Part shown: positions 1 to 64,000 of the stretch, piece after piece | Layout of the letters: each line of letters opens with the position of its first letter | How positions within the stretch are numbered: the first letter of the stretch is position 1 | NCBI GenBank assembly: GCA_051362555.1 | Contig: CM120641.1 | Coordinates: 3,534,001-3,598,000 of the forward strand | Reading direction: 5' to 3' | DNA length: 64,000 nucleotides | From: Lingula anatina | Taxonomy: Eukaryota > Animalia > Brachiopoda | Translations under genes and position numbers: made by a program | The notes under the pieces: generated by a model | Database searches by the model: none | What the model was told of the DNA's origin: nothing | Seen by the model: only the letters and a program-made list of their open reading frames with translations

Positions 1-423
1 GATTTGCTGATTGTGTTGGCTAACTGCTCGTCTGGTAAAAAGGGAATATTAATAGGCTGTTCCCATTCCCTCCCTCTGCCCCAGGTCTCCCGCCAGCAGT
101 ATTGTTTACAGATATCTTTGAGCATCATAATAAAAAACAACAAGATGTAGATCTTATAACACGAGAGTAACAAAAAGAACAATTGGACAGGGTGTTTCAT
201 GTCAGGGTTATTCCTCGAAAACTAATTGCATTCCTAATTATTTTTAGCCACAGATAAGGAGTTCACATTGGCTGAATTCTGATATATTTGGTAATATATT
301 TGTAGCACACTGCACAGGTGTATTATATGTTAAAAAAGCACAGGCTCAGCAGTTTGTTAGATAAGGTACATGGTCCGACTGGTTAGCTAGCTGTTAGCAG
401 GGGATACTGGATACAAGTCAAGT

Positions 424-462
424 ATGCCAGAGGCCATCGTCATGGATTCAGACATTTTAGAT
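424..462 (+). CDS. Candidate alternative first coding exon (MPEAIVMDSDILD)
   Basis: ATG plus 13 codons ending GAT|GTAAGT, phase 0, matches the phase-0 acceptor at 16829. Confidence 0.55.
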
Positions 463-1747
463 GTAAGTTTGTTTGTTAACAAGTATGTTTTGATGATTAT
501 TTTGGCCATTGTTGTTTTTTTATTGTTGATTATCTTTATGATTAGACTACCCAGCAGATCTGCTGCTTCAAGAAGAGCTGCAATTTCTGGAAAAAAGTCA
601 GATTAGAAGAAATCTACATTATCAAGTGTTATGCTTCAAACCATAGGCTGTTAAGAATCAAACAAATGGTGAAATTATAATATTATGAAAACTCTTGGAG
701 AATTGTACAGGGTTAGGTAAATTGTTCATGTCCTTAGTAGTGTTGCCTTAAGTGAGATGAGGTATTGGGCTTTTTTTTTAGTCTGAAGGCATGATACAGG
801 AGGAAGGTGTGAATATGTTAAAGAGAATTTTAAAAAAATGAAATGCATTCTTGCATGTAAAATGAGCCAAATTAGTAGTCATTTTTGAGTTGCATACATA
901 GTTATGAAACATTTCTGGGTTATTTTTTTGCTACCTGCCATGTGACTAGTAATAATCTTCTTGTGTATGTGATTACCAGGTCTCATCAGAATGGTTTCAG
1001 CTAAAACACTTTAGGTTTCTATGTCAGGATGATCATCTAATCCCTCTGTAATCCCCAGATCAGCATTATGCACATGTGAGGTTGGGGAGGAGGATGACAG
1101 GAAGATTATAAAGACAAGATTGGATTGCAAGAAAGTGCCTACCTCCTAAAGTTCTAATACTTCTGAGTGTGACTGAAACATTTTTTAAGAATGCTGTTTA
1201 GAACGTGACCCTCCAACTCTCCCTGACCATCCCAGTGTGCCATATCTGTAACATGTTGTGAAAACTACCAATGTAAAAGATAGCAGGCATTCCTGGCTGA
1301 TACTGTGGGCACATCAAAGCACACATTTATACCTGGGCATTTTGAATGATATAACAACTGCAGTATGCAGAAGTACACATACTATAGAGCTATTGGAATG
1401 ATAGAGCAGTGATGGTACTGTTTGCATAGATACCAAATGTCATCATGCGAAATTATTTATGTACAGTTTTGAAGTAGGCTACACATGAAACCAGATATAT
1501 GATCTGGTAAAGTTTTATCTGGTTCATGTTGCCCTAAACCAAACAGTTTCCTGTCAGGCGTATTGTTATTGTTACCTGGTCGGGGTCTGGGTGAAATGCC
1601 TGGTTGTGGTATCCAGTATTTTAACCACATCAACTAGAGGTTAAATAGTCAGAAAAACTGTTTGCTGTACACACATTTTGGTTGCTGTTCCTGATGTGAT
1701 CTCTCACAATTTTTGTTCAGTAATTCTTTCTCTTTCTCTCTTTCAGC

Positions 1748-1842
1748 ATACACACATCTGCACACACAGTCACACAAATACACACACACACATGCACGCA
1801 TGCATGCACGCACACACACACACACTCTCTTTCACACACACA
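1748..1842. repeat. CA-rich microsatellite
   Basis: Interrupted (CA)n runs. Confidence 0.8.
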
Positions 1843-3362
1843 GTGTTCAATTAGAATGTAAATCAGAAGCATCGTGACTTATTACAACAAAAATTACATA
1901 GAGATTTCAATTAATAATCAAATTCACATCTATAATTAGTTTTAGATACTTGGCCCTTAGTTTTAAAAAGGCCAAGTTATCAGCATGTGGACATTTCGAA
2001 GTTGTCTAGTGTGATGTGGGAAGTATCCTGTGATAACTAGAGATAGTATAGTGGTGTTAATTGCTGTATGTACTTCACTGTATCTAAGAGGCTTTGCATA
2101 CAATAGACTGACAAGGGAAAGATTTCATGTAATGTTGGGTAACAGATATTTGTTTCAGCTCCATGTAACATTTTGGCCTTGGCATTTTTGCCTGATAGAC
2201 TTTCTACCAGCTAGACAATGATGCCTGGTTTATGTTATTTTGTTATTTTAGCCTTAATAGCCTTAATATTAAACATGGTAAAGTCAAATGTGAACATTGT
2301 ACAAAAAGCATGTGGAAAGACAGAAAAAATGATTTTTTCTACATATTTGCCCTTTACTTGTTTGCATGTAGGAGCTGTGTAGTCTCCCAAATGGATGATT
2401 TTGTGTATTTACAGTTAGGGAGATTGTATCAAACCAAAGGATGTGGTAGCAATTCTGTTTTCATTATCAAAGAGGAAAGCTCATGATTCATTGAGTTTAG
2501 TTGGATTGTGAAACCTGATAAAACAGACACAGAATCCACTTTTGCCTGCAGCTGGGCTCTAAACGTATTGATTTTTACCAGTTAATGTCCCACTGAGAAA
2601 ACCATCCATCACTCCATATGTTATTTAGGGGTTTGTGTTCTAGTTTATAGATGGCAGCACCAGTATGAAAATTAATGAAAGATGAAAAGGAGAGATTATG
2701 GATGTGGTACAAGATAAATTAGTGATGTTAGTTAGCAACTAATTATATCTAAAAAAATAAGAGAAACAAAAGTTTTGGTCTCAAAAATGAGATGGTATGC
2801 TTGTAAGACAACTACAAACCTTATACTCCACTCTCCTCTGATACTTTTTTTTTCTTTTCAGCCAGACGGGTATTTTTTTCCCCGAGCCAACATGTTCTTT
2901 TCTCAAAATCAAACTCCTCTCTGCAGAATTGCTTGCCATCAATGATTATAGTTTCTACCTGTGAAGTTAACCTGTTTTCATTCCCTAGACATAAGACTAC
3001 TTAGGAGAAGGAAAACAGTTCAGTCTCTGAGGACTAAAAACAGAGACAGTTGTCTGTAAACCCCTTTGGTGATTGCCAGAATCGCATGTTTCATGAGTGG
3101 AATTGTTAGGTCCTTTTCAGTTTTATAATTAAATTTGATATAGATATCATTTACACTTAACTGACTTATTTTGACAGAAGAATGTGATGGTTGCACCATA
3201 ATGTCAAGCAGCAAATTGTTTGGTATAATTTCTTGTAATTTTAAGTCTTACACTAATTTATGAATTTTGTTGTACTTGTAAATGGGAAATTTGAATGGGT
3301 AGATTTTTTAAAAACTTTTTTTTTTGAAAATATTGATGATTGTTATTCTACCTGAAAAAAGC

Positions 3363-3364
3363 AT

Positions 3365-3395
<31 letters not shown>

Positions 3396-3397
3396 TT
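3363..3397. repeat. (TTTA)n microsatellite
   Basis: Direct reading. Confidence 0.9.
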
Positions 3398-4105
3398 GAG
3401 TCTTTATTTGAAAATAAAATAATTTCAATAAAAATGATGTTTTTATCAGTTTTTGATTAAGTCAGACTTAGAAACTATCCCTCTGGTAATCGCGGTAATT
3501 CTGCTTTTGTCAGATGTCAATTGAAGTGTAATAGAAACCTTGTCTGCATGCAATACGGCAATCAATGCTGTTGTCTGGCCAAGTTCCCTCGAATCACAAG
3601 AACAATAGAAGCAGAATTCTCTGCATAATTTTTTCAAACTTCGATTTGACTTTTGACATTTTACCACTCTTGAAATCTATTCACAGCTGAAATGTGTGGT
3701 AATCAAGTATCAGCCTTACAGCATATGCCAATAACAATTTGAGCAAGAATAGACCACACTTATTTTTTTTTCTCTCTCTCAGAGTTTTTGCTCAGACAGG
3801 ATATTGCTGTGTATTGGTCTTGATGATTAACATATCGCAGAAGAATAGAAGGCGTCCTGCTGAATCCACCACTCTGCAACAAACCTATTAAATATCTAAT
3901 GTAAAATATTGATCAGCAGTCAGGACTGTGAAAATCACGCCCGACCAAAGACAGGCTTGAAACAGGAACGAGATAGAAAGAGAGAGAGAGAACTACGCAG
4001 TTGAACACTCACTGCAAACAAGCGAGCACGCCGTTCCAAAATGGCAGGCTGATGGTATCAGGGGTTTGTTTTCCTGCCTGATCAATAATAATACAGTACA
4101 GCACC

Positions 4106-4114
4106 ATGACACAG
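4106..4114 (+). CDS. Candidate alternative first coding exon end (MTQ)
   Basis: CACC-ATG ACA CAG|GTAAGC: good Kozak context, strong donor, phase 0. Confidence 0.45.
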
Positions 4115-4434
4115 GTAAGCAGAGAGAAATGGAGATCAGGAAAAAGGAAATTTGCCATTGTGAATAGGTAACTTAACTGAGACCTTACCAAAACAATACA
4201 GGTATGATATAGATTGGTTTAATAGGTAGGCATCGATAAAAATGAAGATATTCGAGGCAGTTTTAGACAGGTTTCCAGCTAAGTGTTATTGAATACAATA
4301 TTTGGCTCGATAGGGCAGTATTTAAAAAAAGGGATGGTAAGATAAAGGATATTTAGAAAAAAAGAATTGAAAATAGCTGATAAACAACAACTGCTCCTCA
4401 GAAATATACAGAATTGTACAAAGTTAACGGAAAA

Positions 4435-4656
4435 ATGCCAAAATCCACCGTTGCCCAAGACGAGTGGGCTCACAGATGGCGCTACAGGTTGGATGCACAG
4501 CAAAACACCATCCTTGCCTCGGAGTTCTTAACCTTGGTGTACCTGTTCAGCAAAGATGAAGATGAGGCTGGACCGATGGACCTCGGCCAATCTTTGGACA
4601 GTTCTCAAGGTCACTGTTCAGGTCACTCTGGCCAAGCTGCAGGACAAGGCAATATG
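4435..4656 (+). CDS. Candidate alternative first coding exon (MPKSTVAQDEW...GQGNM, 74 aa)
   Basis: GC-richer open island in AT-rich DNA, AAAA-ATG, ends ATG|GTATAC in phase 0. Confidence 0.45.
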
Positions 4657-6958
4657 GTATACCAGTTGTGATTAGAAATTACACAATGCTTACTCATTTA
4701 ACACTCCAGTTATTGATGCAATTAATTTATTTTTATAGTAATAGTGAAGTTATAAAAAGATTGGGAACAGATTCAGGTTGCAAATATAATGCTTGGGTGT
4801 TGCATGTGATTTTATAAGTAATAAGTAATGCACTAATTTCTGAAGACTTGTTGAAAAAATAAGCAATAATACACCATTCCTTCTGGCTCTGTAAGGTAAT
4901 CCATGATACCTCAAGCCCATATTGTACACAGGCTGCTGTAATACCAGCAGATTAGCAAGGATGTCATGTCACACTTGACAACATTGCATGATTGCTGTGT
5001 AGTTCACATTCTAGTCATGTCTCGGCCAAAGTGAAGGTGGAGGCGGTGGGAGTATTAACTTGTCGAACAACTTTATTCAACGAGATAATTCTGAAGAAAC
5101 TGGGTTATTTCCTTAAACATGAAGGCGTGTACTTGAGAGAATATACGATAGCATTGTATGTGTGGGTTAAAGTATCCAAGTAGATAAGAAGAGCAAATAA
5201 GTACGGATGACAGACATCAGACAGGGCAAACAGATTGTGGGCGATGTCTTCATGTTAACTTTTCTGAGCAATTTTAGTATTAATTTGTGTTTTTTATATT
5301 TTTTTTTATTTGTTCAGAATGCTTTTTTAAAGAGATTCTGGAAAGAATGGAATGCTAAAAGAAAAAATAAGATCTTATAGTAGTTTACCAAACAGATGAA
5401 CATATTTCAACATATATGGGGCATTCTGTTTGTTATATTGCCTTCTATTAATATATTTCCTGTTTATAAGAATTCAATTTGCTGCTTTAATAATAGCCCC
5501 CCCCCCAAAAAAAAAAAAAAATATGGAAAGTGTTACTAATAAATACTATAATTTACGAGCGGCAAATGCTAATAATTTATCCTAAAAAAAAGTTGAAAAA
5601 AATGCGAAGTCCTTCATATGACATGAATGGTGCCACTTGCATTCTAAGCACCCTTGTGATCTACACATATGAGTAATGCTATGTAGTGTTCTTGGAGCCA
5701 GTTATTGGGTTTAGTCATGTAGCTCCCAGCAGTAGCAGCAAACAAGTAGACTTGCAATTTCACAATTTCATGGGAAGGTGGAGCCACTGTTTGCCATGTT
5801 GTCTTATCTAGGCTGTTAGTCCTCTCTTTTATCGCAGATACCAACGAAGTAGTTCTTCACTTAATCAGAAATCCACTTTTTTGTAGCATTAACAATTTTA
5901 GTGGCTGGTGGCCTGAAAAAAAGTGAAATGCGAAGTAAATGTAAATCTTTCTGGGAATGTTAACAACTGCCTTTGTTTCTGCATTTGTACCAATATAGTT
6001 TGATAAACATTAAATGTTTGTATTTTTGTATAAAATTATTTTGATGAGAGATTGCTTTTTAGTTTCATACCCCATGACAACACTAACATGCATTTAAGGC
6101 AAATATATAAGAGAAGAGACCAGCTAGGTTAGAATAAAATCGATACATGGAAATAAAGATGGAGGCTACAGATTTGCATCGACATTAACATTTACATTAA
6201 CATCTAAGTGATATCATCCAAGGATAAATTAACTTGCAGTTTGATAAAAAAAATCTTAATAACAAAAGAATAGTGCCTCCTAATGGGAAAAACATCATGA
6301 AAGATGCTACTTATCTTGGCATCTTCTGCACATGCAATTTATATTTGTCAAAGCAAAGCAATCTGATGTTGTCTAATGGAAAAAAAGGGCTTGTTAAGGT
6401 TTATCACTATTCAGGATATTTGGTTATCTCTTAAATGAACTGCTGTCAGAATGGATATTAAATAACGCCAGGACATGGTATCCCTTGATGGTCATTGTGT
6501 TTGCAAGGCTTTATAATTAAATTAAGGGTTGCTGGAATTGCATAATTAATTCCTATGATGTCAAGACTATCAAATACATGAGGTTTGTTCTGACAGCATG
6601 TACTTAATATTCTTATAAATACAAAAAGAAACAAATTTTGTCTAAAGGAAAGGCAATTAACTGGTGTGAAATGTTATGTAAATAGGTGAGATCTATTGTG
6701 TATAGGTGATAGTTCAGGTATTGGGTTAACAGATGGCCTTTGGTCCTTATTTTTCGTTCAAATAATATGCCATTGATTGATAGCCTGGCATGACTTGCTC
6801 TAAGATGCTAATTGTGAAGCATTTATCTATACATGGGCCCTTTCTCCTCCAGGCTACTGAGTAGACTTGGATGTATAAACATTATAAATGTGTGCTGAGA
6901 ATCAATAGAGCTGAGACATGATGTGAAAGGTGTGTCAGAAGATTTTTGCTGAGAGAAA

Positions 6959-7120
6959 ATGACAACTTTGTTTATACCAGCGACAGTGCATCATGTTTTA
7001 GAAAAACGGCAGCAGCAGCAGCAGAAGACGTGGTCGCCAGCTTCGCGTCTTGGGCCTACTAGGGGGGCATTGGATCAGCAGTGGCCCCACCATCAGCCCA
7101 CCCCTGCCAGTCACAAACAG
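6959..7120 (+). CDS. Candidate alternative first coding exon (MTTLFIP...poly-Q...SHKQ, 54 aa)
   Basis: GC-rich open island with CAG repeat, ends CAG|GTCGGG in phase 0. Confidence 0.5.
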
Positions 7121-9824
7121 GTCGGGCAGAGATTGACACGATTAAGTTTCGGTTATTTTATCATTGTTTTACATGTATTTTGTGGATTGGAGTAAATCAA
7201 GAATGTTTCGAATTTTTTTCTTGTGATGCATTCAATTTGATGAAGGTTGACCTTCATTTTTCTTTGCACAGTTTCTTTTTGATGATCTAGGTGTGTAGGG
7301 AAGCCAGAATGTCGCACATTGCAGTTTCACTTTCTGTTTACAATTTACAGGTATATTTTCTCAAGCATGCGCATTTCACTGGTAGGATATTTGATTAAAC
7401 AGATGATATACTCTACTTATCCTCCATGCACTTTTTGATTCATCTTTAAACCACCTGAGGGAAAGGTTTTTGTATGGCAGCACCTGGACCGTCTTCTTCA
7501 TTAGAGATCAATAATACAACATCACAAATAGACTTGTCTATTATTCCCTGAGTCCATTCATTACAGGTAAACGATGTTCATCCATTAATGAATTTACACA
7601 GTGAAAATGGAGGAAGTGGAAAGGAGAACATAAAAGCAGTAGGCTGATGTACTTGGCTTTCGAGTGTTTTTACCAATTCAGCTACCAAATGGAAAAGGGC
7701 AGTATAGGGGCAGCAGTTTAATGATGTGTTCAACGAATCTGACTAGTTTGTATTGATCAGCAGGTTGAAAAGATGGAGAATAGATTATAGAAATGAAGTA
7801 AAACTGGAGATTGTCTTATTTTTGGGTATCTATTTTGAAGCTTTTTTTTTTTGTTAATCTATCATTATTTTGTTGCTAGCTCTCTAAGTCTTTAAATGGT
7901 GAGTATTTTTATGCCAAATATATCACCAAGAGATTCTTAGTTTCCTAGTTTGATATGAACACTTCAATTTTGAAGGCATATTAAGAGTAAATTTCCAACT
8001 TTGACAGATCATTTTATTGGTACACATAAATTTATCAGCAGGTGGATAAGTTCTTCAGTATTGTTATGACGTGGAACAATACGTGGAAGGTCAGGACTGT
8101 AGTGGAACTCACCTTGAGGAAGGAGACATCCAGTGCTGTTACTGAAAAGTATTGTACATAAATCATTTTCACTTATCCTATGAGTGGTGACAATGCCATT
8201 TGGTTTGGACAGAGGAAAAAAAAACTTTGAATAACTGGTAAAAAGGCAGGTGTCAGGCCTGTGAAAAGGGGAAAGGGGAGGGAAGGGGGGGTTGCTCTTT
8301 TGGCTGGAAAAGGTCTGCTCTGAATCAAAAATTGATCTGGGTACTATTTTATTTCTCAAATTGGGCCAGCTAAGAGAGTGAAAGGGCCCAATTTTTCTAT
8401 TTAAAATTCCTTTGAAATCACTTGGAATTGACCTGGCTTTAGACCTGGGTTGCAGTAGATGGTTTATGTGTTGATTTCCCTAGTGGATATATGCAGCCAT
8501 AGCTGACGACATCAATGTAGTCTTGAGTTAGCATGGATAAACCCAGCCATAAGCAGTGACCTGTGTGCAAATAATGCCAAGGGAATACGTTTTGAAAAGA
8601 GCTTGATGAGATAAAATGGTGCAAGAGAAGTGATAATGATACGGCCGTTATCAAGAACAGAAAAAGTAGCAGCTATTCAAAGCAGGAAAACTGCATATCG
8701 GACTGATTACCCACCTCGTAATCATAAATCATTCATTTGCACCTAAAGAAAAATTGCAACCTTGCTCATGCAACCTCATATATTTCTGTATATAAATGAT
8801 TTATAAACTGATAAAATTTGTGATATTTAAAGGGAATTGATTGACAAAAAATACTAGCGATGTAAGGTTTTCACCCAAGTGTTTTCACCCATTTGATCAA
8901 TCCTATTATATGTAATGATAGGCTAAAGGCTAGTTTTGTTGGGATTTGCTAGAGGAGCATTTTATCGATTTTGGATGTTAATTTTTCAAGAAAACATAGA
9001 TTACGCATGCTAGATCTTGAGTCTGTCAGCTGGTATTCAGCTGTTGTGCACTATATACCTCAACATTTCCCTGCTGCACAGTTGCCGCCGCGTCACTTCG
9101 TATTGATCACAGCTTAAAATAAGCAGTTTCTTTACAGGCAGATCAACTGAGGCAGAAAAAGCGGCATGGATATTCAATAGAGCAAGCCCAGACATTTGAG
9201 ATAAAGAAAATTTAGTTATAACATTGACTTTGTTAGCCAGTGAACCATGAGAAATTACAAAGTTGCAAATCCAACATTTTACTGCTTATTTGTTTGTTTG
9301 GTGCATTTGCATATAAAGACACAAATATAAGAAAAACAGAAAAAAAAATGTTTCTTTTAATATAATGGAGCTAGAATTATTTATGAGAAATGAATCAGAA
9401 TTAAAATAGAGATAAAAAAAATACAGAAGTTCAGTAGAGACTTTTTAAAAAATTGAAACGTCAGTTTTTGTTTAAATGTTTGTTTTCTCTGCATAGATAT
9501 GGCCAATCCCTGTCTGCTCCAACCTTTCCATAGATCATGCAAACATCTGCAACTCCAGTCAGATGCAATGATTATAAAATAAGGTTGAAAGTGACTGTAT
9601 ATTGATGGTATTTCAGTCATTACAGCACCGATTTGGTGAAAAACAAGAAATGTAGCCAATACAAAACAAATGCCAGGTTAACTGCAGCACCCCCACTGCC
9701 CCCACCCCCACCCTGCTCGCACAACACCAAACACACACACAATACTCTCTACTTTTGGCTTATGCTAGATGTTTTTTGCCTTACATGAATTAGTAACTGG
9801 GCATTGAAAAAGTACCACAAGACA

Positions 9825-9836
9825 ATGGAGGCTTTA
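9825..9836 (+). CDS. Candidate alternative first coding exon end (MEAL)
   Basis: ACA-ATG-G Kozak, TTA|GTAAGT donor, phase 0; very short so chance occurrence is possible. Confidence 0.3.
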
Positions 9837-12800
9837 GTAAGTATCATCTGTGGTGAAATAATTTCAGTTAAGTTAGTGCACTTCTGCCTGTGAATGGCCC
9901 CAGTTTTATTGATCTGCTAATTATGTTCTGGAGCAAAGTGGAGTAATTTTGAAAACTGACAGTCAATTAGGACTGTATGTATTCTAAGAGTGTCTGGTAT
10001 CTCATTTACCAAGTGTCTTATAAAAATTGCTTTGGCTTGTATCTAGGTTATTATGTGAGAGAGAATTCTATTAGTCAGAAACTTTATTTGCATTTTCCAT
10101 TTGTCTGTGAAGAATGGAGACTTGATCTGTGCTTTTCAATGTAGTGCTGTTGTATGGAACACAGTTCTCAGAAATAATGAAACAATGCCTGACCTAATAA
10201 ATTTTTGTGAGATAACACAATATTTTGCTGAGTAGTGAAGAGTGAAACAGTGGTAACAGATATCTTTTAAATCACAACTGATATTGTTTATAATAAGAAA
10301 GGCATTATAAATTGGCACATTGATAGATCAGATATGTCATTTCAGCTGGTAGCAGATTGTATAGGTTGGCCATGCTTGATTACCACTTCAAGTGTATCCT
10401 ATTAATAGAGTAGCTCGATTATTTCCCATCTGTGTCGTAAGAATAATTTTGCTATATAACTGACGAACATTGATATAAATATGCACGCCCTTGCCAACGC
10501 GTCTGATCAATAATGGTTATCAGCGCTTTAACTTCCATTGGTTTAGGATGGGTCTTCTTGAGGTCCAACAAGTTTATCAACCAGAGTTCCCTAGATTATG
10601 GGGAAACAGTGCTCCGTTATCATTTATGCCTCAGAAATCTAGAAATTAGAAATGGCAAAAACATGCTGATAATAGACTGAGGTGCGTTTCCAGAAACCTT
10701 TGAAGGCCAGATTGTCTGCCAGGCAATCTAAGAGTATAACCAGAGCAGGATCGTCTCAGAGATTCTAAGGAAATTATTCCTCCCTCGTGTTAAAATTCCG
10801 TGCAGTGTCTAATAATTCTTATACAGTTGCTCAATAAGCACCATGATGTAAGACTCCCAGAGAAAATCAATACCTCGTTTTCTCAGGGATATGGATAGCA
10901 TCACACTCAGCTACATATTGATAATAAAATAACTGGGAAATAGAAAGGCATACTAGGTGCAGGTATAATCCTATTCTTTACACTCAGCCAGGTGAGAGAG
11001 AGTGTCCTTTGTGTGATTTTTTCTCCCTGATGGATTCATTGAAAACTTTACATGTACTTTAGTGTGGCAATCATGGATGTATTGGTGGATTGTCCCTGGT
11101 GGAACAAGTGGCATGTGTGCCTGCAGGAACTATTATGCTAATGTTCCAGTGGGTTGCCAAAGCTGGGATCAATACTTGAGATGAGAGAGAATAGAATTGG
11201 TTGGCTGTTTGGATAGTCAGACAGAGAAGTGTCTAGGTGCTGCCCACTCTCTCTCTCTCTCTCTCACTTAGTGAGAGGAAGACGGTTGGAGGATCAATTT
11301 TTCCTGACCAGGGTACGAGGTAGACGTTGTCAAGCTGGCCAGAGAGAAGATGGACCAGGTTGTTGTATCATTATAGCTGGAACAGTTGTTATAGCATCAT
11401 GTTGGCTTCTCAGACCTCGGATTCCATCAGTACTAAGGATAATGTTCTGGTAAATTATTCCTTATTTTATAATTAATCTGATATTTCTTTCAGCAGTAAC
11501 AGCAGCAGGGAAAGATTTATTCTTTTATTTCTTGGTTTTTCTGAAGTTGATAAGTACTATACTGCGATGTTGAGATGTTTGAGAAGGCCATTGTGGAACA
11601 TTGCAAAGGTATGGTTTGCTTTCTGTTTGCCTAGTTGTCAAAATAGCAAGGACGTTTTTGAAGGTTCTTTTTGATTGTGGATTCTGAATATGTAAGTTGG
11701 TACACTTGTTTACTTGAAAAAAAAAACAATTTGGCTTGCCTATGTTAAGCTTTTCACAAAATTCATAATTCAGGAGTTTTTTGCCAGACATGCCACTCCT
11801 AGCATTGCAAAATACTTGATTTTGAGTGTGTAAGTGAAAAATTCCCAGTTTTAGCCCCAAAATGCATGTAATGATGGAAATTTAGGAAATGAATGTAGAT
11901 ATTATTGCTTGTTGATATACATAGAAAAATAGGAAATTACTTCATAGCTGGCCTTCAAATGTGATCATTTTGGGTCTGGTTTCACAGCAAAACTTATGCC
12001 AGAAAGATGGAATTAATTTTAGTTATTTTTGACCGAAGCTAAGTCAGCAGAAGTCTACAATGGAAAACTGCACCTGTTTTGTAAATAAAAAGACATAAAG
12101 CTCACTTTTTAGACCAATAGTCACTTTATTTTTATGAAGTAAAATAAATTTATCCTGAATTGAAGAAGACTTAAATTTTCCAGTCTTAAAGTTAAGACTG
12201 TCTTTCCATCATAGTCTTCTTGTCAAGCCTGCTCCAGAACTGAGTACTAATGTGGTAGAGAGGGCAGCACACCCAGTGGGCAAAATTTTGGCACCTCCAG
12301 GATTAAGTGCAATGTGCCCTCCTGGTAGAAGAGGAACAACTAACAGAGTCTGGCACTTTGCTAACATGTTCAGGCAATGGCCTCAGTTTACCTGGAACAA
12401 GTCGAAGACTCAGAGGCATTTCTGTATTGATAATGTGTCCATTTAATACTATAAATAGATCTAGCTTGTATCACCAGGAGACAGCATCTCACCAAGGCTC
12501 AGAGTTGCAATTTGCACAACATTTAGATATCTTTAACTGGATGAAATACATGGTGTCCAATATTTACCTGCTCCTGTTGTTTATCCTTCGAACCTTTTTT
12601 GTTCAACCCTCTGTCTCTCCCTCATTCTCAAGTCTCTCTCTCTCTCTATATCTTTCTCCACAAACACACACACTCACACACATGCACGCATGCGCATGCT
12701 CACACATATACATACACACGGTCCCAGTTAACTGCTAGAAGATTAATGCATTTACAAATAGTTAGTGGGTACATTTGCACCTCTAGATTATAGTTTTGTA

Positions 12801-14088
12801 TTTTATTTTATACATATCAAAGCTACACCTGTGATACAATACATTGAGGAGACACTCATAATAAGATTCTATGGAAGACAGATATTCTAGTCTGTCATTA
12901 ACACATTGTTGGCACATGTGCGTGATAATGGCGTGGACATGTGTGTGATAATGACGTGGACATGCTGCCCTGCATCAGACATAAGCCCTTTAAGACAGTT
13001 CTAGGAAAGAAGTTGATTGAGTAAGTTAATTGAATTCAAAATCTGGTTTTCAAATCAATACACACAAAGTAGACCATCTGACATGCCACATTCACACATT
13101 CCCATTATAATTATTATTTATGATAGCTATAATTATTTATCAATTATTAAATTTTTGTATCAAGAATTTCTTGGTACTTGCAGACAGGTAGGATGAAAAA
13201 AATCAACCCACCATAAATTTATTAGTGGAGTTTAATAATGAACTGTCAAATGTTGCTGTGCCTCATTACCCAAAGATCCAATAAAGGGCTGTCTGCAGCT
13301 GTGGAGAGTGATGCTATCTGCTTGATACACACCAGAATCCAGACTATCAGGATTTGTCAGTTCCTCCCCTCCCCTCCCTTCATATATATATCAGCCCCCT
13401 TCTTCATCAACGCCTAGATTTTCATTTCACACCAGATAACAACAGAGGAGAGCAGTGTGTGGAGGTTTGTTATTAAAAGCAAATGTGCTTCAGTTTGTTT
13501 TATCATCTGGTGGACCTGTGAGTCTCTCCTCCTAGTCTGCTGGACTTGTGTTTTCATAGAGTTGGGCATCTGAGGCCAGTGGCATAAGTCCAGATTGGAC
13601 ATGTGGTATTCTTTAAAGATGTCCTGTGTTTGAAACAGTCTTGAGGATGAGCCAACATGTTGGAGTTGTTATGATATTAGAATGAAATTCTTGTTGAAAA
13701 GGAGCTGTAGTAGTCATTGATGACTCCTTAACCTCTGCCCTCTGACCTCTGACCTGCCACTAGAACAGAGGATCTGATTGGCTCATATGTAGATGGTGCA
13801 CCCAAAAAGGAAAGCAGTCCCAACAGCCCCATGTGAAATCTGACGCCTGCAGCTGCTCAGAAAACTTCAGCTTGGGTTTTGCCGGTCCCAAGTTATTTAT
13901 AGACCAAACCAGCACGATGGCTCGGTGGTAAAAGGTACATGGGGTTGGAAGTAGAATTCCTGCTCAGCTGATTCCATTTCACTGGACTTCTTTACACTGT
14001 GGATATAAATATTATATATTATTTCGAGGTTCAAGTTGACTTAGTTCAAGACTGATAGAACAGACTTTAGGATTTGATGGTGTGAAGG

Positions 14089-14115
14089 ATGTTCAAGAAG
14101 ATAAAAGAATCGTGG
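14089..14115 (+). CDS. Candidate alternative first coding exon end (MFKKIKESW)
   Basis: ATG plus 9 codons ending TGG|GTAAGT, phase 0. Confidence 0.5.
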
Positions 14116-16828
14116 GTAAGTGGTTATAGGCTAGAGAGTATGCAGAACACATTGTCAAATTTCTGAAGCGAGCAAGGTCAGTTTGACTGATGCTATTTGT
14201 GTACTATAGGTGTGAATTTTTTTTTTCATGGTAATAAATAGTAACTGATCAGCTTCACCTTGATAATGGACCAAACTTGAAGCTGTAGAGGGCTGAGGCA
14301 GGGTGAACCTTTGGTCTGTGCGGCATATCACTCTTGTTACCTCATCAACACATAGCATTGCATGGTTTTCTCATTTAGAAGGAAAATCCATTAGTGGCCT
14401 TGGGAAAGTTTGCTATGAGAAGGCTTTCAACTATGAAAAACAACAGCTCATGTGGCTGTATGTATAATTTCCAGCAGTTTCAACTGTGGACAACTGGATT
14501 TACTTGTCTGTGTAATAACGATGTCTCTGACCAAACCCCCACTAACCCCCTCCTGCCCCCCCCCCCCCCCCCCCCCCACCTGGTTCTCCTGGGTGTTCTC
14601 CTCAACAATATCCTTATACTTACTCACTTGACGCTCTTACCTCTAACTGCCATACATTTTATGTGGTGAACAGTTAACCGGTATATTCCACTTAAGGGCT
14701 TAGCATTTTTTTGATAAGATTATTAATTTGTCATATTAGAACCCAAATTTCTTTGTCACATAATTAAATTTTTATCATTATATTCTTGTTATCAACTGGG
14801 CTAATTTTCTGATGTGCTTGGGTTAAATATTTTAAGGCCTTTTTAAATGAAATAATAGTTTCATTTTAGCTGTGACTGGCACTCCCAAGTCACATGTATC
14901 ACAGCGGTATGTTTTTGTTACAAATGACAGAAAACATCCTTCTATTTCTTACAACATGTAGCAATGGAGAACATGATAAACATTGACACGTGGGTAGTTT
15001 TGGTTTGTCATGGTGGCTTCTTAGCTCAGTATTTCAGTTGCTGCTTATTCTTATCAAATTTTAGAGTTTTCCAGTTTGGTCCTTGGAATGTCAAGTGTTA
15101 CATTAGAGAAAAAAAAAATCAAAAATTGCAGGAGGCAAGACCATGTAACTCCTCATTACTCGCCATTTGAATCAAAGTCATGTTGAAATGTTTAATAAAT
15201 TTGGCAGGTCACAAGAGCAGCTTTTGGAATTACATTCCTTTGAACCTGCCATTAGAGAATCATTAAGTGGAGCTACTTTGGCTAGGTATATGCTATTAAC
15301 TGATCACAGTGTTTCTTGCCACTTTGCTTCAGTTCTATCAATGCTAAATGTTTAAAGTAATGGTATTTCCAACAGGTTAGCTCCAGCACACTGTAGTTCT
15401 TACTGGTTTCAACTTTTAAATATTTTTAGATAATATTTTATAATGTGCAAAACTAGACCCTTTAATTTTAATGTTTGCAATGCCAGTGGTCAGTTACAGT
15501 TCTACCTGTCCATCCCAACCAGTGCAATACCTATCCAGCCAACTGCACACTGGGTGCAGCAATTAACTGGGGTATTACTCAGGGATTACATGTGCTTTTG
15601 TAATCTGCGCAACTTTAAGTAAAAACTGATGAGAACTGAACTTCTGGGTGTCAGCATACCCCTAGCATGTAAGATTGATAGGTTTTAAAAGGTCCAAGTC
15701 TACTGCATATTAAGGTTCCAGCTGTTATAGCAAGGAGTAGAGCTGTGTTCAGACAATGACCACGTGAGACTGAAAACATGTCTAACTTGTGTTGTCAGAG
15801 GACCAGATTACAAATAGAGAAAATAAAGTCTCTTTTATCCATCATCTGATGATGCAAGTTAGTTTGGTTTCGGGTTTAAACAGCCTTGTCTGAAGAGACC
15901 TTTGAGCACTTTTTATGCTGGCCACGGTATAATGCAGTATAAAAAGATTACTCGGTGACTCACTCTCGCAGTCAAGGGAATTGTAAAATACATAATATCC
16001 GGGCAAAGGAAATGGCAGACCCACACTTTGACCTATATCACAGTAGTAGGGATAGTGGACAAAATAACTCTTGTACAGGCTAGACCATTATTTTATTCAA
16101 TACAGAACTCTCTGAAACTTGAAGTAGTTTATCTGGCATGGCCCGGGGACTGAGTCACTTAAAGAAGCATGTTGTCAAATTAAAAGTCCCATGTTAAGGG
16201 TTCTGATCATGGTGAAGATAGTAGACTTGTTTTTTTAAAAACCAGGAGATCAAGTGACACATTACATCATAGGTTAATTGTTTTATTTCAGGATCAGTGG
16301 CTATATATAACTGGAAATTCTTGGAAATTTCTTTGAAATAATGCTCTTTTACTTATAAACACCAAGTTTTCTTGGTATTAAAAAATGGAACATAACAGGT
16401 CTTGTGATGAAGCATGAAATATTTTCTGAATTTGTCTATAGACAAACTGCCCATGTTACAAGGATTCCTGCTGTCATTTAATAGTGTCGATTAAAAGGGT
16501 GATTGGTTGTTGTGAAAACAAACTACCAGAAATGCAGAGTTCATCTTGAAGGAGAGAATATTTTCTTCTCACCATTTGGCTCATTTACACTAGCAAAACT
16601 GGCTCTAGCGAATTGCGTACCAGATTTGCATCAGTTTGTGCCTAACTACCTAGGGGAAAAAAACTGATGACATTTTTTTTGCAGCAATTAGATTTCAAAG
16701 AGACCTGCAGATGGTTAAATTCTGGCCTAATGGTTTCAAAACATTGGCATTAGGTGTGCACCAGTAATTCTGTAGATATTGATTGAATGTAAATGCTCCT
16801 ATTGACTCCCTATTTCTTCTCGTTTCAG

Positions 16829-16930
16829 ACGGATGGCAATGCAAGCTTCTTGCGGGCTGCACGTGCTGGTAACTTAGAGAAGGTCTTGGAATATTTGAAA
16901 GGCAGCACAGACATTAACACCAGCAACGCT
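16829..16930 (+). CDS. ANK2: Ankyrin exon, ANK repeat 1 ([34 protein letters not shown])
   Basis: ttcag| ... |gtgagt, 102 nt, phase 0-0. Confidence 0.95.
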
Positions 16931-19900
16931 GTGAGTATTCCTGATATGTGGTAACTGAAGTGTTCCTCCTACAAATATGCCATCCACAGTTTATACTGCC
17001 AAAAATGTTTCTTGCTGTTTTGTCTTATAACAGGATATCATCTTTGTAAAGGTGAAACAAAGGTGTACACAAAGTAAAAAGTGCCACCTCCCCCCTCCCC
17101 CCCCCCCCCCACACACACACACACACACACACACAATTTTTTTTTTTAATTGATGATAATTAGGAGGAATATATTATCAGAAAAATTCAAAGTAAATAAG
17201 GCAAGTGACCGGTAAAAGTATCTGTGCACTGGAAAAAAGGAAATGAAGCATCACACCCATTCATTATAACTTAAAATTGAACCTGTGCGTCATCGACAGA
17301 AAGATGCCCAAGCGTGAACGAACTTGAAAATGCATACTTATGGTACATACATTAAATTTCTGCAGACAAGATCTATATCTGAACAATAGCTGGAACTTCA
17401 TCATTGAACTCCAAGCCAAAGGAAAATAACCCGCCATCATTGACTGTAGAATTCTAAGCATAGACCATTAGAACTGTCTGCATTCACGTTTATTTCCCAG
17501 GTGTTGAGATAAAGACAAGAGGGGCAATGAGGAATCAAGAGTATTGATCTTTGCTATGCAAATTCCATAATGGAGTTTATTGCCAGAGTTGCAGTATTAT
17601 TATCTTACATGAAGGTTGCCCCCACTGTTATGCCAAGGGAGTTTTCCTAAGAGAGGCGTGCAGGAATAATGAGTTTAGGTTGAATCATCATGTAAATGTA
17701 ACCGTCCTACCTGGAATGCAAGATAAGCTTCTAACATTTTGTAATGAACAGCCTGTATGGATTTTTAATGGAACTGCATTTCTGGGGCTTAATTCAATAC
17801 GTGCTAAGCAGATACACGAACTCTAACAAAACACTGCTTCTGGGTAAGAATGTGGCTCATCTCTGATCTGCAGATGCATTCAATTTCATGAGTGACAAAA
17901 TTACTTTATCTGGAGAAACAAAAAGAAAAAGAGATAATACCATTAAAGATTTTATGAGATAAGACAGTAAAATCCATTTGGTAGCATGGAAACTGACAGT
18001 GGCATATTTGAATAAAAAGAATTGATTGTTTTGTCACATCTGCTTACATTATACATTACAGTATAGAAAATCTGCTAATGTGAAATTCACCATAAGGCAT
18101 GTGAGAAGTATTATTATTATTGTTTTTAAATAATGTTGAAGTGGGTCATGTGGTATGTCATGAACTGTCTGTGAAACATCAAGAATGTCATAACATCTGG
18201 AATAGAATTACAATGAAGTGCTCTTTGGGTCTTTTTTCATGTAATTTGCTCAAAAGCACAGGAAGCCCCATCTGTACTTTCCAAGAAACAACCATTATAC
18301 CCTAATTGATTTTTCTGTTCATCATCGATGTTTGTTTCTCTTTCATTTGTAGAAGCTCTAATATGATTTGCAAAACAGTTTATCTGATTTTACATCAGAA
18401 AAGAAGATTGTTTGAATATTTTCCCCATTGCTCGACTTTGGGGACCTGACTTTATTAGGTGGTGTCCAATATCTGAATATCTGAATTTATTTACTCAATC
18501 ATTTTATGCCAGTGAACATTATATCACACATAAATTTAATAAGTGTAAGTGTCTGGTATGAAAGGGGGGTGGGGTGGAAAGAATAAAAAGATGAAAAGTC
18601 AGAAGAGGCCATTTCTCATCGACAAAAGTGAAGTCAGCTATTATTAAAGTATTTCTCATAATTTCCTTCAGTATTAGCCTGCTTATTAGTTATCTGACAG
18701 TCTTCCAAATTATCTTTGTTGAGCCATCCTCCATTTTTGACTGTCTTCCAACAGAAAGAATTAGATACCCATCAATGTAATCTTGAAAATCTGACCATCT
18801 TCCAGAAGACCCAGAAGACAGCCTCAATCCGCCCCTGACTAGTCCAGCCTTAGTCACTGGGTATTCTAACCATATAGTGGGTTGTTTCTGTACAAGTCAG
18901 CTAGGTACAGCAAGCTAACAGCTGGGTACTAGTGTTATCAGACAAAACACAGCAAGATACAGAATACTTCAAATAAATACCCTGATTGGTACTCACTGAC
19001 CATAACGTTTATAGATGTATTTTCTAAAAAAGGTTGTGCTGTATGCATCCATGTGCAGACAAGAATATAAATTTCTTGACTTTTTCATTGAGAATTTTGT
19101 TAAGAAAAGAAAAACTATGGCCTGTAGTAAGGTAGCCATACAGCAAAAATCTGACCCCCTTGTTATCACATCTTCAATCGTGTTATCCTCAACAGACTGC
19201 CATGATGTGAAAAACATTCCCTCCAATCAAACCATTTCTTGAGATAATCTAGTTGATAACACCTCATCAACATGTCTGCAGTTTGCAATCATTATGCAAC
19301 AAGTCATCATCAGCTGTCATTCCTGGAAATTACTGATTACTGTGAATGGGTCTCGTACCATAGAGCATATCATCTTTTGGCCATATTGAATATTTTAGAC
19401 ATTTTCACTGGAATTTTGTTTGATATGATAAATGATATTATTCATATGCATTCTTTATATTAATGCTTGAACTGATTGTTTTAATCTTACACTTTCTTAC
19501 ATTCAGCATGTGTTTTTAAAATAGATTATAATTACTAGTACAGTTCCTCACACATTTATTTGAAAGCCATCATCATTTCAGTCTACCATCTATGCACTGG
19601 ATATTAATCCAGGGAGAGAGTGTTTATCAGTATTTTTGCAGTAACATGCAACCCAGCTGTTATGAGTCAGCTCTTAACATTACGTAGCCCAATTAATCAT
19701 AATTGCTCTTGACGTTGTGTTGAAGATGATAGGTGTATAAACAGATACCATGGTCTTGCAAAAAGAGAGAAAAAACAGCATGTTTGGCTGCTATATGAAG
19801 GATTTTGTTACCTGCTGGTTGCGATCGATCGAGTAGCGTGGATAAAGAGGCATTTTGAATAAACTGGAGCTAGTACATCTGGCCTTGCTTGGTTCCGACA

Positions 19901-22900
19901 AAGATTTTTTTGGCCACAAAATGTTTTTTCTTCTTTGGGTGACACATTGTGAAACAATTCACAATCTAAAATAAGGAATGCAGCAAAATAAATGTCTGTG
20001 TATAGAGTAGACCATCCTGCCACCTAGATAACATAGATGGCATTATTTGACAAGGCAAAGCATGGGGTAATGCACTGAACTCTTTCTTTGCCTTTACAGG
20101 AAAATTATAGTTTTGATTAATCCAATTTTATTAAACTGAGATTAAGATGAAATTATATATCTCATACTGAAGCTTATATTTGAAATGAAGGTTACAGAGT
20201 TTTAGCCTTAATCAGGAGGCCTTCTTCAGGTGAACTGAACTGGGTAGTCAACACCTGATGTTGGTGACAGGTTGAGCTCCAGTATGAGATTGAATTTATT
20301 TTCATCTTTATCTTAATTTACCTTAATATGTTTGTCTTACAGTTTCTTTAGTGATTGCACACCATCTGATCATTGAACATTATAGATCATTTTCACTACG
20401 AGTCATAGCAATATGTGTGAATTGATTCTGAATGAGTTTTATTTTTTTGCTTCCAGAATGGCCTCAATGCTCTCCATCTTGCTTCTAAAGAAGGTCATGT
20501 GAACATAGTAACAGAGCTTCTGAAGAGAGGAGCAAATGTAGACGCTGCAACCAAGGTAAATATGCATGCAATTCTTGTCATAATGTCTGTAATTCACATC
20601 GCTAAATGCCACTGGTATGTAGAACTTGACCAGGCCTGTGGTACATGGAACTCAACCCAGTGCCTGTGGTACAAGGAACATGACCAAGTGCCTGTGGTAC
20701 TTGGAACATGACCCACTGCCTGTGGTACATGTGACCAAGTGCCTATGATAGACAGATCTTGACCTTGTGCCTATGGTGCATATGGTGCCTGTGACTGGTT
20801 TTACAAAGTCATTGTCAGCTATTGATTGCTATCATACACAACTGAAACATTGAAAGATTTAGTTGAAGAATGTCATTATGAGAATTCATTAAAATGGTCG
20901 CAGGTCCCCCAATACATGGAAATAAACCTGGTGTGTCTGATCCACAAAACAGGTAAAAAAATACCTTTGAATCTATAACTTGTGCTTGATAATTGTTATT
21001 TAGTACCACTTACAGTCTCCTTGATTTCAAGACCTTAAATTATGATATAAGTATATTGTTTATTGTGGTATTCTTAGACAGTACTATCTTTAAAGCCAAT
21101 ATGTTGATGCTTTAGTTATAGACTGATCTTATTAAAAATCAATCATGGTATGATAAATTCTATATGTATGAATTTTAAAATACCATACCAACATGTATAT
21201 ATGACCTTTATCCAAGAGCAGTTTATGCTGTAGAATGTGTGAGATGCCAGAATGTTTATAAAGGAAAAAAAGGTTGTTCATATCCCAAGATTTTTGTTGT
21301 GTAATATTAAGAGTTGTTTGTTTGTTTTTTCTCAGCCATTATCTCCCATGTTTACCCTGCCAGATAATTCTGTGGTTTGTATACCAAAACATTGTAGTAC
21401 TTTGATAGAAATACCACCTCATCTCCTGTATGCCATACTTTCCTACACAGATTTCTTGGAGACAGGGTGTTTTGCATGTCCTAGATGAAATTTTCCTCTA
21501 TTGAAAAAAAAAAAAAAAAAAACAAAGATAATTTTATTAACCTTTTAAAAATTAGAAATAAAGATTAAAATGCAGATCTGTACATGGTAAGTTAAAAGGG
21601 TGATAGAAAGCATGTTTTAGATGTAGATATTTGATTTTAGGGTCCACACACTGAGTCACGTCTATGAAAGATAACCACTTGAAATACCCCTTTTCTCACA
21701 GTTATTTTTACAAGCTCCTCTTGGTTAAAAATTTTGGTGGAAATACTCTAAATAATGTCATTAGTAGTTGACTTTAAGATAGCTTAGTGAAACTCATCAC
21801 GCTAAACTCCAGTGAATGAAGAGAATCGTATCTGGCTCGTTGCTCCTAAGAGGTAAGGTGGTACAGGGACTGGAACTAATCACAGTTTCTAGGTTAGGAT
21901 AACATGTGAGTAAAAAAGTTTTCTGACTTTTTTCATATGTGTGTATTGATGTGTGTGGGCGGGGGTAGGAATAGCTTAATTGGTTCATCCTTACTGTATG
22001 TATTTTGTTTAGGATTTTAAAAGCAGATATTTTATTCTAGTGCTCTCAATTTACTGTATTAATAACCAACTTTATTATTATGAACTGGATATCTATAAAT
22101 GATGGATATAAATATGTAACCATCACCATCATCATCATCACTGTAAACAGATGTCCTCACACGGTTAATTGTTGCTTAATTTAAGATTTAAGATGGTTTG
22201 AGTCTGGGTCATGGAGTACGTTCAGAGTCAAATGGTACAGACTTGTACATTGTGCTGGCTAGGATTGAAATTTGATTAGGAAATTGAATTATTTGCATTC
22301 TGGTACAATTACATTTCCTTTTTTTTTTTTTTTTGGACACAAAACAAGATACATCTGCCTTAGTTGCAGATGACATCCAGACATTGTCTGGACATATTAT
22401 GTTGCTCTGAAAGTGAAAAAACATTTTCTGCCATTTTCAATATCACTAAGTCGAATTGCATGACAAATAACAGTACATTTTTGGTCAGCTGGAACATTTA
22501 TCCTGTTTTTCCCTAGTCATATTTTATCCTGTTTTTCCCTAGTCATATGAATATATTTCAGTCTATATCAGCATTTTACTGCATGTTACTCCTAGTCAGT
22601 TCATTTGTGTTCAGATATGATAAACAAGATGTATGACATGCATCCTCTTGACTTTCTGATGATTGATGTACATGGAGAGCTCCGAGGCCTAAAGGCTGCC
22701 CCATTTTACCAAGACAAGGCTCTGTTCACAGGGAGCCCACCTGTCCCGCACCAAGCCCGTATCATTCTGTTCTGATTGTTTTCCTTTTTTATCGGGTATA
22801 AAGAAATGCATCAGTAATTTATTCTTACCATAATAATAATAACAATAATGATAATAATAATAGTAATAAGATAACTTTTCACTTTACACCATAATAATTT

Positions 22901-25900
22901 TTGTGACAGCCATAATAAAGAAATGCATCAGTAATTTATTCTTACCATAATACTAATAACAATAATGATAATAATAATAGTAATAAGATAACTTTTCACT
23001 ATACACCATAATAATTTTTGTGACAGCCATAATAAGGTACAGTAATATCATTGAGAATCTGCTGAAGTAAAGCATACACAGCCAAAAACATGTTCACAGA
23101 GCCATATAGAATGGGATAGAAAGCACTTGAGAATTGTGGCATAGGTGTGATACTTTACATATTCTCACCTTCTTGCATAACATAATGCTATGCAAGCTGT
23201 CTGAGATTAGCATCATGGGGATCCAATTGAAAATCTTGTGCCAGATAAAACTGTTTCATATGCTGAAGTCACTGTAGGTGAAGGGTTAAGATGGAGAAAA
23301 ACCATGTTGCCCTATGAAAAAGTCAATGTTTGTGTTTTGAGTGATATAGTATGTCTGAGATTTGTATGAAATGTCATGGATATTTCTCTCTCACTCTCTC
23401 ATTCTTCTCCATTCTTACTTTCATTCCTTATTTAAAAATCAATATATATTGTGCTGTTCTACACTTGAATAAAAAAAACTTACATTCTCTTAAATTTTGT
23501 ATTTCAGAAAGGGAACACAGCCCTCCACATTGCATCTTTAGCTGGGCAGGAAGAAATTGTCAAAATCTTAGTACAACATGGGGCCAAAGTTAATGTACAA
23601 TCACAGGTAAGTTCATGATTTATGATTTTGTCTGAGATGTGTGTGAGTTTTTTGGGGGCAAAGCATAATATAAAGCACACTTTTATTTTTATATATTTAC
23701 GCTAGTTTGGTATGAAATGGAGTCCAATCAGTTTTATTTTGCTGCCAAATAAGGGATGAAATAATTTGATATTTTTCACTTAGCCTAAAATAATATAAAT
23801 TCAAATTTTGTGGAACATTCTCCATGCCAGCACTTATATCTAGATAAGTATTTTCAGCAGGTGAATATTCAATATGAATGTAGTTTGGGGGTTTCTAGGA
23901 ATTTAGAGGATTTATTAGCATGCCCCTCGCAGTTCCTGGATTCTTCAAGGTCAAGCTTTTCCACCTGAGCAGCTTTCAAGGAGGAGATCTTTTTCCAATC
24001 ATTATGTTTTTCTGATATTTTCCCTTACTAAAGCTGCACTCAGGCAGGTTTTCTACAGGGGTTTAAATGTCTCATGTACAGCGGGTGCTTTGGTCAATTG
24101 ATTTAGCAGCCTAATCTTAAGTTTTTAGTTTAAACCTCTTATTTTTATTGAAATATCTAAGATGATATATTATACATTGGGCATGGATTGAATTTTAAGC
24201 AACATTTTGCAATTTACTTTAGTTTGGCATATTTCTTATGTATTGAGGAATGCCAACTTGGAGTAGATTTTTTGCTGTGTCTGATGTTTGCCAACAGCTG
24301 AATTGCAGCCATTAATAAAACTAGTTCTGTCAAACCAGACATTACTTAACTACAAAATCTAAGATATTTGAAACAAAATGAGCAGAATATAAGATTTTTG
24401 TTTATCATATTTCACAGGATATATGCAATTCTACATGAAAATAACACAGACAAAAAGCTCAAGTTGATTTGTAACTGGAAACATTGGTACATTTCATTTG
24501 TAGCCTTTCTGTTTGAAAACTTTGTAAATCACCATTTTCTAAGCTGTCTAGCAAAACCAATTAACCACTTGCAGACTGTTTTAGTCAGGCAATTTTTTTC
24601 TCAGAACTACATAAATTTACCACTTGCTGGCTGCTGTATCCAGGCATTTTTTCTTAAGATGCATAATAGCATTGCCAGAAGTGGCTGCTTTCTGAATGAA
24701 AGATTGTTTAATACTCCCATTATTGTAGTTTTTTGGCCAGGATTTTATGCTTCCAAAGTATACAGACAGGAAGTTATTTAGGAGTCCATTATTGTAGTTT
24801 TATATTACAAGATGCATTGACTTTTTGAGCTCTTGAAAACTACTTGAAAAGGGGTAGGGTGACGCGACTTGTGTGCGTGTGATCCTCAACCTTCACGTTT
24901 GCAAATTCAATCAAAACCGCTTTGAAAAAATATACTATTTGGATAACAAAGATGAATATGAACCCTGATATTGTTGTAGTATTGTAAGTGTTTATTGTGA
25001 TCCACTCTTGAACAGTGACCTCATTGTGGTAGTCCTGGCTGTCTTGTGAATGAAAACCCAGACCACAAGGATTAGATGTTAAAGAGGGGGGCAAAGAGAC
25101 AGGATCTACGCTTCTGAATACCGTTGATTTCAAATCCACTGATCTCTTTTACCCCGTTCACACTACGCTCAGTTATCCGGATAAATTGCGAATTAGGTCA
25201 CAATTCTTTGTAATGCGCATTTTCAAAATCCTGCAAGCGAGGTGGATTTCTAAGCGCGATCCGGATAACTTACCGGAATCGACACCTGTACAGATCTAAC
25301 TGCGCATGTGTGCAGATAAGTGCAGGTATCTATGAACGCTTGTTTATTACTTTAGCGATTGCACCAAACGTATTTGGAAGTCACCACTCACTACAACATG
25401 AGGAAACATAAACTTATTTTGCCATCTTACACTTCTCAAGAATGCTGGAATGTCTTTTGAGTTGCATTTGTCGTCACAAATTTTTGTTGGTATTTTAAGA
25501 TTTCCTGTGTGGCGCATGCGCGAGTGTTCAAAACAGGAAGTTAAACCTGAAATTTTCAATGTGTAATTCGGTTTCGCTCAGCGTGTGTGAACCCAATACC
25601 GAATCGAATTCCTCACGAAAAATTCGGATTATAGAAATGCGCATTTTTGCAACTGTAGTGTGAATGGGGTATTTATTCCTTAATCCACTATGCCCCTGTT
25701 TCGAAGATTTTAATCAATAGAAACTTATGACTTGCTGAACAACAGAGGGTAGTCATTTTTAAATCATCTCTTTTTGGTGTGACTTTTTTCCCACCGTCTG
25801 ATTAATTTAGTAAGTTCACATGGGCAACAAATGTAATTCTTTTCTCTGTAGCTATTAGTGGAATGCCATGCATGGTGAAGGGCAAGGTGGTAAATAGGAG

Positions 25901-28900
25901 TACAAAGTGATTACATTTGCTACCTATGGTGAGCTTTATTTAAACAGATAGCATTTACAGAAGGGTCAGCATGTCTTTAATGTACTAGTTAATGCTTCTT
26001 TAGTTGTTGGCTTGAAATATTCAAATGTGTAAAAGCAGAGCTGAACTACAGATCAGATATGATTAAAAACATTGAAAGATTCTCCTGGTATTTGCTATTT
26101 TTAAGGTACACTGAATTTCAACATAAGACCTTGATCATATAATTATTGTTTTATCTTACAAAAAGAAATATGCACTGGAATATTTCTCTTCTAGGTGAAT
26201 CAAGGGACATTGCCCTTGAAAGAAAGACTTTCAATGTTTTTAATCATATCTGATCTGTAGTTCAGCTCTGCTTTTACACATTTGGAGTTTAAATCATTAA
26301 TGCCTGTAACAAATGCAACCTATGTATGTGGTATGGACTAGACGTCCAACTGGTCCATTACACTGGTCCATTACAGCCAGTTTTATTGGCAGAGAGAACA
26401 TTAAGAAACACTATAAATCCCACAGAAATAACTATGGAGGTCAAGCAGTGATGGGGGATTTTGTTTTGCTAAGGGTGGTGCACATTCTTCTTTCAGCAAC
26501 AATTTCAGGACCACCTTATTGTAAAAAAAGATATGGCAACTTCAATGTCTCAGTCTCAAAGGCCATGTAATCTTAATTTAAATAACTGAGAATTTTTTGA
26601 AAGTCTGTATTTAGTATGGAAAACTTATAAGTTTTTTTTTACCCTTTTCATGCTTCTGCCTTTTTATTTGTCTTTGCTTTGCACTTGAAACAGAAATTAT
26701 TTTGGGGATGCATTAGAATTAACAAGTACTGTTGTCTGATAGAAAATCTCATTAGTCTTGAGCAAAAGATTAATTGGAAATTATATATGGGTCCTTCTCT
26801 TTTATTTTGAAATTGATCATCCTCTAAGGATACATTTGGAAATATTGTGATTGGAATCCTACGGGTCTCTGACTGATTGAATTGATATGAGAAAATACAT
26901 CTTTATTCATGATTTTGCATTTAATTTTGTAACAAAATCAATAAGCCAAACTGAATCAGAAGCTCCACTATAATATCACAGAGAAGAGATATTGTCAAGT
27001 ATTCTGAGGTACAAGATTTACCAGCGTGTTCCTTTTATACCTGATATTTCTGCATAATATTTCTATTCTGTGATTATAGCTGGTAAGTGATGGGTTGGTC
27101 TTGTTTGATGTAACAATGTATTAGTTTAGTTGAGACAGTGTGTTAGGTTGGACAAAATTTCCATAGGGTGATACAGAGAATTAAATGTAGGTTCTCGTTG
27201 AAATATGGGCAGTGGAATTATGTGATACTTCTTAAGTTTAAAATACTTTGCATTGTTCAAAGGATTTAATGTTCTCTTCTTTACTTTCAGAACGGTTTTA
27301 CGCCCCTATACATGGCTGCTCAAGAGGACCATGCGGAGGTGGTGAAGTTCCTGTTAAAAAGTGGGGCAAATCAGGGCATCGCCACCGAGGTATGTCTCCC
27401 TTTTTCCAACATTTCTTTTTTGTATGAAAGTATTAACTACGTTGTAACCTAATGTTGATTGCATAATAATTGGAAAAATGCCTTGTGCAAAGTTCTTCCT
27501 TGTTATTTAAGAATCCAATTTCCAACTGTCTATTCTGATTTTTGATACATGAGATATTTGTTTGCTTATTTATGTACAATTAGTTTATCTGAAAAAATAG
27601 TCATATCGGTCCTGTTCAAGAAGTGCATAGAAATTCTTAGTCTTTTTTTTTTCTTTTTAAATGCAGATGAATTTTAATGGCATCTGTCATCATATTTACT
27701 AATATTGGGTGGGAAGTAACATCCTGCCTGGATTAATTGGAGTTCTTAGGAAAATTTGTTTGTGGAAATCTGAAGTACTTGACTTCAACTGGAGGGTCAG
27801 CCATGCTAGCATGAAAAATGTGAATTAACTGTGACAGTAGTCATTTGGTCCTGGAAGTAGGCAGCAGGGTTTTACTGACCTCCACTTCATAGTGCTCCAA
27901 AGCTCTAAACTCTTGACCTCTGCAAATGTTTTTGTTAGCGTTTTATTGTGGTCCTTGTCATTGTTGTACCTAATTATCTGAGATTTAGAAATTTTAACCA
28001 ATATTGATGAATTATATGTTATCTTATGTGCTTCCCAGGTGTTTTGGTGCACTGAGGTAAAACTGTGCAACCACGATCAATTTTTTTTACTCCTGCTTTA
28101 TATGTCCCATAATGCAACTGGATCATCTTCATGATGTGAGGCTTTGTTTATTGAAGGTGTCAGGTTGTGCAGAAGTTGCAAAACCTTCTGCTTACCACAA
28201 TCTCAGAGTGTTTCATAATGAGTCATACGTACACTGCTGCGATGATCAATGGGTTATTTCTTTTCTTTCTGTATTACATCACTGAGCAATGTCATGTAAG
28301 TGGTAGAGGGAAAAAAAACTTCGACAAAAGAAAGTAAAAGGGTCCAGTATATCAAAAATGAAGCTCATCAGGTGGACTCCCTTGTGCCATGCTGCACAAT
28401 GAGAAATCATGTTCAGATGTGAAAATTTCTCAAAAACACTGTACAAATATTCAGTTGCTCACACAAAAAAGAAATTAATAATCATATTGGGTGATTTTAT
28501 TGTTTCATTAACCAATCTAAGAATCTGTCTACTATTTCTAAAGACAATGAAATATGGCAGTTTTTTAAGTAAATAGATTATTTTCCCACAAGTCAGAATA
28601 TCTTTGCCATGAGGACCTTGAGGACAAATGTATTCATATACATAAAATTGTTGGAGCAAAACAGTATATGACATGCTTTAAAATACTCGAAATGCAAGGG
28701 TTGTTACACTTATGTACTGTTTTCTAGGATGGTTACAATTCAGCAGGATATTTAAGTTGGAAAGCATTATTTCATTGCATTAATGGTTTCATGTATTGTA
28801 TTGTATTGTATTGTATTGTATTGTATTGTATTGTATTGTATTGTATTGTATAATTCCAGGATGGTTTCACTCCTCTTGCCGTAGCTCTCCAGCAAGGTCA

Positions 28901-31900
28901 CAGCGAGGTCGTGGAGGTTTTACTGGAGAATGACACACGGGGCAAGGTAAAACTGCCAGCACTTCACATTGCTGCCAAGAAAGATGACACAAAAGCGGCA
29001 GCTCTTTTGCTACAAAATGACCACAATGTAGATGGCGTTTCGAAGGTGAGTTAAGGGTTATGTTGCTATTGTAATTTTTTTTTGAGGGGGGAGGGGGGAT
29101 GAGCATGAGAGTGATTATATTTTTAGAAACAGTTTGATGCAATATTTTTTATAAAGATTGAATAATAAGAAAAAACTAATACAATGAACATGAATTTAGA
29201 CTGCATGTGTTGTATAAAAGAAAATACTAACTTCTCAATATTTGAAGATGCTACACGATTGAACAGAATGATCACAAGAAATTGGAGATCTGATAAGAAA
29301 ATGTAATTGAATTAGTTTTAACTCTGCATCCATTATTCCCATCAGGGATGGGTTTTGTTTGGCACTGTCAGTTGTTCTTATCAATAAAACATAAAGCTTC
29401 TCTCTGGAGAAAGTTCCATATGTTCATGTCATCAGTAATTGGCAGGTGCTATTTTGTATGTGTGTGTGTGTGTGCAATTTCTTCCATTTTTTTGGCACTT
29501 TGTGAAGTGTCGTCTGCACACACACCCCGACATGCCCTGCACATGTCTTATGTCCAGCTGTTCTCTTTCTATCATGCGTTGTCTTGGATAGAGCGGGAGC
29601 TTAGTCAATGATACCACAAAGGTAGATTGTTTGTGTTTATTTCAGCAGAAATGGGAATAATATCACATCTTTCAAGAACCTGTGTTAATTTTCATTTTAA
29701 CAGTGTAGTTGGTTTTTTTTTAACCTGGAAATTTTTTCCATAGATAACATGATCAAAGATGTGACCAATTTTCTGACAAACAGTGAAGTGTTTTATACAT
29801 AAGATTTATAGAAAATGTCTGTGAAAACTTATTCATCTTGTCTTATATGGAAGGAAAGCGTGGGGAAAAAATTAACAGTATATAAATAATTTTTAAACAA
29901 TTTTCAAACACAAAGACCCATTGATTAAAAAAAAATACAATTGGCTTCCAAATAAACAAGGTCACTTCACAGAAACTAGAAGTTGACTTCAGTTTGATCC
30001 AAGGTCTTGGTGTCACGTTGAGATGTGATATTATCCTGACAAAGAGCTGTACATGTTTTTTTCTTTCTTCTGTGGCTTCTTTATTTTATAATGGTCTCAA
30101 TTAGAATAGAGGCTTCACTGTATTGATCTTGACTCCGGCTCTCCTAGTTCATGATGATGTCATAGCCTTCAGGCAGAGATGACAGAATAAATTAACGTGA
30201 AGCTTGGAACCTCTGTCCATCATCTTTCTTTGCCTGAAAAGCTGTATTTACATTTCCTAAGAAACCAAGTGTTGTTGTCATTTCTTCACTGCTTGCTTTT
30301 TCTTTGTAGTTTCAGTATTTTATGTATTTGGCTTTTTTTTTTTTTCATTTTGAATTATGTATGATAAATTGTATGAATCATACACAGCTACAGAAGATAA
30401 TTAAACCAAGATAAGCATGTGATAAAGGATGTTTTTCTTTCTTTTTTATCACACAGACTGAAATCATAGTTTAGATGGTCGTTGTTTGTCTTCATCAGTG
30501 AATCATTATTGCTCAGCTGTTATTTCGTGTAACCATGTTGTTTTGTTCACTGAGTGATCTTAGTGGAATGAAGAATGCTGCAGGTCACCAGTATTGTTTT
30601 TCCCCCATTTGCTTCTTATCCAGGCTGGTTCATCTGCTACCTCAATAATATTTGCTATCTCTTTCAATAGTATATTCACGGAGTCAACGATTTACAGGTT
30701 TCTTATTAAAGTGGCTTGAAATACATTTTCATAATTTAGTTTTGCATTGAATTTTTGTACCTTTTGGATTTTCTGATGAAATGTTATTTACTCAAAACCT
30801 TTTTAGCAGTGATTACCTTAATTTTCAGTTTAAATAATTTTTGTTTGCTTTTCCCAGAGTGGTTTCACTCCCCTCCACATCGCTGCTCACTATGGGAATA
30901 CCAACGTAGGCACCCTCCTCATCCAGAAAGGCGCAGACTTGAACTTCAAAGCAAGGGTAGGTGGCAGCACAGTCAAATTGTGGTGAAGAATGTTAAGGTG
31001 TGGCAAATTTGCATAACAGCTGATTTGGTACATTCCCAGGCATCTCTACTAGTACATAAACTCAAAGGGGTGGCTGTCACAGATAAATAAATGAATAATT
31101 AAAAAAATTGTCTTAAATTTTCAGTTACCTTTGGCCCAAGGTAATAAGCATTGGTCCTTTGAAAGAAATATTGCACCGGTTTTATTAAAAGAAAGAAATT
31201 GCTAATGCTTTAGACTTGCAGCTACTTTCATTTTAGTAGACCACTACATATTTACTTGAATATTTACTAAAATGGGTGTAGGTCAACAGTTTTGGTCTTT
31301 AACTTAAGCATTCCGGCTCAAGTTATTCTGTGAAATTCTCCTGGGTCAGGTTTCATACGATAGAAAAAATGGCACAGTTGACTTGAACCACACTGGTAGC
31401 CTATATATAATATGTTTACCTGTGATTTCAGAATGGCATAGCCCCCCTCCATGTGTCAGCCAAATGGGGCAGGCTGCACATGGTGACACTGCTGCTGGAC
31501 AGTGGAGCAGACGTAGAGGCCAGAACTAAAGATGGACTCACTCCACTCCATTGCTCAGCCAGAAGTGGACATGATCAAGTCACTGACTTGCTGTTGGAGA
31601 GAGGAGCACCTTACTCTGCCAAGACAAAGGTGAGTTGAAAAGATCAAAGTCAGTGCATTTATTTGGAGTTTTGGGAATTTTGCCTAACAACACTTTACAA
31701 TATAAGAGCATAATATTACACCCTTTTTAAGAATGGATAGACTTTTCTTCACGTGGCTGCTCAAGGCCTTGCCATAACTATGCCAGACTCTTCTTTATCT
31801 ATCAATAAACATCTTATCATTAATTTACTGTATTTTATATCTGACTTTCCATATTTTCAGAATGGATTGACTCCACTCCACATGGCTGCCCAGGGAGACC

Positions 31901-34900
31901 ATGTGGACTGCGCCAGACTGTTGCTGTACCACAAAGCACCCGTTGATGATGTCACCGTTGACTACCTGACACCTCTCCATGTAGCTGCTCACTGCGGGAA
32001 TGTGAAAACCGCCAAACTGTTGCTGGATAGAAAAGCGGAACCCAACTCCAGAGCACTGGTGAGAATGGGATGATGACATTGATTGGATTTGAATGTTTGA
32101 AATTATTTTTTGTTGGAAATTGAGAGTTAAAAATAGGTATTGGGATGTAGATAGTGTGGAGTTACTGTTTGAGTTTAATAGTTGCATTCAAGTAACTATT
32201 ACCTTAATATTTTTAATTTCAGAATGGTTTCACCCCTCTGCACATAGCATGCAAGAAGAACAGAATCAAAGTTGTAGAGCTTCTGTTGAAATATGGGGCC
32301 ACCATAGAAGCTACAACAGAGGTAAGGAGATACCACTCTGGTCTATAAGTATAGTCCACTGGTTTTGTCTAGTTCTTGTGAGTCATACTTAACATTTAAA
32401 AAATATCACAGTTGTAATATTAGTTACTGGAAGAAAATTTTAGTTGTAAAATTGCATGATAGATGTTGAAGCTAGCCACTATTAGAAATTTTATAGGTTT
32501 TATTTTAAATGTTTTTTTTTTCACCTTTCAGTCTGGCCTCACTCCCCTCCATGTTGCCTCCTTCATGGGGCACATGAACATCGTGATCTACTTGATCCAA
32601 CAAGGTGCAAATCCAGACTTCCCAACCGTACGTGGCGAGACACCTCTCCATCTTGCTGCACGTGCCAACCAGACCGACATTATTCGAATACTTCTTCGTA
32701 ATGGCGCACACGTGGATGCAAAAGCAAGAGTAAGTAATGCGATTCATATTTTTTGTCAACGTGAAGTGGTTGTTTCTATTTTGTTGGTAGTGGGTCTTAA
32801 CATTTTGGCAAGATATATGTAGACTAAAATAGACTTAAGATTACTCATATTACTTTAAGACTGTGGACCAGAAATCAAATTGAACAAGATGTATATCCAA
32901 CCTAAATTATAATAATTATAATAGAATATAATAAAAATGATCAAAACCATTTTAATGGCTGTTATTATAATAGACCTTAAATTAACTCTTCCTTTCTCTC
33001 TCCCAGGAACAACAAACTCCCTTGCACATTGCGGCCCGCCTGGGAAATGTGGACATTGTTGTGTTGCTGCTCCAACATGGCGCCTCCCCTGACGCTGTCA
33101 CTAAGGACCTGTACACACCGCTGCACATCGCAGCTAAGGAAGGTCAGGAAGAGGTGGCCTCTGTGCTGCTAGAACATGGGGCACAGCTGGACGTACAGAC
33201 TAAGGTAAGGACCTCATTGAAAAGTATCATAAGTTGTGTTATTATTTTTTTTTCTTTTGTAAACAGTTTGGCAAGATTTAAAAAAAAACATTTTTCTGTA
33301 TAATTTACTTGGAAATTATCAGTCTTTTTTATCCAGAAACAGTTTTGGGAAAGAATCTTGGAATAGTTCTATCAGCTGCCTAATTCACTTGGGCATCATT
33401 AGTATTTTCTTTCAACCGACATTTTGGCATAGGTTCTTTGAATAATTTCATCGGTTGTTTAATTCACTTGGGTATCATTATTTTGTTATGGTATTAAATT
33501 GGCTTACTCTTTTGTAAATGTTAGACTAAGGATTCTGCTTTTGTCTCTTTCTCCAAACCACAAGCTGTTTTTAGTAAAATGTTTTTAAGTGCACTTCAGC
33601 TGCAGTGAAAGTCTTCATCACTCTTAAGACATCAGTTTTTTATTTTAAAACTCACTTTTTTGTCAATTTCTTTTGTACCATACGGAATCTTTTATATCAA
33701 ATTATTTCAACTTAAGACTTAATGTATTGCTTAAACATGTTTTCGTTATAGAACACAAAATATTATTATATGAATTGAATTTGTTAACAGAATGTAATTA
33801 TTATTATTATAATTTTAAAATCACAGAAAGGATTCACACCCCTGCATATCGCAGCTAAGTATGGAAACATCAAGGTAGCCCGCCTCTTGCTGCAGAGAGA
33901 AGCTAACCCAGATATTCAGGGCAAGAATGGCCTGACCCCCCTCCATGTGGCAGCTCACTACAACAATGTCAATGTAGCCCTTCTGCTGTTGGAGAATGGA
34001 GCCTCTCCTCATGCAACAGCCAAGGTAGATATATGTTTAAAAAGTGTCATCAGTTGGGTAGATAGTAGAGATCTAAAGGTCTTTTGTCACAAGCTTAGAA
34101 AAATTTATCACTCATGTGGAATATTTTGACATGCCATGTGCCATCTTCATCAGTGTCAGAGTGACAAAGGTGACTTTAAGTCAGTAGTTGAGAGTACTCA
34201 AAGCTGTCCTGATATGTTAGGCTAAATATTACAAAGTTATATTCTAGAACCTATTAAGGTGCTTAACACAGGCCAAGTCAGCTCTGAATGATGGCCTCAA
34301 ATCTCTCAAATCCAAGGCAATATTTTGTCCAGTGACTGTTTAATATTTCCCAGTGACATGTATTAATGCCTTGGGACTATTTTCAGAACGGCTATACTCC
34401 CCTTCACATTGCTGCTAAGAAGAACCAGATGGACATTGCAACCACTCTCCTGGAATATGGTGCTAACCCCAACGCAGAGTCCAAGGTACTTATGCAGTCT
34501 GTTGATTTTTGTCAGTGTGATATGGAATTAAAAAATGAATGAATTTTAAAAACTATTAAAATGAGTAAAGATTAAGATAATTAAATTTGTCACTTTATGC
34601 AGTAATTTAGTAATGGTTTATTAAATTTGTCAGTCGAGCAATTTTAAATAAGAATTGTGTAATTCTGAAGCAGAAACACTTTAATTTGTATTTAAATTTA
34701 TATGCATATTGATATTACATAATTTTATCCTAACTTAAATTTAATATTTGTTCTCTGCTGACGCTTTTCTTGAGATGAGTGTCTGTTCTCGTTTGTCACT
34801 TATATCAGCCTGAAATACATAACTCTGCATTTCAGACAAGTAAGAAGAAGACTTGTTGACTAAATTTCTGTTGTTTATATGCCTTATGCAAAATTTTAAT

Positions 34901-37900
34901 GTGCATGCATTTGTGTGCTAAATCACACGAGAATATTCTGTATTATATCACAAAACACGTGCTGGCAATTGTAGAGTGGGTTCACCCCAATCCATCTGGC
35001 CTCCCAGGAAGGCCACACTGAGATGGTTGAACTTCTCACGGGGCGCGGGGGGGACCCCAATGATGCGTCCAAAGTAAGTAACTAACTAATAACGTTTCAA
35101 GCTGGGTTTTTCTCCTATCTTCCCCCCTCCTTTCTGTGGGAGCATGAAGTGGAGAAACCTCGTTGTTATTGCCATTACTAACAAGTTCTTGTTTGCCTAA
35201 TGCACAAACACTGCTTTCAGAGTGGGTTTACTCCCGTCCACATAGCGGTGCAAGAAGGACACTCTGACATGGTGTCCTTGCTATTGTTTCACAATGCAGA
35301 TCCCAATCAGAGGGCTAGAGTAAGTAGGGTGGACTGTCTTGCATGAGATGGTGCACAGGTGCTGATATCTGGTGGCAGTGGCAGGAGATGGGTTCAGTAA
35401 TAAGGCTGTCTAGAGTCTGTCCTCCCCTCCCTCCCCTCATAAAAAGCTCCATTCCTTCAAAAATCAGTTTTTTCAAAATAAACTTGCCAAAAAGGCTTCT
35501 AGATTTGGTGTTTACATAAACAATGTCTGAAAGATATTCTCCCGCAGTGCCTTTCTTGTTATCCTTGGCTACCAACAAGATTTTACCAATTGGAAAACCA
35601 TCAAATGAGGCACATTTATTAACTCAAATTATGCTGTTAAATGGACTATAAAGTCTTACCACCCCTACCAACACCCCCACCCACCTCTAAGTGCAGCCTT
35701 ATGACCTCCCCATCTTCTCTACTCCATCGCCAGCTCCGCCAATCTCCTCCTGCCTAGCTGGGGCTGGGGCGCGTGTGTGTGTGGTGCTTTACTAACTGAT
35801 ACTCACCTTGTGTGCTGGTTCTTCTCCTCCAGAGTGGTTTCACTCCAACACACCTGGCTTCCCAAGATGGTTACACTGACATAGTGTCCTTGTTGCTGGA
35901 GCATGGGGCACACGCTAACATCAAGGCGCATGTAAGTAGGCTAGGAGGTTACTAATAACTTAGGGACCTGACACAATGTGGGTGTGCAGATTGTCATGAC
36001 ACAATGTGGGTGTGCAGATTGTCATGACACAATGTGGGTGTGCAGATTGTCACACCTAACACAATAGAACACCCATCATGTAGGCTGACACTTCAAACTC
36101 GTTATCACAATCAACATTTTGCATCCCTTTGAGCAAGAATTTAAAAACTTTGGACTTGAGATTTGATAGTACTTACACATACACACATTGTTTATGTTCC
36201 TTACACCACTTTGCTGTCAAAACCAGAAACCAGAAACGATCTGGTGAAAGCAACAAAAGATAAAGCAGGTATCATACACACACCTAGAATAATGTAATAT
36301 GTTAAGCAACATGTACACTACGCCAGCAAATTTGACAAATGTCATTGCTTATTAAGCATATCATACATGTTGGTTTACATGGCATATGGGTTTTTGTAAG
36401 TTCAAGAGCTTTGGTGGGATTTTGGTTGTGTATTGTTGATGTTAATGTATCGCCAAATTCAAACAAGGAAAACAAAGAAAAAACACACTCATTATACTTA
36501 GGAGAATAAAAGAACATGCTATGCCACATAGTTTACTTGTAGACTGTTTTTCACAACACAAAACATGTATATATGAGAGTAGATGATTTGAATTTTTTTC
36601 CACCAAAAATATGACATTTGTTAACTTAGATAGACTCCAATACTTAGACAAACTAACCATAGACTAGACAGAAAGAATTAGTGCATAACAGACCTTGCAG
36701 TAAATCGATAACCTGAGTAGTGGGAGCCATTACTAGAGAATACATTAGCATCTGTTACCATATGCTATAGACCTCGGGGAATGTGTATTTGAAAGGGTTT
36801 TTGTGTAAAAGCTATTTTTATTCTGGTTTTATGTGCATGGTGATGTTTTTTTTTTTTTCTTTTTCTTTTTTTTTTTTTGGTCCATGAGAAATTGGATCTT
36901 GTTGCCCTGTTTGAAATGGACTGAGACAAAAAAATAGACTGGAATGATTTCCGATTTGTATGTGGGTTATTACACAGTGTGCTTTTCCCTTTTCCTTTGG
37001 TATTTTTCCCATCTTTTCAAATGCCATGAAAAATTAATTTAAAATGATTGTGGCTCTTCTGTAACTGAATGAGTCCAAAGATAATTGGCTTTTAAAATGT
37101 CACTGAATGGAAAAATACTGTGAAATGACTGCTTTATTATTTGATTATTTTGACCTGAAATGATTTTACCTATCAATCGCTGTGCCACACAGCCATGAAT
37201 GAAATGACCTGCTTGTACGATGTTTTATATATAATCTTCATATTATTTTGACATACATGAATTAGTTGTAAATTCACATTTGTATAAAGATATGTTGTAT
37301 CTCATTCTTTGAAAATAAGTTATCAGTAAGTATGGAGGCAATTACATGTAAACAACACCAGCTGAAATTTTGGTGTCAGATATAAATGTTCAAGAATTTA
37401 TTAAATTATAACACGGAATTTTTTAATTTTTTATCACGTTTTTATTTCTCTCTCTTTTAAAACCATGTTCATGGAGTAAGCTCCAACTTGTACCCAAGTC
37501 CTTCATGTAATTTCTCCCGTTCCCTTCAGAATGGTTTGACACCAATGCATTTGGCTGCCCAGGAAGACAGAGTGCCTGTGGCAGAAATCCTAGTCAAGAA
37601 AGGAGCTAATATTGATCCGACCACCAAGGTATGGTAACTTAAAAGAAATGTGTCTGATATTTCAGTCAGATTCATATTTGCAAACTTTTTTCAGCACAGT
37701 AAGTAGCGTTGTTTTATCAGACTTGATACTTCAAGCAAAATCAACTGAGACGACAGAGCATTACTGTTGTTGTCCTATGCACTCAGGAAATCTAAATGGT
37801 TTAAATTGAGAGTTCACACATGTTAACTAATATGTATGTAAAAGGTAGAGGCTTCATCAGAACCTGTTGTTTTATTCTATGATATGTTTTGATGGATACC

Positions 37901-40900
37901 GAAATTTTGCAGAAAAACAACTCAGATTTTAGCTTTTAATTGAAGAAACTATTACAGTAAGATAAAGTCTGATTAAGATGAAAGACTGAATTGTCTCTAT
38001 ATCTAGTTGTTATTATTCTTATTCTTATTATTATTAGGCTGGCTACACACCCCTCCACACTGCCTGCCACTTTGGTCAGATCAACATGATCCGGTTCCTT
38101 TTGGAACATGACGCCTCTGTCAACGCCACCACCAAGGTTGGTCACACGCCACTCCACCAGGCGGCGCAGCAGGGCCACGTCATGGTCATAGACCTGCTGA
38201 TTAAATACAAAGCTTCGCCTAATGCAGTCACAAACGTAAGTATGGACCGTGTGCATGTGTTCATATGTGTTATTTCAAGGCAGTGGCTTAATGCTAAAGT
38301 GCTGTATTTAGCAGGAAGTGTAAAAATTGTGTGAGATGTATTCAGAAAGCAATGCTAAATTATTATAGCTGTTTTGTAAAAAAATTCAAAATTGGAGTCA
38401 GTTTTGAGCCAAGGGCAAACCAACACAATTGCATGCAATATATATAGTCACAGTCTCAGTTGTGATACTACTCTTTGATAAAATTTATTTGAACAGCTCA
38501 ATGCAACTATTTTTAAAAGGAAAGAAAAAGTTTGAATTTAATAACATTATTATCGTTGCAAATATCACTGTCTTCCAGAATGGACAAACTCCACTTTCGA
38601 TTGCCCAGCAACTTGGCTACATCTCCGCTGTCGAGGTTCTGAAACCCATCACCACCGTGGTCGTAACCGAGACAACCACCATCAAGGAGCGCGGAAAGTA
38701 CGAGATGGTCGGACCAGAGACCATGCAAGAGACACTCCTTGACACAGACTCTGAGGAGGAAGGAGGTAAGAAATGTGACTTCAGAATAAGAAATAAGGTT
38801 GAATTGGTAAGTTAGGTAGCCTGAGGGGAAAGAAGTATTTTGCAAAAAAAAAAAAAAAAAAAAAAAGGAAATACCGAAAGTTGATTAGGGAAAAGAAGTG
38901 GGATAGAATGTTATGATTTGGAAACATTTGTAACCCATGTTGTTCTTGGGGAGGTCCTTGAGATAGAGGGGTGATTGTCTACTTGTAAATATGGACTCAG
39001 AATAGAAATGAAGATGGTGTAGTATCATTTGCAGATAGCATTATGATTTAAAAGTTCTTAAAAATGCCCAAGTTATGGGGTGGCTGAAATAGGAAAACTC
39101 AAATTTCATGAAAAAAAGGTATATTTAGCAGATTAAGGGGAATAACAACAAAATAACAGTTTAATGTGACAATAGAAGAGGGTGGAGGGTGGCAAAAATG
39201 TCCTAAGCATTAAACCATTCAGAACCATTTGCAATGAAATTTTTAGTACCGTACATATTCTGCCTTGGCATACTGTTATTGATTGATTTGTTTCTATGAG
39301 TCATTCAGGAAATGAGATATCATCCTGTGGCCATAGTAGATCAATAAAGTTGTCAGCCAGATTGATGATGTGTCTATCTGCATGTATCATAAGGGCAGAA
39401 GCCAGACAGTTTTATTACTTCTACATTAGAACATGCATATAACCCAGAAATACTGTACAGTCCCTATCTCATTAGAAAAGATGTATGGAAATTGCTAGCA
39501 TGACAATAATGACTTGAGTCCTCTGCTAATCACGAGATGGCAAAAATTGATGAATTGGGATATAATATATGGTGTGGTAAAATTGATTGTGTTGGACATG
39601 TTGCCTTGACGTTGAAGGGATTTGATATGCATTGCTTTATTCCTGAGAATGACAAGTGATAACCTAATCAATGGAGTGTATGGGTCTTGTTATTGATTGG
39701 TAGGGTAGAGTGTGTAGCAAGTAGTATTAAGAGATTGGTATTTTTTTTCTTTTTGCATATGGAAATTTCTTGTAGGATATTGTATTGGGAAATTTTTACA
39801 GAGTGAATTGAAATTTTAAATGTATGCTATGATCATTTGATAAAGTAGTTACTTAAAAATAAATTGAATGAATACTTGTCAAAATTCTCTTTGTGAGTGA
39901 TTATTATTATTTTGAAAAGAGATAATCAAAATCATTAAAAGCTTGAATCTAAAATTTTGATAAAAATATAACTTCACAATGTTGAATATTCTAGAATTTA
40001 AGTAACTACTTTTTCAGCAAGAACATTTTTTTTTACTTATAACATTTTTGCATGAAACTATTATATTGATGTTGTATATAAATATATATTGATATGGAGT
40101 ATGCCCATATTCTGTCAATATTCTATTCATGTACCCTCTTGCATTGAATTGCTGATACCTCATGCACCCGCTTTAGACTGTTGCTTAATTGTCCACTAAG
40201 CCTTGAGCCTCGAAACCCAGAGTCATTTCTCCAAGCATGTGTCTCAATTTGCACTTATATCAATGTTATCAAAGTGTAACCAATCCTGCTTGCATGCAAA
40301 TGCTCTATAGAAACTAACAGCTTTACTTATTATCTCTCACATTCAGAACATATTACCTCTACAGCTGCACATAATGAACATATTCTCCTTACTGATAGTG
40401 TGAGCATTCTACTGAATCCTCTGAGAAGCATGTGTCATTATAGTAACAGACTCATGGAATTGAAGTGCATTCTAACATTGCATGACCATGCTCAAAATAT
40501 TCCCATATAGAATACTTTCAGCATATTCAGAGATGCCGATACACATACTAATATTTCCAAGAACACATTTCCACCAAATTACACTGTTGTACACCAGCAG
40601 TGACACGCATGTGCATGATAACACGTATCATAGTTAATACTATCTTTTCAACAAAAATTTGACTCATGTTAACTAAAATTACCAAATTCATCCCCATCAC
40701 CTTTTTTCTGTAACATAACCAAACAACATAAGGACAAATTCAAGTCAAATATCAACTATACCAGTTACGCTAAAGGTGGTATGCAGTGGTGCCCCCTATA
40801 CTCACACTCAGTGGTCATAGTGGTTGCTTATCTCTGTGCTGTCCCCCCAGGTGAAGTGTTTGCTGTAGAAGACTATATGCCTCGCTCCCCATTACTGGGA

Positions 40901-43900
40901 GGCGACCAGAGGGTCTACCTGCCATATTACCAGGGCGATTCCATGAGGGTGGATGGACGTAAGTCATGTGTGGAGAAAGTTGATTGGTCGATTGGTATTC
41001 GGAGCTATTTCTTATAATGAGCACACTATAGCAACAACTGTCAATGGCAAATTCCTTACTGCTTGATTAGTTTCAATTCACAGTGCCATATTTTCACACA
41101 AATCGTCATGCTTTGATGTAGACTTGCTTGTTGATGTTGATGTGTAGTTTATTTTGTTTGTTTATTATTATCTTAAATGTTGTAATTATTGTGTAGTTTA
41201 CAGCTGGAAGAAAAAATAAAGGTAAGGTTTTCATGTTGTCAACTAGTTTAACACCACCAACTATGCTTTATCCTCATGCAATGTGGATACAGCCAAACCC
41301 TCTTGCTTATGGTGGCTTTCTGCCTCTTTTAGTCCAGAGTCCTAGTCTCTGAACTGAGCTGGGAAGGGTAGAAACCTAAAGAAATTTCAGATATTGACCC
41401 CACTAATGTCATTGCAGGAGAAGACACCATCTTGGGAGACCAGACTTTCGCCTATCTGCAGCAGGATGACATGCATCAAGAGTCAGCTATCAGACCTGTT
41501 AAGGTAAGTGCACTGTATAGGACTCTTATGCCATGGCCCTTGAAGCAAAGGCACATTTACACATGCCCAGTGGAGCTAATTGGGTACCAGGGTGGCACAA
41601 AGTTGGGACAGTTTTATATAGATAACTCAGTGCTTTATTTGATGGAGCTACCTTGACTTTTAGGTTAGCTGAAAAGTTGTGTGAATTTAGACTAAACTGC
41701 TTTTCAAAATTGCTGAATGTGAAATTTTAAAAAAGGTGCTACTTGTGGCTTAAAGGTTATCGGCCTTGGACCAAGAAGTGAATAGCAATATTTAAAACTT
41801 AACAGTGTGCACTGGGTACACAGCACACGTGCTACACTATTGTTTTAAAATAAACTTCCCAAATTATGTGCCATTCTGGTTCAAAGTGCATTGTGTAAAA
41901 CGGGGGTTAGCAGAGCTTCAGTGCACAGACTGGATATAACATAGCAGGTATCTGTGTACCTATATGCACTGCACAGGTGGAGGTATGGTGTATAACATGG
42001 GTGAATTGACTGACAATTTAACCTCACACTCTTAGCACAGTTGACATGGTGGAGGGACGGTGTGATCAATTATGTGAGTCTGATTTTTTATGGTCATGCA
42101 ACTATCTTAGTTGTCTATAAACCTCTCATTATCTTTATTCTGAGGTGATCTTCTTCATAACTTCTTGTGAAGATCTTCAGCATATATTTATGCACTGTGC
42201 AATCTTTTTAGCTGCAGTTCTGAAGCTTTATGTAGGATAAAGAGACATAGTAATGCTGATGACTATTGCAACTACTACATAGAGTTGCCCTGGTCTTACT
42301 TTAGTCCTTTTTAACTTGATATATTTCTTCACTTCTCTTGTGGTGGTCTGCTTTCTATAAACTCTCTTCAGTGGTTGGGGTTAGGAACATGGGTATCCTC
42401 TCTTCTGCTGTGTAGAAACATGCAGTTATGGTTTGACTTCATATCTATAGACCAAGAATGGACTAATTTATATCACCAGATTAAAACTTTGAAATTCTCA
42501 CATGGAATCTGGTGATGTCATATAGTCTAAGTTGATTTTTGTGTGAACACATCCTGTAAGTGGTGGGGGTCTCTGGTGGAAAAAAATTCTTGTATGGCCA
42601 GGCTATGCATGCACAGTTCATTTCTACTAATCTGTATAACCTGACTGTTCTAACATAGTATTTAGGCAATGCTTTTCTAGTGTTTTGCCCCCCCCCCCCC
42701 CTGCACTTGTTATACAAGATCAAACTTGCACTATTATCTTGTAGAATTTGTGTATGTTTGTGTGACTCAGCATGAGTGCATGAGAATGCATGTCAGGAAC
42801 TAATATACTAAAATTCTTTTTATTTCTTTTTATCTATATGCATTTTTTCATTTTCATTATTATGTTCTTGCACTTGTTTTTTGATTTACTTAAAATTCGT
42901 AACCAAATTAATTTATTTAATTTTATTTTGATTTTTGATATAATTATCTCCCCATTTTGTTACTAATGTTGTTTTCATAAAATGCAACATTTTGAGCATA
43001 TTTTTATGTACAGTGTTAATTTATTTGGTTAAATTGTATTGTAAATGTTTTTCAGTAGATTGTAGTTTAGTTTATTCCCAGCATGTTTTTGTTTATAAGT
43101 TGTATGAATGTTTTTTAAAATTAAAAAAAAATTAATTTTAAATTTATTTTACCTGGAATGATTTTATATTTTGGTTAGCTGAACAGAACTGTTTACTATC
43201 TTAGGTGTAGAGTAGTGAGTGCAACCTATTGTAACACCCTTGTACAGTACACAAACCCAGTGAAGCCGTTCTATATAGACAGAAAAATAAAAAAAATACT
43301 ATTGAAGGAATTAGTTTTGCCTCATCTCTGAAAGTCAGTTTGAACACCCCAAATTCTGAGTTGTCTAGAAACCTGCCTCAATTCCCAGCATACTAGTACT
43401 GTTCACTGGAGAATATGCTTGATAGAGGTGAATTGATTCTGCTTCTTTGAAACTCAATTAATTACACACATTTAAAATAAATTAATTCTTGTTTAACCTA
43501 TAGAAATGTGAGTTAATGTACCATTCAGAAATTAATTTTTCAAACCAATCTGTTGAAGTTTTCACACAGGCATATGGCAAAATCAGGCATCTAAATTGAA
43601 AAAAAAAATCCCCATTTTTTTGGCAAATGGCAAAGAACTTTTCAACAACATACTGTCAAGGGTTTCCAGTTGCAATAGGTTTTAGTATAGATGTTGTAAG
43701 CATGTTGTGTTGCATTGTTGCCATTGTGTTGTTGCCTAGGACGGCTACCTGTCCCCAGACCAATACACACAGGAACCCTACTCCCCAGGGTACTCCCCCA
43801 CAGGATATGGGGAACAGATGGATCTGTCCCCAGGACCTTTCAGCCCTGGTGGTTTTGGACCCGACCAATTGAGGGAGTATGATGAGGACTTTGCTTATGT

Positions 43901-46900
43901 CCCTGGGGATAAAAGAGCAGTGAAGGCTCGTCCCGAGTCTTTTAATGATCCCCAAAGACGACCACGTCCTCCTGGCGATGATAAAGTTGCCAAAAAAGCA
44001 CGTCAGGAGTCTCTGTCTGATGCTGCCATGCGCGCGTCAATGGCGGATGATAAACAGAGAGGTTCCTGGCGTGGCGGCCCTGAGGATTCTGGTCTTGGTA
44101 CTCTACCAGAAGGGGCCCAGTATAACCATTACCCTAATGGGGGTCAGGTAAACTTCACCATAAACCCTTCACTTCTATGTTCTTTTTCTATTTCTCGGGA
44201 TAAGCATGGTTGTTTTGGAAGAAAACTTGGTTTCTGTCTCCTGAGGTGTTTGGATATTGGGAAAGAAGGATACTTTTAGGATACCAATGGATACCAAAAG
44301 CAGAGAAAAGTTTGTCTTTGTTAAAGCTTCAAAGACATATCTTTTTTATCTTGAAAATGTTTCTAAATTATATTTTCTTTGATACATGATTTACATTCTT
44401 TTTAAAGAAAGAATATGTTTGAGTGAAAATCATTAAAACATTATAGGTATTTGATAAAAATGATATTCATATAGAATGAAATCTATTGTTTTTCTTTTCA
44501 CTTGCAGGAAGACAAGATTGAAGCCCAGTATCGCCCCTCTGCATACTCACGACCCGTGATGCAGACAAACGCTTTGGGCAGTGAACCCTTTTATGGCTCA
44601 TCCTATAGTGGCTCCACCTTCAGTGGACAATTTGATGCGGACAACGTCCAGGTGGATCGCACTCCTGTGTTTAGCGGGTAAGATGGCGAGAATGCAGTGA
44701 CATATATGGACCTCTGAATATGCATCAGTAGTGGCAGTATTTTCACGTTCTGTAACAGAAAAATTGCTAATTATGCACGGTGTTATGTTAGAGATGTTAA
44801 GAGTTTGGCGATGTTAAAAGACTAGAATGTTATTATGTTTGTACAGGTATGCTAATATCTGGTAGAACATATTAGATGATCCCAGTTTTCAGCATAACCC
44901 AAAGAATGATTAGATTCTACTAATTAAAACAGTTTTTCAAAGCATATGAACAACTGATGTACACAAAACTCTGAGCTTCAATGCAAGGGTCTGGGGAGCA
45001 ACAACGACAATAAAAAACAAAAGCACTGCATCATAAATTTTTCAATTTTTTTTTGCGTCCAAATCACAAGTTCACCTTCAAGAATGATTCCTTAATTAAC
45101 AGCATACCTGTGCTGTAGTGTTTAGAATCCTAATTAGCTTCAAAAGCTTCACTAACTCCAGTTATTCTCTCTTCTACACCTCATCACAGAAAGCTGAAGT
45201 GGAAAAAGTAAGTGGTTTTGATTTCAATGTGCCATAAAAAGTATGAATTTTGTCAATTTTTTTTTCTTTTTTTAAAGCTGGTGCTGTACCAAAGCATGCT
45301 GCTTCTTTTGTTATCTCTTACAAGAAATGCAGGTGATCATATCAGACAAAGGAATTGTTTCTCTCTTATTTTGGACTATACCATCTTTACTGTTTATATT
45401 TTATTCTGTTAAAGAATTTAGATGTGATAACAGTTTTATTTAATTTATTTCCTCCTGTTGATATCCCCACCTATACCCTCACCTATTTTTTGTACCAAAA
45501 GAACCCCCCCCCCCCCCCCCCCCCCCCCCCCGCCCTCTTCATCTTTCCTGCATGGAAAACACTTTGCAGTTTTGTAACACATACTTCCTCTCTGAGGTTG
45601 CATGCTGAACACAGACTGGTTTCACAACTTTCAGACAAGAAATTTAAGTCTACTTTGATTCAGGGTGAATCTAGTAGTTCACTTAAAATAAGCAGCACTG
45701 TCAATAAGATATAACTGTCTTTTTATTAAACAGACACAATATTTCATTTAATTGGACTGTTATGGATTCATCTTGATGCAAAGTAGGCAAAGATACTCAT
45801 CCTAAGCTAATGCAAACTTTACTCCTAAGATTCTTTAATGAGAGCATTCCCTGTGGTAACTTAAACCAACCAAATTTACACCACCCCTTGCCTTGTGATG
45901 TCTTTCAGACTATTTTTGGATGAAATTAGTCCAATTCTGAATGTGCCTTAGTATTATGACAGCCTAATATGAAATATCATTCCAGAAAACTTCACTGCAA
46001 AAAAATGATATTGCTATATTAGCTCTGGTAATAATCTACAAATCACATTCCAAATATTTTAAAGTAAAAGCAGTTGTGTTGTCTAACCATCTGAAAAATC
46101 CAATAAAAATTGGAAATTATAGTAGCCAGTAAATAGATCAATTTAAGAAAATGTTTTCTCAGAGTTCATTTTCTCTGGAGAGTTTTCCATAATGTCTATG
46201 CATGTTAGCATATGATATGATGACATCAGAACCTCCTCCTTACCTGTGAATGTGAATAGTTTTCTTACAATTATTACCTGGTTCCTGGTTTAATTGACCG
46301 TTCAATCCTAACTGTTTTTTGTTACTGTTGTAAAGCAGCTGAAAAATCTCAAGAGTCTCTGTGACTTTGGATGGGTTGCTTAACAATGTGAAACATTTAT
46401 ACTTTTTTATACCAAGGTAAAATTTTGATTTCGTATTTATGTTTGCATGTTGCATTGAAAGTGTTATAAACCTGTAGAATGATGTAGCCTTATTTTGAAA
46501 TGTTCATATTTTAGTTATTGTTTTTATTTAGCTGCCTATATGGTACGAAGGAGGTATTGCTAATGACAAAGCCTTATTATATTATATTATATTATATTAT
46601 ATTATATTATATTATATTATATTATATTATATTATATTTGTATGTTTATCATTAGCTTCAAACAAATGGTCGAGTGGTTATGTGTGATATTTATAAGTCA
46701 GTATAACCACTTTGCTGTGATCTCGTAGAGATTGATTTACTCTGTTGCAGAGAAATTTAAGTGTTATATCATCCCTGGCTTTATCTCATTTGTTGATGCA
46801 TTTTACTTATTTACTTGTTTTCAGTTAACTTTAGTAAAAAAATCAAAATTATGAGTATATATTTTTGAAATGTTCCCTTGCATCTTTCAGCTTCCTTGTC

Positions 46901-49396
46901 AGCTTCATGGTGGACGCCCGTGGTGGAGCCATGCGCGGTTGCCGCCATTCTGGTGTGCGTATCATCATCCCACCTAGGAAGGCTTCCTGCCCAACACGTG
47001 TCACGTGTCGTCTGCTGAGGAGAGAAAAGCTGGTCAACCCACCACCTCTGATGGAGGGAGAGGCTCTGGCCAGTAGGGTTATCGAGATGGGCCCAGTTGG
47101 AACAAAATTCCTTGGGTGAGTATATTTAGTAAAAGTACATATTGATATTGTTGAGCAAAAAAGAAAGCTAAGGTGAATGATTTGTCTAATTTTGATAAGA
47201 TGTAAGGTAGTTTATTTGCTCTTTTTGTCTGCAGTTATATATAAACATCAAATTTTTAAAAATTAGTCAGTGGTATGGATAGTAATTTTAAAACCTTTAC
47301 TATGCAGGCCATGTTTGTAGATATATTTCGAAGTGATAGATCCCTACATGTGAATATGAAGATATTATATTTCAATTTCATTTGTTCAGTCCTGTAATCA
47401 TTGAAATCCCGCACTTTGCGTCACTACGTGGTATGGAACGCGAAGTTGTCATCCTGCGTAGTAATGATGGTGACAATTGGACCGAGCACCCAATTCAGGC
47501 CACAGATGACATGATCCACGAGGCTCTTGGCGGTAGTTTCGAAGGTGAAGGTAGTTTATCGTGTCATGCGTGGGGCATGCGGTGTTTTTTATTTCTATCT
47601 ATTCTTTCTTCTTTTCAAGTTCAGTTGGTGTTGAGTAATTCTAATTTTTCTTTTAATATTTCATTATTATCAATAATACTTTTGTACATTTGCATAATCC
47701 TTAATGTCACCCTTATTGTAATCCTGTCCTTGTTTATATGATTTAAGTCAAATTTTTTTCGAGTAAATTTCATATATGTGTCTCTTTGTCCAACTTTTCT
47801 GCATATTTTGTTATGTGACCAACCCTATTCTGTATGTAAACCTGCATCAGTGGATCCTTATGTTTTACTGGATACTTGGGTTTTAAAAGCACAGTGCATT
47901 ACAGTATTTCATTTTAAAGGTTATGCCATATTGGAGATCCATTCAGCTTTTCCTGGTACTTGAGTTTTAGAAGCACAATATTCTTGTACCAAAGTTATGT
48001 TAGTGTTGGAGCATTATTACCCCCTCTTTTGTTTTGGTGTTATAAATCTATCCTCTGGCATGTTATTCATAAGCTGCCTCTTGAGTTCATGCCTTTGAAA
48101 TACATCCATACACTCCAAACTTTTGAAATGTGTATGCAGCTTATTTAAAGATACATATGGATACATGATTTGAGGTTATGAATGGGCTGTTGTTTTCATA
48201 TCTCCCCCCACCCCAGCTATATCATTTCTGAAGGTGCTTTGAAAGAATCATTGGTGTTACTTATTGATAGAACAAAACTGAGATTTCCCTAAAGATTATT
48301 AATATTGAAGTAAATTCCTCAGTGACAACTAATTCATCAAAATTTACTTCAAAAAAGCAAAAAAGAAAAAAATTGTTAAGCATAATTTCATTACGTTTAA
48401 GGGCCCTCCATAGCAAATCTTTATTTATTTTTAAATTTGTTATTCTTTCCCCAGTTCATCTCTTCATGAGTTTGATGGCCATTCTAGTAATAAGTATGAG
48501 GCATTGAGACCTTGATATGGTACTTGGCATTCTCCCCTTTGTTTCACCTCGTATATATATGAAAAGAAAAGAAAAATAAGAGTGCTTTACGTCAGAGAGT
48601 GCTTTACGTAATTTACATGGAGGTGTGTTAGGTTGACAAATACTAGCCTATAGGTACATATAATTCATGTGCCATATGACCTTCAATTACTCTGACTACA
48701 GTTGTTTTTACAAATTGATACAGTTACAGGTGGTTTGCTTTGTAAATCCAGTTCATGTGTTTTAGGCGTTGTCTTCTGGTGGTTTTGATAGATGTGGTTA
48801 GTAGTTGGTGCATATTGTACACATTTGTATGATGGGTTCATTGAAATGTGGTAATTGGAAGCAGGCAATTGGTCAAAACAGTCATACTTAATGTGAAGTT
48901 GGATAAAGTTTTTTCCTTTTTAATTTTGGATTCCATTGACATCTTCATGATAGTGGGTAGTCAATGCAGAAAGGGCAGAAATAGTTGCAATATGATGACA
49001 AATATATTCAAAATACTGACACAGAAATAAAAACAAAATTACCATCAATAAAAAATCTCTTGCATTCAAAACCTTTTTTTGTCCAGTGATTAATTTTGGA
49101 AGCTGCATCATCTGCTTTCAGATCTGGAAACTGCAGAGGAACTTTTCCACAAGCGCATCACACGTATCATCACTGATGACTTCCCGGCATACTTTGCCCT
49201 GGTGACCCGTATACGCCAGGAGAATAACCTGATTGGGGCGGAAGGTGGCATGCTCAGTTCCACAGTGGTGCCACATGTGCAGGCCATCTTCCCAGAGGGG
49301 GCACTCACCAAGAAGATCAAAGTGGGACTCCAGGTGGGTGGAACACTACTCCTACACAGCAAGGATTTCTATACTTGTTTAATATTGTTTTGTTTG

Positions 49397-49427
<31 letters not shown>

Positions 49428-52400
49428 TGTTTATGTATCTTTGGCCCTTTTTCCTTCCATCTTTGCTGAAACTTTAATTGTATCTTAAACTTGTAAATGA
49501 TTTACCATACATGATTATCCATCACAGAATTATATTTAACTGTCAGTATTTTTAATTCATACTTTGTGTATTAATCAAAGTACAAATGTCAATAAAATGA
49601 CATTTTCAACTAACAACTATAGGGTTCTGTTTTATTTTAAAAAACCCAAAAATTTTGACAACAAACTAGCCTCAGAGACTCCTCTCAATTCATGAACACA
49701 CAAAACAATGTTTTGCGAGTCACAAGTTCCATTGCCAAATATCACATGTGCATTATGAACATTATGAAAATTTCTGACTTAAGTTGATTGCTTGACTTTA
49801 AAAATTGATATAAGAAAAAATGAATGAAAGCACTTGCCAATTATCTTCACACTATTTAACAGGCACAACCAATCCCCCCGGATCTCGTAGCCAAAATGCT
49901 TGGCAACCGGGTAGCGGTCAGTCCCATAGTGACCGTGGAGCCACGTCGCAGGAAATTCCACAAGTCAATCACGCTGACCATTCCCGTACCCCAGGCATCT
50001 CAGAAAGGCATGATCAACCAGTACGCGGGCGAGACGCTCACTCTGAGGCTGCTGTGTAGTATCACTGGTAAGAGACGTCGTAAGTTTTGCATTTTGCTGC
50101 TTCTTTCCCTTGCTTTTTGCCTTCTGCTATATTTACTACTATTACTAATTGCAAGTACTTTTGCCACCAATCAGTGATTAAGTATTTTGAATTCGTAATG
50201 AAAATTTTTTAAAAAGGAATGAGATGATGAACTCAGTTTTATTCTTTTCAACTACTCATAATGTATGGAGCTGACATTGTTTGGAGTCTACCACTTTGCT
50301 CGTCTTACCTGCTTGCCTGCGGCTAGTTCTGTGCTTTCTGGGACTGGAAACCCTGTCTACAGATTTAGCCTCACTTACTGATTAGGCTGATCTTCAAAAA
50401 AGTTTATTTGAATTCTCGTCTAATGCGAATGCTCTTGAGTATGAAGAAATAACTTTGGGCTATTCTTGAAATGATTTGACTTGAACAAATGACCTATTAT
50501 ATTTATATAAATTCATTCACTGCCCTCCACTCTTCCCGCATTCCTTTTTTCCCCTCCACTTCCATAATATGATGACAGTGCACCATAATCTGATCCCTTC
50601 ACCCAGACCCCCTCCCCCAGTTCACCCCCACCACTCGCACCCACTCCGCTGAAAGTGAATCCTTTCTTGAATGGCCCACAGCAAAGTGATTATTTTGAAT
50701 GGAGAATGCTGATTGTGAATTCTAACGCCTGTCCCTTGCTATTCCCATGCACCTCTGCAAGGTGGGAATGGCAACAATAACAATAACCACCACCATCAAT
50801 CTGGAGGTATTTATGAAGATTATGTGTTTTTTATTATTCTATTGGATATTCTGATTTTCTCTACATTGGTTCCTATTGCTAGCTTTGATGTTTTGTTTTT
50901 CTTAATATTAACCATTTTTTAGCTTAGATTTTTTATGCATAATAGTGCTTTTGCACAGTGGGTGACTGGCTGTACTAGTGGCTATCTTTGCAGTTTTAAA
51001 ATTAAATCTGTGGATTTTTTTTTTCATTTCTCTGTGTTTTGAAACTAGAAGTGCAAACATCTCCAGTTATTTGCTCTGTAGAATTACTTAAGCTCACATA
51101 CACAATTTACAATTTTTTGTGTGACATCCTATCTACAAAAGCATGATTTAAACTAACAACTTACTTTATGTTCATCTGGACCTATTTATTTACACATAGA
51201 AAAAATATCATTTTCATTCTGTCACTGCACATATATTTATATTATATATACATTATTTGACAGATTTTTGTCTTCAAATCAAAAATAAAAGAGAGAGAGA
51301 AACAAGAAAAATTATAGCATACACACTAACACTCTTTTTATATCAGATTTCTATCTTTACTCTATAATAATAGATGTATTTAATTTGCTGTCTTTCAGTT
51401 ACATTTGTGTTTATTTGATTTTTCCTTGAATGCTATTTTCAACATTAGCATGTTTTATACAGTGTGCATACATATATATACTAGAACTGGCTTTTAAATT
51501 AATTTTGCTTAGTTCCTTTATATATGAATTCAGTTTTCTTGAATACATTGACATTTCAAGTGATTTGTTACAGTTAGAAATATTTTGTATTGATAATTTT
51601 CAAATATGTCTTTTCATTTATTTTGTGCAATCAGGCGGAGATTATGGTGACATGATTTGCCATGCAATTCAGTCTAAAGGAAAAATAAGATTGTTTTTTA
51701 TTCCGGTTTTACCTTAAACAGAAAATGTTCTTTATAAGCAATTATTTCAGTTGCATCATAACCTTGGAGAAAGTTTTTTCCAGTTTCTTTATGAAGACTT
51801 TTCAGTAATTGCCACCATAATTATCTTCACCACAGTACTGTATCAGTAATCCTGCAATGCTTGCATGTCACACCCCTCCCCTCCAACCCACACCCCCACC
51901 CCCTCAGCCAGTCACCCCTCTCCAAAAGCACATTAATTAACTTTAATTCAATAGTTTTCTTCACTGTTGTGTTCCAGGAGGTCAAAGTCCAGCGCAGTGG
52001 GAGGACATCACGGCCACCACTCCTCTGACCTTTGTCAATGATTGTGTCTCTTTTACCACCACAGTGTCAGCCAGGTAGGTAGCAGGTGCCTGTTCTGGAT
52101 ATTTTACAATTACTGTGCATGTTGTGTTTTTTTTGTTTTTCTTTTGCTGTCAAACCCCAATACTTTCTGGTGTATATTCTTTGTCATCAGTAGCAGCAGA
52201 TTATATTTCATTTTATTTCCATTGCAGATTTTGGCTGATGGACTGTCAAAATATCAATGAGGCAACAAAAATGGCAACAGAGCTGTACCGTGAAACTGTT
52301 GCTGTGCCGTTTATGTCAAAGTTTGTAGTTTTTGCAAAGCGCTATGATCAGCAAGAAACTCGGCTTAGGTGCTTCTGTATGACCGACGATAAGATGGACA

Positions 52401-55400
52401 AAACTTTAGAAACCCAGGAGCACTTTACAGAAGTGGCCAGGAGTAAGGATGTGGAGGTGAGTAGGGAGTTTGAACAATTATGCCCCAAGATGTTATTTTT
52501 ACCTCATCACGATTTAATTATGATTTGACATGAAATAATCTGATTGCCAACCCACACGTAATTTGATTATAAATTAAAAAAAAACTTTTAAAAAAGACTT
52601 TTAAACATCACTGATTGATGCCATATTGACAATGTCCACATTACAATATCAGGCCCTTACAAGCTGCTTTTTAATACAATTATTGTATTTTCTTCTAGGT
52701 ACTAGAGGGCAAGCCTCAGTATGTAGAAATGGCAGGGAACCTGGTTCCTGTCACAAAAACTGGGGAGCAGCTCCATCTCAACTTCCATGCCTTCAAAGAA
52801 AACAGGCTTCCCTTCACCGTCAGGGTCAGAGACCCCAATCAGGATCCCCAGGGGAGGATTGCCTTCTTCCAAGATCCTAAGTCTGTGCGTGGAGACACCC
52901 CAACCACCCCCATATGTAACCTCAATATTGATCTACCAGACATGATCAAAGTAAGTACAGCCACGGGACCCACCCCTTTTAGAACCTCAATATGGAACTG
53001 ATAGCCTTGATGAAAATAAGTAACACCCCCCCCCCCCCTTGAACTTGCTGATATCAGAATTATGTTAGATTATATAACAGAAGTTTATAATTCATTTTTA
53101 TTCCAGACTGAAGCAGCACCTGTAGATCCAGAGGCAGCATTAGAATTGAGAAAAAAATACACTTTTATGAAAGAACATGGTTTATGTAAGTTCTAGGTTT
53201 TGCCAAAGTATAGTCATATTTGTATATTAATTAACAGCTAAATGTAACCTTATACAAAACTTGTGAGAGGAAGTAAAACCTCTTAATAAAATTTCCTGAC
53301 AAGGACCTCTCAAAGTGGGCCAGTCCTGTTAATAGTACCTCTTAATGTGAAAAGGGGTAGAGCTACTCCTGCTCTCATTGGGGCTGAAGTCATTGTTATG
53401 ATTTGTGTCCATTCTTCCACCAGATATTGAGGACACAGTGACCAGAGCCCACCTGCGGCTCAGTGAAGTTGCCGAGGCCATCCAGGGTGACTGGGTAATC
53501 CTAGCGCAGCAGTTAGACGTACCAGATTATGAGGTCAGGAAGATCAAAGAACAGTACAACACTCTCAATGACCAAGCTCTTGTTATGTTAACTTACTGGG
53601 TGCAGAAAGATCCAGAAAAAGCTACAGGTGAGTGCTTGGTGATTTACATGAGTATGCAGCTAGGACCTTTTACTGTGAAACCTTGTACCTAGATCAATTT
53701 TTAACCAGAGTAGAACTTTTTCCAGCAAAAGGGGCAGATCTAGGGGCTATTAATGTTGTGTTTCATATTTTTCAGGCAATGAGCTTGAGAGAGCACTCAG
53801 AAAAATAGGTCGCGATGATGTTGTCCGGAAGTGCATGTACAATGTTGAGACTGTCACCGATGACCTTGAGAAAGCCATGGCAAAAGCACAGCTTGACCAG
53901 TCAGGTATTTAAGCATTTTAATTATTCTTTTATTTTACTTTATATCTTTTTTTTTCAGAATACTTGTAAAATAAGTGATAATTTGGAATCAAACTTGGAA
54001 TGTAGAGTAATTCAGTGGAAATGTTTTGTTCCCTTCCACAAATTGTCAAAAAGTTTGCTTCCTGCTACATAGTAATTTAATTGGCTATGCTTAGGGCATC
54101 TTTCTTGCATAGTAGCCGGAATATTAGGTTGTCAGTCTGTCAAAGTAGACAACTCAAGTCAAGTATACCGCTTGATAGGAAAAAGGGTTTTGTTCATAAA
54201 CAGATAAATTTTTCTTTTGGGATTTTAATATGACTGTTTTATCTTGTCTCAGGTTTTGATAGCCTCAAAGAAGAACTTGGTCCTTCCAGAGATGCTTCCA
54301 TGGCCAGGGGGGCATCATTAGATGTCTCGTATGATGAACAAGACATAGTAAAGGTAACACTTGTAGTTTACAAATTTTAAAATATTTATCTGTTCTTGTA
54401 TATGTCCATGTTTGTGTGTGTGTGTGTTTAGAAGTACAAGTTCAGTTTGAATATTCTGGGAGCTTCCAAGATACACGTTAAGATAGATATACAGCAGATC
54501 TAAGGTGACATTGTCTGTAGACAATGACAGTTGGTTAAAGGGTTAAACATAAAGTATGGCCAGTTTCACTATTCACTCACAGATGTTTTATAATTTTTTT
54601 GTTAACAGAGATATTACCACGATTTTCATACTACGATTGAGGTGAGAAAGTGGTGCATTGTTGAAATAATTAGTTGTTTGGAATTGCAGTTTACTTGTGA
54701 AATTCTTTCAAGCATTTTCCTAATGTCTAATGACACTTTCTTCTTTACTCAAATTCATTTCTTTAATTGGTTCAATTACTTTGATTTGAATTGTGTGTGT
54801 GTGAGCTCAATACATGGTTCTATCTCTCTTTTAATTTGATGGTTCATCTCAAAAAATTGACTATAACTGCCTTCGGTGGAGCATTGTCATACTTAAGCTG
54901 AAAATATTCATAATATGTGTGGGGTGATGTTATTTCTCTGATATTAGACTATAAATTTTGGATTTGATCTTAATTTTTTAAAAAGTTTACAAATTGTTAA
55001 TTGTTGGACAAAGATAATTTCATATTTTGTTTTTTTTACTTACATGTGAACATTTTCCTACAACATTCTCACATGTAATTTTTGTCATAATTGATAAATG
55101 TAAGATCAGCAGTTCTTACAGCTGTATTTTGGTTACATATGTTTTCCTCTTTATATTCCCATGTACTTATTAGCACTGTTAATTTCTTTATCAGGAATCT
55201 GAATCAGCTGCAGAAGAATCGGGCAGTTCAGCAAGTTCTGTGGTAGAAAAGAAACCAGAGGGTGAGTATATAAAAAAAAGACTCATCTATATATTCTTAT
55301 ATATCGCTGCTGGGATTGTATATTATTTTGATGCTGGGATTATATATCATGTGTTTCATCATTATCATCATCACCATATATCATAACAGTATATATTGTG

Positions 55401-58400
55401 AACCAGGCTATTTGTGTTGCCTTGGCATTTGTTGTGTTTAAAGCTTATTAACAATGCCTGATAACAGTAACTGGTTGTGAATATGATATGACAAATATAC
55501 CTACACTGTTTGAAAAAAGGGCAAAAAAATAGTATGGTGTGTTACTATGTAGAGCTCAAAGGACATGATGAGATAAGTAGCTGAAGCCTGTTGTGAAAAC
55601 TACCCTTTTGGTAGCAACAGGGTCTGGACAGGTGGAAAATGCTGCAAGAACTTTTCCAAAGAAGGTGTTTTTTATTTTCTAGGATTAGAAAATGCTTTTT
55701 AGTTAGGTGTTGTAAATATAGTAAGATTGTTCTCTTTTTATTTTTATCCAAGCGTGTGTATAAAATGTTTAATTCTCTCTCCTGCATGTTACGATAGACA
55801 CAGAATCTGTACACGAAGAGTCCTTAATTGCGACAGTTGACGACAGGCGTCCTGTCAAACAAATGTCAACGGAGTCCGAAGAAGAGCGGGAACGAGAGAA
55901 GAAAAAGGAAGCATATCTTGAACTTATTAATTTACTCAATGATACAGAGGCAGCTTTACAACCTGATGATGTTAAATTTGACTCCTATGAAGGTTAGGTG
56001 CTGTGCCTGGATATGATATTAATACTACAACTGTAGTATTGCACTTTCAGTATTAGTATTCCTAATGTGGTAACGTTTTGATTTATTTTCTCTAGATCTT
56101 GAATGTTTATTAATCCACTTGAATGTTTTGATGCCTGTTTTCTCTTCCCACGGCCAAGGCTAACTGACCCAACGCAGCCACGTTTGCCTGCTACAGTCAC
56201 TTCAATATGGGGGTAAAACGAGAATGTCCACACATTGTTTCTATTTTTGGCAAATACTAATGAAGGAAAACACTATTATATGAATGATTTTGTCAAAGTG
56301 ATCTGAGGAAGTCAAAGCATTTGATGAAACTGCTTTTATACTGTTTCAAATAAATTGAAGTCACAATAAACGGGTCGTTGCTTATGTACACAGTTTTGAT
56401 ACCGAAAATTTAAAAGTCGTTCCATATTGATGTGACCCATAATCCAATTTTTTTATTTCAAATTTTACTTGGTTGCATGTTGGAAGATACATTTGTAAAA
56501 TGTGTATGTTTTACCACATGTGTTTGTATTATTTGACAAGTTTTGCGTGCCTAATATGAATTGTTCTTTGTGAATTTTTTAAACTTGTGCACTTTTGATA
56601 TAGTAAAAAGGATAGATTATTAAGAGCATGAAGTGTTGAAGGAACAGAAGATGTCTTAGTTGACATTGTTTGAGCATGTTAACTTAGAGTTGTAGTGTAG
56701 CTGTTCAGTAGAAGTTTAGTAATTTTTTTTTATTCTAGGACAGAATGTGTGCATGAAGAGTTATTAAAGGCAGATTGTTTTACCCCATGCCCAACCATCA
56801 TCTTCCCTCAATCACAATGAAGTTTGTGTTAAACATCAGACATTCCTTAATGCAGTCAAAATAAAGCTTAAACTTGATGCTTTCAGGCAGAAAAAGTATA
56901 CACATTTTATTTACCTCCCTCCATTTACCTTTAATTGAAAATGTTAATTGGTATTTCCCACTTAGACCTTTGCTATCTATACATGTCAATTAAACCAGTG
57001 TATTATAGATATATTGATATCAACATGAAAACCCAGCTTGGTTTTTCCCGTGGTTAAGGGGAAATTGTCCAACTTACCAAATCCCCCCTTTTTTTATGTT
57101 TAACAGCTTTTATGAATGTTGCATGCTTAAATTTTTGGTGCATGTTTTCTTAACAGTTATAAAATTTTTTGGTGTCAGTTGATATGTAAACGGTAAAGCA
57201 TAAATGGAATTTTACATGAAATAATTTGTTTTTCCTTCACAATATCACCAGTGTGATTATTCTTTGGGATAAAGTGTGTGCTGAACGCTATCACTTGCTT
57301 TCACTTGAACAAAATCGTGTTTGTTACAGTAATTGTGCGTTTTCTAAGCACACATTTCTCTCTGTATCTTGTCCTGTCTTCCTTTTTATTGTAAAAAAAA
57401 ATGTCTTCTATATATATATGCATCTGGTTGTGGGGTTTGAGGTGACAGTGCTTACACTAATGCTTTTGCAGACTCCCCTCAAGTGGATGAGGACACAATA
57501 GAGAAAAGAGACCGTCAGGAAGCGGTTGAAGATCTCATTGATAAAATGAACCAGCTCGATACAGAGGCTCAGCCTTCTCCCGAGTCTGAGAGCTCTATGA
57601 TTATACATGAGGATAAAGGTATACTAACTGTCAGTGCTTCTCGCTTCAGTGTGGCATTGGTATTTAGAAGAAACTACATTGAAATGCATTTCAAATGGAT
57701 GGTTTAATATATTCATATATGTATACATGTATTGCAACTTTTTAAGTCAAAGCTTGAACTGGAATGCATTTTAATGAAGTTTAATTATATTTGGTATGTA
57801 TTAATTTGCTTTTGGTTCATTCACTTCTCAACCCTCACGAAAAAGTCCTATAGGATCCTACAGGAAATTGGCCCATTTTCCTGTAGGATCCTATGAGATC
57901 TTATAGGATCCTACGGGACTTTTTCATTAGGGAATGCATAACTCGATTTAGTCAGCAACTCTTGTCTTTTAAATCCTATATACATATGTATTGGTAAATG
58001 CATGCTGCTGTTGATCTTTTAAGAGCTGTATACTCTTACTTTTGCTTATATGATCCTTGCTACAAAATGAGATCTGTGCTACTTCATTGCTCAATTCTGC
58101 TTTATTTTATACAAGTCATATTGTTATTCCTGTATAATTGAAAATGACATGTGTTATAAGGCATGGATATATTTGAAGGATGTGACTTGTAGTTTTGAAT
58201 AATTTTGCCAAAAATGCTTATTGTTTGTGCTAAGTCTTAAGCTTCGTTCACATGGAATGTCTATTTTCTAAAAATCTATTTTCTATTCGCGCTATCTTAT
58301 GATCACGGTCTGTGCACTGAATATCCCGCCGCGTAATTACTGGCAGCGCGAGCCAGTTACTTATAGTAACTTATTGTAACTGGCTCGCGCTGTCAGTAAT

Positions 58401-59291
58401 TACGCCACGGGATATTCAGGGCACATACCGTGATCATAAGACATACCGCGAATAGAAAATAGAATTTAGAAAATAGACATTGCATGTGAATGAAGCCTTG
58501 TTCTGCTTTGCCTTACACATTTAAGGTCTTATAAAACTTTTATAAATCTCTTTTATAAATCAAAAAGGACTTTGAGTTAGTGCTATTTGTAAACAGCTAT
58601 CTTACAATCCAGATTATTGTTTTGAACTTTTTCAAAATTAATTTTATCCAAATATTTTTTCCCTTCAGATCATAATTGTATTCTGAACCAATGATTTCCC
58701 ATAATTCAGTTCACACTGGTATCAAAACTATTTCTATACTTGTGTAAAGATATCTTTCAAGAAAAAAAAAGGAATTCCAGTCTTTGTTTTAAATTTAAAA
58801 CATGGTGCATTTATGTTTCATTTTAGCACTTGTACCCGTTCATATCACATATATGTATATAATCTTTAGGTTGTAAGAGTGAGCTTTGAATGTGATAATC
58901 CACTTATTCAGTGCTACATATAAACAGTGTAACATAGCCGACTGATATGGATGTGTTATTTATTTTGCTGTCACAAAAGGCATTTAAACTTCATGTGCAT
59001 ATGGAAGTGATGGTGAATTGTATTATTTTGATCTCCCGTGCTTAATGACTAGCTGCTTTGTTGTACCCCTATTGCATGTTTTTTTCTGCCCTGCTCCTTG
59101 CAGATGAGGACAGCGAGAAAGCCCTGGATCTTGAAGGTGAACTGAAAACTCCTCCACCAAGTCCCACCGAGAAATCTTCAGGTACATACATCAACTACTA
59201 ACTCAAGCATGTGTCTTGTTTGCAGTGACTAACATACAACTCCCTAGTGATTGTGTGCATTCTGTAACTTACCCGTGCTGGCTGTCATACC

Positions 59292-59344
<53 letters not shown>

Positions 59345-62300
59345 ACTTTTTCAGTGTCAAGTGTCTTAATTATCAGATATAAGGGACCAAGTTAATTTGA
59401 AAATGTGGCTTTTTTTGTGCCATGTATCCCTCTGTACCTCCCCCAGGACAGTGTAGTGTATCTTATTTTATTTTGTATTTCTTTCAGAAAAACCAATCAA
59501 TGAACCTGATGTCCTCTTCATTTCTTCATTGGTTGGGTCGATCGCTGTATTAATTTTTCAACTCCTCATTTTCTTTCTAACGTCTTTATTTAACAGTGGG
59601 GTCCTTCAACAGGATTAACTGGTGGAGCACCCTGGTGGCCATGAAGCTCTTTTTCGTAAATGCTGCTGGCATTGTTATTGTGTTTTGTGTTTGTTGCTGC
59701 AGTAATTTATCCCTGCCGGCTTAGCCACGTTTTAAATGGAAAAGAGGCCAAGATGGCAGATGGCAATGAAAAAAAAAAGGGCCCAAAATATTTACATGTA
59801 AATCACTCTTTTTTGCTTTTTAGGTTGTATACTTGTTTGTGTCATTTGTTTGTCATTCAGTTTATCATTGCTTTGTATTTCATCAACTTTTTTTTTCATG
59901 TAAAATACAATTTAAAATCTCATCACAAGTCTTTCTATATTGAATTAATATTTTTGTCATTGGAGGTTGCGACAGTCAATATATTCATGACAATTACAAG
60001 AGTAGGATAATCCATAACATTTCTCAACTTTCATCTAGTATATGTTAACTAGCCAAGTCAGTGGATGGACCCCATGGATTTTTGAAGCTAAACCACTAGG
60101 AATGACTAGATATTTTTGCACTACACTATAGGAAGTCAATCCTTGCTAAAAACTAGCCTTTTTATTCGGATGTAAAAGTCCTTTATTTATGGTGTAACTC
60201 TTTCACCATTTAGTATAGGTTACGTGCGGGAATGACTAGGATTTTGCAAAAATAAATAAATAAATAAATAATAAAAAAAAAGAAGCCTCTGGCCTGTTGG
60301 TACTGGGTAATAAGAAAACTGGGATATATTCTTCGGGTTCTGGAATCCAGTTAAAGCAATAATAACTCTTCGTTTCGGCCAAAAAATGAATTTTCCTGGA
60401 GTAAACAACAATTTTCCCATACTTACCAATGGTTAATGAATCCATTTTTACATTCAAAGTAAGTCCCTGGTTTTTTTCTAAAAAGTTTGGTTTTTTGTTA
60501 AAATCTCTTAAGAGATTTTAACAGAGTATAGACATCAATGGAGGTCACGTGGTCTAAAGACAAGTTCAAATATCAGAATAAAAGCTATAACTGCTGTTTT
60601 TGTGGTAAAACAGAATATATTGTATTTCTATGAGTTATTCACAAGGTTTTTATTGTGAAATATAGGTCTCATACAAAGAGTTATTATGCCTTTAACTTCT
60701 CAAGTAATATGTGGAGTGAATGTTTGGTCATTTCCAGATCTTTTTCCTAATGGCTGTGTCAGAGCATTTTGCATGGAACTAACCTCCAATTCATGTCATT
60801 CACCATTGCATCTCATCTTTATGTTCATTGTAATATGGTGTAGGGTACTGTGTAACATTCACCATCACTAATATGTTTAACTCCTGTCACAGTATGGTTT
60901 ATATATATTTATATTTAGTGAAATCTTATTATATTACTATCCCATCACCAGGGATGCATGGGAACTAGCTGCTTACTCAGATGCTTAGTCTGCTTAGTCA
61001 CATCACATGCTCATTCATCTCTCCCTCTACTTCCTTGTGCCTACCTGGTAGACGCCAAAGAATCCACACCTAGTAGTGAAGAGTTTGAGGAATACGAAGA
61101 AATTTGGGATGGCACCAAGTGGGTGCGGGTTAGAAAGCAGAGTCCAACAGGTAGTAGTACACAGTGTTGTTAGTGTATGGAGCTGGCAGACAGCATGTAC
61201 AGCTTACTCTCTCATCGTGACAGTCAACCTCAGCATGTTTTTTTTTCTTTTATAACCTCCCATGATCCACCAGTCAAGATGTCTGACCTGATATGTTGGA
61301 ATTGTATTGTTGTACTTCTGTACACTTAGTGTAGAATTTATTTCAAATATTTTCTTTGAAGTCTTTTAATTGTATCATTTCCCTTTTTCACTAAATTTGA
61401 CAAAAAGCATGTTAGTATGATTGTATTGGTGATCCACACTATCTTAAAGCAAGGAATTAATCAAGATTTAACAAACCTTGCCTCTTATTACATGGCATTG
61501 CTCCCTAGTTCTTGTTTCACTCAAGTTGATGTTATGCTCAAAACAGCTTTCTCATGTAACCCTTTTTTTTTATTTTTGCACTGAGTCATTCTGAATTTAT
61601 TAGCAATCATTGAAGCCAAAACGTTCCCTTGAAGCCGTTTTGTGGCAATAGCCCATCAATCTTTATTTAATTTTACAGATAATTCAAACAGTAGCTCTCA
61701 AAATTAAAGACTCCCTTATCTATCTATCTATACCATTTGGACTAATGGATTATTGTTTTTTTGCTGAAGGTTTAAAAGTAAATTATGGCATGTTGCTTAA
61801 AGTTAGCATAAGCATGATATTTTTTAGAAATTCAACTTCAACTTGGACTGTGGCAGAGATCTGAAATTGTCTAGTCAGAATCTTTTCCTGAGAGCAGAAC
61901 TCATGCTCGTCAGTAGTAGAGTGATTAGTCTTTGCACCATGTGTCAACACCTGAATAGCTGTGTGTGGGGTTTTTGAAAAGCACTGGTCAGTTTTTGTCT
62001 TTTCCTCACAAGTAGCACATAGGTGTTAGTTTTCAGCAATTTTCCTTCTTAAATCTTGGCTTTCTTTACATCTCTTTAGGTGTAAAATGTTTTGTAACCA
62101 TTCGGTGGAATATGTGTGTTTTAATATCCCTCAATTTTAACTTTTTTTCAGCTTAGGGTTTCCCCTGTAATACCACCAGCTGACTTACACAGCTCTTTTT
62201 AAAGCTTCTATAAAATTCTTGTCAGTCGTATTATTATGATTATTATGTTGTGTAGTTCTTGGTTGTAATGGTATAATGTTCTGACTTGTAATATAACTGA

Positions 62301-63535
62301 CTGTTGTGGCTACTTTTATCCATTTTGGAAGATTTTGTTTCAGTAAGTGACCCTGTACATTTTTTAAGGCACAGGCATAGAAAAAAGGTTGCCTTAAAAC
62401 TTGTGACTATAGAAAGACAAATCAGCAATCAGCGCTATAAATGCTTTGTACATGCCTGAGAACTTCCATACATTTGTGTTCCTGAATGATAGAAATTATT
62501 ATATATTTTTATGCTAATTGATTACAATGAGATATGTTATCTGAATCTTTCTGGAATATCTGTTAAAATATATTTGAAGTGATAAAAGATAATTCTCTAA
62601 AGAGTTGGCTCAGTTAGTTTCTGAAACATTTATACATTGCATGCTTTAACCTCACTACACATATTAACACAGGAAAATCATGCTTTTTCAAAGTTTGTAG
62701 GTGTGTTTCACATTATAAATGTAAGGTTTATGTTACCAGAAGAATAAACTGGGAAGTGGAGAATCTAGGGTTAAGAGAACAATAATTGGTCATTCTAAAA
62801 AGGAAAAAAAATCCAGTGATCTTATTGGAAAATGTTTGTTCCCTTCTAGAACCTCCGGCTGAACATGTCCCAGAGGAAGTGGCGGCCCGCTTGGCCACAT
62901 CTGAACAGTGGACTTCCCAGGACGAAATGCTGGACCTTACCACTGAAGAACCACAGAAAGGTATGAGATCATAAACCCAACTTTATGGTAGGAAAATGTT
63001 TAGAACAAGACTTTGGGAGCATTTACTTGTGTTTATTGTAAAATTTGACCACCAGGGTTCACCATCTTGATGACTAAGAGTATTTCTTAAACCATAAACT
63101 GGCTTGAAATCTATTTCAATTTTAGGTACATTTTGAATTTTTTGTTGGTATGATTATAGCCTGCAGCCAATGAAACACAAGTAAATGAACTGTAGACTGG
63201 GTGTTAGATATAGATAGAAGTACAGATGTTCAAGAAGCAGTAGAACTTAACTAGATGCATTGTATATGTGTAGTTTAAACTGTAGAATTCAAAACAAAAT
63301 GGAGCTGCTATTTTCTTAGAAGTTTTGTGGTATAGAATGATTGAATAATCTTTTAAAATAATGAATATGTAACTTATTTTGAATTTGATAGATAATTGGT
63401 AGGTTTTTGTTTTATAAAATGCATTCATGAATACGGATATTTTATATAGATATAACTTCAAGGTATTTCTCTTTTCCTGGGCCATTCCATGTACTCTGCC
63501 CAGTTACTGAAGGTCCATCAGCAGATGGAGATTAA
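16829..63535 (+). CDS. ANK2: Canonical ankyrin (ankyrin-2/unc-44-like), multi-exon gene span: 24 ANK repeats, ZU5-ZU5-UPA, death domain, acidic C-terminal tail; start codon lies in upstream alternative first exon(s)
   Basis: Chain of GT-AG exons with compatible phases; hallmark peptides [64 protein letters not shown], death domain DWVILAQQL. Symbol indicates the family, not strict 1:1 orthology. Confidence 0.97.
20132..20320. mobile_element. Imperfect inverted repeat enclosing a possible Penelope-like retroelement fragment
   Basis: About 45-bp diverged inverted arms; minus-strand CTGAAGA-A-GGCCT-N8-AGGCT-AAAAC resembles a decayed minimal hammerhead. Confidence 0.35.
20457..20555 (+). CDS. 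ANK2: Ankyrin exon, ANK repeat 2
   Basis: 99 nt, [14 protein letters not shown]...DAATK, AG/GT bounded. Confidence 0.96.
20626..20792. repeat. Degenerate minisatellite, about 22-bp unit containing GTGCCTGTGGTAC
   Basis: Repeated gcctgtggtac/tgacc motifs. Confidence 0.75.
22799..23035. repeat. Tandem duplication, about 117-bp unit x2
   Basis: aaatgcatcagtaatttattc at 22804 and 22921; near-identical copies. Confidence 0.9.
23508..23606 (+). CDS. ANK2: Ankyrin exon, ANK repeat 3
   Basis: 99 nt, [14 protein letters not shown]...NVQSQ. Confidence 0.96.
25151..25670. mobile_element. MITE-like non-autonomous DNA transposon
   Basis: TIRs ACCCCGTTCACACTAC / GTAGTGTGAATGGGGT; CpG-rich interior unlike flanks; no transposase ORF. 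Confidence 0.75.
26022..26284. repeat. Perfect 57-bp inverted repeat with about 150-bp spacer
   Basis: 26022-26078 is the reverse complement of 26228-26284. Confidence 0.9.
27291..27389 (+). CDS. ANK2: Ankyrin exon, ANK repeat 4
   Basis: 99 nt, [13 protein letters not shown]...IATE. Confidence 0.96.
28792..28851. repeat. (TTGTA)n microsatellite abutting a splice acceptor
   Basis: About 12 perfect units. Confidence 0.95.
28860..29045 (+). CDS. ANK2: Ankyrin exon, ANK repeats 5-6
   Basis: 186 nt, [14 protein letters not shown]...[16 protein letters not shown]...GVSK. Confidence 0.96.
30671..30697 (+). CDS. Candidate 27-nt microexon (YIHGVNDLQ) between ANK repeats 6 and 7
   Basis: ctatctctttcaatag| 9 sense codons |gtttct; phase 0-0; donor is weak. 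Confidence 0.35.
30858..30956 (+). CDS. ANK2: Ankyrin exon, ANK repeat 7
   Basis: 99 nt, [14 protein letters not shown]...NFKAR. Confidence 0.96.
31432..31629 (+). CDS. ANK2: Ankyrin exon, ANK repeats 8-9
   Basis: 198 nt, [13 protein letters not shown]...SAKTK. Confidence 0.96.
31861..32058 (+). CDS. ANK2: Ankyrin exon, ANK repeats 10-11
   Basis: 198 nt, [14 protein letters not shown]...NSRAL. Confidence 0.96.
32223..32321 (+). CDS. ANK2: Ankyrin exon, ANK repeat 12
   Basis: 99 nt, [17 protein letters not shown]...EATTE. Confidence 0.96.
32532..32729 (+). CDS. ANK2: Ankyrin exon, ANK repeats 13-14
   Basis: 198 nt, [14 protein letters not shown]...DAKAR. Confidence 0.96.
33007..33204 (+). 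CDS. ANK2: Ankyrin exon, ANK repeats 15-16
   Basis: 198 nt, [14 protein letters not shown]...DVQTK. Confidence 0.96.
33827..34024 (+). CDS. ANK2: Ankyrin exon, ANK repeats 17-18
   Basis: 198 nt, [14 protein letters not shown]...HATAK. Confidence 0.96.
34387..34485 (+). CDS. ANK2: Ankyrin exon, ANK repeat 19
   Basis: 99 nt, [18 protein letters not shown]...NAESK. Confidence 0.96.
34975..35073 (+). CDS. ANK2: ANK repeat 20, variant exon a ([33 protein letters not shown])
   Basis: 99 nt, gtag| ... |gtaagt, phase 0-0; not in the ORF track. Confidence 0.9.
35221..35319 (+). CDS. ANK2: ANK repeat 20, variant exon b ([33 protein letters not shown])
   Basis: 99 nt, ttcag| ... |gtaagt, TACTAAC branch point at 35176-35182. 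Confidence 0.9.
35709..35737 (+). promoter_or_regulatory. Putative intronic docking site for competing RNA base pairing
   Basis: CCCATCTTCTCTACTCCATCGCCAGCTCC is complementary to both 35139-35156 and 35369-35392 (pairing worked out by hand). Confidence 0.6.
35833..35931 (+). CDS. ANK2: ANK repeat 20, variant exon c ([33 protein letters not shown])
   Basis: 99 nt, ctcctccag| ... |gtaagt, TACTAAC branch point at 35790-35796. Confidence 0.9.
35969..36052. repeat. 28-bp tandem repeat x3 (TGACACAATGTGGGTGTGCAGATTGTCA)
   Basis: Three perfect head-to-tail copies. Confidence 0.95.
37530..37628 (+). CDS. ANK2: Ankyrin exon, ANK repeat 21
   Basis: 99 nt, [19 protein letters not shown]...DPTTK. Confidence 0.96.
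38038..38235 (+). CDS. ANK2: Ankyrin exon, ANK repeats 22-23
   Basis: 198 nt, [14 protein letters not shown]...NAVTN. Confidence 0.96.
38579..38765 (+). CDS. ANK2: Ankyrin exon, ANK repeat 24 plus start of linker
   Basis: 187 nt, [22 protein letters not shown]...[17 protein letters not shown], phase 0-1. Confidence 0.95.
40851..40958 (+). CDS. ANK2: Linker cassette exon ([35 protein letters not shown])
   Basis: ccccccag| 108 nt open |gtaagt, phase 1-1. Confidence 0.8.
41204..41221 (+). CDS. Candidate 18-nt microexon (xGRKNK)
   Basis: tttacag|CTGGAAGAAAAAATAAAG|gtaagg, phase 1-1, open. Confidence 0.55.
41418..41503 (+). CDS. ANK2: Linker exon ([28 protein letters not shown])
   Basis: 86 nt, phase 1-0, needed to restore phase to the following exons. 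Confidence 0.88.
43740..44147 (+). CDS. ANK2: Linker exon, 136 aa, Pro/Ser/Tyr-rich ([17 protein letters not shown]...YPNGGQ)
   Basis: cctag| 408 nt open |gtaaac, phase 0-0; overlaps ORF 43818-44279. Confidence 0.85.
44508..44677 (+). CDS. ANK2: Linker exon ([10 protein letters not shown]...[16 protein letters not shown])
   Basis: 170 nt, phase 0-2; DNV...P...G motif precedes ZU5. Confidence 0.9.
45190..45207 (+). CDS. ANK2: 18-nt microexon (KLKWKN) immediately before ZU5-N
   Basis: ACTAAC plus long pyrimidine tract, cacag|AAAGCTGAAGTGGAAAAA|gtaagt, phase 2-2. Confidence 0.75.
46576..46637. repeat. (ATATT)n microsatellite
   Basis: Direct reading. Confidence 0.9.
46891..47115 (+). CDS. ANK2: ZU5-N (spectrin-binding) exon
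   Basis: 225 nt, [21 protein letters not shown]...GTKFLG, phase 2-2. Confidence 0.97.
47390..47544 (+). CDS. ANK2: ZU5-N exon (alternative in-frame donor at 47550)
   Basis: [14 protein letters not shown]...ALGGSFE, phase 2-1. Confidence 0.92.
49122..49333 (+). CDS. ANK2: ZU5-N/ZU5-C exon
   Basis: 212 nt, [20 protein letters not shown]...KIKVGLQ, phase 1-0. Confidence 0.96.
49863..50067 (+). CDS. ANK2: ZU5-C exon
   Basis: 205 nt, AQPIPPD...[10 protein letters not shown]...LRLLCSIT, phase 0-1. Confidence 0.96.
50762..50806 (+). CDS. Candidate 45-nt cassette exon ([15 protein letters not shown])
   Basis: CTAAC plus pyrimidine tract, caag| 45 nt open |gtattt, phase 1-1; AAG acceptor is less common. 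Confidence 0.5.
51635..51646 (+). CDS. Candidate 12-nt microexon (GGDY)
   Basis: T-rich tract, tcag|GCGGAGATTATG|gtgaca, phase 1-1. Confidence 0.4.
51978..52074 (+). CDS. ANK2: ZU5-C exon
   Basis: 97 nt, [33 protein letters not shown], phase 1-2. Confidence 0.96.
52228..52456 (+). CDS. ANK2: ZU5-C end/UPA exon
   Basis: 229 nt, FWLMDC...[16 protein letters not shown]...KDVE, phase 2-0. Confidence 0.96.
52699..52950 (+). CDS. ANK2: UPA exon
   Basis: 252 nt, [17 protein letters not shown]...[13 protein letters not shown], phase 0-0. Confidence 0.96.
53107..53185 (+). CDS. ANK2: UPA-death domain linker exon ([26 protein letters not shown])
   Basis: 79 nt, phase 0-1, needed for phase continuity. 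Confidence 0.88.
53424..53627 (+). CDS. ANK2: Death domain exon 1
   Basis: 204 nt, [21 protein letters not shown]...[10 protein letters not shown], phase 1-1. Confidence 0.94.
53776..53904 (+). CDS. ANK2: Death domain exon 2
   Basis: 129 nt, [25 protein letters not shown]...LDQS, phase 1-1. Confidence 0.94.
54253..54353 (+). CDS. ANK2: Tail exon ([16 protein letters not shown]...DEQDIVK)
   Basis: 101 nt, phase 1-0. Confidence 0.9.
54609..54641 (+). CDS. Candidate 33-nt cassette exon ([11 protein letters not shown])
   Basis: tttttgttaacag| 11 codons |gtgaga, phase 0-0. Confidence 0.6.
55195..55261 (+). CDS. ANK2: Tail exon ([22 protein letters not shown])
   Basis: 67 nt, phase 0-1. Confidence 0.88.
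55798..55992 (+). CDS. ANK2: Tail exon (DTESVHEES...[19 protein letters not shown]...DSYE)
   Basis: 195 nt, phase 1-1; a second in-frame acceptor lies 6 nt downstream. Confidence 0.82.
57472..57618 (+). CDS. ANK2: Tail exon (DSPQVDEDT...[19 protein letters not shown]...HEDK)
   Basis: 147 nt, phase 1-1. Confidence 0.82.
57832..57932. mobile_element. Tiny palindromic MITE-like element
   Basis: Termini CCCTCACGAAAAAGTCC / GGACTTTTTCATTAGGG, internal TAGGATCCTA repeats, possible AA target duplication. Confidence 0.65.
58240..58497. mobile_element. Foldback/MITE-like near-perfect palindrome, about 258 bp
   Basis: Arms pair along almost the whole length (GCTTCGTTCACATG...CATGTGAATGAAGC); CpG-rich. 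Confidence 0.8.
59104..59181 (+). CDS. ANK2: Tail exon ([26 protein letters not shown])
   Basis: 78 nt, phase 1-1. Confidence 0.85.
59295..59343. repeat. (TTA)n microsatellite
   Basis: Direct reading. Confidence 0.9.
59488..59618 (+). CDS. Candidate alternative last exon encoding a hydrophobic C-terminal helix ([43 protein letters not shown])
   Basis: Strong acceptor ttttgtatttctttcag, phase 1, 43 sense codons to TAA. Confidence 0.45.
61052..61150 (+). CDS. ANK2: Tail exon ([33 protein letters not shown])
   Basis: 99 nt, phase 1-1. Confidence 0.8.
62850..62960 (+). CDS. ANK2: Tail exon ([37 protein letters not shown])
   Basis: 111 nt, phase 1-1. Confidence 0.83.
63504..63535 (+). CDS. Candidate last coding exon ([10 protein letters not shown])
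   Basis: ctctgcccag| phase 1, TAA at 63533-63535, AATAAA at 63841; the gene may also continue beyond the window. Confidence 0.5.
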
Positions 63536-64000
63536 ACAGTTTGTCCGTACCCACATGAAATACCTAACAATGCTAACTGCTTCTTTAGCTTTTATTGAGC
63601 TTAACATTACTAGTGCTCATCCTGGCCTTGTTTGAGATAACAATGGATTTTGTTTGCATTGTTGATATGCATTTAAAAAAAAAGCAGAGTTGTTTGATTT
63701 GAAATTGTTATTGGGTTGTTATTTTCTATACTAACTCTGTGTGATGCAAAATTTAAACTACACAAGCATAAAAATATTCTGAATATTTGTCTGACTTGAA
63801 CATGAAGAATAATGGATGCAAAATGATATATTTGCATGAAAATAAAAATTTGGCATTACATGTGCATCAAAAATATATTTTGCAGCAGTAAACTATTTGA
63901 AAATTACATATTCTAGACAAACCCAGTGCTGATATGCGGTTTTGTGCCATTTATTGCTGAAAACTGCAATTTAGAATGGCTTTGTTTGCATGAAATATAA

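Follow-up and report, generated by a model that had tools for sequence, protein, structure and literature searches.

Canonical ankyrins, among them AnkB, AnkG and AnkR, Drosophila Ank2 and UNC-44, have 24 ankyrin (ANK) repeats, a ZU5-ZU5-UPA module, a death domain and a linker of the AI-c type (PMC5135030, PMC4358367), and these repeats are said to have stayed essentially the same for about 500 million years (PMC4358367). Homologous mutually exclusive exons, as catalogued in PMC8373072, PMC5740500 and PMC4165533, have equal length and phase, encode homologous peptides and are used one per transcript, with one form dominant. Several ways of enforcing the choice have been described. In docking site/selector systems (Dscam exon 6, 14-3-3 zeta, Mhc; PMC6071210), RNA pairing selects one of many exons whose lengths are multiples of three. 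For Drosophila serpent (srp) exon 4 and Dscam exons 4 and 9, non-identical, crossing and competing stems, each enclosing a variant exon, were proposed; those stems are conserved and were tested by compensatory mutation (PMC4691838; PMC6071210). In C. elegans, the unc-60 and let-2 switches operate via the STAR protein ASD-2 and SUP-12, with CUAAC and UGUGUG elements in the branch region of the acceptors that are repressed and a STAR site downstream of the promoted exon (PMC3875643, PMC4165533).

The window (the whole stretch of DNA that was analysed, 64,000 nt, from Lingula anatina) contains a canonical ankyrin gene of the same general plan, with an AI-c-like linker, in which three tandem exons occupy the place of a single repeat, ANK repeat 20 (R20). 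The trio has the common features of the catalogued exon clusters and differs from them in that the exchanged unit is one whole solenoid repeat, present in three copies; it also differs from canonical bilaterian ankyrins, since all relatives examined encode one R20. The exons of the region and the junction reads that connect them are the following.

34387..34485, + strand: constitutive exon for ANK repeat 19 (R19), the upstream partner, with read joints to a, b and c.
34975..35073, + strand: variant exon a for R20, the dominant form (163 reads join it to R19, 155 to R21 and 3 to c).
35221..35319, + strand: variant exon b for R20, a minor form (8 reads join it to R19 and 11 to R21).
35833..35931, + strand: variant exon c for R20, a minor form (12 reads join it to R19, 3 to a and 14 to R21).
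37530..37628, + strand: constitutive exon for ANK repeat 21 (R21), the downstream partner, with read joints.
38579..38765, + strand: exon for repeat 24 and the start of the linker, with the Met, Leu (+4), Asp (+8) spacing of AnkB AI-c (spacing compared with PMC5779224).

Exons a, b and c are each 99 nt long, in phase 0 and stop-free, with AG before and GTAAGT after every copy; the introns measure 489 nt (R19-a), 147 nt (a-b), 513 nt (b-c) and 1598 nt (c-R21). The gene encodes 24 ANK repeats when one copy is counted. The original prediction had placed three intact phase-0 exons between those for R19 and R21 and had argued that the canonical count requires exactly one of them; the coordinates, the splice sites and the repeat count agree with it on both points. 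Downstream, the ZU5-ZU5-UPA module and the death domain give collinear tblastn matches to residues 1001-1641 of an Owenia fusiformis ankyrin (P0007), and PF17809 is carried by the matches of the UPA exon. In a tree of 16 rows the window ankyrin falls in neither the mollusc nor the ecdysozoan clade; its nearest neighbour is Owenia (84% over 703 columns), in an unsupported placement that would suit an annelid or another lophotrochozoan that is not a mollusc.

The assignment of the trio to R20 rests on protein comparison together with position. The double-repeat exon upstream can be aligned with human ANK1 535-599 and with AnkB chain 5y4f 133-198; this alignment and the construct start at aa 430 (PMC5779224) identify it as R17-18 and the cluster as R20 (AnkB 661-693). 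Against four protostome ankyrins, R20 gave the best score among R7-R24 for each copy (12 of 12 comparisons). The human chains gave a mixed picture: a and c matched AnkB R20 best, the best match of b was R20 in one AnkB chain but R23 in two others, and R23 was the best human ANK1 match for all three copies. The copies are identical to one another at 58-59 of 99 nucleotides and 17-19 of 33 amino acids; since the R7 exon is just as close to exon c (60/99 nt) as a and b are, paralogy cannot be proved from nucleotide identity on its own.

Four of nine RNA runs of the same species (X1, X4, X7 and X9; about 6-30% of each was read) were aligned to positions 33780-38300. A joint was listed only if it had at least 3 reads with at least 2 starts within a run, and where a synonymous variant displaces the alignment by 3, the two rows of a joint were added together. 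The counts are given in the order X1/X4/X7/X9.

R19-a: 5/87/38/33 reads.
R19-b: 0/4/3/1 reads.
R19-c: 0/4/5/3 reads.
a-R21: 9/96/31/19 reads.
b-R21: 0/0/5/6 reads.
c-R21: 0/1/5/8 reads.
a-c: 0/0/3/0 reads.

Each copy is thus joined to both constitutive neighbours in the reads, and entries from R19 are shared 89% to a, 4% to b and 7% to c. At the threshold of 3 reads and 2 starts, the four runs yielded no listed joint for full skipping (R19-R21), against 183 entries, and none for a-b or b-c double inclusion. The a-c joint was found in one run, X7, with 3 reads, amounting to 3/158 exits from a and 3/15 entries to c; within that run, 3 of the 8 reads entering c came from a. Near-exclusive use of one copy per transcript is established with high confidence, read counts for b and c being small, and exclusivity is leaky for c. 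The junction reads support the mutually exclusive cluster of the original prediction, with this small leak.

Were the three exons independent cassettes, the gene would produce ankyrins with 23 to 26 repeats. Every combination is in frame and the 3 a-c reads exist, but the best independent fit expects about 16-18 skips, 8 a-b and 11-12 a-c reads, where 0, 0 and 3 were listed, and just 1-2 direct entries to b and c, where 8 and 12 were observed. The fit is poor on distinct read starts (G=92) and remains so even when 8 hidden reads each are granted to the skip and to a-b (G=45, p 5e-8), which makes this reading very improbable. The share of the minor forms differs between studies, 9/192 reads in X4 versus 36/157 in X7 and X9 taken together, with b and c together reaching 21-26% of reads in each of the latter two; the difference may be due to tissue or genotype. 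Over positions 33780-38300, X7 and X9 carry many fixed, mostly synonymous differences from the window and two fixed amino-acid changes in exon a; their source may be a distant population, or a sister species that bears the same name.

The search for the cluster in relatives covered the best 80 of 313 metagenome loci, many of which are repeats of one species. By the filter, 3 lacked R19, 28 ended before R21 or missed its anchor, and 49 spanned R19-R21. Among the spanning loci, 45 had one R20, 2 had an additional broken trace (L020, L027) and 2 were mis-anchored (L047, L070), with one R20 on inspection. In the 45, R20 was fused to R19 in 12 and to R21 in 17, stood alone in 1 and was intronless on both sides in 15; the last are uninformative, because a cluster cannot show where no intron lies on either side. 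Since R20 shares an exon with R19 or R21 in most genomic loci, a clean swap is impossible there. No homologous three-exon cluster was found among these best 80 of 313 loci. The protein searches agree: among 195 proteins, 138 had the R19 anchor, with one R20 per gene; no extra repeat between R19 and R21 was found in the 64 of 150 representative proteins that had both anchors; and in the isoforms listed for Saccostrea (15 of 29), Arion, Pomacea, Potamilus, Artemia and Owenia, no alternative R20 was seen, one R20 being common to each set. A profile search with a, b and c returned 41 short proteins, and most of the 31 inspected were R7-type exons, with one ordinary R20; a linker search gave 10 weak matches.

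The cluster thus appears restricted within the sample examined, in which the closest relative has only 86% UPA identity and annotation can miss minor exons. In another animal, L027 carries at 1167-1385 a near-identical partial duplicate of the start of the R20 exon with its acceptor, 120 nt upstream and drifting out of homology, and L020 has a degenerate trace of an R20 duplicate at about 1475; these traces suggest that the R20 exon duplicates repeatedly. Two further contigs, L002 (4082-4180) and L004 (3799-3897), contain a stand-alone R20 exon with GTAAGTAC donor; no second R20 copy was found in about 0.9-1.2 kb downstream, and the contigs end before R21, so that a cluster may be present there. 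Exon c and the R20 of Pomacea have in common Tyr14, Ile17 and the C-terminal His; this likeness is not read as orthology of variants, the tree keeping the window ankyrin outside the mollusc clade.

Pairwise comparison of a, b and c gave dS of 1.8-2.6, which is near saturation and rough, dN of 0.40-0.44 and dN/dS of about 0.15-0.25, values pointing to an old duplication under purifying selection. These values support the original proposal that all copies are maintained; the absence of stops on which it had leaned is weak evidence of constraint, because each exon would remain stop-free by chance with a probability of 0.26-0.46. Exon a, the dominant form, is furthest from the consensus of 60 R20 sequences (19/33 aa) and c is closest (23/33), with b between them (21/33).

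It could be argued that only a matters and that b and c are old duplicates under relaxed selection, spliced as tolerated noise. The two take just 4% and 7% of entries, c has Thr where 95% of 60 relatives have Leu, and the read variants listed (six rows left out and one synonymous site added from a separate table) are 4 non-synonymous to 3 synonymous in a/b/c versus 2 to 32 in the constitutive exons (Fisher p 0.005). Against this, 2 of the 4 non-synonymous variants fall in a itself, b and c are not minor in X7 and X9 to the degree that the pooled shares imply, and the copy closest to the ancestral sequence is c; the near-saturated synonymous sites, the low dN/dS, the exact length, the intact splice sites and the lack of stops also speak for maintenance. 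We consider the noise reading improbable, though not to the degree of independent cassettes.

How one copy is chosen was approached through the introns. Nonsense-mediated decay is ruled out as the enforcer, as originally claimed: all copies are 3n (99 nt) and stop-free, and double inclusion or skipping gives neither a frameshift nor a stop. Short-intron interference and U2/U12 mixing do not fit the sequence, with introns of 147 and 513 nt that are all GTAAGT-AG (branch points predicted). A complementarity search gave one helix per exon, with its 5' arm on or beside the likely branch point.

34904..34924, + strand: predicted helix arm Ua, which covers a's weak candidate branch point (34917-34923) and holds a UGUGUG stretch; duplex of -22.4 kcal/mol with 35345-35364.
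35159..35182, + strand: predicted helix arm Ub (35159-35177), which continues into TACTAAC, the consensus branch point of b (35176-35182); duplex of -22.9 kcal/mol with 35370-35387.
35345..35387, + strand: predicted adjacent arms D1 (35345-35364, pairing with Ua) and D2 (35370-35387, pairing with Ub).
35773..35796, + strand: predicted helix arm Uc (35773-35789, rich in GT repeats), abutting the consensus branch point TACTAAC of c (35790-35796); duplex of -25.8 kcal/mol with 36267-36283.
36267..36283, + strand: predicted arm D4, partner of Uc, for which 36168-36187 is another possible partner.

The distances from the end of the 5' arm to exons a, b and c are 43, 43 and 54 nt. With equal flanks (100 nt upstream, 400 nt downstream), the flanking helices of a, b and c are the strongest three among 28 exons, and each was matched by 0/60 shuffles, a level approached by 1 of 25 constitutive exons, which reached 1/60. 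With other window sizes the three held the top three places in 3 of 4 cases and were within the top four in the fourth, in a ranking uncorrected for GC. The windows and motifs were chosen after looking at the data, and the Uc arm is largely a GT microsatellite, a kind of repeat that dinucleotide shuffles under-represent. Other tests were less uniform: the best helices of six intron-pair tests were equalled by 3, 5, 4, 70, 0 and 29 of 100 shuffles, and the region around b folds with z = -1.23 (21/200 shuffles as good). The pair probability of Uc-D4 is 0.81-0.92, that of Ub-D2 is 0.66-0.74 in local folds and 0.01 in the longest fold, and that of Ua-D1 is 0.00-0.10 in nested folds. A shared docking site at 34607-34617 was dropped with a pair probability of 0.00. 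Inside the predicted Uc-D4 loop, positions 35969-36052 hold three perfect copies of a 28-nt unit, and a change in their number could shift the use of exon c.

Compared with the described systems, the trio is unlike docking site/selector clusters in that no single site pairs best with all three flanks, every upstream arm having a different best partner. It would resemble serpent and Dscam exons 4 and 9 in its predicted crossing, enclosing stems, and differs in the placing of each 5' arm at or next to a likely branch point and in that Ua-D1, which is predicted to cross Ub-D2, spans two exons; the serpent and Dscam stems are conserved and were tested by compensatory mutation, whereas those of the trio are predictions from one genome, and helix-based control is plausible on that footing. 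Because the helices cross, Ua-D1 and Ub-D2 probably compete. In the default state, Ub-D2 and Uc-D4 would be formed and only a would be free; replacement of Ub-D2 by Ua-D1 would block a and free b, with Uc-D4 still formed; and the opening of Uc-D4 would free c. Opening of Uc-D4 while a is still free would give the a-c leak that was observed, as the expected error. The helix model by itself leaves the missing b-c joint unexplained.

Short motifs in the same introns point to proteins as well. The hexamer TGCATG is taken here as the RBFOX motif.

35081..35090, + strand: tandem ACTAAC/ACTAAT just past the donor of a, a candidate STAR/Quaking-type element (motif match; putative function).
35340..35345, + strand: TGCATG 20 nt past the donor of b, a candidate RBFOX site (motif match; putative function).

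ACTAAY occurs 5 times in the variant flanks versus 0 in 25 constitutive flanks (0.23 and 1.9 expected; some constitutive exon boundaries are off by 1-2 nt in this tally), with the bipartite element directly after a and before b and an ACTAAT also after c; the ACTAAC before b and c may simply be strong branch points. TGTGTG is found upstream of a (1) and c (4) versus 1 of 25 constitutive exons, and TGCATG before a and after b. The motifs match the ASD-2 and SUP-12 elements of C. elegans unc-60, where CUAAC and UGUGUG repress an acceptor (PMC3875643), and the positional rule of QKI, whose action depends on position (PMC9122611); as in the worm switches, a candidate STAR site lies downstream of the favoured exon. 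The likeness has its bounds, unc-60 being no homologous internal exon cluster and the protein sites of the trio being putative.

RNA-binding proteins alone could therefore make the choice according to these motifs, with ACUAAY bound by a STAR/Quaking protein that activates a from downstream and represses b and c at the branch points, UGUGUG bound by a protein of the RBM24/SUP-12 type, and UGCAUG bound by RBFOX; the helices would then be incidental. The enrichment of ACTAAY and the placing of its bipartite element, the near-absence of TGTGTG from constitutive exons, the position of TGCATG, the unc-60 and let-2 precedents (PMC3875643, PMC4165533) and the differing minor-form share between X4 and X7/X9 all favour such a scheme. 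It leaves unexplained why all three exons have the gene's strongest flanking helices, with arms ending at the branch-point position; the ACTAAT after c does not suit it, and the share difference may be genetic, given the many fixed differences of X7 and X9 from the window. We hold proteins as the sole selectors to be unlikely, if still a serious contender, and helix and protein control can act together. Far less credible is a steric bar on a-b joining, by which the ACTAAC 8 nt past the donor of a would be a branch point too near the 5' splice site: the motif at 35081 is followed by a pyrimidine-rich run and no a-b joint is listed, but in the 147-nt intron a consensus TACTAAC is available 45 nt upstream of b, the stretch from the proximal motif to exon b contains AG dinucleotides, and the steric bar cannot account for c. 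The explanation to which we incline, at slightly better than even confidence, is that nearly every transcript uses one copy, mostly a, and that the choice is likely made by intronic helices that would mask branch points, probably with STAR/Quaking assistance.

For the protein, the question is which faces of R20 the swap would change. We assume the segment limits of the standard ANK repeat layout, and take positions 1, 3, 8, 11, 12, 31 and 33 as groove-facing from designed-ankyrin work; single 33-residue ANK repeats do not fold alone. Among a, b and c, all four positions at the repeat start are invariant, and differences occur at 4 of the 8 positions of inner helix A, 7 of the 10 of outer helix B and 8 of the 9 in the loop that follows. 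Of the groove-facing positions, 1, 3 and 11 do not vary, 8 and 12 show conservative changes, and 31 and 33, in the finger loop, change more. Inner helix A and the finger loops face the groove, and helix B makes up the outer face (PMC4358367). The original idea that the variants tune the binding groove is thus upheld in part: finger-loop positions 31 and 33 differ, which makes an effect at the groove edge possible, whereas most differences lie on outer helix B and the loop. The swap would keep 24 repeats and alter mainly the outer helix, the loop and the finger tip of R20.

The mapped membrane-target sites of ankyrins lie in R1-14 (PMC4358367). The R20 part of the AnkB groove binds the protein's own autoinhibitory linker, with Leu668 (repeat position 8) and Leu701 burying Met839 of AI-c (PMC5779224), and in the window linker the AI-c Met is retained, with the Leu and Asp at the same spacing. 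Band 3 contacts ankyrin-1 on the outer faces of AR17-19 and AR21-24 (10.1101/2022.02.10.479914). From these comparisons, an effect on stability, on the outer face or on the grip of the AI-c linker seems more likely than a rebuilt groove. Elsewhere in the gene, four candidate linker exons (about 40851-40959, 41419-41504, 43740-44148 and 44509-44678, boundaries approximate to 1 nt), with AG/GT ends and open frames, sit in the stretch from repeat 24 to ZU5 that holds AI-b in AnkB and AnkG, and are possibly alternative; a small candidate exon at about 50762-50807, with an Asn/His run, lies between the ZU5-B and UPA exons. No long open frame was found in the 64,000-nt window (longest stop-to-stop 179 aa), and a giant ankyrin exon, if the gene has one, therefore lies outside it.

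The class of event, homologous mutually exclusive exons arising by tandem duplication, is known; the gene is unexpected. In the accessible parts of the supplements of the human catalogues PMC8373072 and PMC5740500, ANK1, ANK2 and ANK3 were not found, and the controls TPM1 and CACNA1C were; PMC5740500 lists candidates in ANKS3 and ANKRD36C, which are other ankyrin-repeat genes. In the C. elegans survey, unc-44 is listed as not mutually exclusive, at other exons (PMC4165533), and no mention of mutually exclusive R20 exons was found in the available portions of PMC5135030 and PMC9013439. No description of a canonical-ankyrin case was found in the literature searched; an entry in the Drosophila or Kassiopeia catalogues is possible.

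The fullest interpretation would be a regulated three-way switch of one repeat in an otherwise frozen solenoid, set by tissue for autoinhibition or outer-face binding and enforced by a relay of crossing, branch-point-hiding helices, an architecture distinct from the docking-site and serpent-type models; taken as a whole, this remains a speculative picture that we would not expect to hold in full. The import of the locus is bounded by its being known from one non-model species and belonging to a well-known class of event. For splicing, a compact 3-kb, NMD-proof cluster of three exons with three candidate stems would be a small test case for branch-point masking. For the ankyrin family, the groove of repeats 18-24 is known mainly for binding the protein's own linker (PMC5779224), and the outer-face sites of band 3 flank R20 (10.1101/2022.02.10.479914); a natural three-way swap of R20 would offer ready-made variants for asking what repeats 18-24 do.

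Follow-up and report, generated by a model that had tools for sequence, protein, structure and literature searches.

The question raised by this locus is how an ankyrin gene of the brachiopod Lingula anatina chooses among three versions of a single ankyrin repeat, and whether competing RNA base pairings in the introns make that choice, as an earlier note on the sequence had proposed. The window, that is the whole stretch of 64,000 nt that was analyzed, carries a canonical ankyrin gene on its + strand. A tblastn search showed this gene to be colinear with an Octopus ankyrin from the first repeats to past the death domain, with a membrane-binding array of ANK repeats and, after it, ZU5/UPA and death-domain regions. 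Across 11 constitutive exons, 452 of 528 residues were identical to Octopus, and for the same exons 384 of 528 residues were shared with one insect ankyrin and 331–372 with three vertebrate ankyrins. The cluster of variant exons was assigned to repeat 20 by counting repeats in the Octopus ankyrin P0034, and the best match to 5Y4F begins at position 662 of ankyrin-B. The cluster and its constitutive neighbors are as follows.

34387..34485, + strand: constitutive exon, ankyrin repeat 19 (AG/GT-bounded, open, 99 nt; joined by RNA reads to a, b and c)
34975..35073, + strand: exon a, the dominant variant of repeat 20 (entered by 188 of the 208 joints listed in four runs; polypyrimidine tract 0.41 pyrimidine)
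35221..35319, + strand: exon b, a minor variant of repeat 20 (entered by 7 of the 208 joints)
35833..35931, + strand: exon c, a minor variant of repeat 20 (entered by 13 of the 208 joints)
37530..37628, + strand: constitutive exon, ankyrin repeat 21 (exon boundaries and RNA reads)

Exons a, b and c are each 99 nt long, bounded by AG and GT, and lie between the repeat-19 and repeat-21 exons. They were mutually identical at 58–59 of 99 nt, and the neighboring exons were less similar to any of them. Exon c was closest to repeat 20 of Octopus (23 of 33 residues, compared to 21 for b and 19 for a) and was usually the nearest to single-copy orthologs.

The use of the exons was followed in RNA reads from 4 of 9 listed runs (X12, X15, X18 and X16, which carry no tissue labels), covering 6–25% of each, with joints listed from 3 reads upward. 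Repeat 19 was joined to exon a by 5, 87, 38 and 58 reads in X12, X15, X18 and X16 (188 in total), to exon b by 0, 4, 3 and 0 reads (7), and to exon c by 0, 4, 5 and 4 reads (13), so exon a accounted for about 90% of the listed entry joints. Joints leading out to repeat 21 numbered 216 for a, 3 for b and 5 for c in the same four runs. No a-b or b-c joint was listed in the four runs at the threshold of 3 reads, and the sole double join listed was a-c, with 3 reads in X18 only compared to 31 reads from a to repeat 21 in that run. Double inclusion was thus seen in 3 reads versus 224 listed single-exit reads, the pattern of tandem exons that are used one at a time. Exons b and c are so rare, with 7 and 13 entry reads and the 3-read threshold, that the missing b-c joints carry little power. 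All three exons are used, almost always singly, and they form a real mutually exclusive cluster. The three-exon cluster of alternative repeat-20 exons described in the earlier note was thereby confirmed, including its nearly exclusive use. Since each exon is 99 nt long, a double inclusion would stay in frame and the exclusion must occur at splicing; in a frame-neutral cluster, the decay of frameshifted messages cannot enforce exclusivity.

The 24 repeats of ankyrin are highly conserved, and here one of them occurs as three expressed versions. The affected repeat belongs to a surface that, in vertebrate ankyrin-B, holds the autoinhibitory linker; there, according to sections of PMC5779224, the AI-c autoinhibitory segment binds R18-24 and Met839 sits in a pocket of Leu668 and Leu701. 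Leu668 of ankyrin-B corresponds to position 8 of repeat 20, and the residue at this position is L in a, I in b and L in c. The differences among the variants are found mainly in the second half of the repeat and at position 6 (I, V and T in a, b and c, and L in most orthologs). By analogy with ankyrin-B, swapping the variants would alter or tune repeat 20 of the linker-binding surface. Among the read differences (40 listed of 50), 4 of 6 in the cluster exons changed a residue compared to 4 of 34 in the constitutive exons, suggesting that the cluster exons are under relaxed or diversifying change.

Orthologous loci were collected by a scan of the repeat 17-18 exon against metagenomes, where the best 80 of 350 confirmed loci were fetched and 20 were examined by pattern. 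Repeat 20 was found in 10 of these 20 ankyrin loci, in a single copy in all 10, and was fused with a neighboring repeat inside one exon in 9 of the 10. At locus L004 it was a stand-alone exon, on a contig that stops 914 nt further on. The Octopus ankyrin has one repeat-20 sequence throughout all 48 isoforms. The three-exon cluster was absent from every ortholog locus showing repeat 20, both among the metagenome loci and in the Octopus isoforms, and protein searches, which matched only Octopus isoforms, mostly vertebrate ankyrins or nothing at all, brought up none of the variants a, b and c. From this thin sample, the triplication looks lineage-restricted.

The earlier note had placed a docking site in intron b-c and a selector after each of the first two variants, all of which were paired by hand. 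The elements are listed here in the form in which they were analyzed.

35369..35415, + strand: 5′ arm of stem 2, consisting of selector 2 and its extensions (duplex energies, comparisons with tiles and shuffles)
35685..35737, + strand: 3′ arm of stem 2, consisting of the dock and its extensions (pair probability 0.997)
35139..35156, + strand: selector 1, weak and probably not a functional selector (−19.4 with the dock; at background level; predicted to be unpaired with the dock)
35087..35168, + strand: hairpin 1 in intron a-b, with its 5′ arm at 35104–35131 and selector 1 in its 3′ arm (−25 kcal/mol, z −3.2)

The five strings named in the earlier note were all present in the window, with the dock at 35709–35737, selector 2 at 35369–35392 and selector 1 at 35139–35156, and duplex calculations reproduced both hand pairings (−30.7 kcal/mol for selector 2 and −19.4 kcal/mol for selector 1). 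The selectors start at similar distances from their exons, 66 nt past exon a and 50 nt past exon b. Both use the same core of the dock, 35715–35723, in an identical register (AGTGG-AGAA versus AGTGGCAGGA), so the two pairings exclude each other, as had been claimed. A site 24 kb upstream also pairs with the dock, at −30.5.

The pairing of selector 2 with the dock reached −52 kcal/mol when the ATAAGGCTG/CAGCCTTAT and TAGAG/CTCTA extensions and the flanks were included, and selector 2 was the best partner of the dock anywhere in the 64 kb. When no elements were preselected, the best long-range 40 × 40-nt duplex of intron b-c was −45.6. None of 122 other 513-nt tiles (mean −24.9) attained this value, and 1 of 88 controls shuffled inside 20-nt blocks did. 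Stem 2 is a non-random long-range stem beyond chance. In folding calculations the predicted probability of the selector 2/dock pairing was 0.997; the folding is an equilibrium calculation on 760–1100 nt that ignores bound proteins and co-transcriptional splicing, and it can mislead.

The selector 1/dock pairing behaved differently. It was reached by 0 of 300 dinucleotide shuffles of the intron and by 31 of 2000 shuffles of the element, but in real sequence it was equalled by 43 sites in the window and by 36 of 435 147-nt tiles. Selector 2 exceeds the shuffled controls that the earlier note had asked for and real tiles too; selector 1 beats the shuffles and is marginal, at the level of ordinary sequence, against real tiles. 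The acceptor of exon a pairs better with the dock (−23.6) than selector 1 does, with 5 of 2000 shuffles and 14 sites in 64 kb equally good; this pairing was not adopted as a candidate. Hairpin 1, which holds selector 1, was matched in stability by 11 of 190 GC-matched real windows and by 0 of 200 shuffles, and its probability in folding was about 0.93–0.95. According to the prediction, it would already be folded by the time the dock is transcribed. Forcing selector 1 onto the dock cost approximately 13 kcal/mol in ensemble energy, and the probability of the pairing was about 0 without blocking, 0.0002 with selector 2 blocked, and 0.11 when the hairpin 1 arm was blocked too. The value remained tiny even with selector 2 blocked because selector 1 is held in its own hairpin. 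Footprints of QKI or RBFOX that might free selector 1 were also considered and rejected, as the probability was still 0 after those sites were opened.

In the model that follows from the earlier note, the two selectors compete for the dock, so that a paired selector would activate exon a or exon b and a free dock would lead to exon c. The common core and register and the similar distances from the exons are what the duplication of a hairpin arm would give, according to passages of PMC6071210 and PMC4174434. Of the windows scanned in the flanking introns, the dock was the best at pairing with two partners (−22.5/−25.7, versus no better than −20.2/−22.8 elsewhere), and a selector 1/dock stem would loop out exon b. 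The same scan found no canonical dock above background downstream of c (best −20.2/−22.8). Against the model, one of its two pairings is at background level, energetically disfavored and improbable even when it is given free rein, as described above, and the introns a-b and b-c showed no significant overall similarity as a trace of duplication, with 58 of 200 shuffles scoring equally high. The dock lies upstream of c, so neither selector pairing loops c out. Moreover, predicted pairing strength does not track the reads: selector 1 has a probability of about 0 and selector 2 of 0.997, compared to 188 entry reads for a and 7 for b out of 208, so that the stronger pairing goes with the rarest exon, whereas in human ATE1 the ratio of isoforms depends on how stable the competing helices are relative to each other, as proven by compensatory mutation (PMC7797038). 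The selector 1/dock stem is predicted to be unformed, yet its variant a makes up about 90% of the entries. A two-way selector switch is likely not what chooses among the variants, and we regard the competition model as improbable.

Other elements that could bear on the choice were found around the acceptors and past the 5′ splice sites of the variants.

35081..35092, + strand: overlapping ACTAAC/ACTAAT (STAR/QKI-type) just past the 5′ splice site of a (motif scan; putative binding)
35176..35182, + strand: perfect TACTAAC at the branch-point position of b, with CTAAT at 35197 (motif; putative branch point)
35790..35796, + strand: perfect TACTAAC at the branch-point position of c (motif; putative branch point)
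35773..35915, + strand: predicted hairpin in which the branch point, the pyrimidine tract and the acceptor of c are paired with exon c itself (−49.9 kcal/mol, z −1.9)
35333..35352, + strand: small predicted hairpin after b, its loop overlapping a TGCATG (RBFOX-type, 35340–35345; folding, motif scan)

TACTAAC occurs six times in the 64 kb, and two of these copies are at the branch-point positions of b and c; for the other 23 acceptors that were examined, no copy lay within 70 nt. Within the 1157-nt cluster, five ACTAAY motifs were observed (two of them overlapping) versus 0.8 expected. The acceptor of exon a was the most pyrimidine-poor of 25 examined, at 0.41. Exon a dominates despite this tract, so b and c appear to be actively held down. 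In mammalian cells, exons with ACUAA branch points are repressed by QKI and a UACUAAY downstream of an exon is associated with inclusion in muscle, whereas most neurons are without QKI, according to sections of PMC13004596. The placement of the motifs agrees with such a QKI/STAR map for a and b. Exon c is also followed by an ACTAAT, at 35951, and thus carries motifs on both sides. One TGCATG lies 73 nt upstream of a and another closely follows b, an arrangement that would favor b by the RBFOX position rule.

Steric exclusion operates when a 5′ splice site and a branch point are about 50 nt or less apart. From the 5′ splice site to the TACTAAC, the distances were 107 nt in intron a-b and 475 nt in intron b-c; with these putative branch points, they become short only if the predicted stems fold. 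In linear terms, both distances exceed the limit for steric exclusion. In the predicted ground state, stem 2, hairpin 1 and the hairpin at the acceptor of c coexist with probabilities of 0.997, 0.93 and 0.95. The acceptor hairpin is statistically weak, 10 of 200 shuffles being as stable, although its probability is 0.95 in context. The pyrimidine tract of b is predicted to be covered by a 7-bp helix.

The reading that we tentatively favor, at somewhat less than an even chance, is that a triplicated exon is used singly because stems that do not compete occlude the acceptors of b and c and hinder a-b and b-c splicing, while STAR/QKI-type proteins set the choice. With hairpin 1 folded, about 25 unpaired nt would separate the 5′ splice site of a from the branch point of b, instead of 107 nt. 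Stem 2, together with its side helices, would close up the greater part of intron b-c, and the branch point and AG of c would be buried in the third hairpin. This ground state would leave exon a as the default, and a-c would be the one double join without a stem that closes its intron. A QKI-like protein could repress b and c by sitting on their perfect UACUAAC branch points and could activate a from the ACUAAY cluster that follows this exon; cells without such a protein, possibly aided by RBFOX, might then switch to b or c. The predicted ground state agrees with the observed dominance of exon a, and the only double join that was seen is a-c. Against this reading, the ACTAAT after c breaks a clean map in which a is switched on and c is switched off. 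The QKI rules that were applied to the cluster derive from mammalian cells, and the perfect match to TACTAAC may mean no more than that these branch points are strong. Known intronic stems often enhance the splice that they bridge by approximation, as reported in parts of PMC4691838, and by this analogy stem 2 could act in the opposite direction, enhancing rather than blocking.

The same motifs can be taken to suffice without the stems. The structures would then be incidental or a matter of fine-tuning, and proteins (STAR/QKI, RBFOX and GU-binding factors) together with splice-site kinetics would keep b and c off by default. Motif placement by itself predicts the dominance of a, and as b and c are rare, few double inclusions would be expected in any case. 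Purine-rich and pyrimidine-rich tracts also cross-pair easily, for instance the dock with the site 24 kb upstream (−30.5). This is hard to reconcile with stem 2 being the strongest long-range duplex of 123 tiles, reached by 1 of 88 shuffles that preserve local composition, and with its position exactly between two variant exons, and we consider an explanation by proteins alone unlikely.

A scan across thousands of window pairs brought up, post hoc, one further pairing, which involves an element before the first variant.

34907..34933, + strand: element upstream of a, candidate partner of the segment after b, with a local hairpin at 34911–34930 (duplex −28.2)

The element pairs with 35335–35364 over 14 contiguous pairs at −28.2, which would loop out a and b, and the value was reached by 0 of 150 block shuffles and at 0 of 21 other acceptor flanks. 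For the segment after b it ranks second in the 64 kb; seven other listed sites lie within 1.5 kcal/mol, and one is stronger. The predicted probability is about 0.01 because both arms hold local hairpins. The segment after b can alternatively pair upstream of c, at −22.6. On these pairings a code of several states could be built, in which the stems of the ground state would give a, the upstream pairing would select c, for which its geometry is suited, and stem 2 would bridge or protect b; the alternative partner upstream of c would fit such a code as well. The post hoc origin of the upstream pairing, the near-equal sites and its low probability speak against it, and so does the fact that it offers no means of skipping a when b is used. 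We hold such a code to be doubtful. In a related architecture without docking, which we likewise rate as doubtful, the exon would be recently triplicated, coexisting stems would shut the internal introns and bury the acceptors of b and c, the upstream pairing would free c, and STAR/QKI and RBFOX sites in the bases and loops of the stems would flip the state by cell type. If true, it would mean cell-type-specific versions of a repeat that binds the autoinhibitory linker of ankyrin.

The earlier note had also called this the best candidate for an undescribed system. There are good descriptions of mutually exclusive clusters with competing pairings, among them the reviews PMC7404189 and PMC11802352 and a paper on PGRP-LC (PMC6191721). 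Docking/selector control is a known kind of system, and the cluster would therefore not be an undescribed system even if the competition were true. The cluster is real and expressed, its repeat-20 exons are used in a mutually exclusive way, and one of its intronic stems is strong. Literature searches, covering article listings and main texts, turned up no paper on mutually exclusive repeat-20 exons in an ankyrin; the word 'ankyrin' is absent from the main text of PMC9741552. An Rfam search of 34400–37600 with E up to 1 gave 0 matches. The cluster spans about 1 kb, is frame-neutral and of minigene size, which would allow a clean test of dock competition versus simple intron closure, and such a test would lie outside insects and vertebrates.

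Among known systems, exon 5 of insect 14-3-3zeta, with its elements IE1, IE2 and IEa, is similar in having three tandem duplicated exons (parts of PMC4174434 and PMC6071210) and in that the sequences after the first two exons are complementary to one downstream element. IE1 sits downstream of exon 5a, and the position of IEa is not fixed in the relevant section of PMC4174434. PMC6071210, a secondary source, puts the docking site of 14-3-3zeta after the last of the variable exons, whereas the ankyrin dock precedes the last variant c, and the match in geometry that had been proposed between the two clusters conflicts with this. In addition, one of the two ankyrin pairings is weak and predicted to be unformed, and both are predictions from sequence. 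In right-docker clusters of the 14-3-3zeta, Mhc and MRP1 type, the dock is downstream of all variants and pairing strength tracks isoform use; in the ankyrin cluster the dock is in intron b-c and the strength, as far as it is predicted, does not track use. The cluster would work like RNA-structure-assisted exon exclusion, but these two defining features of the 14-3-3 type were not found in it.

A likeness in logic is offered by exons 7a/7b of human ATE1 (R1R3 versus R3R4), where intronic helices around tandem exons block double inclusion and where exclusivity and ratio are set by separate modules, as laid out in sections of PMC7797038. In contrast to ATE1, the predicted stabilities in the ankyrin cluster point the opposite way for a competition. 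The docking/selector system of Dscam1 exon 6 and the bidirectional system of srp (excerpts of PMC6071210 and PMC4691838) share long-range intronic pairing in a mutually exclusive cluster, and the ankyrin cluster also has a candidate upstream pairing. Unlike them, it consists of three exons and has no upstream element that pairs well before both b and c. A left-docker arrangement of the Dscam1 exon 6 type was rejected, as the best upstream element reached −28.2 with intron b-c and only −16.3 with intron a-b. The competition between QKI and SF1 at UACUAAC branch points (part of PMC13004596) has its parallel in the perfect UACUAAC at the two minor exons and the ACUAAY downstream of the major exon a; it was shown for mammalian cassette exons, whereas the present case is an invertebrate three-exon cluster with candidate sites identified as motifs, including an ACUAAU after c. 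Compared to the canonical 24-repeat ankyrins, ankyrin-B (PDB 5Y4F) and Octopus P0034, the order of repeats and the ZU5/death-domain region are alike, but repeat 20, which is single in Octopus, occurs in three versions in the gene of the window.

Further pairings were predicted for the docking site in the intron between exons b and c and for selector 2, beyond the selector stems themselves. The acceptor of exon a (34957-34986) gave a predicted duplex with the docking site of -23.6, which was stronger than that of selector 1 with the docking site. Selector 2 could pair with the 5' arm of hairpin 1 (35113-35130), a predicted hairpin in the intron between exons a and b, with a predicted duplex of -21.8, and this pairing would loop out exon b. 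By its sequence, the same arm appears similar to the docking site. Two further features flank exons a and c:

34911-34930, upstream of exon a: short predicted hairpin with CTAAAT, a branch-point-like motif, in its loop
35969-36052, starting 38 nt past exon c: perfect, GU-rich tandem repeat of 28 nt in three copies

Among the read differences listed, four of six in the variant exons (34975-35931) altered a residue, compared to 4 of 34 in the constitutive exons. Run X18, one of the four RNA read runs, held numerous fixed differences from the window across 33800-38300 despite its identical species label, and this suggests that its source was a divergent population or a cryptic species. At position 35873, which is paired in the predicted acceptor hairpin of exon c, X18 differed from the window in 6 of 11 reads. 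Among joints with at least three reads, double inclusion of exons a and c (35073 to 35833) was seen in X18 only, with three reads; this join keeps the frame and would yield 25 ankyrin repeats. A joint in X18 that goes back 35 (33825-33859, nine reads) possibly reflects the end of the upstream exon misplaced onto similar sequence.

Elsewhere, two pairs of features were recorded:

58270-58470 and 41574-41894: inverted repeats that form strong duplexes, at -42.4 and -37.4 respectively, and may be what is left of small transposons
40868-40984 and 44598-44678: two short exons of the linker that joins the ankyrin repeats to ZU5, candidates for more alternative splicing

Among the ten orthologous loci that showed repeat 20, only L004, a metagenome ankyrin locus, carried it as a stand-alone 99-nt exon (L004:4082-4180). 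This exon was single-copy in the available sequence, the contig ending 914 nt later, and its layout is one from which the triplication could arise.
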